From the NCBI GenBank assembly GCA_000146465.1, contig CP001947.1: DNA of 64,000 nt, one strand, 5' to 3'. This document shows positions 1-64,000 of this stretch, piece after piece (within the stretch, counting starts at the first letter, position 1; each line of letters begins with the position of its first letter). The notes below the pieces were generated by a model, which had not been told where the DNA came from, ran no database searches, and saw nothing but the letters and a program-made list of their open reading frames with translations. The position numbers were made by a program, and so were the translations under genes.

Positions 1-139
1 TCTCCATATCCGCAGTATCCCGTTTCTCTAAATGGCTTGCAGATGATTTTGTGTGTCTCTACCATTTCATTATCTTTGGCCATAAGCCCCAAGGATAGTC
101 TTGATGGGTCTTATATTTTTCCCAAAGCAATCTCAACAT

Positions 140-1168
140 TCAATCAAATTCGTCAGACAACGGGGCTTCTCTGGGAGGCTTTGTCCACCATCCATAAAAA
201 GATTTCGAGGCTTTGGAAAGACTCCCAAGTGCTTGAGGAACATACTCTTGAACCTTATTCTTAATGGTACTTCCAAGTTCTTGAGGAACATACTCTTGGA
301 TCTTTTCCCTAACGATGTTTTTAAAATTGGGAATATACTCCTGCAATATCTTCTTTACAATAGATGGAATTATCTTCTTTGCATATTCTAGAACAAGGAT
401 CTTGGCCTCTTCCTCCGATAGGGAGGAGCCCTTCTTTTTTGAGCTGTGCTCCTCATTTTCGATTGCAATGATCCATTCAAAAAAGAGAACAATGCATCTC
501 TTTGCTATTGGATATAAAAAGGGAAAAGATACCACGATCAAAAACAAAAAAGTTATTGGTAGTGAAAACTTTTCAAATCTAAACGGAACTCTCTCCATTC
601 TCTCTTCAACCTTTCTCTTGATAGTCGACTCCATTGCCATCAGAACAACACCCACCAGATAGGAAATCTCTGAGGGAATTCCTTCTCTTCCGTGATTCAG
701 AAAATCAACTGCCAGTGCTGTTCCAATGATCAGAATAGTCAAAGATGAAAATATAGTCTTACTGGCAGAATAAGGAGTAGTGGAATTCAATGTCTCACAA
801 GCATTTGGCAGTAGATATCCCATCGACACAAAAATGGCACACTTGTGGATTCCAGCCTTTCCAGTTTTGAATGCAACAATTGCCCTGAGAAAGTATATTG
901 TTAGAACAGCTATGCAGAATAGCTTCATCATAGTTTTGATATTTATATCATTCAAAGCAGACTTCCCGTCGCTTCTGTTGATGGAAATCAATCGCAATAA
1001 GAGTCTTACTTGGTAAAGGAAATTCACAAGCATAAGAATCCTAATTATCCAGCTAGCCAACACCCAGTTTACATTTGCGTATTGTATTCCAACTATAAAG
1101 TACAAGGTAAATAGTGTCAAAACCTCACTGCTAAACGGTTTTATGTTTATGGAAGCGATCTTCTCCAT
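140..1168 (-). CDS. Hypothetical multi-pass membrane protein with C-terminal 16-aa tandem repeats
   Basis: 342-aa ORF starting at a true ATG (cat at 1166-1168). Several hydrophobic segments. The C-terminal tail has three imperfect QEY(V/I)P... repeats encoded by 48-bp tandem repeats. A GGG-type motif sits on the sense strand just upstream of the ATG. No family recognised. Confidence 0.5.
   Translation of the reverse strand: MEKIASINIKPFSSEVLTLFTLYFIVGIQYANVNWVLASWIIRILMLVNFLYQVRLLLRLISINRSDGKSALNDINIKTMMKLFCIAVLTIYFLRAIVAFKTGKAGIHKCAIFVSMGYLLPNACETLNSTTPYSASKTIFSSLTILIIGTALAVDFLNHGREGIPSEISYLVGVVLMAMESTIKRKVEERMERVPFRFEKFSLPITFLFLIVVSFPFLYPIAKRCIVLFFEWIIAIENEEHSSKKKGSSLSEEEAKILVLEYAKKIIPSIVKKILQEYIPNFKNIVREKIQEYVPQELGSTIKNKVQEYVPQALGSLSKASKSFYGWWTKPPREAPLSDEFD
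221..365. repeat. Three imperfect 48-bp tandem repeats inside the 3' end of CDS 140..1168
   Basis: Direct repeat '..cc(c/t)aagt(g/t)cttgaggaacatactcttg..' at 221-254 and 269-301, plus a more diverged third copy. Translates on the minus strand to the repeated 16-aa peptide 'QEYVPQ(E/A)LGS..K'. Confidence 0.7.
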
Positions 1169-1306
1169 TCCCTACTTCTGAGAGAAAACCAAGATAAATT
1201 AATTACAACTGTGAACCAATAAAAACACTCTTTCTCTCCTTATTAATCAAATTCAAAAAGAAAATCCATGTTATTCAGGATCGCAGGGCTAAGTAAAGAT
1301 GTTTAT

Positions 1307-1851
1307 TCAAGACGAGACTGCTCTGTTCGACAAGTTAAGTGCCTCTGCCTGCTCGGCAAGCTCTCGGGCTCTTTGCTCATCGGCCTTTCTCTTGATTATG
1401 CTATCTTTCATGTGGAATCTGTGCTTGAAAAGATGGCCCTTTGCCTGCTTGTAAAACACTCGGAAGTCTTCCTTGGTGATCTCTCCATTGGCCCTCATCT
1501 CCTTCAGCATCTTCCTCATTGCACGAATCTTCTTCATCCATAGCTCCTTCCTTGGCATTCTTGCATTGGCCGTACCAAAGCGCTTTCCAGGCCCCATGTG
1601 CCTCCCCTTCTTCTTGGCTGCCAGGCGCTTTCGGAGTCGTCCTCTGCTGGTGTGCTTGTCCTGCTTCATAATAATCACATTGTCTTGTATCAGCTGCCTA
1701 ATCTGATCCCGAGTGGTTGCTCCGTTGAGCCTCTCAATTTCGTTGTTATCCAACCAAAGCTTCTTCTTCCCACATCCTAGGATGTCTGCTGCCAAACGCC
1801 TGACTCTCTCCTCGTTCGACCTTCAAATTAGAAATGATCCATCACTTACAT
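1307..1851 (-). CDS. RPL19: 60S ribosomal protein L19e, spliced. Exon 2 is 1307..1820; exon 1 is only 'AT' at 1850..1851.
   Basis: The ORF matches L19e (LAADILGCGKKKLWLDNNE...) but begins at a TTG with no in-frame ATG. The minus strand upstream reads aaaAT|GTAAGTGATGGATCATTTCTAATTTGAAG|GTCGAAC. Removing the 29-nt intron gives MSNEERVRRLAADILGCGKKK, which aligns residue-for-residue with yeast MANLRTQKRLAASVVGVGKRK. AAAAATTTGCACCCTAAAA lies immediately 5' of the ATG. Confidence 0.8.
1821..1849 (-). other. Spliceosomal intron (29 nt) in RPL19, splitting the start codon as AT|G
   Basis: GTAAGTGA 5' end, branch-like TCTAAT 8 nt before the 3' AG. The frame and conserved N-terminus are restored only when it is removed. 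Confidence 0.7.
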
Positions 1852-1870
1852 TTTTAGGGTGCAAATTTTT
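1852..1870 (-). promoter_or_regulatory. AAATTT + CCC promoter motif upstream of RPL19
   Basis: Sense-strand AAAAATTTGCACCCTAAAA directly abuts the ATG. Near-identical blocks precede RPL14 and RPS26. Confidence 0.6.
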
Positions 1871-1935
1871 CCGGGCTTTTGCCTAAAGGCCTGATCAAAC
1901 AACTCTCCAAAAACAAGATTTATTCGTCCGAGTCT

Positions 1936-2424
1936 CTAGGCCTCGCATCCACACTGCCAAATCTCATCAACGGTCCTGCAATCAACAATAGTCTTTCCAA
2001 GTCTCTCGTTAACTATGTTGTGGACCTCGCACAGCCATGTCTTGAATTCCTTACCACTTCCAACTCTTGGAGGATGATCTTGAATCAGCTTTTGAAAGTG
2101 CTTAGTACACTCACCACAGGGAAACAGAGATGACAGGAGATGAATGAAGCTTAGGGTATCTTTCTTCTGCTGGAAGCTTGGCGACGCTGGATATCTCGAC
2201 CCCATTGTGTGGAGTAGTGTCCATGTAGCCCTTCCCAGCCTTTCTCTTATCTCCTTCTTGTTCATCTTCCTCACCTGAAAGTCTTCAAGCCTAACTCCAT
2301 TCCAGGAGGATAGGTTGGAAATCTTCTTTTCTCTATTTCCTGCTACAAACTCGTAGCATCTATATATAATCCATGCTGCAATCAGTACTGCTAAGATCTT
2401 TCCATACCCCTTCTCTCTCTTCAT
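1936..2424 (-). CDS. ERV1: FAD-linked sulfhydryl oxidase, Erv1/ALR family
   Basis: CGECTKHF...W.CEVHN.VNERLGK motifs typical of Erv1/ALR. The ORF-track start is a GTG; the first in-frame ATG is cat at 2422-2424 (MKREKGYG...). Confidence 0.75.
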   Translation of the reverse strand: MKREKGYGKILAVLIAAWIIYRCYEFVAGNREKKISNLSSWNGVRLEDFQVRKMNKKEIRERLGRATWTLLHTMGSRYPASPSFQQKKDTLSFIHLLSSLFPCGECTKHFQKLIQDHPPRVGSGKEFKTWLCEVHNIVNERLGKTIVDCRTVDEIWQCGCEA

Positions 2425-2585
2425 GTTTATACTCCACACTTCTTTATTTATAGACTTTCATGTTTCATCCTTATCACTCCTCATCAGTTTTCGTCCCTTG
2501 GATATTTACTTGACAGAGCTCTTGAAAGCCGGATATCCAGTCATACTCGCAAGGAATAAATATAGCTGGTTGGCAGACCCCAAGG

Positions 2586-3524
2586 ATGAAAACACTTCCG
2601 AAGTTCAAGCCGTTTGTCCAGGCTTGTACAGACTGCGGAGAAACACAGAACATAGTCGAAGACTACAAAAACGGATACCATGTGTGTGGAAGATGTGGAT
2701 GTATTGTGGGAAACAGAATCATAGACGAGGGAAGCGAGTGGAGATCATTTGGAGATAGCAATAAGGTAGATCCATGCCGAATCGGAAGTGCAAGTAACCC
2801 TTATCTCGAATCGGAACAGCTAGACACCATTATAAGCACAGGCGGAGGAATGAATTCCTATATGCTGTCGAAAATCCAGATGAAAAACAGCATGAGAGGT
2901 CCAGAAAGAGCTCTAAAGCATGGGATGAATCTTATCACTGCATTCTGTGAGAGGTCGAATCTTTCAAGGACCATCATCGACAGAGCACATTACATCTTCA
3001 AGAACATCGAGGAGAGAAAGCTTCTGAAGGGTAAAAACGTGGAAGGGATTGTTGCAGCCTGCATATACATAGCATGCAGGCAAGAGGAGTGTCCCAGAAC
3101 ATTCAAGGAGATAAGTGTGATGACTGCTGTACAGAAAAGAGAGATAGGAAGATGCTTCAAGTTGATATCTCCCCACTTGGAGAGGATGGCAACAATGTCT
3201 ACAGAGAATATAATAGCAAGATTCTGCTCCGATCTTAATTTGAACATCAAGATCCAGAAGATTGCTACAGAAATAGCAAAGGCAGCACATGAGCTGGGAT
3301 GTCTTGCAGGTAAAAGCCCTGATTCCATAGCAGCAGCAGTCATATACATGGTAACAAATCTATTTCCCGAGGAAAAGAGAATCCAGAAGGATATTCAGTT
3401 TGTAACCAATGTCACGGAAGTTACAATCAAGAATACATATAAAGAATTGCTGGCCTTCAAATATGACATAATCCCCGAAAACATGGTCTGCAAGGAAAAC
3501 ATAGACAAACTCCCTGGATATTGA
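2586..3524 (+). CDS. Transcription initiation factor TFIIB
   Basis: N-terminal zinc ribbon (C.DCG....C..CG.I) followed by two cyclin-like repeats. Length 312 aa. GACCCCAAGG precedes the ATG. Confidence 0.85.
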   Translation: MKTLPKFKPFVQACTDCGETQNIVEDYKNGYHVCGRCGCIVGNRIIDEGSEWRSFGDSNKVDPCRIGSASNPYLESEQLDTIISTGGGMNSYMLSKIQMKNSMRGPERALKHGMNLITAFCERSNLSRTIIDRAHYIFKNIEERKLLKGKNVEGIVAACIYIACRQEECPRTFKEISVMTAVQKREIGRCFKLISPHLERMATMSTENIIARFCSDLNLNIKIQKIATEIAKAAHELGCLAGKSPDSIAAAVIYMVTNLFPEEKRIQKDIQFVTNVTEVTIKNTYKELLAFKYDIIPENMVCKENIDKLPGY

Positions 3525-3584
3525 TGAGATGCTAAGGACTGTAATTTCTAGGGATAGAGATATGCATAAGAATTAAAAATTCCT

Positions 3585-4046
3585 TTATTTCTTTCTTGAA
3601 ACACCCATGGACTTCCCACGTCTTCCATTTGACTTGGTCCTTTGTCCACGGACCTTGAGGCCAACATCGAGTCTGCATGCTCTGATGCGCTTGTTCTTCT
3701 TTCCTCTTTCAATCATCATTCTTAGATCTGCATCGAGTTTTGTACCTATGAGATGGGATGTTGTCCCGTCAACAGGATCCTTCTGATGGTTTAGATAAGA
3801 TTCCGGAATTCCTAGGCTTGCAGGGTCGAGAATTGCATCTGAAATCCTCTTCATCTCCTCCTCAGACATTTCTCCGGCACGCCTCTTCAAATCAATCCCA
3901 AGGCGCTTGCATATGGCTGTCGAGATTCTTATTCCCACACCTCTGATCTTTGTAAGAGCAAAAGCAATTCTCTTTGTCCCGTCAATGTTGGTGTTGTGGA
4001 TACGAACGATGTACTGGACGTCAGCCGGGTCGTAGACATAGTTCAT
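3585..4046 (-). CDS. RPS18: 40S ribosomal protein S18 (uS13)
   Basis: Full-length match to the S18/uS13 family (VRIHNTNIDG...RACRLDVGLKVRGQRTKSNGRRGK). GAAAAATTTAATCCCTTAAATG lies upstream. No intron. Confidence 0.9.
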   Translation of the reverse strand: MNYVYDPADVQYIVRIHNTNIDGTKRIAFALTKIRGVGIRISTAICKRLGIDLKRRAGEMSEEEMKRISDAILDPASLGIPESYLNHQKDPVDGTTSHLIGTKLDADLRMMIERGKKNKRIRACRLDVGLKVRGQRTKSNGRRGKSMGVSRKK

Positions 4047-4069
4047 TTAAGGGATTAAATTTTTCACGG
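4047..4069 (-). promoter_or_regulatory. AAATTT + CCC promoter motif upstream of RPS18
   Basis: Sense strand ccgtGAAAAATTTAATCCCTTAA immediately 5' of the ATG. Confidence 0.55.
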
Positions 4070-4141
4070 TTCAAAATGAAGGCAGACTTTCAAGATGGAA
4101 AGACAACAGGACGTAGTAACAGATAAAACCAAAAGTATACT

Positions 4142-4426
4142 TTATTCCTCCAGAAGCATCTTTGTCAACTTCTTCATCCTCTTTCCTGCACGCTTGTGAG
4201 ACCCCAATCTCTTTCGGAGAATCCTCTGTGCCTTGCTATTGTTCTTTGCCTCAATAAGCGAAATAACTTTCTTCTCAAGTGGAGAATAACCGCATAACTC
4301 CTCTGCAACTGAGGCTGCAAACATGCGTATCTTTCCAGACTCCTCGCTGGGCTTCTTGGCTTCTCTCTTCACATCGGGCCTCTTTACTGGATAACGTACT
4401 CGAACTTTCTTGAGAGCGTTCTTCAT
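4142..4426 (-). CDS. RPL36: 60S ribosomal protein L36e
   Basis: The C-terminal 94 aa of the 197-aa ORF match L36e (GYSPLEKKVISLIE...RILRKRLGSHKRAGKRMKK). The internal ATG at 4424-4426 is preceded by AAAATTTTTCTCGGCCCTGCA. The upstream part of the ORF is not L36-like. Confidence 0.8.
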   Translation of the reverse strand: MKNALKKVRVRYPVKRPDVKREAKKPSEESGKIRMFAASVAEELCGYSPLEKKVISLIEAKNNSKAQRILRKRLGSHKRAGKRMKKLTKMLLEE

Positions 4427-4478
4427 TGCAGGGCCGAGAAAAATTTTAATTCTACAAGGATGCAGTCCTTGCAAACCA

Positions 4479-7070
4479 ATGCTTATTGAGAGGTTCAAAG
4501 AAATAAGAAACAAGATATATGAGGATATCCATGCAGCCTCTGAGACAGACATAAGATTTATGAGGGATGCTCTGGGTCTACAAGACATGGCATATGGAAG
4601 GATCAAGACGTATTCTGCCGAGGACAGCAAGGTTCTGGCGCTTTTTACATTGAAGTACAATGTTGCAGTTCTCTTGGAGTTTATTTCCCGAAACGGAGTC
4701 GAGCTTGGGAGCGATATATGTATGGCGCTTTGCAATGCATTGTTTGAGGAGATTCCTCAGGCATCTCCTGAATGTTCCCTGGAGATCGAGGATATAAAAG
4801 CACGAACGGACGAGGTGATTGTAGACATCCTGTGTAGCATTGGAGAGGGGATGCATGTTGAGAAGATCAAGTCATATTTGAGCTTGCAGGAGATTCCTGA
4901 CGGGGTTAGCGTCAATCTTGCAGTGGTGTTTACAGCTCCATCCTGGAAGTCGTATGACCTCCGTGTGATTAATGAATTGGTTCTTGGGCCTGTTTTGGTG
5001 GAGCTGCTGAGAAGTTTTAAGGAATCTCTCCGGCCGCAAATAAAGGAAAGAATATTGGACTCTTGCAAGAAGAGACTTAGGAATGAAAGAGATCGGTCGA
5101 TTATTTACCAAATATTCTACGAGCTTAACACAGGGAAGGACATTAAGATGTTTGAAATTGAAGAAGACGAGAAAGAGGAGGCATATGTTGGATTTATATA
5201 CTCTCTAATGGTTGATGAAGAAAGTTGCTTAAAGGGATATGAGGTTTTGTCAAAGGCAGGTCTTTTTAACGACCTAAGAAAGGCTCTTGAAATGATAAAT
5301 GTTCTAAGCCAGGCAGAATATAAAAGAATTAGGCCTGAAGATGAAAAGCTCATCTATCATCTTATGCAAGTGATTGAGAGGCTTGTATCTTCAGACTGGC
5401 ATGGCCTTGGCTTTGTAAGGCTGTACTTCATGAGATTTGTCGAGCTGTTTCTTAACACTCTTGTAGGGCAAATTTCTCTAAGGATAAAAGGGCAGATATA
5501 CGAGATCCTATCTTCATTCATGAGAGATGGAGACTGTAAGGAAACAATCTGCGAGTTTATGAGAGGAGTTGGGATATTCAACAAAGAGGCCATCCATGCT
5601 GATTTCGAGAAAGAACTTGAGAGTAAGAACTTCTCTATGGCTCCGAGTTTCCTCCGGTTTTGTACGTTTCTTGGAAATGAGGAATGTATCAGATTTGCCA
5701 TGTACGCACTTAAAAGCGAGGATCCATCAACAGTCACCCGGTGCTTTGACGTCATCGAAAGGTTTGTGGACAAGAAAAACACAGAGGGGGGGAGTAGCAG
5801 TGAGTTTATTGTTTCTCAGCTCTCCTTGATGTCTCAACATATTCGAGTAGCAATGCTAAACAACTCACAAGTCACCAACAGGATTTTGGAATTCCAGCTG
5901 AGCACGGGCATTGTGATTGGAGATGTGTCGATAATCAATGTGATCATAAATACACCGAACCCAAGGTTCTTTGAGTATGTAAGGCTTTTTGAGGACTTCT
6001 CATTCTTCATGAATGAAAACTTCCTTGAAAGGCTTTCTGAAGATGAAGAAGAAGGCTTCAAATATCTCTGTGAGGTGACTGCTAACAACCATGAAGCATG
6101 CAAGTTTGTGATGAACAATGAAGATTGGTTCAATGCTTATGTCAAAAACAATCCTTGTGTTCAAGAAGCAGCCATTAGGATATACGAGAACCTGGTTGAT
6201 TATGACATCGAGAATGTGGAAGTCAGCTTTGACAGAGGGTTTATCCTTCCAGACATACCACATCGGTCAGTATTCTCGATTCTTAGCAAGTTGATTCTTT
6301 ATTCGGTTTATACAAGAAAGACTTCATACTCAAGATATATCACAGACAAAGACTACAGCTTGGATAGCTCAAATATCAATGAGTACTGTTTGTATATCAA
6401 ATGCAGAATAGTTGTAGGAGACAATGTTGAGGATAGGATCAAATATCTTATGAAACAGTATACAGGAATAGAAGATCTACTCGGATATTATGAGGTTTCC
6501 ACTGGGATATCACTGAACATCTCCTCCTCAAAGAACCTCTTGGTAAACATAGGAAAGAAGGATACAAGCATGTTTATCAACATGTTTAGCAATGCTAGTA
6601 ACTTCGAGAAGTTTCTTTTATTCTTTTTCATTGGAGAAATTGATGCAGAGGAAGGCAAGGCAATTGAGAAAATAGTCAAAGAGGAAATCACAAGAATAAT
6701 GGTATCCCAGTCCTCGAGCACATCGGAGAAAATGATTCTGAGGCAATGCTTGATAACACTCTTGTCTCTTAACAACATAGACTCGATTGTGAGGTTGATA
6801 GGCGAATATGACGACACCGATCTACTTCTAAAAGCCAACATAAGAAATCTTCTGTGCGGAGGGTCATACTTCAATAGCTCTTTGGTCATGAAAGGCCCAT
6901 TGGAGCTGCAAGTCTATGCTGTTCTCCTCCTTTATTACAAATCAGTCTGGGACTTAGCTGCTCTGAAGGATTGGATCCTGTATCTTAGGAGAGAGTGTAA
7001 GGATAACGACGACCTGGAATATCTTATAAGCGATATCAAGAGCAAAAACATACGGATTGAGCTTGAGTAA
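4479..7070 (+). CDS. Large hypothetical alpha-helical protein (about 863 aa)
   Basis: Long uninterrupted ORF. The track start at 4410 is a TTG that overlaps the RPL36 start. The first ATG, at 4479 (MLIERF...), leaves a 52-bp bidirectional spacer to RPL36. No recognisable family; predicted helical-repeat composition. Confidence 0.55.
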   Translation: MLIERFKEIRNKIYEDIHAASETDIRFMRDALGLQDMAYGRIKTYSAEDSKVLALFTLKYNVAVLLEFISRNGVELGSDICMALCNALFEEIPQASPECSLEIEDIKARTDEVIVDILCSIGEGMHVEKIKSYLSLQEIPDGVSVNLAVVFTAPSWKSYDLRVINELVLGPVLVELLRSFKESLRPQIKERILDSCKKRLRNERDRSIIYQIFYELNTGKDIKMFEIEEDEKEEAYVGFIYSLMVDEESCLKGYEVLSKAGLFNDLRKALEMINVLSQAEYKRIRPEDEKLIYHLMQVIERLVSSDWHGLGFVRLYFMRFVELFLNTLVGQISLRIKGQIYEILSSFMRDGDCKETICEFMRGVGIFNKEAIHADFEKELESKNFSMAPSFLRFCTFLGNEECIRFAMYALKSEDPSTVTRCFDVIERFVDKKNTEGGSSSEFIVSQLSLMSQHIRVAMLNNSQVTNRILEFQLSTGIVIGDVSIINVIINTPNPRFFEYVRLFEDFSFFMNENFLERLSEDEEEGFKYLCEVTANNHEACKFVMNNEDWFNAYVKNNPCVQEAAIRIYENLVDYDIENVEVSFDRGFILPDIPHRSVFSILSKLILYSVYTRKTSYSRYITDKDYSLDSSNINEYCLYIKCRIVVGDNVEDRIKYLMKQYTGIEDLLGYYEVSTGISLNISSSKNLLVNIGKKDTSMFINMFSNASNFEKFLLFFFIGEIDAEEGKAIEKIVKEEITRIMVSQSSSTSEKMILRQCLITLLSLNNIDSIVRLIGEYDDTDLLLKANIRNLLCGGSYFNSSLVMKGPLELQVYAVLLLYYKSVWDLAALKDWILYLRRECKDNDDLEYLISDIKSKNIRIELE

Positions 7071-7198
7071 TAAAATATCTTAAAGCACGCGATTGCGCTT
7101 CCTGTGTAATCTACTTCTCATCAAAACTGAAACAAGAAAGAGGCCGAAGCTATTTATTCAAGAAGGGCTTGACTTCCGTGCAGGCCCGTGGGTCTGGC

Positions 7199-7420
7199 TC
7201 AAGGCTTGCTTGTATTCTCTTGCTTCTTGATCTCTCTCTGCTTCTGCCGCTCCCTTAAGAAGTTCCTCTTCTTTGTCTTTAAGATCTTGATCTTGCTAAG
7301 GAGGCTCTTTCTTTCCTCCTGCTTCTGCTGCTTTATTCTCAGCCTCTGCTTGAAGGAGAGGACTGTATTGGGATCTTTTTGTTTCTTCTCCTTCCATACC
7401 TTCAAGTAAGTTTTGCTCAT
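7199..7420 (-). CDS. Small lysine-rich hypothetical protein (73 aa)
   Basis: Only the C-terminal part (MSKTYLKVWKEKKQKD...) of the 150-aa ORF avoids the Sm gene on the opposite strand. Internal ATG at 7418-7420. Function unknown, possibly a nucleolar or ribosome-biogenesis basic protein. Confidence 0.35.
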   Translation of the reverse strand: MSKTYLKVWKEKKQKDPNTVLSFKQRLRIKQQKQEERKSLLSKIKILKTKKRNFLRERQKQREIKKQENTSKP

Positions 7421-7504
7421 TGCTGCGGTTCCTTGAAAAATATTTTTATCGTTAAGACATTCAAGCCAAAATAGTTGTGAGGGTGGAAAAGCCCTTAATT
7501 CGAA

Positions 7505-7720
7505 ATGGACAACACCCTGTACACAGCCTTTATAGGAAAGGCTGTTAAGGTCAAGATTTGCGACGGCTCTGAGTTTAGAGGAACATCGGCAGCAATAGAT
7601 GCATATCTCAACATATCCTTGGAGTCTGTATTCTACCTTCAGAAAGGCCAAGAGCCCAGATATTATTCCTCTCTATTCATCAAAGGATCGTATATCGACC
7701 ACATAGCATTGGATGTATGA
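7505..7720 (+). CDS. Sm-like protein (SmF/LSm6-type)
   Basis: 71 aa with Sm1/Sm2 pattern (GK.V.VK...G.EFRG...D.YLNI.L....F...........LFIKGS.I.HIAL). AAAAGCCCTTAATTCGAA precedes the ATG. Confidence 0.7.
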   Translation: MDNTLYTAFIGKAVKVKICDGSEFRGTSAAIDAYLNISLESVFYLQKGQEPRYYSSLFIKGSYIDHIALDV

Positions 7721-7763
7721 GGTTTTCAGGCCGAATAGGCAAGTCTTCTATCTAAAATGAAGT

Positions 7764-8201
7764 TTATAAGGAAGGTTTATTTCTTTTGATCTTACAGACT
7801 ATCTTACTGCTCATAGCCTGGATGTTATGCCGTATGGACTCGATGTCATTCATGATCCTTAGGGTTTCTCTACGATACTCCGTAAGAAGTTTTCCTAAGT
7901 ACTCGATCTTCATCATTAGATTCTCACTTTTACTATCAACAGCCTCGTGGCGGAGAAGATGTTTCTTAAGAGGATCGCTTCGTGTATAATCCTTCCCACA
8001 CAAATGACACTCGAAGGGCCGTTCTCCCGTATGTCTCCGTGCATGGGCAAGCAGTGCGTGCTTACTAACCTGGACTTCTCCATATCTCGGACAATCTTTC
8101 CACAAGCACCTAGCCTCCTCGTCCTTTTCTATGTGGGAGAGCAGATGACCTCTCACATTATCTTCGATGTCTTTCTGACACTCCTCCCATTCACATCTCA
8201 T
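7764..8201 (-). CDS. C2H2 zinc-finger transcription factor (three fingers; first two of the C-x-W-x2-C GLI/PacC-like type)
   Basis: CEWEEC...H..SH, CLWKDC...H...H, HTGERPFECHLCGKDYTRSDPLKKHLLRH. True ATG at 8199-8201. Confidence 0.65.
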   Translation of the reverse strand: MRCEWEECQKDIEDNVRGHLLSHIEKDEEARCLWKDCPRYGEVQVSKHALLAHARRHTGERPFECHLCGKDYTRSDPLKKHLLRHEAVDSKSENLMMKIEYLGKLLTEYRRETLRIMNDIESIRHNIQAMSSKIVCKIKRNKPSL

Positions 8202-8276
8202 TGCTTAGGAGGGCTACCATGGGCAAAAGCTCTTCTCCAAAAGGAAAACAACATTTTAGCTTTATCATCATATAGA

Positions 8277-9194
8277 TCATGTTCTGTATAGATTATTGTA
8301 TTTCTTGAAAGCTTGGGCTTCAGAATCATACTCGCCTAGGCATGCTCGCTCCCTAGCCTCTTGGATTCTTTGCTTGAGTAGTCGAATCCTTGTTCTGTCA
8401 AACATAATGTCTCCAATAGTTCCGCTTGCACAAACCACTCCATCCTTCGGAGATTTTCCATGTCTATCCAGTATCTTCCTACCCATCTTCTTCCTTGCTT
8501 TCCTGGAACTGTTCTTCATGAGCAAACAAAATGTTTCGAGCAAGCTGCACTCCACATCCTCCAGATCCCTTTCCAGCTTGTTTCTCTTGCCATAAAGCTT
8601 GCACAATGCCTCAAGTAGATGTAGCTCTTTCCACATCCTTTCGACCTTCTCCTTCGAGAGCTCTTCACTTCTTCTACTTCTCCTACTAGGCTTAATAATT
8701 CTCTTGCGGAAGCACACATAAGCAAGAGGATTGAATTTCTCGTTTCTGATTAGTATTCTGGATGCAACCATCCTGGAGAACTTTTCCTTGCCTTCTAAAA
8801 GGTCTTGCTTGTTGGAGATCGTAGACAGTATCCCATAAAACTGCTTTTCATCCACTCCAGACTCCTTGCATATTCTCCTATCTTCGTTGTTCATCAAGTA
8901 CTCGTTCTCGGCATCTCCAATCCATTCGACATATTTGCGCTTGGGAACATATTTGCCATAAATTTCTCGTGCCGGGTTATCCACTTTAGTTATCACCGGA
9001 ATCGGGATGTTTCCCTTCTCTCCCTCCATTATCTTTTTCAGGTGGAGCTCTTTCTCTTCATCGGCTTCCATCCCTGTGTCAAGCGACGGAGGAACATACT
9101 CCTCCAAGGAAGACACGTCGAAGGACCCGGGTTTGTAAATAGCATATGGCAAGCCATTGTCTATTTTCACATTTCTCTTTCTCTTGTATACCAT
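8277..9194 (-). CDS. Enhancer-of-polycomb-like protein (Epl1, NuA4 subunit), EPcA domain
   Basis: IPIPVI...EY.....ED......(N)PLAYVCFRKRIIKPSRRSRR matches the EPc-N/EPcA signature (DPYVCFRRRE..K.RKTRR). Start moved to the internal ATG at 9192-9194. Confidence 0.55.
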   Translation of the reverse strand: MVYKRKRNVKIDNGLPYAIYKPGSFDVSSLEEYVPPSLDTGMEADEEKELHLKKIMEGEKGNIPIPVITKVDNPAREIYGKYVPKRKYVEWIGDAENEYLMNNEDRRICKESGVDEKQFYGILSTISNKQDLLEGKEKFSRMVASRILIRNEKFNPLAYVCFRKRIIKPSRRSRRSEELSKEKVERMWKELHLLEALCKLYGKRNKLERDLEDVECSLLETFCLLMKNSSRKARKKMGRKILDRHGKSPKDGVVCASGTIGDIMFDRTRIRLLKQRIQEARERACLGEYDSEAQAFKKYNNLYRT

Positions 9195-9281
9195 GGATAA
9201 TTTTTCAGAGACCACGTTTAAGCACAACAAATTGAGTTTATTGGGAGAGAATATAGGGCCGGAAGTCTTTTGGGCCCTTGA

Positions 9282-9929
9282 ATGGAGAGAGCAATAGAGC
9301 TGGTGATGGAGGAGCTAGGAAGTACTCACGACTCTGAATGCATAAGGAATTGGTACTTCTCGTATCTTCAAAGGAAAGAGAGCCCAAAAAGCAAGTTCAA
9401 GGATGTTCTATCGATTATCAAGGCAGACATTGAAGATATCAAGGTGCTGGAATCGACGGTCATGCTCTTTGAAATTTCACAAGAGACAGCAGATGAGATT
9501 TCCTTGAAAGATGTGGCCCATTCTTACGAGAATTCGATGGAGATCATCTCGATTTTGTCTTTATACAATTCTATCTTCCCTATAATTCAAAGATGCATCA
9601 GGAACGAGAGTGTTGGAAGCCGAGTCTCTGATCTCTACAATGAGGTTAGTATGCATTTGAATGGGCCACGGGAAGGATCCCGAGAAGTCCTGGAAGGGAG
9701 AAGGAGGTTTTTCTTTGATTTCTATATTCCTGTTGAGATATACTTTATGTCTGTGGGAAAGAACTATGAAATGAAAGAGAAGGAGAAGAAGTTCGTCGAA
9801 ATGTATTTGACTAAGAAGAAGCTGGATAAGAAGGGTTTGGCCTATGGAGACAAATTTTATGAGGAGATGTCGTGCGGGGACGAAAAGGTTTCCAAGGCAT
9901 TAAAATTTCTCTTTGAAGAGGTTTATTAG
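9282..9929 (+). CDS. Hypothetical protein (215 aa)
   Basis: True ATG preceded by TTTTGGGCCCTTGA (CCC motif). No family recognised. Confidence 0.5.
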   Translation: MERAIELVMEELGSTHDSECIRNWYFSYLQRKESPKSKFKDVLSIIKADIEDIKVLESTVMLFEISQETADEISLKDVAHSYENSMEIISILSLYNSIFPIIQRCIRNESVGSRVSDLYNEVSMHLNGPREGSREVLEGRRRFFFDFYIPVEIYFMSVGKNYEMKEKEKKFVEMYLTKKKLDKKGLAYGDKFYEEMSCGDEKVSKALKFLFEEVY

Positions 9930-9984
9930 ATTGGAAAATTGCAAGATAGTATAGATGTTGAAAATCCGGATGATTTTTTGACCC

Positions 9985-10923
9985 ATGACGATGGAAATTA
10001 ATAATAAGGAGGATGAAAATCTCTCTAGCTTTAAAAGGAATCTCAGGAAGATGATTCAACTGGAGGAGGAGGCCAAGAAGAGGAGAGAAGATCAAAGGTC
10101 CCGGAAGCTGGTCTCTATCAGGGTTGGGAAGATTGAGGGAATGGGAGAGTCACCTGAAAGAAAATTTGTTCAGGACAGGAAAAGGGTATTTGAAGAGCCA
10201 AAGGTGGAATATGAAGGAGAAGGAAAAGTAAGAGAGAGGATAGAAAGTTTCAGCAAGAAGGATGATGGTGTGGACGAAAGGATTTTAGGCGAAGAAGAAA
10301 AGAAGGGTTTTGTTTATGATAAAGACCATGGAAGGAATGGAGAAGAGGCCCAAAACAGCACCAATGCTGAGAGGAAGGGTAGTGAGAGCCTGAAGATTGT
10401 AGAAGAATGTAAGATAAGTGTCAACAGAGAGGTATTGGAATCTGGACCTAAATATAAAGACGAAGAAGCAGAGGATGAATGCTTCAAAGAGATTTCCGTT
10501 GAAGACATCAAAAAGAGCCTCCTTGCAGAATTAGATTCGGAGAGGGAAAGTGAAGCAGATATCATAAGTACTGTGATGAAGTCTGAAAACTCAGCACCTT
10601 CGCAGCAGGAAGTTATATATGTTGACAGAGAAAGTAGTTCTTTGGAAACAGAAAAGAACCCATATAACATAGGGTGTAATGTATATGCTTACGACATCCA
10701 CTATAAGATCTCTGATCTGTCTTGGGGGAACCCATCTGGACATATAACTCCTAATGAAAAAGAACCATCGATTAGTAGCAACAAAAGTCCTGTAAGGGAA
10801 CATGGAGACGTTAATCTGGAGGATGGACCTGTAACTTACCAAGATCTTGACGAGGAAAAGGAGGAGAAGGGATGGTTTTCTTTGATATTTGAGTCCGTTT
10901 TTTCTATCTGCTGTGGTAAGTAG
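9985..10923 (+). CDS. Hypothetical acidic glutamate/lysine-rich protein (312 aa)
   Basis: ATG preceded by ttttttgACCC. Low-complexity acidic composition. No family recognised. Confidence 0.45.
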   Translation: MTMEINNKEDENLSSFKRNLRKMIQLEEEAKKRREDQRSRKLVSIRVGKIEGMGESPERKFVQDRKRVFEEPKVEYEGEGKVRERIESFSKKDDGVDERILGEEEKKGFVYDKDHGRNGEEAQNSTNAERKGSESLKIVEECKISVNREVLESGPKYKDEEAEDECFKEISVEDIKKSLLAELDSERESEADIISTVMKSENSAPSQQEVIYVDRESSSLETEKNPYNIGCNVYAYDIHYKISDLSWGNPSGHITPNEKEPSISSNKSPVREHGDVNLEDGPVTYQDLDEEKEEKGWFSLIFESVFSICCGK

Positions 10924-11019
10924 AAATAAAGAGTTGTAATAGTTTTTAGCTAAGCCTAAGGGTCTTTGTCTTTATGCATCCAAGTAATAAAATTTATAGA
11001 CGAAAATTCTAGCCCTGAG

Positions 11020-12129
11020 ATGGTTGACCGAAAGGTGCTGTTTGCAAGGTCTTCGAAGTCAAATAACTTGAGCATGGGAATAGTTGGACTTCCAAATGTA
11101 GGGAAGTCAACTCTTTTCAACTTTCTTACAAGGAACAATGTTCCTGCGGAAAATTACCCGTTCTGCACGATTGATCCTTCGGAAGGTCGTGTGGAGATTC
11201 AGGACGAGAGAGTGGACTTTCTGGAAAAGAAGTACTCTCCTCAAAATGTTGTGAAGGCATATTTAAGTATAACAGACATAGCCGGACTTGTCAAGGGAGC
11301 TAGTACTGGAGTTGGGCTTGGAAATCATTTTCTGGACAACATCCGAAGTGTGGATGGAATATTTCATGTTGTAAGATGCTTTGAAGATACAGGAGTGGCT
11401 CATTTTGAGGATGGGGTTGATCCAATAAGAGACATAGAAATAGTCAACGAGGAGCTGAGGCTCAAGGACTATGAGACTATGGTTCGCCATGAAGAGAAAA
11501 TGTCGAAGGATCTGAAGTCGAAACCTTCTGACAAAAAGCTGAAGGATCAGGTTTTGCTGGTCAGGAGGCTTGTGGAGATATTGAAGAGCGATTGGGTAAA
11601 CAAGCATTCGTTCAACGAAGAAGAGATTGGATACATAAGCACTCTGAATCTGCTCACAGTGAAGAATGTAGTGTATCTAGCCAATATCAGTGAGAAGGAT
11701 TATGAAATGCGGCGGGCAAACAAGCACCTACGAGCGGTTATGAAGTATTCTGAGGATGTTATTGTGTTTAGTGCTACATATGAGGCCAACCATGAATCCA
11801 AGGTATTTTTGAACAAGCTTGTAAAGAAGGGATATGAGTCTTTAGACCTAATAAACTTCTTTACTGTGGGAAAGGACGAGGTCAGGAGCTGGACGATAAG
11901 AAGAGGAATAAATGCACCTTCTGCAGGGGCAGTAATCCACACGGACTTCAAGAAATATTTTATTATGGCCGAGGTGATGTCTTTTGAAGATTTCAAGACA
12001 TATGGAGGAGAGGCTGAGGTCAAGAAGGCTGGAAAGTACCACCAGAGAGGGAAAACATACATTGTTAATGACGGAGACATAATTCTCTTCAAGGTCAATC
12101 CACCCAAGTCCACAGGAAAGAAGAAATGA
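11020..12129 (+). CDS. OLA1: Obg-like ATPase 1 (OLA1/YchF)
   Basis: GIVGLPNVGKSTLFN G1 motif, TIDP...G.V..D.R, and the C-terminal TGS-like tail AGKYHQRGKTYIVNDGDIILFKVN. Start set at ATG 11020, preceded by TAGCCCTGAG. The track start at 10966 adds 18 non-conserved residues. Confidence 0.85.
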   Translation: MVDRKVLFARSSKSNNLSMGIVGLPNVGKSTLFNFLTRNNVPAENYPFCTIDPSEGRVEIQDERVDFLEKKYSPQNVVKAYLSITDIAGLVKGASTGVGLGNHFLDNIRSVDGIFHVVRCFEDTGVAHFEDGVDPIRDIEIVNEELRLKDYETMVRHEEKMSKDLKSKPSDKKLKDQVLLVRRLVEILKSDWVNKHSFNEEEIGYISTLNLLTVKNVVYLANISEKDYEMRRANKHLRAVMKYSEDVIVFSATYEANHESKVFLNKLVKKGYESLDLINFFTVGKDEVRSWTIRRGINAPSAGAVIHTDFKKYFIMAEVMSFEDFKTYGGEAEVKKAGKYHQRGKTYIVNDGDIILFKVNPPKSTGKKK

Positions 12130-12179
12130 ATATCTGTTCCGATTAAATAGAATTTATTTAAGTTTCTATGCATATACAA

Positions 12180-13970
12180 CTAGAAGAAATAGAACTCAAA
12201 GTCGTCGATTTCCTTTGTTTTTTCCTGCACGTGCTCCTCAGGCTTGTGTGCCTCCTTTCCATCTATCTTCTTGAGAATGTCCTGAAGTCTTTCGATAAGC
12301 TCGTTTTTCTTACCGGTGTGGTTCAGTCCAAACTCTTTCATAAGACTCTTGAGTTGCTGAACTGTGACATTGTTAAAGTCAAGCTCGCTTACCGAGTCCT
12401 TGAAGTTTTGAACCACTTCCTTAAACTCGTCTGTAACGCCTTTATTGGAATTAAGGAATAGCGGAAATATAGAATTTCCGTTGCTTCTCTCTGGAGAACT
12501 CTTTCTCATTGTCCCAAGATACATCTTTTGGCTGTCATCGACCCCTTGGATGAAGTCCAGACTCGAGTATTTTGATGGATGAACAATTCCCGGGTGCAAA
12601 CCTTGGTTACTCTTTATGTATTGCCACAAGAGAGGATTACTCTTCCTCTTTTTCCGGTTCATCCATGCATTGTTTTGTACAGGTACATCCGTATACCTCT
12701 GCTGGAAATGCGTCCTGAAGGCTGGATTCGGAAAGAGAGATGCCATCATTCTCCGGTCATAGTCTGCTCCGTCCACCTGCCTGTGCATTTTTTGGCCGCT
12801 TCCGAAAGAGGCTTGGCTATGACCGAACTCACGGTCGCCAAGAGTATGTGGTGAGGAAAATGCTCCACTATGTAGGTGATTTCTTGGTCCTTCGGAGCCA
12901 TGTATTCTAGAAATTTCCCCAGGCCCAAGGGGAACAGCTCTTCCTTCATAAAAGGAATGCCTTTCATTATTTCCAAATCCTCCTTCATAGTAGGAGTCAG
13001 GCCCCATCCTCACTTGAAAAGGCCCTTTGCGAAATCCTTGATTTAGTTCTTCGCCTTCCTTATACAAGAGATGTGTTGGGCCTTCAGAAAGCTTTTCCTC
13101 TCCCATACTCTTTCTTGAGGGCCCATATCTACCATATTCCTCTTTTCCTTTGGAAAATTCTTGATGGAAATTCCATGGTGTGCCTTGACTTCCAAAAGAT
13201 CCAGTATTACCGAATGCATCGTCTTCTTGGAACAGTCTTCTTCCCATTTCTCCGAAGTTGCTATCTTGTGAGCCTTTGGGCTCTCCCGGGAATTCCTGAA
13301 AAAAGGATGGAAGCCCAGTGCTCTGCTCATTTCCAGCTCTTCCACTATAATATGGATTTCTATTCCCTAGGTAGTCTCCTCCATCTTTCCCCACCCCATT
13401 CAGACCGTTATTGCTATAGGTCTCCACTTTTTTTACATCTAGAGAATTATCGGAGTTAATGCTATTGTTGCATGCTTCATTAGAAGAAATATCACCTGCT
13501 CTGGAAAATGGCTTACTAAATCCAAGAAAATTAGTTATGCTATCTGAGGAGTCTCCGGCCCTGCTGGTCTGTAGATATTCGCTAGGTAGGGAATTCTGCA
13601 TCCCTTGCAGTCCTCCTAAAGAGAAATGCTCTACTTGATTTGTAAACTGCTTTTGCCCATAGTCAACTTTGTCTCCAAAGCCATTTCGAATCTGGGTAAC
13701 ATGTAGAAAGGATTCCACATCTCTCTTTCGAGGCCTTCCTCTGGATGGAATTTCTATTGGCTTGGAATTCTGGTCGTCATCCATCTTGTCTCCTTCCTCT
13801 GTCCTCCATTTTGCTTTTAAATGTTTTAGGTACTCTGTTTCATTTCTCACAAATAGGATCTTGAGACTTCGTTTGTGGCCAGTAGCAGGGCGAGACTTGA
13901 TTCCCAAAACCTTCATTTTAGTAAAAGACAAGCGCAGGTCCAAATAATTGTTTTGTTTATGGATGTCCAT
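12180..13970 (-). CDS. Hypothetical nuclear protein with AT-hook-like RGRPRKR and C-terminal SAP domain
   Basis: 596 aa, low-complexity G/S/N-rich middle. C-terminus VTVQQLKSLMKEFGLNHTGKKNELIERLQDIL fits the SAP motif. True ATG at 13968-13970. Confidence 0.5.
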   Translation of the reverse strand: MDIHKQNNYLDLRLSFTKMKVLGIKSRPATGHKRSLKILFVRNETEYLKHLKAKWRTEEGDKMDDDQNSKPIEIPSRGRPRKRDVESFLHVTQIRNGFGDKVDYGQKQFTNQVEHFSLGGLQGMQNSLPSEYLQTSRAGDSSDSITNFLGFSKPFSRAGDISSNEACNNSINSDNSLDVKKVETYSNNGLNGVGKDGGDYLGNRNPYYSGRAGNEQSTGLPSFFQEFPGEPKGSQDSNFGEMGRRLFQEDDAFGNTGSFGSQGTPWNFHQEFSKGKEEYGRYGPSRKSMGEEKLSEGPTHLLYKEGEELNQGFRKGPFQVRMGPDSYYEGGFGNNERHSFYEGRAVPLGPGEISRIHGSEGPRNHLHSGAFSSPHTLGDREFGHSQASFGSGQKMHRQVDGADYDRRMMASLFPNPAFRTHFQQRYTDVPVQNNAWMNRKKRKSNPLLWQYIKSNQGLHPGIVHPSKYSSLDFIQGVDDSQKMYLGTMRKSSPERSNGNSIFPLFLNSNKGVTDEFKEVVQNFKDSVSELDFNNVTVQQLKSLMKEFGLNHTGKKNELIERLQDILKKIDGKEAHKPEEHVQEKTKEIDDFEFYFF

Positions 13971-13995
13971 GGCTAAAGACCAAGAGAAGGTTTAC

Positions 13996-14415
13996 ATGCT
14001 TTTGGAACTAGAAAGGATCCGGCAGCTGAATATCCCGCACGTGTATGCATTTCCTACTGGAACTCTGGAATTCACATGTGCAATGTTCCGAGGCTCGGAC
14101 CATACTGTCTTCAAGCTAATAAAATCAGACATTTATGAGAAGTGGAGTGTCCTAATCGATGGGGAATGTAGTGAGGAAATGAACAAGATGTCTGGCTCAT
14201 GCGATGCACATATAACACTAGAAACAACTGTACAGACACTAAGCAGATGCCATAATACCAGTCTCTTTGGAAAGTCTAAAAACATCTTTCCATTTATTTC
14301 CGAAGGTTTTCCAAACAGAGAGAAAAATATTACAGCGCTTTTGCTCTTTGTTAAAAATAGATGTTCCAAGACAAATGGTTGTGGAGAGAAGATGGCTATT
14401 CAGATAAAAGAGTAG
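13996..14415 (+). CDS. Hypothetical cysteine-containing protein (about 139 aa). Start uncertain.
   Basis: The only ORF filling the 477-bp gap between the SAP-domain gene start and the RPL14 stop. The track start is a TTG overlapping the opposite-strand start codon; first non-overlapping ATG used. No motif support. Confidence 0.25.
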   Translation: MLLELERIRQLNIPHVYAFPTGTLEFTCAMFRGSDHTVFKLIKSDIYEKWSVLIDGECSEEMNKMSGSCDAHITLETTVQTLSRCHNTSLFGKSKNIFPFISEGFPNREKNITALLLFVKNRCSKTNGCGEKMAIQIKE

Positions 14416-14446
14416 AAACAAACAGAAGCGAAGATAAGATGTTTAA

Positions 14447-14797
14447 TCATGCCAGTCCCTTTTCCTTTAGGAGCTCGTCCTCAACTCTTTTCCTCAGCTT
14501 CATCTGGAATCTCTCGAAATCATTGGTTGTATCCTCCTCACTAATGCTTTCTGGAATGAGCTTTCCTATCTCTTCTGGACTAAGATCCTTAATGTCAAAC
14601 GACTCATCCTCAAGGTGGAGATTAGATATAGAGCACATTTCCCTCTCTCCATCCTTCCTCTGGAGAAGTACAAAGGTTGCATCGATGATGCCAACAATTA
14701 TGCCATATGTTTTTCTTTTTTCTTTGAGTGCAGGTGTCACAATCCTTCCCAGCCTTACTGTCTTCTAAAGTTAGCCAAAAAGAAGCTCACTTACCAT
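14447..14797 (-). CDS. RPL14: 60S ribosomal protein L14e, spliced. Exon 2 is 14447..14764; exon 1 is ATG at 14795..14797.
   Basis: The ORF begins at a GTG. Upstream on the minus strand: aaaATG|GTAAGTGAGCTTCTTTTTGGCTAACTTTAG|AAGACA... The spliced product MKTVRLGRIVTPALKEKRKTYGIIVGIID...TNDFERFQMKLRKR matches eL14 (compare yeast ...LTDFERFQVMVLRKQKR). AAAAATTTGCCCTAAAA abuts the ATG. Confidence 0.8.
14765..14794 (-). other. Spliceosomal intron (30 nt) in RPL14, immediately after the ATG
   Basis: GTAAGTGA...GGCTAAC...TTTAG. An in-frame TAG inside it is removed by splicing. Confidence 0.75.
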
Positions 14798-14814
14798 TTT
14801 TAGGGCAAATTTTT
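14798..14814 (-). promoter_or_regulatory. AAATTT + CCC promoter motif upstream of RPL14
   Basis: Sense AAAAATTTGCCCTAAAA directly 5' of the ATG. Confidence 0.6.
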
Positions 14815-14862
14815 GTGTAGATTTAACCGTAGGAAAGTACACTGGTGAATCCCCAGGCACAG

Positions 14863-15162
14863 ATGAAGATAACAGACTTGCAGAATGAGGTCAACCACCT
14901 CCTGTTTCTTTATTTCACATCTATAGGGGTCATCCAAAGAGATGCGGGACTAGGAGACATTTACGACAAGATGGAAGAGCTGAAGAGAGAGATTGATGAC
15001 TGCCGAAAAAGGATTATGCGGCTCATGGACTCTGAGGAAGTGGATGTAGAACTCTGCAATGACTACAAAGAAATCATCACCGAGGGTAAGGAATTTGTGA
15101 GAGATGGGCTGAGTTTCCTTGACAAGCTTCTGAAGAAAGACTATGGACCTGGAAACTATTAA
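14863..15162 (+). CDS. MED21: Mediator complex subunit Med21 (Srb7)
   Basis: N-terminus ITDLQNEVNHLLFLYFTSIGVIQ parallels Med21 [23 protein letters not shown], followed by a coiled coil. Size about 100 aa. Start moved from a GTG to ATG 14863, preceded by TCCCCAGGCACAG. Confidence 0.6.
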   Translation: MKITDLQNEVNHLLFLYFTSIGVIQRDAGLGDIYDKMEELKREIDDCRKRIMRLMDSEEVDVELCNDYKEIITEGKEFVRDGLSFLDKLLKKDYGPGNY

Positions 15163-15189
15163 CATGAAAGATTTCAAGCTGCCCCTAAA

Positions 15190-17229
15190 ATGGTTATTAA
15201 AATTTCTATGGGAGATGGTGAAGATATTAGCTTTGATATCGAGAATCCTCCTCTAGATTCGAAGTTTGATGAGCTGTTAAAACTTCTGGATACTAATAAG
15301 GTTTCTCGATCTATACAACATAAAATAGTATATGGATATAGAAGACGTCCAGAGCTTGCCATGAAGATACTTGAGCAGCTGATCAGGGCTGACGGTGAGG
15401 ATCAGATCACACTTCTACTTCTACTTGCATGCAAGCTTCAAGCAGGAATGGATGGAGTTGACATAGTACAAAGGATGGAGCTTTTTGAATCTCCAATGCT
15501 TGATATTCTCAAAGGATTTGCTTCTCTAAGGAAGGAGAGCTATGACGGAGCACTGTTTCTCTTTGGAAAGGCAGGGTTTTCTCTCGGGATCCAAATCTGC
15601 AACTATTATCTTGGGAACATTGCAGAAGCCAAGAAGTCTGAAAATAAGGTGGTGAAGGGATATTGTCTTCTAAAGGAAGCCAAAAGCAACGACGAGCTCC
15701 GGGAGGTTACACGATTGTTTCGGGAGACCGGCAAAAAGGATCTTCTGTTTGGACTAGGAGTCGGAGAGGATTATGAAAATCGGGAGAATGTTGATGTGAA
15801 GATGAGACTTATTGGGGAATTTGTGGAAAGAGGAGAGTTTCAAGAGGCATGGGAGGAAATGGAAGGGATGCCAAGGAGCGCAGAAGTTCTCTATCTAAGA
15901 GGAAAGGTAGAGCACATGAAAGGGGATTTCGAGAAAGCAAAGAGGTACTACACAGAAAGTCTGGAGTGTGATAGAGATTTCTTTAAGAGTGAATACAATC
16001 TACAAAGGATAGTCCAGAATAAGATGAGAGAAGCGCACTATCGGTCTCCCGAGTTTTGTGATTTCAAAGCCTATCTCGAGCTCAAGAACAAGATAGTTGA
16101 TATAAATCTAGACGGATGCAGTGAAGAATTTCGGAATGTGGTCTCTGTGATAGCCAACAAAGGGCTGAGGAGAAGAGATACTCTTCTAAGAAGATATATG
16201 AAGCTGATAGGGAATCCATGGATTGAGAACTTTGTAGTGATGAACAATATTGGATATTCCCTGTGCAGTCACATGAGACCTTTTGACGAAACAGAAGAAA
16301 GGACGGAAGGAAACGACCGATTTCTTATTGGATCGATTGGAATAGATGAAGAAGACAAGAAATGGAGGGGAGAAGGAGAAGAGGGGGAAAAGAGAGCAAA
16401 GGAAGGAGAAAAGTATTTGAGAAAGGCATTAGACGAATGCCCTGATGAGTACAGGGAAGTGATAAGATACAACCTTGGATATGTGATGGAAGATAAAGAG
16501 TTGCTAGCAGATCTGTCATTAAAAGAAGCAAGGTTGCTGCTCTCAGTTGAAGGAGAAGGGATATCTTCCATTCCCAACGAGCTTGAACTAGCAGGGTTTT
16601 ATCATATGAAGAGAAAGGAATTCAAATTAGCAAAAAAGATATTCCAGAAGTTGGATACATTGTACAGTAGCATTGGGCTTGGAAATATATACATTAGAAG
16701 CTTCTACAAGGACAAGGACGAATCTGCATTAGGGAAGGCTATGAAAGCGTTTTCCAAGGGGTTGAAGTCGTACTATTGTGGAAATGGAGTTGGGATATGC
16801 CTTGCATTGAAGGGGAGGATGGAAGAGGCTATCGATGTGTTTAATAACGTTTCGATTGACTGGCCTGGAGGATATGTAAATCTTGGAAACACACTGATTC
16901 TTTGTAGAAGATATAGAGAGGCTATGGATGCCTTTTTGAAGACCTCTTCGATGAGATATTCTCGGAAGATGCTTGAAAGGCTCTGTAATATTGTTAATGA
17001 AATTGACGGATATAGACTGTGTGTGGATGTGGGGATAGCCGGGGCTAGAGAGAAGGCTTTTGAGCTTCTTGTTGAGCAAGGACGGTTTGAGGAAGCTTCT
17101 AAGCTTGGAGTCTCTGATGAAAGGCTTGTAAGAATATACGACGAAAAGAGAGAAGAGGAAAGAAAGAAGAAGGAGGAGTTGAAGAAAAAGGCTGAGGAGA
17201 TGAGGGAATACAGAAAGAGAAGAAAATAA
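15190..17229 (+). CDS. TPR-repeat protein with highly charged K/E C-terminus (Ctr9-like, Paf1 complex?)
   Basis: 679 aa with multiple TPR-like helical pairs and a C-terminal EEERKKKEELKKKAEEMREYRKRRK tail. GCCCCTAAA precedes the ATG. The Ctr9 assignment is tentative. Confidence 0.35.
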   Translation: MVIKISMGDGEDISFDIENPPLDSKFDELLKLLDTNKVSRSIQHKIVYGYRRRPELAMKILEQLIRADGEDQITLLLLLACKLQAGMDGVDIVQRMELFESPMLDILKGFASLRKESYDGALFLFGKAGFSLGIQICNYYLGNIAEAKKSENKVVKGYCLLKEAKSNDELREVTRLFRETGKKDLLFGLGVGEDYENRENVDVKMRLIGEFVERGEFQEAWEEMEGMPRSAEVLYLRGKVEHMKGDFEKAKRYYTESLECDRDFFKSEYNLQRIVQNKMREAHYRSPEFCDFKAYLELKNKIVDINLDGCSEEFRNVVSVIANKGLRRRDTLLRRYMKLIGNPWIENFVVMNNIGYSLCSHMRPFDETEERTEGNDRFLIGSIGIDEEDKKWRGEGEEGEKRAKEGEKYLRKALDECPDEYREVIRYNLGYVMEDKELLADLSLKEARLLLSVEGEGISSIPNELELAGFYHMKRKEFKLAKKIFQKLDTLYSSIGLGNIYIRSFYKDKDESALGKAMKAFSKGLKSYYCGNGVGICLALKGRMEEAIDVFNNVSIDWPGGYVNLGNTLILCRRYREAMDAFLKTSSMRYSRKMLERLCNIVNEIDGYRLCVDVGIAGAREKAFELLVEQGRFEEASKLGVSDERLVRIYDEKREEERKKKEELKKKAEEMREYRKRRK

Positions 17230-17292
17230 ATACTATTAAAGCTTCATGGGGTGGTTGTTTCCTTTTTAGAAGGATTTAATGTCCCTTGTATA

Positions 17293-18756
17293 ATGAATGA
17301 TTTTGAAACCATAGGAGTTAAAAGATTCTTCAATGGGCATATCAAGGACGGAGAATGTGTACTAAAACAGGAAGTATTTGACTTTATAGTTCAGGAGATG
17401 ACACCAACTAGGCTGTGTGGAATACTCCCTATTGTCGACCATAAAGGATTTCTGGAAGGAAAAGAAGTAGTCGGATATTCTGAGGGTCTAAGTATTGAGG
17501 AGAAGGAACAACGCACTATAATGCACAAGAAGCTAAAGTGTTATCCATTTGTAAAGGCCAAAACTATTGGGGGGAAGATATGTCTTGAGCATACCGACGA
17601 GGATGTATATTCATTTGTTCTCCAGAAGGTGATGTTTAATACGATTGATGCAGGAAAATGGATCTGTAAAAGACTTGGAGTTCCCGATAATGCATTTCAG
17701 TTTGCAGGGAATAAGGATAAGAGAGCTGTTACATTCCAGGAGGTTACTGTTCAATGTTCCTTCATGAAACTCTACAAACTTGCAGTGAAGTTGAACAAGG
17801 AAGAGAATTCTTTCGAATGGGAAGATTTGATTGGGGAAGGTTACAGCAGGGAAAGTATTGAAGAGGAAAACAGAAAGGTGGAAGAAGAAATCCTAAAGAT
17901 TAAGGGGATAAGCTCAGAAGAATGGAAAGAAGAACTTGAGAGGAGTTGGCCGGAGGAAAGAGAAAGGATAGAAAAGCCCTTAGATAGAGAACTAGCTGAA
18001 TGGGAAAGATTCAGGTCTTCAATAAAGATCTTTGATATCAAGAAGTCGTCAGTAAGGAAACTGGGAGACTTAAAGGGAAATAGGTTTAGTATAGCATTGC
18101 GAGGCTTCAAGGACAAAGGACTGATAGAGAACCTAGAAAGGGGCTTTTTGAATTACTTTGGACAGCAGAGATTTGGAAATAAGCTAAAAAATCACGAGAT
18201 AGGATATGAAATTCTGACAAAGAAATACGAAGAGGCTGTTAATAAGATTATGAAGGGAGGAAAATGCTATGAACTTTATATAGACGGGAAGTACGAAGAA
18301 GCCATGAGCCTCGGAGATGGAGTGGAAAAGTACATTCTGAAGTGCAAATCCAAAGGGATAAAGGAAAAGGATATGATATATGGACTACGCAGGGAGCTTC
18401 GGATGTTATACCTCCATTCTTACCAGAGTCTAAAGTTTAACGAAGCTATTAACAGCAGGATGGAGTATGGAACAAGTGTTGTTGAGGGAGACATGGTTTA
18501 TGTGGATGGAGAGGTCAAGGCTGTGGAGAATCCATCTGAGTTTAGTATATTCGATGTGGTCCTACCGTTGGAGAAATTCAACAACAAGATGCTAAAGGGT
18601 GGGTATAGAAAAATAGTGGAAAAGGCCAACAACGTCATTATGACTGAGTTTGAGGATCGGGTTGTGGTTAAGTTTTTCCTGAATAGCTCGTGCTATGCCA
18701 CAATGGCTCTGAGAGAGGTAATTGGAAACTCTGTACTGAATAAAGTAAGCGTTTAA
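17293..18756 (+). CDS. PUS7: tRNA/snRNA pseudouridine synthase, TruD/Pus7 family
   Basis: NYFGQQRFG and GNRFSIALRG motifs are diagnostic for the TruD/Pus7 family. The track start is a GTG; first ATG is at 17293, preceded by GTCCCTTGTATA. Confidence 0.75.
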   Translation: MNDFETIGVKRFFNGHIKDGECVLKQEVFDFIVQEMTPTRLCGILPIVDHKGFLEGKEVVGYSEGLSIEEKEQRTIMHKKLKCYPFVKAKTIGGKICLEHTDEDVYSFVLQKVMFNTIDAGKWICKRLGVPDNAFQFAGNKDKRAVTFQEVTVQCSFMKLYKLAVKLNKEENSFEWEDLIGEGYSRESIEEENRKVEEEILKIKGISSEEWKEELERSWPEERERIEKPLDRELAEWERFRSSIKIFDIKKSSVRKLGDLKGNRFSIALRGFKDKGLIENLERGFLNYFGQQRFGNKLKNHEIGYEILTKKYEEAVNKIMKGGKCYELYIDGKYEEAMSLGDGVEKYILKCKSKGIKEKDMIYGLRRELRMLYLHSYQSLKFNEAINSRMEYGTSVVEGDMVYVDGEVKAVENPSEFSIFDVVLPLEKFNNKMLKGGYRKIVEKANNVIMTEFEDRVVVKFFLNSSCYATMALREVIGNSVLNKVSV

Positions 18757-18763
18757 TTCCGTA

Positions 18764-19996
18764 TTAGTTGAGAAGTCCTTTTTCCAGGTTCTTTAAGATT
18801 TGGATTCGTTTCCAAACGATAAGCTTTTTTACATACCAAACGTTTCGGTTGAAGATCTTTTTGTGTTTATCGCAACGCCTTCTCCAATAGTTGTTTAGTG
18901 ATTCTGGGGTCTTGCAGCAGCTTAGCAAAGACTTGAAGTCTTTTATATTTTTTTCTATAATGTAGTTTCCAGTCCATGTAATTTTTGATATTAGGGTTTT
19001 GAGATAGATCTGGAGTCTTTCTTCTTCCCCTCCAAAGATTTCCAGCTGTTCTTGGGTGGTTTCCTCCACAGAGGTGTCGTAGGGCTTGTGAAGGATCTTG
19101 TTGAGGTTTTTTATGGCTCTCAACACATCAAAATTCTTTTTGTAGTTCATGATATATATGTACAGAAAGGTTGATATCTCTATCTCTGGAATGTGGATGG
19201 TCCAAGTGGTGTCGAGTGCATAAAAAAATGTCTTGAACTTCCTTTCAAGATCTTCGGTGATCTCCAGGAGAAAGATTCCACAAATCCTTTGAAGATACTG
19301 GAAAAACATTCCATAATCTCTTCTAAGATCCTGTCTGAAGCAAGCCTTGTTATTTTCAATCTCTTCATCAGGAATTCCTGTTTCGTTGTAGAATTCCACA
19401 ATGCGACAAGCATGGCGATTCTTTTGAATGCTAGTGCATTTTTCTCCAAGACGTTTAAGTATTCTATACACAGGAATTAGGCCTGTGTCTTCAAAGCGGG
19501 CCGTAAGGAATCGGGAGTATTTCATTCCTAAAGCCTCAAGCCTTTCCCTTTCTCTTTCTTCGCGTGGATACAGCTGCATCGACTGATAATAGTCCAAGTA
19601 AAGATAAGTCTTTCCTTCGGCTTCCATCTCTATTCTCTTCGAGTAATAGCCCAGTGCTCTGAGAACCGGATATATCGGCAAGGGCTTTGAAAGAGCTCTT
19701 CCCGGCATTTCTTTAACTGTGTCCGCAAAGATATCGAAGTATCTGGTGGATTTAATACCTAGATAGTTTTTGATGTCATCAAACAGTACATAGTAGATCA
19801 ACAAGTTCACATAGTCCTCGCTATATTTCTTGATTAGGAACTTCCTGGGCTTTTCCTTGTTGATGGTTTTTCCAACAAAAGCTGGTAGAATTTCGCTTGA
19901 AACTTCCATTCTGTCTTTTATGATATGACCCTCCTCACAGATATAGTCGTTCTCTATCATCTCGAGGGGAGCACCACATATTTCACAGACAATCAT
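18764..19996 (-). CDS. Zinc-ribbon protein, TFIIB-related factor (Brf1/Rrn7-like?)
   Basis: N-terminal C.IC(G)...x17...C..GH zinc ribbon of the TFIIB/Brf/Rrn7 type, followed by about 400 aa of helical sequence. Start moved to the ATG at 19994-19996, preceded by AAAATGCCCTTGGAAATCCCAGA. It is 45 bp head-to-head with the helicase gene. Confidence 0.35.
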   Translation of the reverse strand: MIVCEICGAPLEMIENDYICEEGHIIKDRMEVSSEILPAFVGKTINKEKPRKFLIKKYSEDYVNLLIYYVLFDDIKNYLGIKSTRYFDIFADTVKEMPGRALSKPLPIYPVLRALGYYSKRIEMEAEGKTYLYLDYYQSMQLYPREERERERLEALGMKYSRFLTARFEDTGLIPVYRILKRLGEKCTSIQKNRHACRIVEFYNETGIPDEEIENNKACFRQDLRRDYGMFFQYLQRICGIFLLEITEDLERKFKTFFYALDTTWTIHIPEIEISTFLYIYIMNYKKNFDVLRAIKNLNKILHKPYDTSVEETTQEQLEIFGGEEERLQIYLKTLISKITWTGNYIIEKNIKDFKSLLSCCKTPESLNNYWRRRCDKHKKIFNRNVWYVKKLIVWKRIQILKNLEKGLLN

Positions 19997-20040
19997 TCTG
20001 GGATTTCCAAGGGCATTTTTATCTATGTCTTCCTTCGCCC

Positions 20041-21435
20041 ATGGAAAAGAACACAAAGATCAAGGGCGGGTCCTTCAAAACCATGGGATTGGATTACAGA
20101 CTTCTCCGAAACATTCTTTACGAAAACCCAACGCCAATTCAAAGAAAGACAATTCCGTTGGTTCTGGAGAGAAGGAGTCTAATGGGGGTTGGAAGAACAG
20201 GGAGTGGAAAGACACTATGCTATCTCATCCCTGCTGTGCAACGAGCCATCGAGGGAGAAAGAACACTTGTGATTGCCCCTACCAAGGAGCTTGTCACCCA
20301 GGTCAGAAGGGTACTGAAGAGACTGGCAAGAGGGATAGAGGATGTATGGAAGCTCATTGAAATCAACACTCCAGGAAATATTCAAAGCACAAGTGTTGAG
20401 ATGCTGGTGGTTGATGAAATAGATAGAATTCTGGAAGAGCCAAGCCTGAAGTTGGTATTTGATAGGATAAGCGAAGAGGTGGCGTGCCAGAAGGTATTCT
20501 TTAGTGCAACACTCCCAGATCATCCATTGAACATAAAGGTAGTTGAAATAGAGGCCAAGATAAACGAGACGGTTAAGCATTTTTTCTTCTATGTTCCAAG
20601 TGAGAGCAAGGAGGCAGCTCTGCTTCGAGTATTGGATAAGACAAGAAAGACAATTGTGTTTGTTGCAACTAAGTATGCTGTGGAATTGCTTCTAGAGATC
20701 CTTAACAAAAACAATTTCGAGTCACGTGGAATTTATTCTTCAATGGACGATGAGGCAAGAAGAACCAATTTCAAAGACTTCAACTCTTCCAAGTTCAACA
20801 TTCTTGTTGTGACGGATGTTGCAGCACGTGGACTAGACATCCCATATCTTGACACTGTTGTAAACTATGATCTGTGTGACGAAAGGACATTTCTGCACAG
20901 GGTTGGGCGTGTTCGGGGAATGGGAGTGCAATACAGCTTTGTGACATACACAGATGTCTTTCACTTCTTCAACATACAGGAAACATATCTTCCCAATGTT
21001 GAGATCGGAACAATTCCTCAGGAGTATCTAGATGTTTATGACTTCGGGGAATTTGAGCATCTAAAGTCTGTTGCAAACAAAGGACATCAGAAATGCCTTG
21101 AATTTAGAAGAAAAGTCAGTGTTCCGGCCGAGTACAAAGACAAGATAAAGGGATTCAAAACTCATTCTATGTTTGAGCATAAGGAAACACTTCTTGACCA
21201 GCTTAAAGAGATGGAGAGCCGCAAGACATTACCTCGAAAGGAAGATGAAAAAGTAGAAAACAAAGAGTACAGAGACCAGACATTTATACCCTATGCCCGT
21301 AAGGACTCTAGAATTCATTCATCTGCGTTTGGAGTGGCGAAAGATGATTACGTCAGAGAAAGAAAGGAAAAATTTTCTTTTTCCATGATGAGGAGGAGAA
21401 CAGCAAAGAAAACGGCGGAAACAAGTAAAAAATAA
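20041..21435 (+). CDS. DEAD-box ATP-dependent RNA helicase
   Basis: Q motif (PTPIQ), GRTGSGKT, PTKEL, DEID, SAT, ARGLDIP and HRVGRVRG motifs. Basic C-terminal tail. Confidence 0.85.
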   Translation: MEKNTKIKGGSFKTMGLDYRLLRNILYENPTPIQRKTIPLVLERRSLMGVGRTGSGKTLCYLIPAVQRAIEGERTLVIAPTKELVTQVRRVLKRLARGIEDVWKLIEINTPGNIQSTSVEMLVVDEIDRILEEPSLKLVFDRISEEVACQKVFFSATLPDHPLNIKVVEIEAKINETVKHFFFYVPSESKEAALLRVLDKTRKTIVFVATKYAVELLLEILNKNNFESRGIYSSMDDEARRTNFKDFNSSKFNILVVTDVAARGLDIPYLDTVVNYDLCDERTFLHRVGRVRGMGVQYSFVTYTDVFHFFNIQETYLPNVEIGTIPQEYLDVYDFGEFEHLKSVANKGHQKCLEFRRKVSVPAEYKDKIKGFKTHSMFEHKETLLDQLKEMESRKTLPRKEDEKVENKEYRDQTFIPYARKDSRIHSSAFGVAKDDYVRERKEKFSFSMMRRRTAKKTAETSKK

Positions 21436-21532
21436 ACGAATTTTATTGGCAAGTAAGTTGTTGTGTCTTCTTAGTTATAAAGGTTTTCAAGAAATCAGGG
21501 TTTTGGAATTGTGTATCTCCTTTAAAGTAGGA

Positions 21533-21605
21533 GGCCTCATAGCTCAATGGTTAGAGTGTCGGCCTACGGAGCCGAAGGTTGAGGGTTCGAGTCCCTCTGG
21601 GGTCG
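21533..21605 (+). tRNA. tRNA-Arg (anticodon ACG)
   Basis: 73-nt cloverleaf folded by hand: acceptor GGCCTCA/TGGGGTC, D arm GCTC..GAGT, anticodon stem TCGGC/GCCGA with loop CTACGGA (ACG), T arm GAGGG-TTCGAGT-CCCTC. Confidence 0.85.
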
Positions 21606-22112
21606 GCTGTCTTTTGTGCTTCTTTTTTTCTTCCTAGACTTTTTCATCCACATCTCTAGTGCATTGCTTCTGTATCTGCCCTGCACATCTTCATCCAACG
21701 AGTTCCACATCTTAATGAACATACGAACGTTTTCTTCTGGAGACACATTTATGTCGCCACAGATGTCGAAGAGTTCGTTTACAAAGAAAAGATATCCTGA
21801 ACACTCCCATCGCTGTATATCCCGTATTTTAACATATTTTCTTAGCTTCTTTATCGTGTTTGTATCATTGACTAAATTGCCGTCGTCACAGCCATCCAAC
21901 TCATTGGCTTCCTCAAGATCTTTATTGCATTTTTCCACATACATATTCCTCTCCTCGTCCGGCATTTCCTTCCATACAGCCATCATATTCAAGGCAGTAT
22001 CGACACAACTTGTGTATTTGTAATTATTACTTTGGAAAAAGTCCCTGGCAAAGACCGTGAATGGAGATCTCTGCTTGGTAGGCATTGAATACAAGGATTC
22101 AAAAAATTTCAT
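21564..22112 (-). CDS. HMG-box protein with two HMG boxes
   Basis: MPTKQRSPFTVFARDFF...AVWKEMPDEERNMYVEKCNKD and a second KKLRKYV...FIKMWNSLDEDVQGRY box. Start set to ATG 22110-22112, preceded by ATACCCCCGAG. The hydrophobic N-terminus implied by the track start is rejected. The last about 14 codons overlap the tRNA-Arg gene antisense. Confidence 0.6.
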   Translation of the reverse strand: MKFFESLYSMPTKQRSPFTVFARDFFQSNNYKYTSCVDTALNMMAVWKEMPDEERNMYVEKCNKDLEEANELDGCDDGNLVNDTNTIKKLRKYVKIRDIQRWECSGYLFFVNELFDICGDINVSPEENVRMFIKMWNSLDEDVQGRYRSNALEMWMKKSRKKKRSTKDSRPQRDSNPQPSAP

Positions 22113-22194
22113 CTCGGGGGTATGTATCTTCGAAAAATACACCAAAGGAATTAGATAGTACAGTAGAGGCCAATAAATAGAGTCCATTTAATCC

Positions 22195-22740
22195 CTATTT
22201 TCCCACCAGGCCCGAATTCACATTCTTTTCTTCAGCAATCTTGTTATAGACGGCCTTCTCGTCGTCGCTGAGTTCTTTCCATCTCTTTGCAACAGCAGAC
22301 GTAGTCTCCATCATCGTGAAGCTGGGATTCTCTTCAGAAACAGCTTTTCGGACTGCCTTAAAGAACTCGTTGTACCCAGTTACTTTCTTGGCTCCTTTTT
22401 TCTTTCTTCCAGCTGCTGCTTCATCAGCTGCAACCTTCTCAAGATAATCCTGGTACTCATCGCTCTTCTTGTATTCCTCAACCTTTGCCAGATATAGCTC
22501 TCTCTCCTTGTTTGAAATCTTGTTGTATTCCTCTCTTTCCTCATCAGAGAGCTTCTTCCACATCTCAGAAATAGATCTTCCTTGGTCTGCTACGGGTAGC
22601 TTGCTCAGTTCCTCATTCTTCTTCCTTTGCTCCTGCCCAAAAATAAAGTACCCCGACATAGGCTTCTTCGGTGCATTGGGGTCCTTGCGTTTTTTTACTG
22701 CCGCTTTACTCCTTGGCTTTTTGCTCTTCTCAGTTACCAT
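22195..22740 (-). CDS. HMGB/Nhp6-like protein with two HMG boxes
   Basis: DPNAPKKPMSGYFIFGQEQRKK...EMWKKLSDEEREEY and a second ...KRWKELSDDEKAVY box. CTACCCCCATCATT precedes the ATG. Confidence 0.8.
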   Translation of the reverse strand: MVTEKSKKPRSKAAVKKRKDPNAPKKPMSGYFIFGQEQRKKNEELSKLPVADQGRSISEMWKKLSDEEREEYNKISNKERELYLAKVEEYKKSDEYQDYLEKVAADEAAAGRKKKGAKKVTGYNEFFKAVRKAVSEENPSFTMMETTSAVAKRWKELSDDEKAVYNKIAEEKNVNSGLVGK

Positions 22741-22866
22741 AATGATGGGGGTAGAAGAAATAGCTTATAAAATTTTAATAAGAACCAGCCCAGTCGATAT
22801 TTTACAGTTAAATCGCCCTTCTAACCTCTTATCATATGCAGTAGATACCAATTGATAGAGTGTCTT

Positions 22867-23643
22867 TTACAAAATATCATTCTCGGGCCTGAGTCTCTCC
22901 TTAACAATCTCAAGTAGCTTCTTCACCTCGGAAAGCATAGCATGTGTTGAAATGTATTCCTCTATGACTCTGTGTGCCTCATTCAAGTCTCCCTGAAGTG
23001 CATTACATACCTCCTTCTCATCTCCACTGACATCAAGATCTAGAGGCGTCCCCTCGATGGAATAGCAGAGAAATCCACAGAAGGTGTATATGTTTTCCTT
23101 GAACCCCAAGAATATTTTAGCTGCCTCTCCATACCTTCCAAGTTCTATATACACCTCTGCAATGTCTCTCATTGCCTTTTTCTTATGATGCTTCCAGCTG
23201 CTTCCACAGTAGCACTCAGCAACCTTCTGCAGGCATTCCAGGCATCCCTCGAGATTTCCTTCCTTTCTTAGTATCTCAGATGCTCTTTGGAAACTCACTG
23301 CTGCCAAGCTCTCTCGTCCACATTGCTTGGAATACATCCCAGACTTCTTATATGCCGAAATGGCTTTTTCAGGATATTCATCCTCACATGTCTGTGCTAT
23401 CTTCTCATACACCTGCGAAGCTTGATATCTTCCATACTCTCCGTCCTCCATCTCATAGGTCTTTGCCGCCTCCTCGTAGTATCGTATCTTTTCAGATGTC
23501 TCCTCTTCCATATTTCCAATCTCCATGAAAATCTCCGCAGAGCTTTCATAGTCTGGCGATGAAAACAGATTGAATGGAAATGCTCCCTTTGTCCTCAATT
23601 TCTCTGCTTCCTTTAGTTTTCTGGTTTTGGATTCAGCATCCAT
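22867..23643 (-). CDS. SEC17: Alpha-soluble NSF attachment protein (alpha-SNAP / Sec17)
   Basis: TPR-like helical hairpins throughout with the SNAP-family pattern. Start moved from a TTG to ATG 23641-23643, preceded by GGAAGGGGCCC. Confidence 0.7.
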   Translation of the reverse strand: MDAESKTRKLKEAEKLRTKGAFPFNLFSSPDYESSAEIFMEIGNMEEETSEKIRYYEEAAKTYEMEDGEYGRYQASQVYEKIAQTCEDEYPEKAISAYKKSGMYSKQCGRESLAAVSFQRASEILRKEGNLEGCLECLQKVAECYCGSSWKHHKKKAMRDIAEVYIELGRYGEAAKIFLGFKENIYTFCGFLCYSIEGTPLDLDVSGDEKEVCNALQGDLNEAHRVIEEYISTHAMLSEVKKLLEIVKERLRPENDIL

Positions 23644-23749
23644 GGGCCCCTTCCCGTGTGTTTTTTTAAGCACCTCCGCTTTTTCAAATCCAGAGAGCAA
23701 CCTGCACAAAACTTTATTTAATAAACATCAATAAATCTATCCTGAAGAC

Positions 23750-24673
23750 TTAATGGGAGCAGAAGGGCTTTCTGCTGAGATTGTATATTAGTATCCCCAC
23801 AATACTTATGGCTAATCCTGCATAGTTCAAACTGCTTAGGGTGATATCTTTTGTTACTATTGCATAAAAAATAATTATCAGCTCCTTAACAATCCCTGCA
23901 ACACTTAGAAACACAACACCGGTTTCCGAAACAAGCATGAACTCTGCACATAGTAGCGTAAATGATAGGACCCCGCAAAGAGAAATATACCCAAAATTTC
24001 GTAGGGCAGCATCAAACGTGTTGAAAAACCTAGATGTTGCTATCTCCATGAGACCTTCAACATGCAAAGAAATTAAGAGGAGGAGGAACGATATGGGAAG
24101 GCAAAGGTCCCTTATGGTTACAAGAATTCCTTCCTTCCGGACTTCCTGATTTCTAATAAGGTATTGGACAAACGCCCATCGGAACCCTGCCATCAAAGAA
24201 GCAAACGAGATGGTTCCGAATCCAATAATATCAAAGCTTGTGTTTTTTATTGACGTGAGAAACACTCCCACGCCAATGGTGAATATCGTCAGAAAAAACG
24301 TTATCGATGGTTTCTCGATCCCAAGTGCAAATCCAAATAACAGAATAAACACCGGAGAAGAAGACTTCACCATTGTGTAGAATGCAAGGGTTGCCGACCT
24401 TAGAGATATGGATGAAAGGCCTATGTCTGTGGCTCCTGCAAGGGCACATGGAAACGAAGGCCCAAAGTAATTAGGCTTTGGAGCTTTTTCCTTCTGAAAC
24501 CTCAGGGCTGTGGATGCTCCGAAAAAATGGATCAGGTTCTGCATGGACGCCTTGAACAAGGGAAAGGAGAAATTGTATGTCTTTTTGGAAAGCAGAAACG
24601 ATGTTAGATATCCCAGGCTTAATGACAGAACATAATACATGAGCACTAATCCCAGTACTCTGATTCTGTTCAT
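23750..24673 (-). CDS. Nucleotide-sugar / triose-phosphate transporter family membrane protein (DMT superfamily)
   Basis: 307 aa with about 9-10 TM helices and TPT/EamA-like repeats. Confidence 0.55.
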   Translation of the reverse strand: MNRIRVLGLVLMYYVLSLSLGYLTSFLLSKKTYNFSFPLFKASMQNLIHFFGASTALRFQKEKAPKPNYFGPSFPCALAGATDIGLSSISLRSATLAFYTMVKSSSPVFILLFGFALGIEKPSITFFLTIFTIGVGVFLTSIKNTSFDIIGFGTISFASLMAGFRWAFVQYLIRNQEVRKEGILVTIRDLCLPISFLLLLISLHVEGLMEIATSRFFNTFDAALRNFGYISLCGVLSFTLLCAEFMLVSETGVVFLSVAGIVKELIIIFYAIVTKDITLSSLNYAGLAISIVGILIYNLSRKPFCSH

Positions 24674-24800
24674 TCCTCTTGAGTGTATTTTCTTTGGAGA
24701 GTCTTTTCTTCACAATGTTTCAAAGCCCCATCCAATCACATTGTTGTGTCTGGAACAAATGAATTCTGGTTTCTATAAATATGTTTTTTTTCCTAGGCCC

Positions 24801-24997
24801 TACCTCTCAAGCCAATCGGCTTTGATCAAGTGTAGTATCTGTTCTTGCCAGTGTAAGAACTGGCATTATCCGTAAGGATAAATTCATCGAATTTTTGGAT
24901 GGCAGGGTGATGTAGAGGAGCTTGAGCGCTTGCGTTTCGGCCAATCTACTTGAGGTCTGCAGGCTTCTGGGCTGTAGAGCCTAGGAAAAGCCGTTTT
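24801..24997 (+). ncRNA. U2 spliceosomal snRNA
   Basis: GATCAAGTGTAGTATCTGTTCTT at 24823-24845 matches the universally conserved U2 branch-point-interaction region (GAUCAAGUGUAGUAUCUGUUCUU). It is preceded by stem-loop I (AAGCC-AATC-GGCTT) and followed by stem IIa (GCCAGT-GTAAGA-ACTGGC), stem IIb (TTATCC-GTAA-GGATAA), the Sm site AATTTTTGG (24890-24898) and 3' hairpins. TATAAATA lies about 25 nt upstream and a T7 run follows. Ends are approximate. Confidence 0.8.
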
Positions 24998-25051
24998 TTT
25001 GTAATGTTTTCTGTTCTATTTCTTTTATCCAAGGATCCCCAACTCAAAGAA

Positions 25052-25855
25052 ATGAAGTATGCGGAGATCATCATAGGGCCTCCTGGAAGCGGGAAGTCTA
25101 CCTATGTCATGAATAAAAAGACATGGCTCTCCCATAGAAGTCCATACACAATAAATCTTGATCCGGGGAATTCCAACTCCAAGGAGTTTGACTATTCGAT
25201 ATGCTCCATCTCGTCGTCTTCGGTATATCAAGAAAAACATGATGTTGGGCCTAACATGTCCACAAAATGCATTTTAGAGGAATTTGTTACTCGTATCGAT
25301 GAGTTCTTCCGGGAGAACATTGAAGATACAGACCACTACGTCCTAATAGATTTTCCAGGACAGGTGGAATTTTTTATATCCAGCGATATTCCCAACAGAA
25401 TCATCAGATATCTTAAAAGAAATGGATATTCGGTTGTGGTTTTGAATCTTATCGACCTGGTATTCTTCTCGAACAGTCACTCGCTGGTTTCATCGTATCT
25501 AATCTCGACATTGTGCCTCTGTCTTCTTGAGTCGGCCCAGATCAACATCATCAGCAAATGCGACAATTGGAAAAGTCTTGAGATGGAGTATCCGTTGGAA
25601 GAGATTGCATCGTTGGAATGTCTAGAGGAGATTCCGAGGAAGAAAAAGTTGTATAGTGAGATGATCTCTTTTGTCCTCAACCAAGGACTGCTACTGTATG
25701 AAATCCTGGACTATGACAATCCAGACTCTGTTCTAAATCTTCAGGTTGGCATAGACAGAGCAAGCGGGTTGTTTTTTGAAGACAACTACTTTGACACCGA
25801 GAAAATAACAAGGATTCCTTCCAGAGATGAGGTTTTCTCAAAATACAAATCCTAA
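25052..25855 (+). CDS. GPN-loop GTPase (Npa3/GPN family)
   Basis: IIGPPGSGKST P-loop and LDPGN (GPN motif). Start set at ATG 25052, preceded by GATCCCCAACTCAAAGAA. The track start at 24950 runs through the U2 snRNA gene and is rejected. Confidence 0.75.
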   Translation: MKYAEIIIGPPGSGKSTYVMNKKTWLSHRSPYTINLDPGNSNSKEFDYSICSISSSSVYQEKHDVGPNMSTKCILEEFVTRIDEFFRENIEDTDHYVLIDFPGQVEFFISSDIPNRIIRYLKRNGYSVVVLNLIDLVFFSNSHSLVSSYLISTLCLCLLESAQINIISKCDNWKSLEMEYPLEEIASLECLEEIPRKKKLYSEMISFVLNQGLLLYEILDYDNPDSVLNLQVGIDRASGLFFEDNYFDTEKITRIPSRDEVFSKYKS

Positions 25856-26170
25856 TAAAACTTATAAGTAAGCTTTTTGTTTTCATAGTATTTGGGAGTG
25901 CAAAAGAAATACCCTTCTCCAAAGCTACGGAACAAGGACAATTCCTACTTCTGCCATTTGGAGGCACAAAAAGAGCTCCAAGGAAACATGAGCCTAATGA
26001 GCTCATGTGCCATGGAGTCATACATTTTCATTTAGAGTTTTTACCACAAATCCAGTTTACCCAGAAACCGATCAATGGATAGTATATCTCTCCATATGCC
26101 TATTTGCCATCTAAAAGGGAAGGAAATTCTGATTGGTGATATCTAAGAAGATATAACATCAATTAAAAAG

Positions 26171-26935
26171 ATGTCCATGAAAAGTATTCCATACGATGGC
26201 GATCTCGAGATGAGTGAAGAACAGGATGAAACCAATGTGTCTGTAACGATGCCTAGAGAAACCATGGAAGACTCTAGGTTTTGTAAGATTTGCTACTCAT
26301 TAAGAAACCCAATAAATATGAAGGACGACTTAATTTCTCCTTGCAATTGCAAAGGATCCATCGGGCTTGTCCACGGGGTGTGTCTGAAGATGTGGAGATA
26401 CAGAGGTAAAAGAATCAAGGACATAAGAAAGTGTGAGCAATGCTCTTCATTCTATAAGCTGGACAACGAAGTAGTCCCCCACAGGATTGTTGTCTCGCTT
26501 GCAACTATCGGTGTCTTAGTCCTAATATACCTGGTGTCGACCATCTTGTTTAAGTCGCTGGTCGATGCATTTGCCATAATAATAAGAGACTTCTTCTTTA
26601 CAGATGGCCATGGATTGGTAGACCTTGAGATGGGAAGAGGCCGAGGCCTTGACTATGTTTTTTTTCAAAAGCAATCTTTCACAGAATACAAATTTATTGA
26701 GACAAATGGATTTATATATCTTTTTATCACAGTTATGCTCTACCAGATCTTTTCAAGACTAAGTTTCTTTTCGATATTCAACTACATGTTCACATTTTGG
26801 AGGCTAAACCAATTTGACTTCGCAGTAGACAAGATTCTCTTTGGATTTATGTCTATGTATTACATGAAGAAGGCATACAACGACATCTACAGTAGGGTTG
26901 ACTCCGGGCTTATCTTCTTTCTGAACTATAAATAG
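26171..26935 (+). CDS. RING-CH (MARCH-type) E3 ubiquitin ligase membrane protein
   Basis: C4HC3 RING-variant CKICY...CNCKGSIGLVHGVCLKMW...CEQC followed by TM helices. Confidence 0.65.
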   Translation: MSMKSIPYDGDLEMSEEQDETNVSVTMPRETMEDSRFCKICYSLRNPINMKDDLISPCNCKGSIGLVHGVCLKMWRYRGKRIKDIRKCEQCSSFYKLDNEVVPHRIVVSLATIGVLVLIYLVSTILFKSLVDAFAIIIRDFFFTDGHGLVDLEMGRGRGLDYVFFQKQSFTEYKFIETNGFIYLFITVMLYQIFSRLSFFSIFNYMFTFWRLNQFDFAVDKILFGFMSMYYMKKAYNDIYSRVDSGLIFFLNYK

Positions 26936-27019
26936 AGACGGCATAGCTCGGGATGCTTCATCACAATTAAACTATCTTTTCTAATACAGTAGACATCTAG
27001 AAAACACTTTATATCCCTG

Positions 27020-27580
27020 ATGTTTGTGCTAGTTGAGACGGTGTATTTTATTCTCTTGCCAATAGTAACAGTTGCTTCTCACATGTTCATGAACAACCTG
27101 ACAAGACACGGACACATACCCCAAGGAATATCAAAGAATAACTATCAGTATTTTTACGCATACGGCCTGATTCTATCATTGCTACTACCGATGAAGAACA
27201 TCTATCCACTTCATCTTGGACGTAGGCTTGCAGAAACCAAGGTTTTCAAATACTCTAATAGAAGCAAAATGAGTATCCTGCACTTTATTCACGGGCTGTT
27301 GTATTACACATTCGTTTGTGCACATCTTAGGAACAAGAGAATTGGAAACGTATATGTGTTTCTATTTCTCAATATCCTTCAGCTGGTTTCCCACTACTAT
27401 GTCTTTGTCCGAAAGACGTTTGTGTACACCCATTACATTGTTGAGGTGATGATATACGGATTTATTTGTTGGGAAGTTAGAACAATACAAATGCTCTTCA
27501 ATTTGCTGTATGTATTGTCTTTTGTATTTTCGACAATTATGAACAGAAGGACTTGCAGAAGTAAGATATTTTCCAAATAA
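27020..27580 (+). CDS. Hypothetical polytopic membrane protein (186 aa)
   Basis: Four to five hydrophobic helices. TATATCCCTG precedes the ATG. No family recognised. Confidence 0.45.
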   Translation: MFVLVETVYFILLPIVTVASHMFMNNLTRHGHIPQGISKNNYQYFYAYGLILSLLLPMKNIYPLHLGRRLAETKVFKYSNRSKMSILHFIHGLLYYTFVCAHLRNKRIGNVYVFLFLNILQLVSHYYVFVRKTFVYTHYIVEVMIYGFICWEVRTIQMLFNLLYVLSFVFSTIMNRRTCRSKIFSK

Positions 27581-27594
27581 CGAATATCCCCGTG

Positions 27595-28557
27595 ATGGAT
27601 TTCAATCTTCTTAACCAAAAACTAACAGGGAAAACCGAGGTAGGACTTCTATCCACAGAGGATTATAAGCATATGATCAAAGATGTTTATGACTACATAA
27701 GAGAAAACCATCCCCGTATAGACACATTTCTACTTCATGGAGAGGGTATACTCTGCCCTTTAAAAGCTCGGAGTTTTGAATTTTTCGTGCTTCTTGGAGT
27801 TTATTGCCCTATCCATCCTTTTAAGGACTTCATAAGTATAGAAACACACATGTCTCAGGAAGACAAGAACAATCTGGAGTCGGACTCTCGGTGTATAGTT
27901 TATGATTCAAGCTATGGAGTCCTTTCCTTGAAAGAGTCTGAGGAAATGTATTCCAGAGATGTTCTTGTGGTGACTAGGAATCAAATGTTCTATGACTATT
28001 ACCTCTACAAATATAATGCCAGGTCTTTCTACGAATTAGAAGGGCGAGACCGAATGCAGTACCTTGCATCTAAATGCAACAAAGGAGAGATGGTTCGGGA
28101 TCTGCAGGTATTTGCAATAATATTTACATCGAGGGTCTACGAAGAGTTGGCAAGGTCAATAAGGAAAAAGCTTATTTCCAGGCGTAAGAATGCATACCTC
28201 CTGTTTCTAAAGGATCTTTCGTATGAAAGAATGATAACAATAGAGGGAACCGAATGCATTGTGATTGTTGATTGCCCTTTCTTTGAGTGTTCTCTTGAAA
28301 TGCACATTCCTGTTGTAACGCCTTTTGAAGTTGAGTATGCGCTTTCCAGAGAGTGGAGAAGATTTGATAAAAACTCATTTCGTGTGGAGGATGAGGCTAC
28401 GAGCAACTGCAAAGAACTGGATCTTGTGGAAAGAGCCGGGAAGATTCTACTAAGATCTTCTGGACAAATTGTTCCGTTTTCCTATGAAGAAGAAGACATG
28501 GATATCCATAGCGGAGAAAGTGGGATTGCATGTAGGTACGACCATGAAGGCGTGTGA
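27595..28557 (+). CDS. Diphthamide biosynthesis protein Dph1/Dph2-like (tentative)
   Basis: Segments RCIVYDSSYGVLS and ECIVIVDCPFFECSLEMHIPVVTPFEVEYAL resemble the Dph1/2 blocks ADTSYGACCVD and ...ACPRL.ID...PLLTPYE. ATG 27595, preceded by AATATCCCCGTG. Confidence 0.4.
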   Translation: MDFNLLNQKLTGKTEVGLLSTEDYKHMIKDVYDYIRENHPRIDTFLLHGEGILCPLKARSFEFFVLLGVYCPIHPFKDFISIETHMSQEDKNNLESDSRCIVYDSSYGVLSLKESEEMYSRDVLVVTRNQMFYDYYLYKYNARSFYELEGRDRMQYLASKCNKGEMVRDLQVFAIIFTSRVYEELARSIRKKLISRRKNAYLLFLKDLSYERMITIEGTECIVIVDCPFFECSLEMHIPVVTPFEVEYALSREWRRFDKNSFRVEDEATSNCKELDLVERAGKILLRSSGQIVPFSYEEEDMDIHSGESGIACRYDHEGV

Positions 28558-28687
28558 AGGGCTAACAATAGAGGAGGCTATGGGCAGTATTATTTTTGTA
28601 GTAGGACATGTTTTTTGGATAGAAAAAGGTAGCAAACAAACATATGGTATAATTTAAAGATAAAAACTTTTGGCGATCAAGATTCCA

Positions 28688-29224
28688 TTACTTTTTAATC
28701 AAGGATCTTATTGAGCGGAAAACATTTACAATCACCATTGATGGCTCGGATTCCTTGATTTTCTTGGAACCCTTCTTCTTCGGGGCACTCTTATGATTGG
28801 CCATGAAGGCTAGATATTTAATACCGAAATATATCAAGTCGAGTGCTAACAAGCCAACCACAATGGACATTAAAATTACATAAAGATTGTTTCTGAAGTT
28901 CTCTTTTCCCCCAATATATAGGTATGAGTTGGCAAGTATAAAGTCATATGCAGGTTTTTTGTTTTTCAAGATGTTGTAAGCTTCAGTCAGGAGAGCTACA
29001 GCATCCTCTCTTTTCTCGATGCCAGGAATAGGTCTCGGGCGCTTCATCATTTTTTGGTATAGCTTCTTTACAGTGTTGATAGATGTGTTTTCTGATACCC
29101 CAAAAACCTCGTAAAAAGTGCTGTACTTTGTCTGTTCGTGAAGCCTTTTGATGGCCATAAGTGTGGAGTTAAGATCTTCTGGAATTGCCATTGCAAGTGC
29201 TACAAAAAGAGACAGATACTTCAT
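28688..29224 (-). CDS. Membrane protein with degenerate J-like domain (signal peptide + TM)
   Basis: FYEVFGVSENTSINTVKKLYQKMMK...LLTEAYNIL resembles a J domain but lacks HPD. N-terminal signal sequence and one TM segment. GTAACCCCAG precedes the ATG. Confidence 0.4.
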   Translation of the reverse strand: MKYLSLFVALAMAIPEDLNSTLMAIKRLHEQTKYSTFYEVFGVSENTSINTVKKLYQKMMKRPRPIPGIEKREDAVALLTEAYNILKNKKPAYDFILANSYLYIGGKENFRNNLYVILMSIVVGLLALDLIYFGIKYLAFMANHKSAPKKKGSKKIKESEPSMVIVNVFRSIRSLIKK

Positions 29225-29269
29225 CTGGGGTTACAAACAAAATCAAGGAATTTACTCAAGGCCCTAAAA

Positions 29270-29710
29270 ATGTCCGGAATAATTTATGAAAACAGGGGAG
29301 TAAATACGGAATACACGGATGTCTTTTCTAGCCTGGTAGAAGACCTGAAGAACGATGTTCTATCGTTACAACTCACAAACTTCGATGACGTAAACCATTT
29401 GTACAAGACAGAAGGAAGATGCTCTATGAATGTAAAGGATCTGGAGGATTACACAGAAAGCACCCAAGTAAAGAATATCGATTATAATGGCCAAAAATAC
29501 ATTTTCATGAGAGCCATCAGTGATGATGCACAACCTTCTTTGATATTTATCAGCGTGGATGGAGACGAAAGAGGACGAAAAAGAGGACTGCTGGTGACAT
29601 CCTTCTGTGAAATCCTCAAGATGATTGTTACTTTCGATTATCAGGTTGCCAACAGCGTAACAGCCAGGATCTTCAAGGTTCTTGAAGAATATTCTTGCGA
29701 AGAGGAGTGA
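29270..29710 (+). CDS. Hypothetical protein (146 aa), possible longin/roadblock-like fold
   Basis: The track start at 29138 overlaps the divergent gene. The internal ATG at 29270 is preceded by the strong motif GGCCCTAAAAATG, identical to the ribosomal-protein gene motif. No family recognised from sequence. Confidence 0.45.
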   Translation: MSGIIYENRGVNTEYTDVFSSLVEDLKNDVLSLQLTNFDDVNHLYKTEGRCSMNVKDLEDYTESTQVKNIDYNGQKYIFMRAISDDAQPSLIFISVDGDERGRKRGLLVTSFCEILKMIVTFDYQVANSVTARIFKVLEEYSCEEE

Positions 29711-29787
29711 AGGAAAAAGCCTTTAGAATCCTTCATGATTAAATATTCATGATATTTATATGCCCATTGGTACATTTATTAGGCCTT

Positions 29788-30744
29788 ATGAGGATAACAT
29801 CGTTCAATGTTAACGGGATCCGCTCCTTCAGTAAGTATATAATGAAGAGCCACAGGCTGAGGTTCAATGATTATGTCAAGGAAACTCTCAAGGCAGACAT
29901 TCTATGTGTTCAAGAAACCAGAGGAAACAAGAATGCCTTGAATGAGTTCCACTCTCTCAAGGACTACATCACATTTACAAGTACAAACAAGAGAAATAGT
30001 GGAAGGTCGGGTGTTTCAACAATTGTATCAAAAAAACTGTATTGTCGAGGGATCCTCCCCTCGCCATTTTCGGAAGAAGGGAGATCGTTGCTAACCGACC
30101 ACGGGGATTACAAGGTCCTGAACCTGTATTTCCCCTTTTTCGACGAGAATTCCGGGAAGGATAAATCCGAAGTGATTAAGTTTTATAATGAAGTTGGGAG
30201 GTTTATTAGGATGCATGAAAACATGGTTATCTGCGGGGACTTTAATGCAGTATATTCGATTGTGGACCATTACCAATTCTACAATGAACTTCTACGTATA
30301 CAACGCATGGGGAGGACGGGATGGACGAAGGAAACAAGACGAATGAAGAAATGCCCGTCCAAGACCGAGCTTCCTTATGAATTTTGCAGTGAAGATGCAT
30401 TAGAAGCCTATTTCTTTGAAGTACAACAAAGAAAGTGGCTAAAGAATCTAGTGGACTCGGGGGAGTATATAGATACTTACAGGATTCTGCATACAAGGCC
30501 TGAGTCGTACACATGCTGGAACACCATGCTTAACCTGCGCCCTCGCAACTTGGGTACGAGAATAGACTACATTCTTATTCCATCGGGTTTCTTCTACAAG
30601 CTCAAGGATTGCGATATACAACCTAAGATCTACGGAAGCGACCATTGCCCAGTGTACGCAGAGATGGATTTTAAGATCACAGACGATGGAAATAACATCC
30701 TAGACAAAAGAAAAAACAACATACTTGATTTCTTTGGGTCCTGA
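29788..30744 (+). CDS. AP endonuclease, exonuclease III family (APN2/APEX-like)
   Basis: MRITSFNVNGIRS, LCVQETR, ICGDFN and SDHCPV motifs of the ExoIII/EEP family. Start set at ATG 29788. Confidence 0.8.
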   Translation: MRITSFNVNGIRSFSKYIMKSHRLRFNDYVKETLKADILCVQETRGNKNALNEFHSLKDYITFTSTNKRNSGRSGVSTIVSKKLYCRGILPSPFSEEGRSLLTDHGDYKVLNLYFPFFDENSGKDKSEVIKFYNEVGRFIRMHENMVICGDFNAVYSIVDHYQFYNELLRIQRMGRTGWTKETRRMKKCPSKTELPYEFCSEDALEAYFFEVQQRKWLKNLVDSGEYIDTYRILHTRPESYTCWNTMLNLRPRNLGTRIDYILIPSGFFYKLKDCDIQPKIYGSDHCPVYAEMDFKITDDGNNILDKRKNNILDFFGS

Positions 30745-30764
30745 AACAAAAATGACAGTCCTAC

Positions 30765-31322
30765 TTAAACAGCCTTCCTTATGTTTTCAGAAACTATGTT
30801 TAGATGATTTCCATTAATCTTCCATAGAGAACAATTGGACAGTACTATAATCGCACCCACCTTCAATCCAAATTCGTCAACCACTCTCTGGGAACAAGAC
30901 CCGTATATGGAGTCGCTTTCGTCTACTAGCTCTAAACAAGCTACATCTCCTCCAAACATGTCTAGTTTTTTGATTATCCCTGTAAACTCTCCTTCAACCT
31001 TATACTTTTTGCTTTTCTTTATTTCATCTATGTCCATTTTGGCCTGTATTTCTCTTCTTATCTGCTTTAGTACATTAAAATCTAACTTCATGATGTGAAG
31101 CGGCGTAGAAACTTGGGAGGATGTAAGCTCATGGATATCTTCTTCATCTTCATCTAAGGTTTTTTCGACTTCCTCCTGGTTAAATGGGTTATGTGGATCT
31201 TCGTCAGACAGGTCTTTAGATGCGGTGTCGTCCATAGGATGGTCACTATCATTTTCTAAGGAACTTGCTTCGTCTCTCTCTTTTGTTTCTGTGTTTCTAA
31301 TCTGTGAAATTAACTCGTCCAT
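30765..31322 (-). CDS. Hypothetical acidic protein (185 aa)
   Basis: D/E-rich N-terminal half, ordered C-terminal half. True ATG. No family recognised. Confidence 0.4.
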   Translation of the reverse strand: MDELISQIRNTETKERDEASSLENDSDHPMDDTASKDLSDEDPHNPFNQEEVEKTLDEDEEDIHELTSSQVSTPLHIMKLDFNVLKQIRREIQAKMDIDEIKKSKKYKVEGEFTGIIKKLDMFGGDVACLELVDESDSIYGSCSQRVVDEFGLKVGAIIVLSNCSLWKINGNHLNIVSENIRKAV

Positions 31323-31374
31323 ATAAGCAATGGTAATTGAAGGGATTCTATCTAAAAAGAATTTGGAAACTGAT

Positions 31375-31905
31375 TTAATGTCTCTTTAGCAAGGACTGAT
31401 CAAATAGGAACAAACCTACGCCTTCTCCTCCACATCTTGTGCAGTTGACATATAAGTCGTTGAACTCCGAAATAGATTCTACCTGTTCGGCGATAAAATC
31501 CTCCAAGAATTGGACAATGGTCTCATCTCCTGCTTTTGCAGCTATTTCAGAAATAGTCAATATATTGTCAAGCACAGTCTGCTCAAACTCTTTGGAGGCC
31601 TTGAGAATATCACTTGTCTTTTCATACTTCTTTATGTCTGGAGCCTCTATGGTCCTGAACTCAATATTCAATCCTCTCATGTTCATAAAGTCAATGATTT
31701 TTTGTGCATGTTCGTTTTCCTCAAGACTGTTTTTCTTGAAGAAGCCAGCCAGTCCTTTGAGGCAGACATTGGGGTCTTCAAAATGGGCAGCACATGCAGT
31801 GTAGAAGTAAAATGCATTGTACTCCAATAACAATTGAGAAGAGAGGAGTAGGCCTGCTTCCATTTTCCATTCATCAGTTGAAGCTTCTCTTGTCTCGGGA
31901 TTCAT
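31375..31905 (-). CDS. Ferritin
   Basis: Over about 175 aa it aligns with eukaryotic ferritin H-chain: LLLEYNAFYFY..HFEDPNVCLKGLAGFFKKNSLEENEHAQKIIDFMNMRGLNIEFRTIEAP versus [65 protein letters not shown], and GVGLFLFDQSLL versus GLAEYLFDKHTL. Start set at ATG 31903-31905. The N-terminal 56 codons of the track ORF overlap the divergent RQC2 gene. Confidence 0.75.
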   Translation of the reverse strand: MNPETREASTDEWKMEAGLLLSSQLLLEYNAFYFYTACAAHFEDPNVCLKGLAGFFKKNSLEENEHAQKIIDFMNMRGLNIEFRTIEAPDIKKYEKTSDILKASKEFEQTVLDNILTISEIAAKAGDETIVQFLEDFIAEQVESISEFNDLYVNCTRCGGEGVGLFLFDQSLLKRH

Positions 31906-31996
31906 TGTATAGTAAACAAATATGTTGTTAAGAGTAGTTTCATCTTCTTTGAGATGATACTTACTCCAGAAATATTTGCAGAAAGAAAGAGCCCTG

Positions 31997-33943
31997 ATGA
32001 AGCAGAGATACACCTTTTTAGACATCAGAGCAACAGTCAACGAGTTGAAGCCTAGACTGGTGGGAAAGTTCATCCAGAACTTCTATACGACATCTCAGAG
32101 AATCATCTACATAAAGTTCAGTAACAAAGATATCCTCCTTGTCGAGCCGGGTGTTAGAATCCACTTGACGCAGGAGCATGACATGGACATTTCCCATTTC
32201 TGCAAGATTCTGCGAAGAAAGGCCAGAAGAGACAAGGTTGTTGATATATATCAATGCGGATTTGATCGGGTGGTTGTTTTAGAGCTTGGAAGGCAGAAGA
32301 TTGTATTTGAATTCTTTTCAGGGGGGAATATTTTGATTGTAGAAGATGGAAAGATAGCAGAAATATTTCGGGTTGTCAAGGACTTAGATATTGTCAAAGG
32401 GTCAGAGTATGTGTTCAATAAGGTTGACTTTGACCTTAGCATTGATGCTTTTATCAAGAACGATCTGAAAGATTTTCTCCCCCTAGACGACCTCCTGGTC
32501 AAGAAGGTCTTGAACGAACTAGGCACCCGGATCAAGGCTGATCCTATAGACATGAAAAAAGCAGCACAGAACGGTATTCCGATAAAGGAAGATGTCAAGA
32601 GCATATTCTTGGAGTTCATGAGTGAGTTCCGAAAGACGATGGAGGATATTCAAGGATATGGAGGTGTTATCATGGAAAAGGGAAAGCCATCGAATCTGAT
32701 TCCATTTAAGGCTGATGGGGCAAAGGACTTCAACACATTTAATGATGCTGCAGAGTATTTCTTTCAAGGGAGAAAGAAATTTGGAAAGAACGATAGAGAG
32801 ACAAAAGTGGATAAGGTGAGAAAAAGACAAGAAAACTATATGAAGGAGATGGAGCAGCAGGGAGAATGTTATAGGAAGAAGGCAGAGCTATTGGAAAAAA
32901 ATGCGGATCTTGTTAACCGAATCCTGGAGATCTTCAAAGTTGTTAGAAAAAACAAAGTGAAATGGACGGATTTTGAAAAGTTCCGAGAACAAGAGAACAA
33001 GAAAGGAAGCGAGGTTTCCAAGGCTATTGTGAAGACGGATTTTGTATCCCACACATGTTGGATAACTTTAGAAGGAGAAGAGATTCCGATTGATTTTAAT
33101 ATCTCACTATTCAATAATGTAAGCGAGTTTTATCAAAAAAGTAAGAAACTCGAAGAGAAGATTAGGAAGACTAGAGACAGTCTTGGAGAAGTGCTAAAGA
33201 AGATAGCGCCAAAGGTGGAGACTAAGAAAATCACAAGAACTCTGTATTGGTTTGAGAAGTTCCATTTCTTCTTTTCTTCAGACGGTGTACTTGTGATCGG
33301 GGGGAAAACTGCCCAGCAGAATGAAATTCTTGTTAAGAAGCATCTAGAGCCTACAGACTTGTACTTCCATAGTGATGTACATGGTGCTTCAAGTATTATT
33401 GTCAAGAAGCCTACAGAGAAGACTATTGTAGAGACGGCATCGATGGCGCTTTGTATGTCAAGATGTTGGGAGACAAATGTTGTTTCTCCTGTATGGTATG
33501 TTTATGGTGAACAGGTTAGCAAGACGGCACCTTCAGGGGAGTATTTGGGAAAAGGGTCTTTTATGATAAAGGGAAAGAAGAACTATGTGGATTGCCATAA
33601 GATAGAGTATGGGCTAGGATTGTTATTTCGAGTTTTCGAGGATATTGAAAAGCAGGTTGAAAACATGAAGGTTGATGAGAAGGAAAACCACAAGTTTGTG
33701 AGCGATCCGGAGGGGATGGAGATTGTCCATTCGATGCCTGTGTGTGGGCCTTGGAGTGTCATATCGACCTACAAATATAAAGTCAGGCTTGTGCCCGGAA
33801 GAGAAAGAAAAGGAAAACTGGTGCAGGAAGTATCGAAAAGATTTGTTGGGCAGGCGCCTGATAGCGAGAAGAGCTATGTGAGAAGTATATCGGTAGAAGA
33901 ATACATTAACGTTCTTTTTGGAAATGTCCGAATAGGAAAATGA
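31997..33943 (+). CDS. RQC2: Ribosome quality-control complex subunit Rqc2/Tae2 (NEMF; NFACT family)
   Basis: N-terminus MKQRYTFLDIRATVNELKPRLVGKFIQNFY (NFACT-N). NFACT-R block YWFEKFHFFFSSDGVLVIGGKTAQQNEILVKKHLEPTDLYFHSDVHGASSIIVKKP. Start at the second ATG (31997), directly preceded by AGAGCCCTG. Confidence 0.8.
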   Translation: MKQRYTFLDIRATVNELKPRLVGKFIQNFYTTSQRIIYIKFSNKDILLVEPGVRIHLTQEHDMDISHFCKILRRKARRDKVVDIYQCGFDRVVVLELGRQKIVFEFFSGGNILIVEDGKIAEIFRVVKDLDIVKGSEYVFNKVDFDLSIDAFIKNDLKDFLPLDDLLVKKVLNELGTRIKADPIDMKKAAQNGIPIKEDVKSIFLEFMSEFRKTMEDIQGYGGVIMEKGKPSNLIPFKADGAKDFNTFNDAAEYFFQGRKKFGKNDRETKVDKVRKRQENYMKEMEQQGECYRKKAELLEKNADLVNRILEIFKVVRKNKVKWTDFEKFREQENKKGSEVSKAIVKTDFVSHTCWITLEGEEIPIDFNISLFNNVSEFYQKSKKLEEKIRKTRDSLGEVLKKIAPKVETKKITRTLYWFEKFHFFFSSDGVLVIGGKTAQQNEILVKKHLEPTDLYFHSDVHGASSIIVKKPTEKTIVETASMALCMSRCWETNVVSPVWYVYGEQVSKTAPSGEYLGKGSFMIKGKKNYVDCHKIEYGLGLLFRVFEDIEKQVENMKVDEKENHKFVSDPEGMEIVHSMPVCGPWSVISTYKYKVRLVPGRERKGKLVQEVSKRFVGQAPDSEKSYVRSISVEEYINVLFGNVRIGK

Positions 33944-34152
33944 TGTCTGATTAAAGATTATAAAGAATGTTTTTAGACGCCCCTCAAAGCAGAAGAAGGG
34001 ATGTAGCTTGTGCAAAGTCCTTTAAACGCTTTTAAACAAAGCACCAGAGGCAAAACATTCATGTGTTCCTAATAGTGCATGAACACCTATCCTCTGGAAC
34101 ATTTTTATTGTAATTTTTCGTTGTATAAATTTTTTTCTGATGGGCTTGGAGG

Positions 34153-35289
34153 ATGGGAGAGCACGAGACAAAGAGAAGGTACTCGCTTAGAAGAAGGAAG
34201 GATCCTTCGAAGGAGGTTACAAGGGCTAGAGGATCCAAGGTTGAGAAGGATTTAGACTTGGGTAGAACAGCCTTGATCGGGAAGTGGCTGGAGAAGCTAA
34301 AGGACCTTGGGCTGAATAGCGAAGAAAATACAATTCTAGAGAAGAAGAGTACGAGAGATGGGGAAGAGGTGTTTGGAGCTTCTAATAAAGAGGATTCCTG
34401 TATTGAGGAATGGAAAACGACATCAAATGAGGAGAGAAAGGAAAAGATTCGGCAGTTTGGTGGGATATCACATTTAGAATTTAAAGGACTGAGTCTAAAT
34501 TTCCATCTTTATCTTCCAAAGACTCTCCAGAAGTTGTCAAGAATATTCCGCGTCTTAGAAACAATTCAACGCTTTAATACAGCAAGAAACCTGACAACGA
34601 TTTTTATAAAATCGTTAGGATGTATAGAAAATCTTGTTAAACAGCGAGTGCAGGTGGAGGACATTGAAAGAATGTATTACATAGCTCCGAGGCTTTTTGG
34701 ATTCAAAAGGATAAATATTCACCATGACGGAAAGGAAGTTAGGACTTTTGTCATTTATATTAATGGAGAAGCAAGGGAATTTAACGAAGAGCTTGAGAGG
34801 TATGTTAAAGATTGCCACCTAAAGTTTCTCAAAGAGAGGGGATATGATTACAATGGAAATGGATTCCATCCTGAATTTGACTTTGAAGAGATCCCCTTGT
34901 ATAGGAAGCCTTTATTTCCTGAAGAAGCTCAAGAGGAAGAAGCCTCTGGAAACGAAAACCTTATTCCGGTGAAAAGAAATCTTAAAATAGAAGAAGTAGC
35001 CAGGAAAAGAGCATCTACCATATTGGAAAGGATAAGGGAGAAGGAAAGGATGAGAAGAGAGGAGTTTATGAATAAATCTAAGGAGGAAGAGGATAATGTT
35101 CTTTTGAGCAATAGAATCCAAATCCTATTTAAGTCAGAAAACAAGCGTGCAATTCCAGTTAGTAGAGTCGTGGAGCTATTGAAGATATTTGATGGAGCAA
35201 ACACAATTAACAGAATCATCAAATGGGATTCCTCTCTGTTTTACATAAAAACCATGAACGGAACGGAGTACCTTGTCTCTAAAGGCTAA
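34153..35289 (+). CDS. Cdt1-like DNA replication licensing factor (tentative)
   Basis: Middle region TTIFIKSLGCIENLVKQRVQVEDIERMYYIAPRLFGFKRI resembles the Cdt1 central winged-helix block (tF..V...V..........qI.tVyP..Y.f). C-terminal ...IPVSRVVELLKIF...LFYIKTMNGTEYLV is WH-like. Confidence 0.4.
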   Translation: MGEHETKRRYSLRRRKDPSKEVTRARGSKVEKDLDLGRTALIGKWLEKLKDLGLNSEENTILEKKSTRDGEEVFGASNKEDSCIEEWKTTSNEERKEKIRQFGGISHLEFKGLSLNFHLYLPKTLQKLSRIFRVLETIQRFNTARNLTTIFIKSLGCIENLVKQRVQVEDIERMYYIAPRLFGFKRINIHHDGKEVRTFVIYINGEAREFNEELERYVKDCHLKFLKERGYDYNGNGFHPEFDFEEIPLYRKPLFPEEAQEEEASGNENLIPVKRNLKIEEVARKRASTILERIREKERMRREEFMNKSKEEEDNVLLSNRIQILFKSENKRAIPVSRVVELLKIFDGANTINRIIKWDSSLFYIKTMNGTEYLVSKG

Positions 35290-35889
35290 TGTAAGCTTGA
35301 ATGAATATTTAGATTTTTATTTTCTTCTTCTGGACTCCATGGTATTATAGCCCCCTAGGACATGGAATAGATCCTTTATGAAATACTTTAATTACTTTAA
35401 AAGTCTCGGATAGGCTAAATGTTCTTTCGCCTAGCATATGTTCTTGGGGATGATATACAATTAGGTTATAAAGCTAAGACATTTTGGGCAAAGACCCAAC
35501 CAAAAGATTTCCGTCCTTCATGGGAATTGGCGGCCGGTTTATTTCCGTAGTACTCATGCATGCTGAGAAGTTTTCTGGTAAGAATCCTGTGCTTGGAGAT
35601 CCTTTGTCTTTGGTTTTATCTATTCTCAAAGAAAAGAGATTTTTTTCTAATTTATTCTGGAGAATCCTTGGAACCTCGAGGCTGCCTGAAGCTTTCATCA
35701 GGGTGGCAGTTAAGGCCTGTTTTTTAATAACTTCGTACTCCAACAAAGAGGAATTGAAAGAAGTAGGACGATAACCAACTGCTCTTGGATTTAAACAGAA
35801 GGACTTGGAGCCTGATTTATGTTTCCAACTGGAAGTGTACCCTTGCTAAGTTTTCCCACTCTATATATTCTGCATATGTAAATGTCCTT

Positions 35890-36417
35890 ATGGCAATATC
35901 TCCAGAGGAAATTTTTCATATTGCCCACGAAGAGCTTGTTGAGATAGAACCCACAACGTCAATACCAGAGCTGTGTCTTCTAGAGAAGACTTATCCGGCG
36001 CTGATGCCCTTAGATATAGCAAGAATTCCGCTATATGCAGCCCTACTTCTGAAAAAATCGAACATGTGCAAGATAAGACTTCCATCGTATCTGCAGATAG
36101 AAAATCTTAAGGCGACAATGGATGCCGAAATACAAAAAGTCGATGAATACTCTCAGATCCATCCATATTTCTTTCCTCTTGCAGAGAAGCTTCTGGAATG
36201 CTGCTACAATGTTGAGAACATAGAAGAAAGTAAGGTGATTGTTGAAAAGATCAAGGAAATAAGACTTGCAAAGACACTCAAAGGTATCAAATGCTTGGAT
36301 GGAAGAGCTTTAAACATGAATAATATCACACTATTTGAGTTTAATGAGGTTAAAGAGCTTATCATCGGATCTGTGGAAGCAGGGCGGAAGATTGAGGCCT
36401 TGTCAAAAAACCAATGA
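35890..36417 (+). CDS. PSF2: GINS complex subunit Psf2
   Basis: IPLYAALLLKKSNMCKIRLPSYLQIENLK matches the Psf2 signature (VPLWLA..LKQR.KCRI..P.WM). B-domain-like C-terminus. Start moved to ATG 35890 (MAISPEEIFHIAHEELVEIEP, compare Psf2 N-termini). Confidence 0.65.
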   Translation: MAISPEEIFHIAHEELVEIEPTTSIPELCLLEKTYPALMPLDIARIPLYAALLLKKSNMCKIRLPSYLQIENLKATMDAEIQKVDEYSQIHPYFFPLAEKLLECCYNVENIEESKVIVEKIKEIRLAKTLKGIKCLDGRALNMNNITLFEFNEVKELIIGSVEAGRKIEALSKNQ

Positions 36418-36547
36418 AGTCAGTATACGCATTACAAACGACTGAGAATTGGAAACCTTGTTTCATGGAGGAACTCCCTGAGTCGTCTTATCTGCGATGA
36501 AACAAGTAGGAGTAGTATATAACTACTTTGAAAAGGTTTAGTAACAT

Positions 36548-38383
36548 ATGAGATTCCAGAAGTATCTGAGGAGAAATGTATATGCACCGTATAAGTACAA
36601 TTACCTTGATTACGAAAATCTGAGAGAGAAGTTTAGGGAGAAAGAGTTTACTTCGAGCGATGAAGACGAGTTCGTCAAGGACCTAGATTCCAACATAAAG
36701 AGAGTTTTTGGGTTTGTTGAATCCAAGCATTCCGAATTTGTACAAAGGCTGAAGACACTAGAGAAAAAATCACATAGAGAGGCAAAGACCAAGATAAAGG
36801 AAATGGCCGAGGAGATGCGGCATTTTGCAGAGTTTATAAGAATCAACGTCATAGGATTCAAAAAGCTCTTGAAAAGACATGATAAGCACACCAAGTACAA
36901 ACTTCTTCCCTCTTACAAACCGATGCTAAAAGGGAAGATTAGATCTATCGAGGGTCTTGACGAGTTGATATACAAGGCAAGTAAGATTTCTCTTAAAGTT
37001 TCAGAGATGAAGAAAAGAGAAGTTGAAAGCAACAGCACGTTTATAAGAAGAACCGACAAGTATTGGGTCCACAAGGAAAACTTAGTACCTGTGAAGTTTT
37101 ATATTACCCAGCATCTTCCAATATATGTTTTCACAAAAAACAACGATGGAAAGAGTCCGTACAGTTCATGGGACAAGAGTTCGCATGACTCCTGCATATC
37201 GTCTGTTTACTTTGATAACGTAACATTCGATCTTTATAGTGAGAGACTTAAGAAACTGCATCACTCAGAGGCCATCAGGATAAGGTGGTATACCTCTGAG
37301 GACCCGGAAGTGGTGTTTGTCGAAAGGAAGAGACACGAAGATGGATGGACTGGAGAGTCAAGCAAGAAGTTAAGATTTATGATAAAAGAAAAAGACGTGC
37401 TTAAATACATTAATGGAGAAGATGTATGGGAGGATGTAGAGAAACTGAACAAAAATGAAGACGTAAGAACATTGTATGAAGAAATACAGTCGTCTATTAT
37501 CAATAGGGGGTTAAGGCCTGTTGTCAGAACGTTTTACAAAAGGAGTGCGTTTCAGCTTCCAAATGACTCCAGTGTCAGAGTCAGCCTTGATACAGACTTA
37601 TGTATGATAAAAGAATGTAGTGATGGTGAAATAGCCGATCCAACCGGTCCAATCCGAAAATGGAGAAGAAGTGATGTGGGATGCGACTTTCCCTTTAGAA
37701 ATGTCCCAAAGAATGAGATAGTTCGCTTTCCTCATGCAATACTCGAGATCAAAACACAAAGTTTTGACGAGACAAATCCTAAGTGGATTGAAGAGCTTAT
37801 CAATGGCCCATTAGTGGAGCATGTGCACAAGTTTTCCAAGTATCTCCATGGTTGTGCAGTCTTGTATCCATTTATCCAGGATATTCCTTATTGGCTTCCT
37901 CAAGTAACTGTAGACATAAGGAAGGATCCATTTCAGCCAGATGTGGACAAGAAGTCTTTTAAGGATACGGTTCTAGTCGATATTCCTGCAGAAAGTGATC
38001 CCAGCAACAGTGAAAAGCTAAGTCCTATAGAAGTACATGGAAAAAGAATATCGATTCCTGTCCGTGTTGAGCCGAAGGTATTTTTTGCTAACGAAAGAAC
38101 GTTTCTGTCTTGGGTCCAATTTGCCATCTTCTTAGGAGGTATAGGAAGTGCTTTATTGGGCCTTGGGGATGAGAAGGCTAGTCTCTCTGGTTTGATTCTG
38201 GTCATTGTAGCAATAATCTTCTCCTTCTATTCTTTGTACCTTTATCTATGGAGGGCCAAAATGATAAGAATGAGGGATCCAGGACCATACGACGATATAT
38301 ATGGCCCTGCTGTTCTTGTCTGTGTGTTTTTAGTTGCTATGGGACTCTCAGTTTTCTTTAAGTTTCCACTAAAGAGAGTCTGA
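36548..38383 (+). CDS. VTC4: Vacuolar transporter chaperone Vtc4-like polyphosphate polymerase (SPX + VTC + C-terminal TM)
   Basis: N-terminal SPX (MRFQKYLRRNVYAPYKYNYLDYENLRE). Central VTC catalytic tunnel domain (YWVHKEN...RIRWY...). C-terminal DUF202-type TM helices (FANERTFLSWVQFAIFLGGIG...). Confidence 0.7.
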   Translation: MRFQKYLRRNVYAPYKYNYLDYENLREKFREKEFTSSDEDEFVKDLDSNIKRVFGFVESKHSEFVQRLKTLEKKSHREAKTKIKEMAEEMRHFAEFIRINVIGFKKLLKRHDKHTKYKLLPSYKPMLKGKIRSIEGLDELIYKASKISLKVSEMKKREVESNSTFIRRTDKYWVHKENLVPVKFYITQHLPIYVFTKNNDGKSPYSSWDKSSHDSCISSVYFDNVTFDLYSERLKKLHHSEAIRIRWYTSEDPEVVFVERKRHEDGWTGESSKKLRFMIKEKDVLKYINGEDVWEDVEKLNKNEDVRTLYEEIQSSIINRGLRPVVRTFYKRSAFQLPNDSSVRVSLDTDLCMIKECSDGEIADPTGPIRKWRRSDVGCDFPFRNVPKNEIVRFPHAILEIKTQSFDETNPKWIEELINGPLVEHVHKFSKYLHGCAVLYPFIQDIPYWLPQVTVDIRKDPFQPDVDKKSFKDTVLVDIPAESDPSNSEKLSPIEVHGKRISIPVRVEPKVFFANERTFLSWVQFAIFLGGIGSALLGLGDEKASLSGLILVIVAIIFSFYSLYLYLWRAKMIRMRDPGPYDDIYGPAVLVCVFLVAMGLSVFFKFPLKRV

Positions 38384-38452
38384 ATAAAACAATTTATTTG
38401 CCAATGGTTCTTAGAAATTAATGCCTTGGGAGTGGTATTATGTGGTTTTTCC

Positions 38453-38671
38453 TTACATAAAGAAGTCCATAGCGGGACTGGGGTTTTTACGGAAAAACCT
38501 AGAACCGTCAAAGCAGTCGAGAAGCCATTCAAGAGTAAGCCTTTCCTCCACCTTAAGGCTTTCCATCATCTCTTTCAACTTATGATTATATTCTATTACA
38601 TTTGCAATGTCCTCCTCAAGCTTCTTAAGCTTTGTTTCTAGTTCTTTATTAATTTCTTCCCTTGATTCCAT
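38453..38671 (-). CDS. Small coiled-coil protein (72 aa), hypothetical
   Basis: True ATG preceded by AAATACCCTTTCC (CCC motif). Heptad-like K/E pattern. No family recognised. Confidence 0.4.
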   Translation of the reverse strand: MESREEINKELETKLKKLEEDIANVIEYNHKLKEMMESLKVEERLTLEWLLDCFDGSRFFRKNPSPAMDFFM

Positions 38672-38695
38672 GGAAAGGGTATTTTGGAGTTGAGT

Positions 38696-40087
38696 TTATT
38701 TGTTAGCGAGACTTGCATAGTAAGAGCTTCTCTTATCATCAAACATTCTTTTAAAATATTCCTCCAAAAATAAACATATTCTTCTTGTGTCGTCCTTGCT
38801 TGTTTCAACATACTTCTCATAGTACACGACTGCTTCTGTATACATCTTCATGTTCTTATAGGCATCTCCTATATATAGATATCCATCGGGATCGTTCAGC
38901 TCTATGACGTTTTTGAAGCATCTAATAGCATCGTCCATCTTATTCAGGTTCATATAGCATTGCCCTAGAGTTGTCCAAACAATAGGGTCGTTACTCTTGT
39001 ACTCCAAAGCTTTCTTGATAAAGAAAAGGGCATATTCATACATTGTCATCGTTGCATATGCCTGTCCAATACTATACCAGGCCCGGTAGTCCATAGGACA
39101 CATTTTCAGAGCGATGTTGTAAGAGTTAACCGCCTTTTCCATATTCTTCATTTCAAGATGCTCATGACCTATAAGCGTATGGACTATCGAAGAAGAAGGG
39201 TTCAGCCTTACGCTGAGCTGAAAGTATTCAATTGCTTTCTTATGCTCCTTTTTCATAGAATAATAGTTTGCTATGCAGCACATTGTCTCGGATCTATACT
39301 TGTTTATGTTCAGAGCATTTTCTGCAAGAAGAAGAACTCTATTATCATTCTTTATGTACAAAGCGTTTGAATAGAGATCGATGTAATCCAAATCATAGTA
39401 AAAGGAGTTTTTTGTAATCTTCTCAAACACCTCGATGCATCCTTTAAAATCCTTCTGGTGATATAGAACAGCCCCGGCTAAGTTCGGATATTTCATGTTA
39501 ATACAGAGTCCGTCCGAGAACTTTCTCCACTTACTTTCGCATACTTCATTTTCAGGAACAAAGGCCGGGGTCCAGGTTTTCTTGATCATCTTTGTACAAA
39601 ACAGATGCATGAAAAAGAAGTCGCTTAAGCCACCAACAATGCTAATTGATCCTATAGTTTCAGGGGTGGCGATCTCTGCAAGATCCAGATATGCTTCCCA
39701 AAACCATGGATTTATCAAAATAACATCGGAGAGAATACGGCAGTCTTTTTTTACCTTACCTTCTATGTAGAGTAAAAACTCGTCTTTTTCGCATCCACAC
39801 CAATGGACCTCCACAGGTTTATTGAGATGAAGAAGTAGATTTATGTTTCTTATGAAGTTGATTCTCTGGGAACAACATGCACAAAACACGACTTCTTCAA
39901 GATGGAGAAGACTGGCCTTGCAAAGGAGAGAGACGTATGCTTTTCTGTACTCCTTTATGTTTTGGTAAGTTAGTGAAAGATACTCCTTCGAGGACAATGT
40001 TACTGAAATTTCATCAGATGTTATTCCAACCTTGGACAAGAAGTCAACTGTTTTATGGAGATTGCGTGCAAAGAACTCGGCCATCAT
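38696..40087 (-). CDS. CDC23: Anaphase-promoting complex subunit 8 (Cdc23/APC8), TPR protein
   Basis: TLIGHEHLEMKNMEKAVNSYNIALKMCPMDYRAWYSIGQAYATMTMYEYALFFIKKALEYKSNDPIVWTTLGQCY aligns closely with the Cdc23 TPR block (AWTLMGHEYVELKN...DYRAWYGLGQTYEVL...). Start moved from a TTG to ATG 40085-40087, preceded by AAATTTTTGGAGCTCCAAGCCCTG. Confidence 0.75.
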   Translation of the reverse strand: MMAEFFARNLHKTVDFLSKVGITSDEISVTLSSKEYLSLTYQNIKEYRKAYVSLLCKASLLHLEEVVFCACCSQRINFIRNINLLLHLNKPVEVHWCGCEKDEFLLYIEGKVKKDCRILSDVILINPWFWEAYLDLAEIATPETIGSISIVGGLSDFFFMHLFCTKMIKKTWTPAFVPENEVCESKWRKFSDGLCINMKYPNLAGAVLYHQKDFKGCIEVFEKITKNSFYYDLDYIDLYSNALYIKNDNRVLLLAENALNINKYRSETMCCIANYYSMKKEHKKAIEYFQLSVRLNPSSSIVHTLIGHEHLEMKNMEKAVNSYNIALKMCPMDYRAWYSIGQAYATMTMYEYALFFIKKALEYKSNDPIVWTTLGQCYMNLNKMDDAIRCFKNVIELNDPDGYLYIGDAYKNMKMYTEAVVYYEKYVETSKDDTRRICLFLEEYFKRMFDDKRSSYYASLANK

Positions 40088-40145
40088 CAGGGCTTGGAGC
40101 TCCAAAAATTTGTTGCCCAATAAATGGACTTGAAATTGGTCCCTG

Positions 40146-41420
40146 ATGGATTTGGAGAAAGTACGTATTTCTCAAAAGAAGGTTATCAACATTGTATTTG
40201 TCGGCCATGTTGATGCAGGAAAGTCAACGATATGCGGGCAGATCCTTGTTCAAATGGGATTGGTAGATCCAAGGACATTGGAGAAGTATAAGGAGATGTC
40301 TCGAGAACAGAATAGAGAAAGTTGGTATTTGAGCTGGTGTCTGGACATCAATCCTGAAGAAAGAGAGAGGGGAAAGACTACAGAAGTAGGAACGGCATCG
40401 TTTGAGCTTCCTCACAGAAGAATAAATATACTAGACGCACCGGGGCATAACCAGTTTGTATTTGAGATGATAAATGGGGCCAACCGAGCGGATGTGGGGA
40501 TACTGGTTATATCTGCAAGGATAAACGAGTTTGAGGCGGGGTTTGAAAAGGGAGGTCAGACTAGAGAACACATCTTTTTGTTAAAGGCCGGAAGTGTCCA
40601 AAGGTTGATTGTACTAGTTAATAAGATGGATGATCCAAGTGTGGGATGGAACAAGAGTAGGTTCGATGAGATCAAGGACAAAGTCTCGGCATTTGTTAGA
40701 AGGATGTTTCCTGTCCCTGTATTTATTCCTGTTAGTGGATTTACTGGAGAATACATCAAGGACAAAGGATCATGCCCATGGTACGATGGGGAATCTTTTC
40801 TTTCGGAGCTCGACAAGATAACAATCCCAAGAAGATCGGATGTGCCTTTGGCAATTACTGTTACAGAAAAGGTAAAGCTAATGGGAATGACGATTTTGTA
40901 CGGGAAGGTTGAATGCGGAAAGGTAACTCCCGGGATGCCAATAAAAATCCTGCCACACAATACAAAGAACTTCATTTCGTCTATAATGGATGATGAAGAT
41001 GTTGAAATTGAGGAAGGGAATCCAGGAGATGTTGTGAAACTGAAGCTAAAGGAGGATCCAGATGATGTATCAGTTGGAACTAAAATACTAGATCTCAACA
41101 ACATGGATTACAGATCTACACAGGAATTTACATGTGGATTAAACATACTCGACGTCGATACAATAATAAGCTCTGGGTATACATGTATTCTTCATGTAGG
41201 AATTGCTACCGTTCAGTGCAAAATAAAAGAAATAAGGGACATCAATAACAAGAAGATCAGATTCTGCCGCCATGGAAGTAAGGTTCTTGCAAAGATAGTG
41301 GTTTCATCTCCTATCTGCGTTTTTCATGGTAACAAGGATGAAGAAGAAAGACAGAGATTTGCACTGAGGCTCGAGAGTAAAACCATTGCTGTAGGTGTAA
41401 TAAGAACCGTAAAAGAATAA
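40146..41420 (+). CDS. Translational GTPase of the eRF3/Hbs1 (EF1A-like) family
   Basis: GHVDAGKST, DAPGH, NKMD GTPase motifs plus beta-barrel domains II/III. No N-terminal extension. Resembles eRF3 (Sup35 C-domain) or Hbs1; it cannot be discriminated by eye. CCCTG immediately precedes the ATG. Confidence 0.7.
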   Translation: MDLEKVRISQKKVINIVFVGHVDAGKSTICGQILVQMGLVDPRTLEKYKEMSREQNRESWYLSWCLDINPEERERGKTTEVGTASFELPHRRINILDAPGHNQFVFEMINGANRADVGILVISARINEFEAGFEKGGQTREHIFLLKAGSVQRLIVLVNKMDDPSVGWNKSRFDEIKDKVSAFVRRMFPVPVFIPVSGFTGEYIKDKGSCPWYDGESFLSELDKITIPRRSDVPLAITVTEKVKLMGMTILYGKVECGKVTPGMPIKILPHNTKNFISSIMDDEDVEIEEGNPGDVVKLKLKEDPDDVSVGTKILDLNNMDYRSTQEFTCGLNILDVDTIISSGYTCILHVGIATVQCKIKEIRDINNKKIRFCRHGSKVLAKIVVSSPICVFHGNKDEEERQRFALRLESKTIAVGVIRTVKE

Positions 41421-41481
41421 AACACTCCGGCTTAAGAATCGCTGACTCCTGGAGGATTTTTATGAAAGTTCGGAAAGTCTT

Positions 41482-41838
41482 TTAATTATGAGAGCTTACC
41501 CTGTTCGGATTGAATCCATATCTGATCTTTCTTCCTTGAGAAGAGCGGACTCTAACTATCTTGGCGTGGCACGCACAAGACACGCAGAACTGTGACTTAT
41601 AGCCCATCCTTGGAACTTCAAACACTTCGTAGATGGTTTTCTCTTTCAGATCATCAAATGAGGCCTGTTCAATGAGAGACTGAATCCTAAATCTTTTGAT
41701 TGCCTTATCCTTAGGTGTTACACTGCCGCACTTATCGCACTGGATGGGCTTCACACTTCCTCTGTTCTTCTTTGATCTCCCGTGGTTTCTTCTTTTAACT
41801 GTCTATAAAATTAGAATGCTTCGCCTATCACTTACCAT
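41482..41838 (-). CDS. RPS26: 40S ribosomal protein S26e, spliced. Exon 2 is 41482..41802; exon 1 is ATG at 41836..41838.
   Basis: Minus strand: gaATG|GTAAGTGATAGGCGAAGCATTCTAATTTTATAG|ACAGTTAAAAGAAGAAACCAC... gives [39 protein letters not shown]..., a clear S26e (compare [23 protein letters not shown]...VPKDKAIK). AAAATTTTTGCCCTTAAGA abuts the ATG. Confidence 0.8.
41803..41835 (-). other. Spliceosomal intron (33 nt) in RPS26, immediately after the ATG
   Basis: GTAAGTGA...TTCTAAT...TATAG. Same architecture as the RPL14 and RPL19 introns. Confidence 0.75.
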
Positions 41839-41858
41839 TCTTAAGGGCAAAAATTTTC
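41839..41858 (-). promoter_or_regulatory. AAATTT + CCC promoter motif upstream of RPS26
   Basis: Sense AAATTTTTGCCCTTAAGA directly 5' of the ATG. Confidence 0.6.
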
Positions 41859-42025
41859 GAGTCAATGAACTTTGCCATTCGCAGGTTTGATCAAGTGCAG
41901 AATTCTGTTCCACCAGCCATTCCATTCTTAAAGACGGAAGAGAAATGATCCAATTCTATTTTAGTTCTTTAACTTTTAAATAAGGTACGTACTTACCCCA
42001 AACAATAACAGAACCTTGCATTTGG

Positions 42026-42838
42026 ATGAGCTTTCTAGAATACTTATCAACAATAAAAAGACATCTTCTATCCCAGAAGCTCCCGGGGACCTATAGATCC
42101 GAATCCAATAGGAACTTCCAGGCAATATTCTTTACCTTAGGCCTTCTAAACCTGATCTTCGGGGTGATGGCAACACTTGTTTATGCCAGCCTACTGGAGG
42201 AAATCATTCCATACACAGACAGTACAAGTATCGATGTCTATCTTCCCAGTGGGAAGATTTATCTTTTTTTGGAAATGAGAGAGTTCTACCAGACCAATCT
42301 GAGATACAGCAAGAGCATCAGCCATCCTCAGCTCCAAGGCAAAAGGCCGAAGAATCTCCAAGCGGCTAGACCATTAGCTTACGACGATGGAAAGGTTATA
42401 TATCCTGCAGGACTTCTCCCAAACAGCTTCCCTCACGACACATATGAGATTGATGGAGTAGACGTTGAGACAGATGGAATTTCATGGGAATCAGAAAGAA
42501 GCACAATGAAGCCACCGTCTTATACGAGGGATGAAGTTGTTTCTCCTCCTCTTTGGCCTGTTTATGATGATATTCCGGACCTAAGCCAAAATGAGAGGTT
42601 TATCAACTGGATTTATATATCTCCCTTTCCAAGCTTCAGAAAACTCTGGGGAGTAGCTAATGTAGAAACAGAAGGAACATACAAACTGAATATCACATCT
42701 ATATTCCCATATGGAAAGAAAAGAGTGTGTCTCTTGCAATCATCGGTCATAGGGCCCAAGAACTATTTCTTGTCTATTGGGTTGATTTTTGTAGGGCTGG
42801 GGATGATTCTACTCTCTCTCCACGGCCATTTTTTGTGA
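42026..42838 (+). CDS. CDC50/LEM3 family protein (P4-ATPase flippase beta subunit)
   Basis: Two TM segments flanking a lumenal domain with FYQTNLRYSKS...QLQG...A.P.AYDDGKVIYPAGLLPNSFPHDTY (CDC50 signature FYQNHRRYVKS..QL.G / PCGLIAWS.FNDT). Confidence 0.65.
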   Translation: MSFLEYLSTIKRHLLSQKLPGTYRSESNRNFQAIFFTLGLLNLIFGVMATLVYASLLEEIIPYTDSTSIDVYLPSGKIYLFLEMREFYQTNLRYSKSISHPQLQGKRPKNLQAARPLAYDDGKVIYPAGLLPNSFPHDTYEIDGVDVETDGISWESERSTMKPPSYTRDEVVSPPLWPVYDDIPDLSQNERFINWIYISPFPSFRKLWGVANVETEGTYKLNITSIFPYGKKRVCLLQSSVIGPKNYFLSIGLIFVGLGMILLSLHGHFL

Positions 42839-42941
42839 TGAAAGTCCTACAGATAGCATTCTTATGATTGAATAAATTAGATCCTTTTAATTGTAATACT
42901 CTAGACTTCCAGAACGCATTCTTTGCTTACCTGTATCCAAT

Positions 42942-44414
42942 CTAACTAGTGGTCTTCATAATGTCCTTATAAGATATCATCGAGTCTCCCGTAACATAAA
43001 TTCTAGACTTCCCTTTCATTTCTGTATTATAATACTCATACAAAGCCCTGTATTCCGAGTAGGTTACTCCTCCCCGGACATATACTATCATGTAGTCCAT
43101 TGGATTCTCCGATTCTCTTATCTCTAAGAAGTATCTATCATCAAGCCTACTTGTCCACCAGTGGCGAGCAATTCTTTTGATTGCAGGCTGATATCCTAGC
43201 TTAACATCAATACCATCGTGAAATCTGTATCCATAGCATCTTGGTATGGAAGCTCCAATAGAATATCTTCTTGTAAACGACTCCACTTCTTCTATAAGGT
43301 CTGGATATTTCTTAGCTTCGTCATTGGGATTTCTTTTGTTTCGGAGCGAGTATATTATAAGCAATTTACTCCGCTCCATAATAGAAATATCCTTTCTTGT
43401 AAGGTACTCGCCAACCTCTTCTTTACTAGTCCTGTTGTTTTTTAAGATGTTCATCTCGGTTTCGCTTAGGTCCTTAAGCCTGAGGCATGCTCTCATCACA
43501 TAGCCATGCTGAGAAAGGTGTGCCTCTAGCTGCCGGGAAATCTTAGTGTTTTCTTCCAGATCATCGAAGACAAAGTCATGAAGCTTCTTCTTCTTAAACT
43601 CGGCCTTTTTGATTAAGCCTTTGATATCTTCCGAAACTTCATATATGTCCTTAAATTTAGAAGCATTGAAAAATGAATCATCCACTACCGAATAACTTTT
43701 CTTTCCTATTTGAACAACACCGTTCTCATAATCTGCATGTTCATAAAGTAGAGATTGATACCTCCATTCATATAACAACGGAGTATATATATCGAAAGTT
43801 CTGTCTAGGATTATGAGAGTCCCTCCTTGCTTGCTCCCAAGACTCATAAGCCTGGTGTTCAGTGAATCTGCATCTTCTAGCAGCAACTTGTCTCCCACTT
43901 GAACCTTAATTGCTGGGACTCCTCCTAGATTCATGATAAGGGAAAAAAGACCATCCAAAGTTCTTTTTCTTATGGAAGGGGATACTTGATTACTTGTCTT
44001 TGCTCTGTGGAAGGTATACAGAAAATCATCTTGTCTAAAGAAGTCAATATATATTTCATGAACTTCGGAGATAACACAATATATATCGCTCGTAGCCAGT
44101 ATTTCCAGCATCAAGGAATCCATCTGATTCGTAAATAGAACAATATATCTCTCATAGAATGGATTTGCCACCTCTTCTATCAGCCATCTTATACTCTCAG
44201 GCCGTATTACTGCCATGCAGGTAATACCTTGAATCTTTTCCCTTCTTTTGTTCATTATATTATCAAATAGGAAGTAATCGTTCTCGAGAAATCTTGAATG
44301 AGGAATTATGTTACTAAGGATTATCTTGGTGTCTTCATCAAATAAGAGGGCCTTAACACCCTCTCCCATTTCCAATATCTCATCAATCTTTTTGCTGAGT
44401 AGATCATCGTGCAT
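42942..44414 (-). CDS. Sec1/Munc18-family (SM) protein
   Basis: N-terminal KALLFDEDTKIILSNII...MAVIRPESIRWLIEE...YERYIVLFTN pattern characteristic of Sec1 domain 1. Start moved from a TTG to ATG 44412-44414. Confidence 0.55.
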   Translation of the reverse strand: MHDDLLSKKIDEILEMGEGVKALLFDEDTKIILSNIIPHSRFLENDYFLFDNIMNKRREKIQGITCMAVIRPESIRWLIEEVANPFYERYIVLFTNQMDSLMLEILATSDIYCVISEVHEIYIDFFRQDDFLYTFHRAKTSNQVSPSIRKRTLDGLFSLIMNLGGVPAIKVQVGDKLLLEDADSLNTRLMSLGSKQGGTLIILDRTFDIYTPLLYEWRYQSLLYEHADYENGVVQIGKKSYSVVDDSFFNASKFKDIYEVSEDIKGLIKKAEFKKKKLHDFVFDDLEENTKISRQLEAHLSQHGYVMRACLRLKDLSETEMNILKNNRTSKEEVGEYLTRKDISIMERSKLLIIYSLRNKRNPNDEAKKYPDLIEEVESFTRRYSIGASIPRCYGYRFHDGIDVKLGYQPAIKRIARHWWTSRLDDRYFLEIRESENPMDYMIVYVRGGVTYSEYRALYEYYNTEMKGKSRIYVTGDSMISYKDIMKTTS

Positions 44415-44518
44415 GGCTTCCAAGTGTTTGTTGGATTGCTCTATTTCTCTGTTTCAGAATCATATCCAAAACTAGAAATCACTCTGTTTCGAAACCACAT
44501 CCATTAGTTTTACATCTT

Positions 44519-46366
44519 TTATTTCTTAGATAGAAAGCTTGCCTCAAGAAAATGGAGCTGGCCTTTAGTCCTTTCTTCTCTCTCACTATTGAACAAGGAG
44601 TTATATCCACGTCCAAACAACCATGAAAACGCAGACATTCTCTCGACGCCTTTGAGCCAATGCATTGTAGAAATTCTTTCCAGAGGAAGCACTTCTGTGG
44701 TTTTTATGAACCATTGGCTGCTATTTCTTAATTTAAATGTAAGATGAGGCCCAATATTCAGGCTGTAACTGTCGTCCTTTAGATAATATGATGTGCGGAT
44801 CTCAGAGCCTCTGACAACGGCTTTGTTATAGAAAAGTCGATATACCGGGTATCCTAGGTCATAGAAGTCGTGCAAAGATACTTCTGTTTCCAAACCCTTT
44901 GTATCATCTTTGAAACACCCTATCAATCCCATGACATCATTCCTCATGCTGACAAGATTCTCGACATTCTTCCGCGGGGTTTTTATTACAACATTGTCCT
45001 TGTATGCAGATTTCTTTCTCTCTCTTTCATTCATGAATTTGATATAGACACCATGCTTTTTCATTATCTTTTGGATATTCTTCCCTCCATACCCAATGAT
45101 CCTTTTATGATGTTTTTCATCAATATAAAAGGTCAACTCTTCAGGAAATTCGTCTTCAATCATTTCTAAGGCATTTTTGAATGCTTCAGAGCGCCCATTT
45201 ATGACCATATGGACCCGGGAGCTCCCCGGCTTCTTATGTATTCCAATTCCACAACATACGTCTCTCATGATCCTTGTGATTTTTCCATTTTTCTTTCCGC
45301 AGAGGAACTCCACTGTTTCTGTCTCTATGTCCATCTCAGCCTCCACATACCCTCCGTTTTCTTCTACCATCCTCAGTAAATTTTGCTTCTCGCTAATGAC
45401 CAAGAAGGAACTCGTGTCGCTGATATGAAGTACAAAAGCATTATCATAATTCAAATGCTTCATGTTTTTCATCACAACCTTCATTATGTTGTTGTACAAT
45501 AAATTTATCTTGTTCTTTGCTCTTCGGACTTCATAAAGGTCAAAGCCCTTCAGAACTATCTCTGTGTAGTCGGAGCATATCTTTCTTGTGTTTATGTATG
45601 TCTGGGTGTCAGATAGAATATCCTCGATTTCTTTTCCCTTGTATAGAAGCAAATACATAACCTTTTGCGAATCAAGCACAAGGCTTTCAATTATTTTCTC
45701 TGGCTCCTTGATATCAAGACCTAAGCCGCTATGGGATATAAGACATTCGTCAGAGTTTATTCTGGAGTGATAGAATATCCTTCCTCCTTTCTCAATAACT
45801 TCTTTTGTGGGTATGAGAATTCTCCTAATCTCTGTGGTTCTCCCAAAGGCTTCTTCGATCATTAATAGGATCTTCGTTCGAGCACTGAGACACGCCTTTC
45901 TTTTTCCACAAATAAATATTTCAACCTTCCCGCTTATCTTAATGCAAATGGAAGTGTCTGTACTACTCATTATTTCCTTAACTCTCTCCATTATCTCAGC
46001 TTTCATGGAGTAAAGACAAAGGGGGATTTCCAGTCTGTAGCAGTATCTAAAGCATCTACTAGCCAGCTCCATCATTTGGTGAATGCCGTAAGGATGGCCC
46101 ATACTCAGAGATACCTGAACCTTGTTTCCTATGCTTTTAGATACAGAGACATGGCCTATTCCCACAAGAATTTTATGGAGGTCCAAGCATATTCCATTAT
46201 ACATGGACGAAACCATTTCCCTCGGCGTATGTTCCCCTAATGGTATTATGAAAGACAAGGAGGCTCCGTCGAGCTCGGGCACAGTGAAGGACTCGAGCCC
46301 CTTTCTACGGTGCTCCATGGTTCTAAGGAACTGTCTGTCTTTTATACGCATAAGCATATGAAACAT
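44519..46366 (-). CDS. Multi-KH-domain RNA-binding protein
   Basis: KH core motifs (e.g. KRIIGYGGKNIQKIMKKHGVYIKF, RILIPTKEV..GGRI). 615 aa. Specific orthology not determined. Confidence 0.5.
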   Translation of the reverse strand: MFHMLMRIKDRQFLRTMEHRRKGLESFTVPELDGASLSFIIPLGEHTPREMVSSMYNGICLDLHKILVGIGHVSVSKSIGNKVQVSLSMGHPYGIHQMMELASRCFRYCYRLEIPLCLYSMKAEIMERVKEIMSSTDTSICIKISGKVEIFICGKRKACLSARTKILLMIEEAFGRTTEIRRILIPTKEVIEKGGRIFYHSRINSDECLISHSGLGLDIKEPEKIIESLVLDSQKVMYLLLYKGKEIEDILSDTQTYINTRKICSDYTEIVLKGFDLYEVRRAKNKINLLYNNIMKVVMKNMKHLNYDNAFVLHISDTSSFLVISEKQNLLRMVEENGGYVEAEMDIETETVEFLCGKKNGKITRIMRDVCCGIGIHKKPGSSRVHMVINGRSEAFKNALEMIEDEFPEELTFYIDEKHHKRIIGYGGKNIQKIMKKHGVYIKFMNERERKKSAYKDNVVIKTPRKNVENLVSMRNDVMGLIGCFKDDTKGLETEVSLHDFYDLGYPVYRLFYNKAVVRGSEIRTSYYLKDDSYSLNIGPHLTFKLRNSSQWFIKTTEVLPLERISTMHWLKGVERMSAFSWLFGRGYNSLFNSEREERTKGQLHFLEASFLSKK

Positions 46367-46465
46367 ACATCACATCAGGCTTCTAAAACACGGATTGTAA
46401 TACCTTATGGATGTTTATTGGATTCCAACATGGAGCAAAGGCTCAGTTTAGTAAGAATGTTTTCT

Positions 46466-47650
46466 CTAGCTACAGCAGATAATATAACTACAAATAGAAA
46501 TTCCCATTAGCGATGCAAATAAGGGGACTGAAAGTGGAAGATTGAAGGGCCTTTCCTCAGAAGGATACTTCAGCTTGAGAAGTACAAGACCTATGCATGA
46601 CAAAGAATAAAACAGAGATATTCCAAATGCTATCTTGTTTACCATCCAGGTTATGCTCTCCAGCTTGGCAAATCCAAAGACAATGAAAGAGAAAGCAATA
46701 AGTGACATCACCTCCGTCTTCTTGTTGAATTTCTCTGGAATAAGAGACTCGATAATCCCAGAACCAACAATAAATGAGCATATGAGAGATCCAAAGGTGG
46801 GGATAAGTGTAACTATCACCGATAGAATTCTAGGAGTAACTGGGATTCCCACTGCTTTGAAGTATTCGTCGATAAAAAAGACGCTTCCAATAATGTGGTC
46901 GTATGGTACCACACACATCATCGATAAACTTATGAGTATGTAAATGAAAGCTACAGCCCATATAGATCCAACTATAGCCCTTGGAAAGGTCTTTGCAGGG
47001 TTATGTATTCTGTTTGCAATGTAGTTTCCACAGTTCCATCCGTCAAACGAAAATTGCGTAAAGCACAGTCCCTGAACTATTGACGTTGAGTCTATCTCCA
47101 CAGTATTATTTCTTTCGTCCAGTATTGCGGGATTTGCAGAATTCTTAATTACGGTAAACGACACCAAAGAAATTCCCAAAAGAGAGACAACAGTGGCAAC
47201 CTTGAGGAAAAACAGTGCCCTCATTGTCCATGTGACTAGTCTCCCTCCAAAGGATAGAAATATAGTGCATAGAGCTAATACCACGCCAATGCAACAATCT
47301 CTTCCAATGTCGTCCTCAAAACACTCATATATCTTGATCGACATAACTGCACAAGACAGTGGTAGGATCAGTAGTATGGAAACCATGGAATAAATAGTTC
47401 CTACATGTTTTGAATATGCTCTTCCAAGATAGTTCAAGTCTCCTCCCGGATATGGATAGGTTGCCCCAAGTTCTGCGTAACATAGTCCAAATACTGTTGC
47501 AATTACTGCCGAAGCAACTATTAGAAGGATGGAAGAGACACAAGTTCCCGTCTGTGATAAAATATAGTGGGCCATACTAAAAACTCCTATTCCAACCATG
47601 TTACATATGGACAAAAACATAAGATCAAACGTCTTGATTTTTTTTTTCAT
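46466..47650 (-). CDS. Amino acid permease (APC superfamily)
   Basis: 394 aa, about 10-11 TM helices. N-terminal FLSICNMVGIGVF consensus of amino-acid/polyamine transporters. Confidence 0.6.
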   Translation of the reverse strand: MKKKIKTFDLMFLSICNMVGIGVFSMAHYILSQTGTCVSSILLIVASAVIATVFGLCYAELGATYPYPGGDLNYLGRAYSKHVGTIYSMVSILLILPLSCAVMSIKIYECFEDDIGRDCCIGVVLALCTIFLSFGGRLVTWTMRALFFLKVATVVSLLGISLVSFTVIKNSANPAILDERNNTVEIDSTSIVQGLCFTQFSFDGWNCGNYIANRIHNPAKTFPRAIVGSIWAVAFIYILISLSMMCVVPYDHIIGSVFFIDEYFKAVGIPVTPRILSVIVTLIPTFGSLICSFIVGSGIIESLIPEKFNKKTEVMSLIAFSFIVFGFAKLESITWMVNKIAFGISLFYSLSCIGLVLLKLKYPSEERPFNLPLSVPLFASLMGISICSYIICCS

Positions 47651-47725
47651 TTACGGGGCTTTGATTCGGAGCTTTTAAATTAAGGGATATGCCGCTGAGC
47701 CAAAACTAGTAAAAAAGAATGCCCT

Positions 47726-48583
47726 ATGGATATCGAGTCCGCAAGAGACAATCTAAGAAATGATAGTGTCCCTATAGCAAGGAGAATGAGATCTCTGTTC
47801 TATTTACGAAATATATTGGAGCCTGGGTCTGTAGATGCTATTTCTGGGGCATTTACATCCAAGTCCGTTCTCTTGAAGCATGAGGCTGCATATGTTCTTG
47901 GACAAATGTGCATAGAAAATTCTATTAAGGTACTTCTAAATGTTTTATCTGATGAAAGCGAGAATGAAATTGTTAGGCATGAGGCGGCGGAAGCACTGGG
48001 GAATTTCAAGGCAACAGAAGAGATTGTAGCAGCGTTAAAGAAATACTCCGATCATCCTTTGAAGCCTATTTCCGAGACTTGCTATCTGGCACTTATGAAA
48101 CTGAAGAACGGAATAAATATTGTGTCCAAGTTTGGATCTCGGGACCCGGCATCTCCAATGGAAGGAAGTTTTGAGGAGGCAAGAAAGATTTTACTGGATA
48201 GAAATGAATGTCTGTATAGAAGATACCAAGCGATGTTTTACTTGAGAGATCTAAATACGCTTGATGCTATACATTCTCTTGGGGAGGCTATGAGAGACGA
48301 TTCATCACTATTCAAACATGAAATATCGTTCGTTTTTGGCCAGATGAGATCAGTGGAATCTATTCCATACCTTATTAAGGGGATGGAAGATGAAAAAGAA
48401 CATGGGATGGTTAGGCATGAATGTGCAGAAGCTTTGGGAGCGATTGGAAATGACAAGGCTTTGGAGGCGTTGGCCAAATACCTTCACGATCCATGTGACA
48501 TTCTGAGAGAAAGTGTAGAAGTGGCGGTAGACATTCACAATTATATGACCAGTAACGAGATAGAGTACTGCAATGTACAATGA
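47726..48583 (+). CDS. LIA1: Deoxyhypusine hydroxylase (DOHH/Lia1), HEAT-repeat di-iron enzyme
   Basis: Four His-Glu motifs in HEAT hairpins: [53 protein letters not shown] at the start. Confidence 0.85.
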
Positions 48584-48688
48584 GATGAACATAGTGAGTT
48601 GCATTAGAAGAGAACATGAAACTATGTTGCTTGGGTATTTTCATTAAATTGGTTCAAGATCTTTGGGGAAACTTACAAGATACGCAGT

Positions 48689-49381
48689 TTATTTTCCAGA
48701 CAGAGTGGAAATGTAACCTTTTAGTAAAGGAATGAGAAAACACCAATTGGCTAGTACGGTCATTACATGGAATATCTCGTGGTATCCAAATACCTGAGGA
48801 TATGGATTAGGCTTTTCGATTCCGTAAATGAGTCCTCCGATTATGTATATGGCACCACCCAATATAAAAAGTGAAGTATCCCCGACTGTAATGCTACTCG
48901 CAATGATACGGAAGAATGGAATAACAGAAATACCGTGAAGTATATAGACCATAAGATCAAAATGCAGATGCAGCTTTTTCATCAGAACGATCTTTAGAAT
49001 TCCTGCAAGTGATATTGTCCAGGTCATCAATAGAGCGTACTTTGTATATGTGCCCACTGGAACCAAGGTAAGAATCACAGAAGTCTGGGTACCCGATATC
49101 AGAAGGAATATAGAGATGTGGTCCAGCCTCTGGAAGAGGGATCTTATCTTCTCATCCTTCCACGACGTAACATGGTATGTGCTGCTTACACCGAACAAGA
49201 TCAGCTGAGACAGAAGATATATCATTATTCCAAAGTTGCCTTTTTTATGAAAACAGCAAATAGTGTACAAAAAGGTCTTTACGATGGTGAGATAAAAAGC
49301 TATCTGGTGGATCCGTCCACGGAGCATAGGTTTTGGCTTTGTCATTTTGTTGGGTATGAGTAAACTAATTTTAATGCACAT
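48689..49381 (-). CDS. PAQR / hemolysin-III family membrane protein (Izh-like)
   Basis: Seven TM helices with the C-terminal HEIFHVMTV motif of the Hly-III/PAQR family. The precise start is uncertain (ATG at 49381, or a downstream Met). Confidence 0.6.
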   Translation of the reverse strand: MCIKISLLIPNKMTKPKPMLRGRIHQIAFYLTIVKTFLYTICCFHKKGNFGIMIYLLSQLILFGVSSTYHVTSWKDEKIRSLFQRLDHISIFLLISGTQTSVILTLVPVGTYTKYALLMTWTISLAGILKIVLMKKLHLHFDLMVYILHGISVIPFFRIIASSITVGDTSLFILGGAIYIIGGLIYGIEKPNPYPQVFGYHEIFHVMTVLANWCFLIPLLKGYISTLSGK

Positions 49382-49483
49382 CAATCAATGTTGTTGTTGC
49401 TTTAAAACAATCCTGAAATGATCGTGCATATGAGAGGGGAGGAGGAATAGAGGAAATTAAAAAGAAGAAGGTAGGCCCCGAAT

Positions 49484-50167
49484 ATGAAAAGATCTCAAGA
49501 TAATAAGAAGGATGAGATACGAAAAGACAAAAACATGAAGTCTCCTTCACTTAAAGAAAAGCTCACACCGGAAGAAGTGTGGAAAAACGCAGCTATTCTC
49601 CTAGGGACAAAAAAAAAAGAAGTAGCGCCAAAATCAACACAGGGCATGAAGAGTTTTGACTTTAACGAGGTTTGTACGGAGATTGAGAAAATAAACAAAG
49701 AAAGAATCCAGCTCTACGGTAGTGAGCACGAAGAGGGGATAAAAAGGTTTTATGAAATAGAGACTTCAAACTCCCTTGTCCACATTCCTAATTTCAAGAG
49801 TTTGGAGAGAAAATATGTTCCAAGAACTCCTGTGGAGACTCCCATCTTCTTTCCCAAAACACCGTTGTATGTGTTTGAGAGCCAGGACATATTTAAGAAA
49901 CTAGATATAGACACACTTTTCTTTATTTTCTACTCACAGCTCGGAACTGTTCAGCAATACTACGCTGCAGCACAATTGAAGATGTATTCATGGAGATTTC
50001 ATACAAAATACTTTACGTGGTTTCAGAGGTTGGACGAGCCCAAGCTAATAACAGCAGATTATGAAAGAGGAGATTTTCTATTTTTCGATTATGATGTCAC
50101 ATGGTCCTTCATGAAAAAAAGTGACTTTACATTTGAGTACAAATATCTGGAATGTTCCGAGTGGTAA
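49484..50167 (+). CDS. CCR4-NOT complex subunit with NOT2/3/5 box
   Basis: C-terminal LFFIFYSQLGTVQQYYAAAQLKMYSWRFHTKYFTWFQR...DYERGDFLFFDYDVTW matches the NOT-box. GGCCCCGAAT precedes the ATG. Confidence 0.7.
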   Translation: MKRSQDNKKDEIRKDKNMKSPSLKEKLTPEEVWKNAAILLGTKKKEVAPKSTQGMKSFDFNEVCTEIEKINKERIQLYGSEHEEGIKRFYEIETSNSLVHIPNFKSLERKYVPRTPVETPIFFPKTPLYVFESQDIFKKLDIDTLFFIFYSQLGTVQQYYAAAQLKMYSWRFHTKYFTWFQRLDEPKLITADYERGDFLFFDYDVTWSFMKKSDFTFEYKYLECSEW

Positions 50168-50231
50168 ACTCTCCTTTATGTACTTGTAACCCATATAGCT
50201 ATCTTGGTAGAAGAAATAAATACTTTTGTTC

Positions 50232-51296
50232 CTATTTCTTTTTTCTCTTCAAAATTTCCTTGTATATCCTTTGAATTTCTTCTCTCTGCTTTGTGTCTTC
50301 AATTTCCTTTCTAAACCACAAGGAAATCAAAAACTTCTGGGGCGGAATCTTCGCCTTGAGAGCCATGCTCATCACCTTGTATGCGTGCCGGAATATTTCA
50401 AGCACCAACTGGGAGTTTCTACAAACCGCTGCCACGTCGCAATCGGGATCAGTTGGATCCTCTATGGACAATGTTCTTGTGTCATTCTTTACATATCCGG
50501 CCTTGTTTACTGAAATCCTTGCTATTTTGTATGGAAAGTCACATCCATAGTACTGGAAAAAGTCCATAAAAAGAATTCCGATATTCTTAAGAGGGGAGAT
50601 TTGATTCTCTTGGACAAGCGGATGTAATTGGAAGAAACTCAAAAGAAGAAGAAATTGGGAGTAACTGTTGAGACCTCCTGTTGCTGCATCCGATTGGTTT
50701 CTTATTGTAAGAAAGTGCTTTAACAGAATGGCAAACACCTTCATGTAAGGATGCTCCTTCAAGGTGTAGCTTACGAACTTGGCTGCTTCGATTCCATTTG
50801 TCTGGTTCACAGAAATATCTATTTTAAACCCAAACACTTTATCGCTAAACTTAAGGATAGGTATTCTGCATTTTCTGATATGAAATAGAGTTTCTTTTCT
50901 GATGAAGTCTGCCTTAAGCATGAGGCTTTTTATCTTTGATAGGTACCTATTAGAATATTCCTTATCGTGGTTATTCCCAAGCTGGATATTTATGTCAATA
51001 TCACTTGATGGAATAATAAGTCCGGTAGTATAGCTTCCAAAAGGCTCTACTTCGGCATTTGGAATCTCACGGACTATTAGCCTTTTGATTTTTTCAAATA
51101 TATACTTCCGAGAGTTGATTTCTGTTGTTGTAGGTGCTAACTTTTGGTACAGTTGGTGTAGCTCAAGATCGAGTTTTTCCAAGTTTCCAAGAGAAACAGA
51201 GGACATATTTGTATCAAGCAATGATTCTATCGAAACCGCCTTGTGAACTATGGGGTTTACTCCTGCTTTGTTGTCTCGAGTTGGCCTAATAGACAT
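50232..51296 (-). CDS. Non-canonical poly(A)/nucleotidyl transferase, Trf4/Cid1 family
   Basis: VEPFGSYTTGLIIPSSDIDINIQ (GS...DxD nucleotidyltransferase motif) and a PAP-associated domain. Start moved to the internal ATG 51294-51296, because the track start overlaps the NDK stop. Confidence 0.65.
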   Translation of the reverse strand: MSIRPTRDNKAGVNPIVHKAVSIESLLDTNMSSVSLGNLEKLDLELHQLYQKLAPTTTEINSRKYIFEKIKRLIVREIPNAEVEPFGSYTTGLIIPSSDIDINIQLGNNHDKEYSNRYLSKIKSLMLKADFIRKETLFHIRKCRIPILKFSDKVFGFKIDISVNQTNGIEAAKFVSYTLKEHPYMKVFAILLKHFLTIRNQSDAATGGLNSYSQFLLLLSFFQLHPLVQENQISPLKNIGILFMDFFQYYGCDFPYKIARISVNKAGYVKNDTRTLSIEDPTDPDCDVAAVCRNSQLVLEIFRHAYKVMSMALKAKIPPQKFLISLWFRKEIEDTKQREEIQRIYKEILKRKKK

Positions 51297-51355
51297 CTCT
51301 ACGGCACAATTTGTATGAGGATAAAAATAAGATGAAATATTATAGAGAAGAAAAT

Positions 51356-51799
51356 TTAATAGACCCATTTCTCATCAAAGAAGGACATTGGCAGAGCTTC
51401 GTCCCCAATCCAAAGCTTGATTTCCTTCTCGGCATTTTCAACCGAGTCCGAGCCATGGATGATGTTTTTTCCCGTAGCCATTCCATAATCTCCTCGGATA
51501 GTTCCTACAGAGGCTTCCCGAGGATTTGTTTCTCCAATTAGTTTCCTTCCCACAGATACAGCATCTTTACCAACCCACACCATTGCTAGAACCATTCCAG
51601 ACATCATGTGCTCCACCATTTCACCAAAAAATGGCCTGGCAGACAGATGGGAATAGTGCTGTTCTAGAACCTCTTTCTTTGGAATTACACATTTGGAAGC
51701 GGCTAGGTACAGTCCCTTTTCCTCGAATCTTTGGATCACTTTGGACATCAGCCTTCGCTTGATACCTTCGGGCTTGATCATGATAAAAGTTCTCTCCAT
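51356..51799 (-). CDS. NDK: Nucleoside diphosphate kinase
   Basis: ERTFIMIKPEG...NIIHGSD (active-site His) ...E..LW. Full-length 147 aa. AAAAATTTAATCGAAAAGAACGAATCCCTTTAA lies upstream. Confidence 0.95.
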   Translation of the reverse strand: MERTFIMIKPEGIKRRLMSKVIQRFEEKGLYLAASKCVIPKKEVLEQHYSHLSARPFFGEMVEHMMSGMVLAMVWVGKDAVSVGRKLIGETNPREASVGTIRGDYGMATGKNIIHGSDSVENAEKEIKLWIGDEALPMSFFDEKWVY

Positions 51800-51835
51800 T
51801 TAAAGGGATTCGTTCTTTTCGATTAAATTTTTACC
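51800..51835 (-). promoter_or_regulatory. AAATTT + CCC motif upstream of NDK
   Basis: Sense aaAAAATTTAATcgaaaagaacgaATCCCTTTAA|ATG, the same architecture as the ribosomal-protein genes. Confidence 0.5.
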
Positions 51836-51960
51836 AAGGTATTCAGAATACTAAAACTATTAATTCATCGGTTTATTACTTTCTATAAAAAGCACATAGA
51901 TATCCCTGCCATATAGAAATCACTTGGTATACCGTACCTTATGTATTTTGGAGTATCTAA

Positions 51961-53496
51961 TTAAACAAAGTCATTTAAGTCGCTGTTTGTCAGAAGCTCT
52001 CGGAATTTATCTATAAAATCATCATCCAAATTTAGCTTTTGATGTTTGCTTGTTTCTTTCATCTTGGAGCTTAAATTTTTTCCGTTGCTTCTCTTCTCCT
52101 GAACCGGTGAGTTGGTAGTAATAGAAGTTACACCGGTGTCAGGCTTTATAGTCTCTACGCTAGTTCTTAAAGGAATATGTATTTTTTCTGGATGCAAAGT
52201 GTTTCCTGCGGAGTTCTCTAGGGAATTTCTTCGATTGTAGTCCATGTGAGCATCTTTATCCAGTCGGTTGGCAAGATATTGGCTGTAACTACTCTTGAAG
52301 CCTGATTTACCATCCATTATCTTAGAGTTTGTAGAGTCATGCATGATATCTTTGGAGAAGTAAGATGGCCCCTGTGGACCTTTATAAAGTTCCTCTTTCT
52401 TTTCATCCTCACTCTCTGTCGAATCGAGAATAATAGCCTCTTGATTTTCTGTTGCTTTGGGTTCCTCCAAACTAAAGGATTTTCCCTTCTTTAGTACCTC
52501 CTCAGAGCTTTCTAGCTTGAATATCTGCTCTGGGGCACGCGAACATGGCATAAAGACAAACGAGTCCTTATAATACGTCACACAAGAGTTCTTTCCCCCA
52601 ACTAATGTAAAATGGCCCTTGTTATCTACTTCTGAGACGGCCACATTCTTTATGACATATCCAAACTCATGTTCATCCATCTTAGAATCACTTTCAACCA
52701 CATAGGACCTCTTAGGTGTTTCAGATTTTCTGGGGAGCCTTATATTGTGTAAAGTACTGTTAACTTCCACATCCAACTGCGACTCTGACGGAACGTCATA
52801 TACCTTCTTATTATCAGGATCCCCTATCTCGTCGGAGATTTCACCCGGCGATTTAGTTCCCTCCTCAGCAACCTTTGCTTCAAGAGACTTTCTCTGCTTT
52901 GCTTGCCGAAAACCTCTCTCTTTCCACCCTCCATGTCCTATGCCATATTCTTCCTGATCCTTTGGAACGGTGGAAGATATTTGCTCTCTTTTCTTTGGAG
53001 CTGAAAATCTCTCTCCTCCCAAGGATAACTTTTCCGATGCAGGTTTCCTTTTACTGCTTGGGACGTCTTTTGTTTTCTCTATTTCATTTGGATTGTCTTT
53101 GCGGCCGGGATGCGATAGGTAGCCAAACGGATCTATCTTTTTTCTGTGTGGGCGAAACGATGGATTGGAGGAAAATCCTATGCTTTTTTCTCCCATTGCA
53201 TTGTAAACAATTAGCTTGATTTCCAATTCTCCATGCACCATCGCTAGTGTATAATATATTCCGTCCTTGAGAAAATACAAGACTCGGTTGTGGACTACAA
53301 CTCGCTGATCAGACAGGCTAGGTAGCAATGGAAAGTCGAGCTTCAGAATTCCATTATTATTGGTGACATATTGGCTATCCTTATGTTTAAGTCTTAGTAG
53401 TCTATCGCATATCACAAAAGGAAGAAATACAAGCATGGATATCATTGCTCGTAATGCATTGTTTATCTCTTTCCGCTTTAATTCTCTGTGTTTCAT
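51961..53496 (-). CDS. Hypothetical type-II membrane/secretory-pathway protein (about 511 aa), Ser/Lys-rich C-terminal half
   Basis: The track start is a TTG. The first ATG, at 53494-53496, gives MKHRELKRK...ISMLVFLPFVICD (signal anchor). No family recognised. Confidence 0.4.
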   Translation of the reverse strand: MKHRELKRKEINNALRAMISMLVFLPFVICDRLLRLKHKDSQYVTNNNGILKLDFPLLPSLSDQRVVVHNRVLYFLKDGIYYTLAMVHGELEIKLIVYNAMGEKSIGFSSNPSFRPHRKKIDPFGYLSHPGRKDNPNEIEKTKDVPSSKRKPASEKLSLGGERFSAPKKREQISSTVPKDQEEYGIGHGGWKERGFRQAKQRKSLEAKVAEEGTKSPGEISDEIGDPDNKKVYDVPSESQLDVEVNSTLHNIRLPRKSETPKRSYVVESDSKMDEHEFGYVIKNVAVSEVDNKGHFTLVGGKNSCVTYYKDSFVFMPCSRAPEQIFKLESSEEVLKKGKSFSLEEPKATENQEAIILDSTESEDEKKEELYKGPQGPSYFSKDIMHDSTNSKIMDGKSGFKSSYSQYLANRLDKDAHMDYNRRNSLENSAGNTLHPEKIHIPLRTSVETIKPDTGVTSITTNSPVQEKRSNGKNLSSKMKETSKHQKLNLDDDFIDKFRELLTNSDLNDFV

Positions 53497-53610
53497 GTTC
53501 AAAAACTGAAGTATAAACAGAATAAGAGTTAGAAACGTGTATCTCAATAAATAGAATTTATCCCAGAATCATGGTTTAGTGCTCGAGCCCAGACGGTGCA
53601 CTCCCATCAG

Positions 53611-54567
53611 TTATACCTTTACACCAGTAGTGCTGACCTGAATGGCCTTAAGCTGTGTAGGTCTGTAGGTCGTTACGTATCCTGTAGACCAATCATTTCC
53701 GGTGGCATAGACATAATAGCTTCCGTTTGTGTTAAATCTTCCATAAGTTATAGGCTGGCTTTCCGTTTGAGTAAACATTTTTGTCCTTGCCTGCGAGTCA
53801 AAAAATACGATGGTACCATCACTTCCTGCGGTAACAAGTATGTTATGGTTAGTTGGAAGAAATGATACAGAGTTGACAGCATAGACCTTATTGTCAACTC
53901 TGTGGCATCTAAAGATCATCTTCTTCACAGGAGAATTGACGTTGAATATTTCTGCCTTTCCTTCTATTCCTCCAACTGCAAAGGTTTCGTTGTCCTGGGC
54001 ACAGGCTATAGACCTAATCATCCAATTTAGTTTTGAGACATGAGGTTTCTTTTGGTTTATGTTGTTCAGATTGTATGTAATCACTTCGTTTCGTGAAAGA
54101 GACATTGAAAGTAATTCTTTCTCAAGATCCATGGCATAAACCTTTCCTGGAAGGTCTAGAGAAACCACAAGCTTGGACGACCTGACGTCCCAGAACTTAA
54201 CTGTCTTATCCCATGAGCCTGTAATCAACATGTTTGAAAAGCATCTTACAGACTTGACTCCTTCGTCGTGTGCTTGAAAGGATGAGACCTGGTTAGTCTG
54301 GAGGTCCACCATTTGTAAGCTTCCGTCAGCAGCACCTGCAAAAGCCAATGAAGGAGTCTCTTTGCTGAAGCAACATGTAAGAAGAGGCTTGTTCAAACTC
54401 ACAACACTGCTGTTTGGACTGTATAGATTTTCCAGGTCATATGTCCGAATTGTACCATCCCAACTGGATGCTGCCATCAAGCCATGCATCTGGCTAAATG
54501 CAATCTCCGAAACTGTATCGGACGGAGGATTGGGAATGTCCGAAATCTTAGCGCTGTACTGAGCCAT
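53611..54567 (-). CDS. WD40-repeat protein of the Bub3 / Rae1(Gle2) family
   Basis: ASSWDGTIRTYDL and ITGSWDKTVKFWDVRS repeats. About 318 aa, seven blades. AATTTTTAACCCCACGGA precedes the ATG. Confidence 0.65.
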   Translation of the reverse strand: MAQYSAKISDIPNPPSDTVSEIAFSQMHGLMAASSWDGTIRTYDLENLYSPNSSVVSLNKPLLTCCFSKETPSLAFAGAADGSLQMVDLQTNQVSSFQAHDEGVKSVRCFSNMLITGSWDKTVKFWDVRSSKLVVSLDLPGKVYAMDLEKELLSMSLSRNEVITYNLNNINQKKPHVSKLNWMIRSIACAQDNETFAVGGIEGKAEIFNVNSPVKKMIFRCHRVDNKVYAVNSVSFLPTNHNILVTAGSDGTIVFFDSQARTKMFTQTESQPITYGRFNTNGSYYVYATGNDWSTGYVTTYRPTQLKAIQVSTTGVKV

Positions 54568-54697
54568 TCCGTGGGGTTAAAAATTAGGCCAAAGAAATCT
54601 CACTTCAGGACTTCCACTTAATACGTTGATAGTCACTTTGCCAAGATGGACCGAAGGATTGTTTTATTTTATTTACGTTCAATCAGAAAATCCCAGG

Positions 54698-56779
54698 CTA
54701 CATTTTCTTCTTGAGGAGCTGGAGATACTGGCTATACTCCTCAGGATATTGTTCCGCCGTGCAGACGTTAGTCCATAGGCATCCCGAGCTCATCTTTTTG
54801 ATCTTTTCAGTGTTATCCAAGATGATCTGTCTATAGTCCATTTCCTCTTTCTTTTTTAACTCTTCCAAGCTTTCCCTGCCAACAAATTTGTTTCTATATA
54901 TAAAGACCTTGTCATAAATATTTCTAAGAGACTCGTCTAAATATGTCCGATCCCCAGTGGTGATAAGCAAATGATAATACAAGGCGGAAGCTTCTGTACT
55001 CCTTCCATTTGATAGGAGGAATGATATACCTTGCTCAATTCCTGGAGAATATTTGAGGAAATATTCCACCATGTCTGAAGACATCAATGTTTTCATCGAT
55101 TCGGGGAGTATGCATCCAACTAATAAATCATATCTCCCGCCTATAAATTGCACTATATCCCTAGATGCTTTACATCTATCCTTACTTTTCTTCCACATTT
55201 CACAGAGACATCTAAGAACATCCCATCCACTGACTATGGAATAAGCATGCTTTTGTGATATAAGATAAGCAAGGTTGTGTTTGCAAATACACTCAAGAGA
55301 AGAGTCTCTGCCGAACCCGGTCTTCTTCCACAAGAGTATAATTTCGGCTATTTTATCGTTTTTTTCCAATATCCTCACCACATCGTCAAACAGCCCAGTA
55401 CACTTGTAAAAAGGTTCCATAAACTCTTCTCCTTGCTCCATAAGCTTTCTTCCCTGGAGAAGGAAATATCTAGGAACTTCGATAAAATCAATATTCCTGA
55501 ATGAAATCTCCGCCATATCCACTAGGAGCTCCTCATTGATGGCTTGAGGGTGAATTATCTCGGTGATCTTTCCATATATCTTCTCTATATCCACATTCAT
55601 GCCCACAAATCTCTTATAAACCCTGTGTCCAAACTTCATGGCCTCGTTAAGAACCTTCAATTTTTTAATGGCTTTACTGTCTTTCTCTACTTCATTGAGC
55701 GTATTGCAGATCAACTTACAACATTCGACTTTGAACCCACAGTACACCAAAAAGCCCAAGAAATATCCTATCTTTCTTTCTTTGCCTTCCTCCTCTGCTA
55801 AGTCCCAGGAGTTCTCCTTTGTCTTGGAAAACTTGAAACTTCGGCACGTGTAAGGAGTGAAGTTTCCATTGAGCACATTGTTCAGTAATCTGTATTCGCT
55901 GTCTAGGAGTTTTAAGTCGAAATCCTTGTCATTGGGTAGAAAATACAAAAAAGAAGAACTAACGCCAATAAAGCAACCTCTGTAGGACCCAAAGGATTGT
56001 ACAAGGTCGTTTGTATCAAACAAATATCCGTCAACATAGAGAATATATCCGCTATTGGTGATGCCACTCATATAGAGTAAATTGTTCTGATACTTCAGAT
56101 ACTTCCATTTGGCGCTTATCCTTACATTAGGATTTATTCTTGCAAGAAGCTCAACTCCATCCGACACATCATACAAAAATATCTCGTTGTTCTTTTGAAT
56201 AGCTACTCCTTTGTCGCTTATAAATGCTTTCTGCGTGCAGGGATACTTCTTTAGGATTGGTATACCATCAGTAGAATAAATACTTGTGTAAGAATCTGTC
56301 TGGTAAACAATTATGTCTGTATTCGACGTTCTTCCACAAGAATAGGTGACTATAGTTCGGAAGTACGGGGAAATCCGCAGGTTTTTAAATCCACTCTCGG
56401 TGAGTAAGTAGAACGAGTTGCTGCTAAATATCACCACAGTCTGTCCCCAGGCGCTGATTTCAGGGCGTGAAAAGTTGTGTGCCATCTCACTGAACGAAGA
56501 CAATCCATCCGTAAAGTGATAGAGCTTGGTTGCTGTTATAGCAAACACATGTAAGCCGTCGTCTCTTTCGGAAATAGCTGCGTCTATAACAGGTAAGGCT
56601 TTGGAAACAGAAGTTTCTTCCCGGCGGCCCAGGAGTGGAACAGTAACTAGTTCTATATACTCCTCATTCCACAGAAGTATGCTTAGCTCATCACCTATTA
56701 CAACCATTTTACTCCTTTTTGGATCAAACCTTACAAGAAAGTTCAGATTGTTTCTTACTGACAATGGGACAAGAAACAT
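54698..56779 (-). CDS. Large hypothetical protein (693 aa); beta-rich N-terminal half, helical C-terminal half
   Basis: True ATG preceded by GTTATCCCCAGGA. A possible Vps16/HOPS-like architecture is speculative. Confidence 0.4.
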   Translation of the reverse strand: MFLVPLSVRNNLNFLVRFDPKRSKMVVIGDELSILLWNEEYIELVTVPLLGRREETSVSKALPVIDAAISERDDGLHVFAITATKLYHFTDGLSSFSEMAHNFSRPEISAWGQTVVIFSSNSFYLLTESGFKNLRISPYFRTIVTYSCGRTSNTDIIVYQTDSYTSIYSTDGIPILKKYPCTQKAFISDKGVAIQKNNEIFLYDVSDGVELLARINPNVRISAKWKYLKYQNNLLYMSGITNSGYILYVDGYLFDTNDLVQSFGSYRGCFIGVSSSFLYFLPNDKDFDLKLLDSEYRLLNNVLNGNFTPYTCRSFKFSKTKENSWDLAEEEGKERKIGYFLGFLVYCGFKVECCKLICNTLNEVEKDSKAIKKLKVLNEAMKFGHRVYKRFVGMNVDIEKIYGKITEIIHPQAINEELLVDMAEISFRNIDFIEVPRYFLLQGRKLMEQGEEFMEPFYKCTGLFDDVVRILEKNDKIAEIILLWKKTGFGRDSSLECICKHNLAYLISQKHAYSIVSGWDVLRCLCEMWKKSKDRCKASRDIVQFIGGRYDLLVGCILPESMKTLMSSDMVEYFLKYSPGIEQGISFLLSNGRSTEASALYYHLLITTGDRTYLDESLRNIYDKVFIYRNKFVGRESLEELKKKEEMDYRQIILDNTEKIKKMSSGCLWTNVCTAEQYPEEYSQYLQLLKKKM

Positions 56780-56825
56780 TCCTGGGGATAACCATTAGAC
56801 AAGGATATATGTAAGTACTTGAGGA

Positions 56826-57542
56826 TTATAATTCTCCTTTAATATTCGACGAGGGAAGCCTTTCGGATATTCCAGACTTCCTGAAAACATGTTTGTAATA
56901 TACTGCAAAGAAGTCCATATAAAGTAGGGTCTGAACAATCCCACATGCAATGGGAATATTTCCTGTGTTCCTTATATTATAGAATCTTTTGACGATGAAG
57001 TATACTGTGTACGAAGCCCTGTAAAGGCCCAGCAGAAGAATGTATTTAGAAGTCATTGTCTCTGATTCACCGGCTTCTTGGAGCTGAACAAGTTGTGGAA
57101 GAATAGAAACGCTTTCAAGGAACAAAGATGATATGTACAGGACTTTGGGGACATATTTGGAGAAACTTCCTGAATCCCTGGCAAAGTACAACGAAAGCAC
57201 AAAGCACGGGATTATCAGAACTAAGATATTAAACTTGTCCCACTTCTTGTCGTAGGTGGAAAAGTACTTGAATCTCATCAAGAAAAGAATGAGGACTTGG
57301 AACCCGATAAATAAGATCTTCATTATGAAGTTGTAAACTTCAAGAGGGCTTTCGACGTGGAGATCAAGGAGATCGATATATCTAAATACAAATACCATGG
57401 CATACAGGAATTGAGTCTTGAGTGACAGCCCACTACAGGACCTTGTTTTTGTTATCTTTGTTATTAACACAATTTTTGAGGCCACGTGAAGGAAGTCCCC
57501 ACAAAATCTGAATGCATCTGCTATTATATATGGAAGAAACAT
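56826..57542 (-). CDS. ERD2: ER lumen protein-retaining receptor (KDEL receptor, Erd2)
   Basis: Near-colinear with the Erd2 family: FRFCGDFLHVASKIVLITKITKTRSCSGLSLKTQFLYAMVF...LESVSILPQLVQLQEAGESETMTSKYILLLGLYRASY. TAACCCCAAAG precedes the ATG. Confidence 0.9.
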   Translation of the reverse strand: MFLPYIIADAFRFCGDFLHVASKIVLITKITKTRSCSGLSLKTQFLYAMVFVFRYIDLLDLHVESPLEVYNFIMKILFIGFQVLILFLMRFKYFSTYDKKWDKFNILVLIIPCFVLSLYFARDSGSFSKYVPKVLYISSLFLESVSILPQLVQLQEAGESETMTSKYILLLGLYRASYTVYFIVKRFYNIRNTGNIPIACGIVQTLLYMDFFAVYYKHVFRKSGISERLPSSNIKGEL

Positions 57543-57662
57543 CTTTGGGGTTAGGAAAAGTTTTGAAGATAGGTCTTAGTGGGGAGAGACATGAGGTTGT
57601 AAGGGTTAGGCCTGGAAATAATAAGTTTCAAAAGGGAAGTGGGACCGCAGCCTCGTGAGGAA

Positions 57663-57734
57663 GGTTGCGTGGTGTAATGGTTATCACTTCAGACTCTGAA
57701 TCTGACAATCTGAGTTCGAATCTCGGCGCGACCA
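57663..57734 (+). tRNA. tRNA-Gln (anticodon CTG)
   Basis: 72-nt cloverleaf: acceptor GGTTGCG/CGCGACC, anticodon stem TCAGA/TCTGA with loop CTCTGAA, T arm CTGAG-TTCGAAT-CTCGG, discriminator A. Confidence 0.8.
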
Positions 57735-57920
57735 ATAGCTTTTGGCCCAAAGCTTAATTGTTTAAATTTTGCTGAGGACTCTTTGTATAGAAGGATGCTT
57801 TGTTCTTTCAAAACAAGAAATATGGGCACCACAAACTTTTCGTATCAGAATGAAAACAAAATCGCTTTGAAAACTTGTTTTAACTGCAGAATAAAAGAGA
57901 AAGGAGTCTGTTTTTGAATA

Positions 57921-58613
57921 ATGTTTAACCACCCAGAGTGGATATCATATCACCTAAACAGCATCTGGAACGAGACAAACGAGAAATGGAATGAAGGTGA
58001 TATGGAATGGAAGACCGTGGGTGTAACCCCGAGTAGATTTATCGATATTCCTGGAGATATAGAGACAAACAAAAAAGGGCTTCCGCCAATAGGGTTCAGG
58101 GCCATGTTCCCTGGAAGGTGGTACTCTGTTGTTGAGTTTCCCAGCGGAAGACTTGAAATAGGCTATCACACGAATATAATTGATTTGGATACATATGTGA
58201 TACTAGAAGCGGACCGAGGAGAGGATTGCGGGAAAATAGTTGGAAACATGAGTGAACACGAATTCGAAAGCTCTGTTGCAAAGATAAGAGATACAAAGAT
58301 CGAGTTTGAGCTCAAAAAGATACTCCGAAGGGCGTCTCTTGATGATCTTAATAAGCTGAGACAGAGGAAGAAGATAGAGGCTGAGTCTCTGAAGCAATGC
58401 AAAGACCTGGTCAATGCTAGAAATCTAAATATGGAGATACTGAGCTGCGAGTATCAATGGGACATGAAAAAAATAACATTCTACTTCAAAAGTGACCGGA
58501 GAATAGATTTTAGAGATTTACTGAAAGAACTGTTTAAGATATTCAAAGTAAGAATCTGGATGTGTGCAGAAAGAAGAACCAATAACGATCTAATTAAAAA
58601 AATATTAGGATAA
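57921..58613 (+). CDS. PSP1 C-terminal domain protein
   Basis: [18 protein letters not shown]...[16 protein letters not shown] matches the PSP1 C-terminal conserved region. Confidence 0.6.
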
Positions 58614-58736
58614 ATTCCACCAATGAGGGAGACCAATCTGTTACATAGAATTGTCTCACATTGGAAATATTTGTTAGGATATTGTTTGTTTTAAGTAAAA
58701 GTGAAATTTGTCTCACCCTTGAAAGTGAAGGAGAAA

Positions 58737-60302
58737 ATGGAAGATGGAGACGGGATGGAAGACACGGACGGGGAAAGATTTAGCGAAGCCATGGCAGCCT
58801 TAAATAGAATATCACAGTCCATTAGTCTAATGGATAAAAACAATAGGGATTGTTTGGCATGCGATAATACCATTGAAATCTCGACGATTGGAGATGTTGT
58901 TCGGATGTATTCCTATCTTCTTGCTTGTGTGTCTGATCATGTGGCCAAGGTTCTACCTATTGACTTCCGGGATGCCTTTATTGTGGAGAGTCTTATTCTT
59001 GACAACATCTGCGAGAAAAAGGTACTTGACTTCAATAAGATCTTTGAAGAAATAAGAGAACCCTGCGACTTTGTAAAGAAAGAAATACGGGAAGCAGCTG
59101 AGAAATGCTTACTGAACAATTCTATAAACATCGACTGCGAACAAGAGCTGGATTCTCTGATGTACAAGGTGTACAAGAAGTGTGTGGATTCCAATTTTTC
59201 CAAAAACCTCAGTCTGAAAGAGGTGGAACTTCTGCTTGTGATTTTGTTTAGAAGATCGGAATCTTCGAGATTCTTCAAGGTTTTTGGCAGGCATAAAAAA
59301 AGTAAGGGGATATTTAGACTAGGGCTTCTTATGAGTCTTAAGGATGGAGACGAAGCCAGCATGCACAAATTGCTGGAAGGATATAACGAAGATAGTCTTT
59401 CAGTAGAAAGCTACTTTCTGAGCAACGAGAGTGATTTTCTTAGGAGGTCGATTGATCCTGACTGGATTCTCCTTGGGGAGGATAATAAAGAATGGATCTC
59501 TTTTAGAAGAAAAGAAATGGAATGGGAAGAATGCGTTCATTTCTGGGCTGTAAACAGAGAGGGATCCTCTTCTGCACTAAATAAGTCAATGATGGACCTC
59601 TGCATCAAACACGAGAAGTATGAGGAGGGATGGGTTGTTTACTCCCGAGGATGCAAAAAAACACTCTATGTTATACACAAGGCATGTCTTCTTTCGCTGA
59701 AGGGGCTGAGACAAACCAACGATCGAAAGTGGATTTCAAGGCTGTTTGAAGTAGTGGAAGCCTCAGGACCTGAAGAAGACGATGCAAAATATTTGGTCGC
59801 AAGTGACGTCATTGAAAACCTCTCGGCTCTCTCTGAAAATACGCGGAATCTTGTCCTGAAAGAATTTATAACCCGAATGGATCTTCTTGGAAAAAACGAG
59901 AAAATAGTGAATTTGGTTATAAGAGGACTTCTATCCCTCTGCCAGAAGTGCGAAGAGAGCCAGAAAGCACATACTTCCCTTGGGAACTATGCCGACATTC
60001 TATACACTAAGTGGAAAAAACACAAACTTTGCGGCAACTATCCTCTAGACAACCGAGACCAAATCGAGTCAGAAATATATTCAAATGTGCTGAGTGTTTT
60101 CGATACTTTGCAAGATAAGGAAAAAGTCCTTGGAGTTTGCAAAGACGTGGTTAACAGCAATGCAAAGATAACCAAAGAACTTTGCTCCAAGATTCAGGCA
60201 CTCCACACAGTGAACCTTGAGTCCCTTAAATCGGAACCTACGTCCCTGGAACAGTATTCTGTCTTAGAGCGGCTAGTATCGCTCGTTCTGCAGAAGCATT
60301 AA
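58737..60302 (+). CDS. Hypothetical protein (about 521 aa)
   Basis: The track start is a GTG. First ATG is at 58737 (MEDGDG...), with CACCCTTG 22 nt upstream. Helical, no family recognised. Confidence 0.45.
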   Translation: MEDGDGMEDTDGERFSEAMAALNRISQSISLMDKNNRDCLACDNTIEISTIGDVVRMYSYLLACVSDHVAKVLPIDFRDAFIVESLILDNICEKKVLDFNKIFEEIREPCDFVKKEIREAAEKCLLNNSINIDCEQELDSLMYKVYKKCVDSNFSKNLSLKEVELLLVILFRRSESSRFFKVFGRHKKSKGIFRLGLLMSLKDGDEASMHKLLEGYNEDSLSVESYFLSNESDFLRRSIDPDWILLGEDNKEWISFRRKEMEWEECVHFWAVNREGSSSALNKSMMDLCIKHEKYEEGWVVYSRGCKKTLYVIHKACLLSLKGLRQTNDRKWISRLFEVVEASGPEEDDAKYLVASDVIENLSALSENTRNLVLKEFITRMDLLGKNEKIVNLVIRGLLSLCQKCEESQKAHTSLGNYADILYTKWKKHKLCGNYPLDNRDQIESEIYSNVLSVFDTLQDKEKVLGVCKDVVNSNAKITKELCSKIQALHTVNLESLKSEPTSLEQYSVLERLVSLVLQKH

Positions 60303-60491
60303 AGATCTTGGGTTCCTCCTCTGTATCCAAGCCCTTGGGTTTCTCAAAGATTTTTTGCTTAGTGTTCATAAGTTGTCGTTTTCCTTCTTCCACTTCTCTT
60401 CGGACACACGGAGTTCGTTTCCTAAGAATTAATAATTTAAATTAAGATGAAAACCATAATAAAATTTTATTAAGTAAGACCATACCACACA

Positions 60492-61328
60492 ATGGAATTC
60501 TTTTCAACTTGCAAAAATTATATATATAAAAGATGGAGATATATCGAAGATCTTTTTTTTACGATATGTATAGCTCTTCAATACAATTGTGACACCAACG
60601 ATAATTCTACACCCTTTGTAATAGCACTTATAACTATGATTTATCTTTTGATCAAGACAATTTATGGACTATTAGACGGATTTGAGGTAGACAATAATAC
60701 GCCATTCACGGTATTCGATTTGATTCAAACATTTCTTATAGTAATACACATCTTTGTGTATTTTCTGGCCTTTGTTTCGATTTGTAAGATTTTCGAATGC
60801 AAAGATCCCCAATGGAGATATGATATCGACCCCAAATCCTTGATTATCTCCCAAACATCATACATGTTTTTGGCATCTCAATCTATCATGGAGAATATTG
60901 GCTCAAACTTCGCAATAGAAATAGTCCGCAGTATTTTGGGATTTTATGAGATAACTAATCTCTCAGGCATGGCTAGCTACCATAACTATGGAAGCATCTT
61001 ATCTCAAATATATCCGATGGCCTTTTCATTTCTTCCTTTTATCCTGGGAGAAACCTCTTCAATTATAGGAAAGTGGCTGTCTCGGAATAAACTAGTGGAT
61101 TACATTCCCAGAGTAGCTAAAACAATCACAGTTATTGCTTCTATCATGTGCATCGTTGTGGGTATTTATGGAACTTTCACAATCCTAAATTTCACAGGAA
61201 ATATTACTCCAACCAATTTAGTTGGTGAATCTAGCTACAATTCCTCCTTTAGAAATTCTGTTAAAAAAACTATATTTGGAATTGCAGAAGAATGTGGACA
61301 TTACCTTTTTTTCAGAAAAAACCGTTAA
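60492..61328 (+). CDS. Hypothetical polytopic membrane protein (278 aa)
   Basis: Six or more hydrophobic helices. No family recognised. Confidence 0.45.
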   Translation: MEFFSTCKNYIYKRWRYIEDLFFTICIALQYNCDTNDNSTPFVIALITMIYLLIKTIYGLLDGFEVDNNTPFTVFDLIQTFLIVIHIFVYFLAFVSICKIFECKDPQWRYDIDPKSLIISQTSYMFLASQSIMENIGSNFAIEIVRSILGFYEITNLSGMASYHNYGSILSQIYPMAFSFLPFILGETSSIIGKWLSRNKLVDYIPRVAKTITVIASIMCIVVGIYGTFTILNFTGNITPTNLVGESSYNSSFRNSVKKTIFGIAEECGHYLFFRKNR

Positions 61329-61569
61329 TCACAATCTTGGTTACTTTGAAAGTTGAAAGGCCATCCTATTCTCTTTCAAAGGCTTATACGGCGGCCATTA
61401 AGGACGTTGTAGGGCACCATAATTAATTTTTTGCTTTGAATCTATGATTGTATGATTTCTTTGGTGCCGATATATCAAAAGGTATTTTTAATATAGGTTT
61501 TACCAATGAAAAGGAAATAGAAAAGGAAGATGGTATAAATCAATTCGGAATCACGCCCTAGACAGTTGA

Positions 61570-62292
61570 ATGCAGTTGGTATGGATATTCATTTTGTTTG
61601 ATATATTGTTTACTTCTGCGATTGAAGAAGTAAAAAAAGCATGGGAAAAAGGTATGTCCCGTGAGCTAAATAGCTCGGAAGTCAAGAGGCTAGAAGAAGA
61701 ACTTGGGAATGTTGCAGGGATGGATATGAATGGTTTGATTCCATTGATCTTTCATGAAAACGAGGTTATTGTGTCACCTGTTACTAAATACAGGGATATC
61801 GAAGATAGTAAAAGAAAATATGTCGAGAACATTATCGAAAGACTTCCAAGCCTAGCATGGGAGTCGATGGTGGGCATCTATGTCCCAAAACACGCTGATT
61901 GGATCTGGAAGTTAATGAATGATATCTTCTTCAAAGGAAAATACCGTGACAATTTTGATGTTCTTGATACGTACCGAGGAGGGAAATCAAAAAGGCTTGA
62001 GCCGAGGTTAGTGGATCTGATTATGAACATATTCAAAAGAAATGCTGAAATGTTGAAGGACTTTGGAGAAAGTCTTTCTAATGAAGCAAAAAAGAAGATG
62101 GGAGAGATATCAAAGAACATGGATAGCAAGAAACGAGAGAAAGAGGAGGAGATATTAACCAAGGTCCAAATATATGGAAAGAGTCTGTGCACCAAATCAA
62201 AAAAAGAACAAATAATAAAAGCACAGAAAATAGTGTGTGATGCATGCGTGTATCTTTGGGAGAGAGAAAGACAGAACAAGCTTCCTTCTTAA
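61570..62292 (+). CDS. Hypothetical protein with N-terminal signal-peptide-like segment (240 aa)
   Basis: MQLVWIFILFDILFTSAIE hydrophobic leader. CACGCCCTAGACAG precedes the ATG. K/E-rich C-terminus. Confidence 0.45.
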   Translation: MQLVWIFILFDILFTSAIEEVKKAWEKGMSRELNSSEVKRLEEELGNVAGMDMNGLIPLIFHENEVIVSPVTKYRDIEDSKRKYVENIIERLPSLAWESMVGIYVPKHADWIWKLMNDIFFKGKYRDNFDVLDTYRGGKSKRLEPRLVDLIMNIFKRNAEMLKDFGESLSNEAKKKMGEISKNMDSKKREKEEEILTKVQIYGKSLCTKSKKEQIIKAQKIVCDACVYLWERERQNKLPS

Positions 62293-62320
62293 AATTTACC
62301 TGAGAAACTTGGAGTTTAGT

Positions 62321-63346
62321 ATGATGGGACTAAGTCAAGATGAGACCGAACCGTTATTTCACTACATAAGCCACGAAATCCTAGTAAATACGCCTGAGAA
62401 GTTTAGAAAGGAAGTTGTAGGAGAGTTAATCCAACTAGCTCTCCTAAAGAATGAAGAAATTCCCCCAGAGCATGCCAATATGATTATAGAGGAAGTCATT
62501 AAAAGAAAAAATGATGAAATGAAGGAAGAAGCAAGGAAGATAAAAAAACAGGAGGAAGAAAGACACCGATATGAAGAGGAGCTGATAAGAGAGGAAGAGA
62601 AAGAAAAAAGAGAATATCTAAGGTCTAAAAAAGAAGTAAAAAAGGTAAAAAAAAATAATAAGACGAAGAAAGAAGTAAAGAAAGAACAAGCTGAAGAAGA
62701 GGTTCTCGAAGGGGCTTCTAACTATGCGAAGAATAAAGATAGGAGTGTCGTACATTTCTACAAAATTCACAAGAGGGTCTTTCGATGGATGATGGACACT
62801 CAGAATATCAAAAGAGAATTAGATGCCGGGAGCGAAGAAAAATGGAAAAAAAGAAGCATTAAAGATATAAAGAAACAAAAAGTGGTACACGACATAATAG
62901 AAGTTACGAAGATACTCAAGAAGGATTACTCCGACAAGTTTTTCATAGATACTGAAAGTTATCTCAAAAATGGTAGTAAAAGACGGGGGAAAATAGCAGT
63001 TGGAATGCTTGAAAACGAAGGAAGTAAAAAACTGGGAATAGTAGAGGTTGGGATTTTTGAAGACAGAAATGGAAGAGATGTTATTTATCATTTAATGTTC
63101 AAATCCATAAACTCAGAAAATATAGAAAAAGTCGTAAATTCCGCATTGGAGAAGATGGATAGCATAGACGAAATAAATATCTTGGATGATCCTTCAAACC
63201 TAAAAGGATTCAATTATTCAAAGAATATACGCTCAGAGACTATAGAAAAGGAAAAGCATATTAAAATAGTATGGAGGGATCCCAAGGAGATTTCTATAAT
63301 AATAAAGAGTCTCACAATATTTCACAAGCCATTCGGAATACAATAG
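62321..63346 (+). CDS. Hypothetical K/E-rich coiled-coil protein (about 341 aa)
   Basis: The track start is a GTG inside the previous gene. First ATG is at 62321 (MMGLSQDE...), with AAAATTT about 30 nt upstream. Highly charged low-complexity middle. Confidence 0.4.
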   Translation: MMGLSQDETEPLFHYISHEILVNTPEKFRKEVVGELIQLALLKNEEIPPEHANMIIEEVIKRKNDEMKEEARKIKKQEEERHRYEEELIREEEKEKREYLRSKKEVKKVKKNNKTKKEVKKEQAEEEVLEGASNYAKNKDRSVVHFYKIHKRVFRWMMDTQNIKRELDAGSEEKWKKRSIKDIKKQKVVHDIIEVTKILKKDYSDKFFIDTESYLKNGSKRRGKIAVGMLENEGSKKLGIVEVGIFEDRNGRDVIYHLMFKSINSENIEKVVNSALEKMDSIDEINILDDPSNLKGFNYSKNIRSETIEKEKHIKIVWRDPKEISIIIKSLTIFHKPFGIQ

Positions 63347-63621
63347 AGACGCTTAATCCAGCGTATAGTGATTAAAATAATAGGATATTTCTTAAATATA
63401 TTTAGTCCTCAGGTTGTAAATTCAGTTCTTTTCGGCACCAGTCTGGTTTGTTCTGGAAAACAAAAAAGGCTTGGACAAAGTCTAAGTGGAATTATTTCCC
63501 AGAATTATAGAAGAGCATCTAGAACCATAACTTCTTTAGTATTTTCATTCAAATTAGTACGGTTTTTTATTTACCATAAAGGGTAATGGCATTATAAAAG
63601 TACTCTTCGATTTAGAAATAG

Positions 63622-64000
63622 ATGATATCGATAAGGGCTTTAGGAGCTGCTAGCTTTCTGTTGGGAATGATAAGAAATGCAGCAGCAATCAACTTTTTTG
63701 GCAATAATAATAACAAGAAAAGCAGCCTTGAGCCTTCGGAACTCAATGAAAAACTAATGTCAGGAGGGCGTCTTTTCCGTGTGTGCCTGACCGGAGGCCC
63801 GTGCGGAGGAAAAACGACACTTCAGATCTCGGTAGCAGACATGTTTGAAAACATGGGATGGCATGTGTTTCGATCTCCAGAAGTAGCCACTATTCTCTTA
63901 GGAGGAGGAGTTGAGTTTGGAAGACTAAAACCTTATCAACAGAAGGTGTTTCAGGTGGATATATTGAAAGTGATACTTCAAATCGAAGACGCTTACAATA
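63622..64000 (+). CDS. P-loop NTPase/kinase, 5' partial (runs off the window end)
   Basis: Open frame from ATG 63622 to the window edge, containing the Walker A motif CLTGGPCGGKTTL. Not in the ORF track because no stop is reached. Confidence 0.45.
   Translation, partial: MISIRALGAASFLLGMIRNAAAINFFGNNNNKKSSLEPSELNEKLMSGGRLFRVCLTGGPCGGKTTLQISVADMFENMGWHVFRSPEVATILLGGGVEFGRLKPYQQKVFQVDILKVILQIEDAYN

Follow-up and report, generated by a model that had tools for sequence, protein, structure and literature searches.

A 2014 paper (PMC4133162) infers that ferritin was already present in the fungal ancestor and that some microsporidians have kept it. According to the same source, ferritin genes occur in the early-diverging Mucorales, Spizellomyces and Allomyces, while most fungi (Dikarya) are devoid of them; the ferritins of these early-diverging groups are the presumed vertical relatives of the microsporidian proteins. 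The terrestrial Nosema/Vairimorpha have lost the gene entirely (PMC7616845). The gene considered here is itself already known, being annotated in GenBank for Encephalitozoon intestinalis ATCC 50506 ("soma ferritin", identical to our product), E. cuniculi GB-M1 ("SOMA FERRITIN"; AL590446) and E. hellem ATCC 50504 ("ferritin"), the latter two sharing its length, start codon and neighbours at 76% and 79% identity, respectively; that some microsporidians possess ferritin is likewise in print (PMC4133162). Searchable literature yielded no experimental study of a microsporidian ferritin, only studies of host ferritins and two genomic remarks.

Outside the microsporidia, the closest described systems are the animal H/M ferritins (human FTH1, frog M, shrimp and marine invertebrates). 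With these the E. intestinalis protein has in common the fold, the seven ferroxidase-centre residues, an E helix with the F-D motif, a similar length and the lack of a transit peptide, at an identity of 27-37%. It differs from them in a helix D that is one residue shorter, in the replacement of D131 by Q, in the disappearance of the "RGG" turn after helix B (G78 to L) and in a clade-conserved Cys 158, where animals have V or M. The bacterial non-heme ferritins (Ftn; NF007638) belong to the same superfamily and share the cage type, the helix-D length and the equivalents of E27, E62, H65 and E107, but the E. intestinalis protein reaches only 44 bits against the cut-off of 178 of this equivalog model.

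The ferritin locus and its gene model

The window, that is, the whole stretch of DNA analysed, comprises 64,000 nt of contig CP001947.1 (GCA_000146465.1), and all positions follow its numbering. It originates from Encephalitozoon intestinalis, which agrees with the microsporidian lineage proposed in the initial annotation. On the minus strand, ORF 31375..32073 (232 aa) contains the ferritin frame, from which a 176-aa product (MNPETREAS...LLKRH) is read starting at the internal ATG 31905-31903; this product matches the NCBI entry "soma ferritin [Encephalitozoon intestinalis ATCC 50506]" with 100% identity over 100% of its length. The features of the locus are listed in Table 1.

Table 1. Features of the ferritin locus of E. 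intestinalis (positions in the 64,000-nt window)
Feature	Position	Strand	Basis and remarks
HROB-like OB-fold protein, 185 aa, downstream co-oriented neighbour	30765..31322	-	PF15072 HROB 28.6 bits, just under the 30.8 cut-off; same neighbour in orthologous loci
Ferritin CDS, H-type, full ferroxidase centre (predicted)	31375..31905	-	176 codons plus TAA stop (31375-31377); NCBI identity, PF00210, PDB matches, AF2/Foldseek, ligand alignment
Spurious lengthening of the ferritin ORF by 56 upstream codons, overlapping RQC2	31906..32073	-	In-frame upstream ATG only in E. intestinalis
Divergent spacer between ferritin and RQC2 starts, 91 bp	31906..31996	.	Sequence, and alignment with E. hellem, E. 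cuniculi and another Encephalitozoon
Conserved block GAAAC(T/A)(A/C)(C/T)TC(T/C)T..AAC(A/G)..TTTGTTTA(C/T)T	31911..31941	-	Kept in four aligned Encephalitozoon spacers
Palindromic AAATATTT element, some 20 nt ahead of the RQC2 ATG	31970..31977	.	(A/G)ATATTT in 4/4 Encephalitozoon spacers
CCC motif directly before the RQC2 ATG (GCCCTG-ATG)	31992..31994	+	Sequence; GGG on the ferritin strand near-invariant in the spacer alignment
RQC2/NFACT gene, divergent neighbour, 648 aa	31997..33943	+	Pfam NFACT_N, NFACT-R_1, NFACT-C; same neighbour and orientation in six related loci

The initial annotation had pointed out that the ORF extends 56 codons beyond the gene and runs into RQC2, and indeed the open frame continues for 59 codons above ATG 31905, has an in-frame ATG at 32073 and covers the first 77 nt of the RQC2 coding sequence on the opposite strand. 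Were the 232-aa ORF the true product, its 56 additional N-terminal residues could be a targeting peptide, e.g. for the mitosome or for secretion. Apart from the open frame and the ATG at 32073, the evidence argues against such a product: (i) it would overlap RQC2 by these 77 nt, (ii) an in-frame upstream ATG is missing from all seven orthologous ferritin loci, where the frame stays open for 0-45 codons only, (iii) all orthologues, whether annotated or called, are 172-176 aa long and start at the aligned Met, and (iv) in the long form the Pfam domain starts at residue 76, the extension itself matching nothing. We consider the 232-aa form to be extremely unlikely; judging from the orthologous sequences, ATG 31905 is the true ferritin start and the extension lies outside the gene, as the shorter gene model had supposed.

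Since the ferritin ATG lies at 31905 and that of RQC2 at 31997, the two genes stand head-to-head across a spacer of precisely the 91 bp first reported, which presumably acts as a promoter region, either shared or bidirectional. The conserved block within it ends about 5 nt before the ferritin ATG, is devoid of CCC and is a candidate promoter or initiator, and the palindromic element nearer to RQC2 resembles an AAATTT-like signal known from microsporidian genes. Before the ferritin ATG stands TTTGTTTACTATACA, in which the CCC motif is missing, as had been noticed, and the RQC2 start context is GAGCCCTG-ATG. The accompanying claim that most neighbours carry CCC stands as an enrichment, since the motif occurs within 15 nt upstream of the first ATG in 24 of the 50 long ORFs of the window against 8.5% of random 15-mers; the word "most" thus amounts roughly to half or more. 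Neither an iron-responsive element (IRE) nor any other Rfam RNA was detected at E<=1 on either strand between 31200 and 32200. With no IRE hairpin in so short a spacer, regulation must differ from that of the vertebrate IRE/IRP-controlled ferritins.

Family assignment and ferroxidase centre

The ferritin fold recognised in the initial annotation is upheld by searches at the level of profile, sequence and fold. Pfam PF00210 (Ferritin), the profile proposed there as a check, matched the 176-aa protein at E=2e-30 and 106 bits (cut-off 24.5), residues 20-157 covering profile positions 3-141 of 142; by itself this match is non-discriminating, because the profile also covers Dps and bacterioferritin. 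All of the 60 best PDB matches listed are animal, plant or algal ferritins (E 3e-27 to 4e-20), with invertebrate ferritins at the top (about 35% identity), and the best NCBIfam match is "non-heme ferritin". The AF2 model (pLDDT 85.6, pTM 0.81) displays the predicted four-helix bundle A-D (helices 11-43, 50-76, 97-124 and 128-157) with its long B-C loop (77-96) and a short E helix (163-173), and its Foldseek superposition on PDB ferritins of shrimp, human (H) and frog (M) gave a TM of 0.82-0.84 and an rmsd of 1.6-1.9 A. Rubrerythrin, which had been named together with Dps as a possible alternative, was rejected: PF02915 matched only marginally (24.2 bits; cut-off 22.8), over the same residues that give 106 bits with PF00210, and Pfam revealed neither a C-terminal rubredoxin-like Cys4 domain nor any other additional domain in the 176-aa protein. 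From its sequence and predicted fold, the protein is a classical eukaryotic-type (H-like) ferritin and not a rubrerythrin, Dps or bacterioferritin.

The E..Y/EENEH pattern seen at first reading proved to correspond to the ferroxidase centre. Residues E28, Y35, E62, E63, H66, E108 and Q141 align with human H E27, Y34, E61, E62, H65, E107 and Q141, the stretch E62-E63-N64-E65-H66 matching human E61-E62-R63-E64-H65 column for column, so that all seven H-type centre residues (7/7) are intact by alignment and the di-iron ligands, whose completeness had been put forward for checking, are all present. Over 28 sequences of the microsporidian clade described below, these seven positions are 86-100% conserved. 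Q141 and the F-D motif ending the E helix (F168, D169) agree with the column consensus of the sequences compared, most of which are eukaryotic. In the 3-fold channel, the D131 of animal and plant ferritins (human numbering) is replaced by Q132, while the equivalent of human E134 is kept (E135), one of the two carboxylate rings thus being retained; among the 28 clade sequences the former position is occupied by Q, E, T or N and the latter by D or E in 28/28. As the D131 carboxylate is replaced, iron may enter by a route other than the textbook one. Lineage-specific columns include C158, located in the D-E turn (96% in the microsporidian clade against 9% outside), M74 and I70. Helix D is one residue shorter in all microsporidian ferritins, against a long form in 88 of 130 non-microsporidian sequences, human H included; the short form being found in the other 42, this "deletion" was ruled out as a microsporidian synapomorphy.

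The E. cuniculi orthologue departs from this pattern by two changes at the ferroxidase centre, E61D and H65Q (human H numbering), and activity may therefore not be uniform within Encephalitozoon. These two changes, together with the loss of the channel D131 in the microsporidian clade and the complete loss of ferritin in terrestrial Nosema/Vairimorpha (PMC7616845), are what one would cite if the gene were a decaying remnant, or had been repurposed as a non-catalytic shell protein that does not oxidise iron. Such decay or repurposing is nevertheless improbable, considering that the centre is intact in E. intestinalis and well conserved across the clade, that no orthologue shows a single frameshift or stop, and that synonymous change is 4-8 times as frequent as non-synonymous change. 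Against six orthologues, pN was 0.09-0.21 and pS 0.78-0.90, the synonymous sites being saturated; dN/dS was 0.056 between E. hellem and its closest relative. By these sequence comparisons, the ferritin is under strong purifying selection and presumably encodes a catalytically competent (predicted) H-like subunit.

Descent of the microsporidian ferritins

Whether the gene was vertical or acquired had been singled out as worth checking. The trees are distance-based (neighbor-joining, NJ, on about 165 columns) and not maximum-likelihood ones. In them, the ferritins of at least eight microsporidian genera form one clade, in which Encephalitozoon is joined by Nosema granulosis, Astathelohania contejeani (two copies), Cucumispora dikerogammari, Enterocytozoon bieneusi, Edhazardia aedis, Conglomerata obtusa and Tubulinosema ratisbonensis. 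The NJ bootstrap value of this clade was 84% in a tree with the 130 other ferritins of highest similarity, and 89% in one with named sequences from animals, plants, an amoebozoan and bacteria (46 sequences, 500 replicates). Its sub-clades agree in part with taxonomy (Encephalitozoon + Nosema, 68%; Edhazardia + Conglomerata, 69%). One further candidate (P0011; 33% identity) was discarded as a microsporidian ferritin: its contig carries EF-hand/cNMP-binding and amine-oxidase/cytochrome-b5 genes, unlike the neighbours of the microsporidian ferritins, and it falls outside the clade.

The gene neighbourhood is also conserved. The order CDT1, NFACT <-> ferritin, HROB-like, APE, DnaJ, diphthamide synthase recurs in four other genomes, i.e. 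E. cuniculi chromosome VI (AL590446), E. hellem (CP002718) and two further relatives, and the core NFACT <-> ferritin, HROB-like in two relatives at 68-69% identity; in some orthologous loci the downstream neighbour has an HROB match on record. Altogether, the syntenic block around ferritin is found in at least seven genomes. The composition of the gene (GC 40.5%, GC3 44.1%) equals the means of the 45 other genes in the window. The single clade, the low pN and the average GC and GC3 thus point to vertical descent within the Microsporidia, as far as sequence data can tell, and of the two origins initially contemplated the vertical one is favoured by clade (84-89%), synteny and composition alike.

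The label "soma ferritin", borrowed from molluscs, might suggest a recent horizontal transfer from an animal host. Among the best non-microsporidian matches of the microsporidian profile are indeed a "soma ferritin" of Lingula and a ferritin of the myxozoan Henneguya, and the best PDB matches are the invertebrate ones mentioned above. However, identity to any animal ferritin does not exceed the 27-37% range, plant ferritins score much like animal ones with this profile (123-130 versus 119-134 bits), microsporidia and animals formed one clade in 0 of the 500 replicates of the 46-sequence tree, and neither tree places an animal sequence within the microsporidian clade. Moreover, microsporidian genera infecting very different hosts have ferritin, the composition of the gene is at the mean of the others, and the single clade of at least eight genera, with its own signature residues and conserved synteny, argues against host-to-parasite transfer. 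We consider such a transfer highly improbable.

A second scenario accepts vertical descent within the Microsporidia and places an ancient transfer in their stem lineage, with a bacterium, an animal or some other eukaryote as donor, instead of inheritance from the fungal/opisthokont ancestor. It would fit with the lack of ferritin in most fungi (Dikarya; PMC4133162), with the short helix D common to microsporidian ferritins, bacterial Ftn and some eukaryotes, and with the NJ trees, which group the microsporidian clade with bacterial Ftn at 44% bootstrap. That grouping is probably due to long-branch attraction, which would yield the same picture; the NJ sister group (P0112, P0121 and P0173-P0176), two members of which are bacterial, adjoining a desulfoferrodoxin or an AraC-type response regulator gene, was accordingly rejected as evidence of bacterial origin. 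The short helix D is not diagnostic, since it is also present in Echinamoeba and in a trematode, Q141 and the F-D motif fit the mostly eukaryotic consensus, and eukaryotic ferritins score higher than bacterial ones with the microsporidian profile (119-140 versus 88-115 bits). Neither the microsporidian-profile search (E threshold 1e-10) nor that with a 144-sequence mixed profile returned a named non-microsporidian fungal ferritin, and the cluster entries named only microsporidia, animals and an amoebozoan. As Mucorales, Spizellomyces and Allomyces own ferritin genes (PMC4133162), plain inheritance is the simpler account, and we regard an ancient transfer as unlikely. Overall, E. intestinalis very probably possesses a single-copy H-like ferritin gene that is old and vertically inherited in the microsporidia, lost in some lineages and not recently acquired from a host.

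Proposed function and significance

By homology to described ferritins, we infer 24-mer assembly, catalysis, a cytosolic location and a physiological role as follows. Twenty-four subunits would form a hollow cage, in which Fe(II) would reach an intrasubunit di-iron ferroxidase centre made up, in human H numbering, of site A (E27, E62, H65) and site B (E61/E62, E107) with Q141 and Y34 as a second shell. There it would be oxidised by O2 or H2O2, and the resulting Fe(III) would move into the cavity to be kept as a ferrihydrite-like mineral. As the protein has no N-terminal extension, it is presumably cytosolic. Encephalitozoon is a parasite devoid of a respiratory chain that uses iron only for Fe-S assembly and in a few di-iron enzymes. 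The likely role of its ferritin would be to buffer and detoxify a small iron pool for Fe-S cluster assembly and ribonucleotide reductase, and it may also hold an iron reserve in the spore.

The microsporidian ferritins bear several marks of their own, namely the near-invariant Cys 158 of the D-E turn, near the 4-fold axis, the lost D131 ring, the lost RGG turn and the short helix D. That they represent a distinct, ancient lineage with its own iron handling is a speculative reading, to which we attach a rather low probability. If true, one possibility would be a thiol- or redox-gated pore through which iron is taken up or released, in place of lysosomal ferritinophagy, a pathway apparently missing in microsporidia; such a gated route could supply iron to the spore.

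As a discovery, the gene carries little weight; its modest value comes from the context of a reduced genome set against the loss in Nosema/Vairimorpha (PMC7616845). What our analysis adds is the single ferritin clade of at least eight genera, its signature residues and the synteny across Encephalitozoon and close relatives.

The genome of Encephalitozoon is among the smallest of eukaryotes, and yet it keeps a complete, predictedly catalytic ferroxidase centre under strong purifying selection. Ferritin being retained, the parasite would therefore still need intracellular iron buffering, and the protein may be one interface with the nutritional immunity of the host.

Gene model and ferritin assignment

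The ferritin product, read from an internal ATG of a longer ORF (see table), shows 100% identity along its whole length with the NCBI/UniRef entry "soma ferritin [Encephalitozoon intestinalis ATCC 50506]". The window, with a G+C content of about 40% throughout, is thus from E. intestinalis, and the microsporidian lineage guessed in the initial annotation was right. The protein is 79% identical to the ferritin of E. hellem ATCC 50504 and 76% identical to the "SOMA FERRITIN" of E. cuniculi GB-M1. The 56-codon upstream extension remarked on earlier is present and would overlap RQC2, the divergent NFACT gene, by 77 nt. It lies outside the gene: no upstream in-frame ATG was found in 7 orthologous loci, whose frames stay open for just 0-45 codons before the aligned ATG, and the orthologues (172-176 aa) all start at the same aligned Met.

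The protein matches Pfam PF00210 (Ferritin-like domain) over profile positions 3-141 of 142 (E=2e-30; 106 bits). The only other Pfam match, Rubrerythrin, is marginal (24.2 bits versus a cut-off of 22.8) and covers the same residues. Since PF00210 also spans Dps and bacterioferritin, the assignment was checked further. Among the best 60 of 275 PDB sequence matches, every one is an animal, plant or algal ferritin (E from 3e-27 to 4e-20), a nemertean ferritin leading with about 35% identity; the top NCBIfam model, the bacterial "non-heme ferritin", scored 44 bits, well under its equivalog cut-off of 178. An AlphaFold2 model built from ten orthologues (mean pLDDT 85.6; pTM 0.81) has helices A (11-43), B (50-76), C (97-124) after a long loop, D (128-157) and a short E (163-173), and superimposes on shrimp, human H, mitochondrial and frog M ferritins with TM scores of 0.82-0.84 and rmsd of 1.6-1.9 A. 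The ferritin fold initially proposed is therefore borne out.

In alignment A1, the protein aligns gap-free with the human H chain (mature numbering) as far as helix D and matches all seven human positions, so that the ferroxidase centre is complete; neither a rubrerythrin or Dps assignment nor a missing ligand, any of which would have told against the original reading, came to light. Within the microsporidian clade (n = 28; human numbering), conservation is 100% for E27, E62 and E107, 96% for Y34, 93% for H65 and Q141, and 86% for E61. The E. cuniculi protein (locus L010, 3001-3531; GB-M1 chromosome VI, AL590446) carries E61D and H65Q (SLDENAQAQ versus SLEENEHAQ) and is the sole one of the ten Encephalitozoon-group sequences without the His ligand; judged from these substitutions, its catalytic competence may be reduced.

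Features of the ferritin locus and residues of the ferroxidase centre
Feature	Position	Strand	Description
HROB-like gene, directly 3' of ferritin	30765-31322	-	185-aa acidic protein
Ferritin-containing ORF	31375..32073	-	232 aa
Ferritin product	internal ATG 31905	-	176 aa, MNPETREASTDEWKMEAG...FDQSLLKRH
Ferritin-RQC2 spacer	31906-31996		exactly 91 bp
Ferritin-side block	31911-41		ferritin strand GAAAC..TTCT..AAC..TTTGTTTAYT; ends ~5 nt before ATG; conserved in four genomes
Palindrome AAATATTT	31970-31977		conserved in four-genome alignment
GGG/CCC beside RQC2 ATG	31992-31994		conserved in four-genome alignment
RQC2/NFACT, divergent neighbour	ATG 31997		648 aa; NFACT_N, NFACT-R_1, NFACT-C domains
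Ferroxidase residue	E28		human H E27 (A1)
Ferroxidase residue	Y35		human H Y34 (A1)
Ferroxidase residue	E62		human H E61 (A1)
Ferroxidase residue	E63		human H E62 (A1)
Ferroxidase residue	H66		human H H65 (A1)
Ferroxidase residue	E108		human H E107 (A1)
Ferroxidase residue	Q141		human H Q141 (A1)

A conserved locus and its spacer

The gene order CDT1, NFACT, ferritin (divergent from NFACT), HROB-like, APE (Exo_endo_phos), 147-aa ORF, DnaJ and diphthamide synthase is the same in E. cuniculi chromosome VI (AL590446), E. hellem (CP002718) and a relative with an 83% identical ferritin, and, except for a tRNA-Val in the spacer, in a relative at 74% identity. Two relatives at 68-69% identity keep the RQC2-ferritin head-to-head pair and the HROB-like neighbour, with no APE gene called at their loci. 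The C-terminus of the HROB-like protein scores 28.6 bits against the Pfam HROB homologous-recombination OB-fold, slightly under the cut-off of 30.8; the related loci all keep this neighbour, and for some of them an HROB match is on record. Two relatives, with ferritins 74% and 69% identical to this one, carry the tRNA-Val(AAC) in the spacer (L013, 2876-2949; L004, 4893-4965), and the spacers of E. intestinalis, E. hellem, E. cuniculi and two other relatives lack it. This amounts to a minor lineage-specific gain or loss in an otherwise fixed order. The window itself carries a tRNA-Gln(CTG) at 57663-57734 (+) and a tRNA-Arg(ACG) at 21533-21605 (+), the latter overlapping the 3' end of a 207-aa ORF at 21564-22187 (-).

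A more distant relative, P0010 (59% identical), lies on a 6.6-kb JGI metagenome contig (Ga0596931_0008474; locus L001), where a 154-aa ORF and an APE gene come after the ferritin, on its strand, while the Encephalitozoon APE is on the opposite strand. Upstream, instead of a divergent RQC2, is a 414-aa ORF on the ferritin strand with no Pfam match; the head-to-head pairing is thus not universal.

The initially described 91-bp head-to-head spacing proved exact. In the alignment of the spacer from four Encephalitozoon genomes, no CCC precedes the ferritin ATG in any of the four species, so that its absence, remarked on for this window, holds genus-wide. The accompanying statement that most neighbours have the motif is better read as about half or more: 24 of 50 long ORFs in the window have CCC, often as CCC(N)2-4ATG, in the 15 nt before their first ATG, versus 8.5% of random 15-mers. 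The motif is also missing before the two genes downstream of ferritin. The motif is real and not universal, and for some ORFs without it the first ATG may have been wrongly chosen. Genes of Encephalitozoon have been described as carrying a CCC-like motif and an AAATTT-like signal. Within 31200-32200 there was no match to any Rfam family, the iron-responsive element among them, which sets regulation apart from the vertebrate IRE/IRP type.

Distribution and descent

Compared with six orthologues, the gene shows 0.09-0.21 non-synonymous differences per site and 0.78-0.90 synonymous ones, the latter saturated; E. hellem and the P0002 genome, the closest pair, give a dN/dS of 0.056, and neither frameshifts nor internal stops occur in any orthologue. 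The gene is under strong purifying selection. Its GC (40.5%) and GC3 (44.1%) compare with means of 40.1 +/- 2.3% and 44.1 +/- 4.2% for 45 other window genes.

An exhaustive HMMER search with an Encephalitozoon-group profile against 1.84 billion representatives, followed by cluster look-ups and a further search, turned up close relatives from seven further genera (Nosema granulosis, Astathelohania contejeani, Cucumispora dikerogammari, Enterocytozoon bieneusi, Edhazardia aedis, Conglomerata obtusa and Tubulinosema ratisbonensis). The crayfish microsporidian A. contejeani has two divergent paralogues (P0014, KAF7684636.1; P0018, KAF7684633.1) on one 91.6-kb contig, three genes apart going by their accession numbers, which fall in separate sub-clades. 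In a neighbor-joining (NJ) tree of 158 sequences, the named microsporidian ferritins and ten further sequences form one clade of 28 (bootstrap 84%; 167/200). A 46-sequence NJ tree (500 replicates), which set the clade among named animals, plants, a charophyte, an amoebozoan and bacteria, supported it at 89%, with sub-clades of Encephalitozoon plus Nosema (68%) and Edhazardia plus Conglomerata (69%); it never joined microsporidia and animals as one clade and placed no animal sequence inside the microsporidian one. Synteny, composition, distribution and trees together rule out that the gene was recently acquired from a host and point to descent from an early microsporidian ancestor followed by losses, which answers as vertical within Microsporidia the question of origin raised initially. 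Such descent agrees with the published pattern in Nosema, where PF00210 is present in aquatic species and missing from terrestrial ones (PMC7616845), and with a second published remark, that some microsporidians have retained ferritin (PMC4133162).

The branch leading to the clade is long and joins bacterial ferritins in 44% of NJ replicates, two of its neighbours being demonstrably bacterial; we read this grouping as long-branch attraction. Against the microsporidian profile, eukaryotic ferritins score higher (119-140 bits) than bacterial ones (88-115 bits).

Where animal and plant ferritins have D131 in the 3-fold channel, the window protein has Q and the clade Q, E, T or N; their E134 is D or E throughout the clade. 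The window protein also lacks the animal/plant RGG turn after helix B, and its helix D is one residue shorter, a trait that bacterial Ftn, Echinamoeba and a trematode also show and that is hence not diagnostic. In the D-E turn, 96% of the clade has Cys at position 158, versus 9% of other ferritins. Nothing but the altered channel and the clade-specific Cys158 hints at a lineage-specific feature.

Significance and proposed function

The initial observation and its interpretation are correct. The gene is already annotated as ferritin in three Encephalitozoon GenBank records, and published work has already discussed its presence in some microsporidians; we found no paper in the literature that reports experiments on a microsporidian ferritin. 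This is an ordinary, well-conserved gene of housekeeping type, and nothing about it is surprising.

By homology, 24 subunits would assemble into a cage, the di-iron centre within each subunit would oxidise Fe(II), and Fe(III) would be laid down as mineral in the cavity. The protein lacks an N-terminal extension and so presumably stays in the cytosol. The parasite needs little iron, its demand comprising mitosomal and cytosolic Fe-S assembly and ribonucleotide reductase. Microsporidia appear to be without the lysosomal ferritinophagy route that animals use. The likely role is to buffer and detoxify labile iron, and perhaps to provision the spore.
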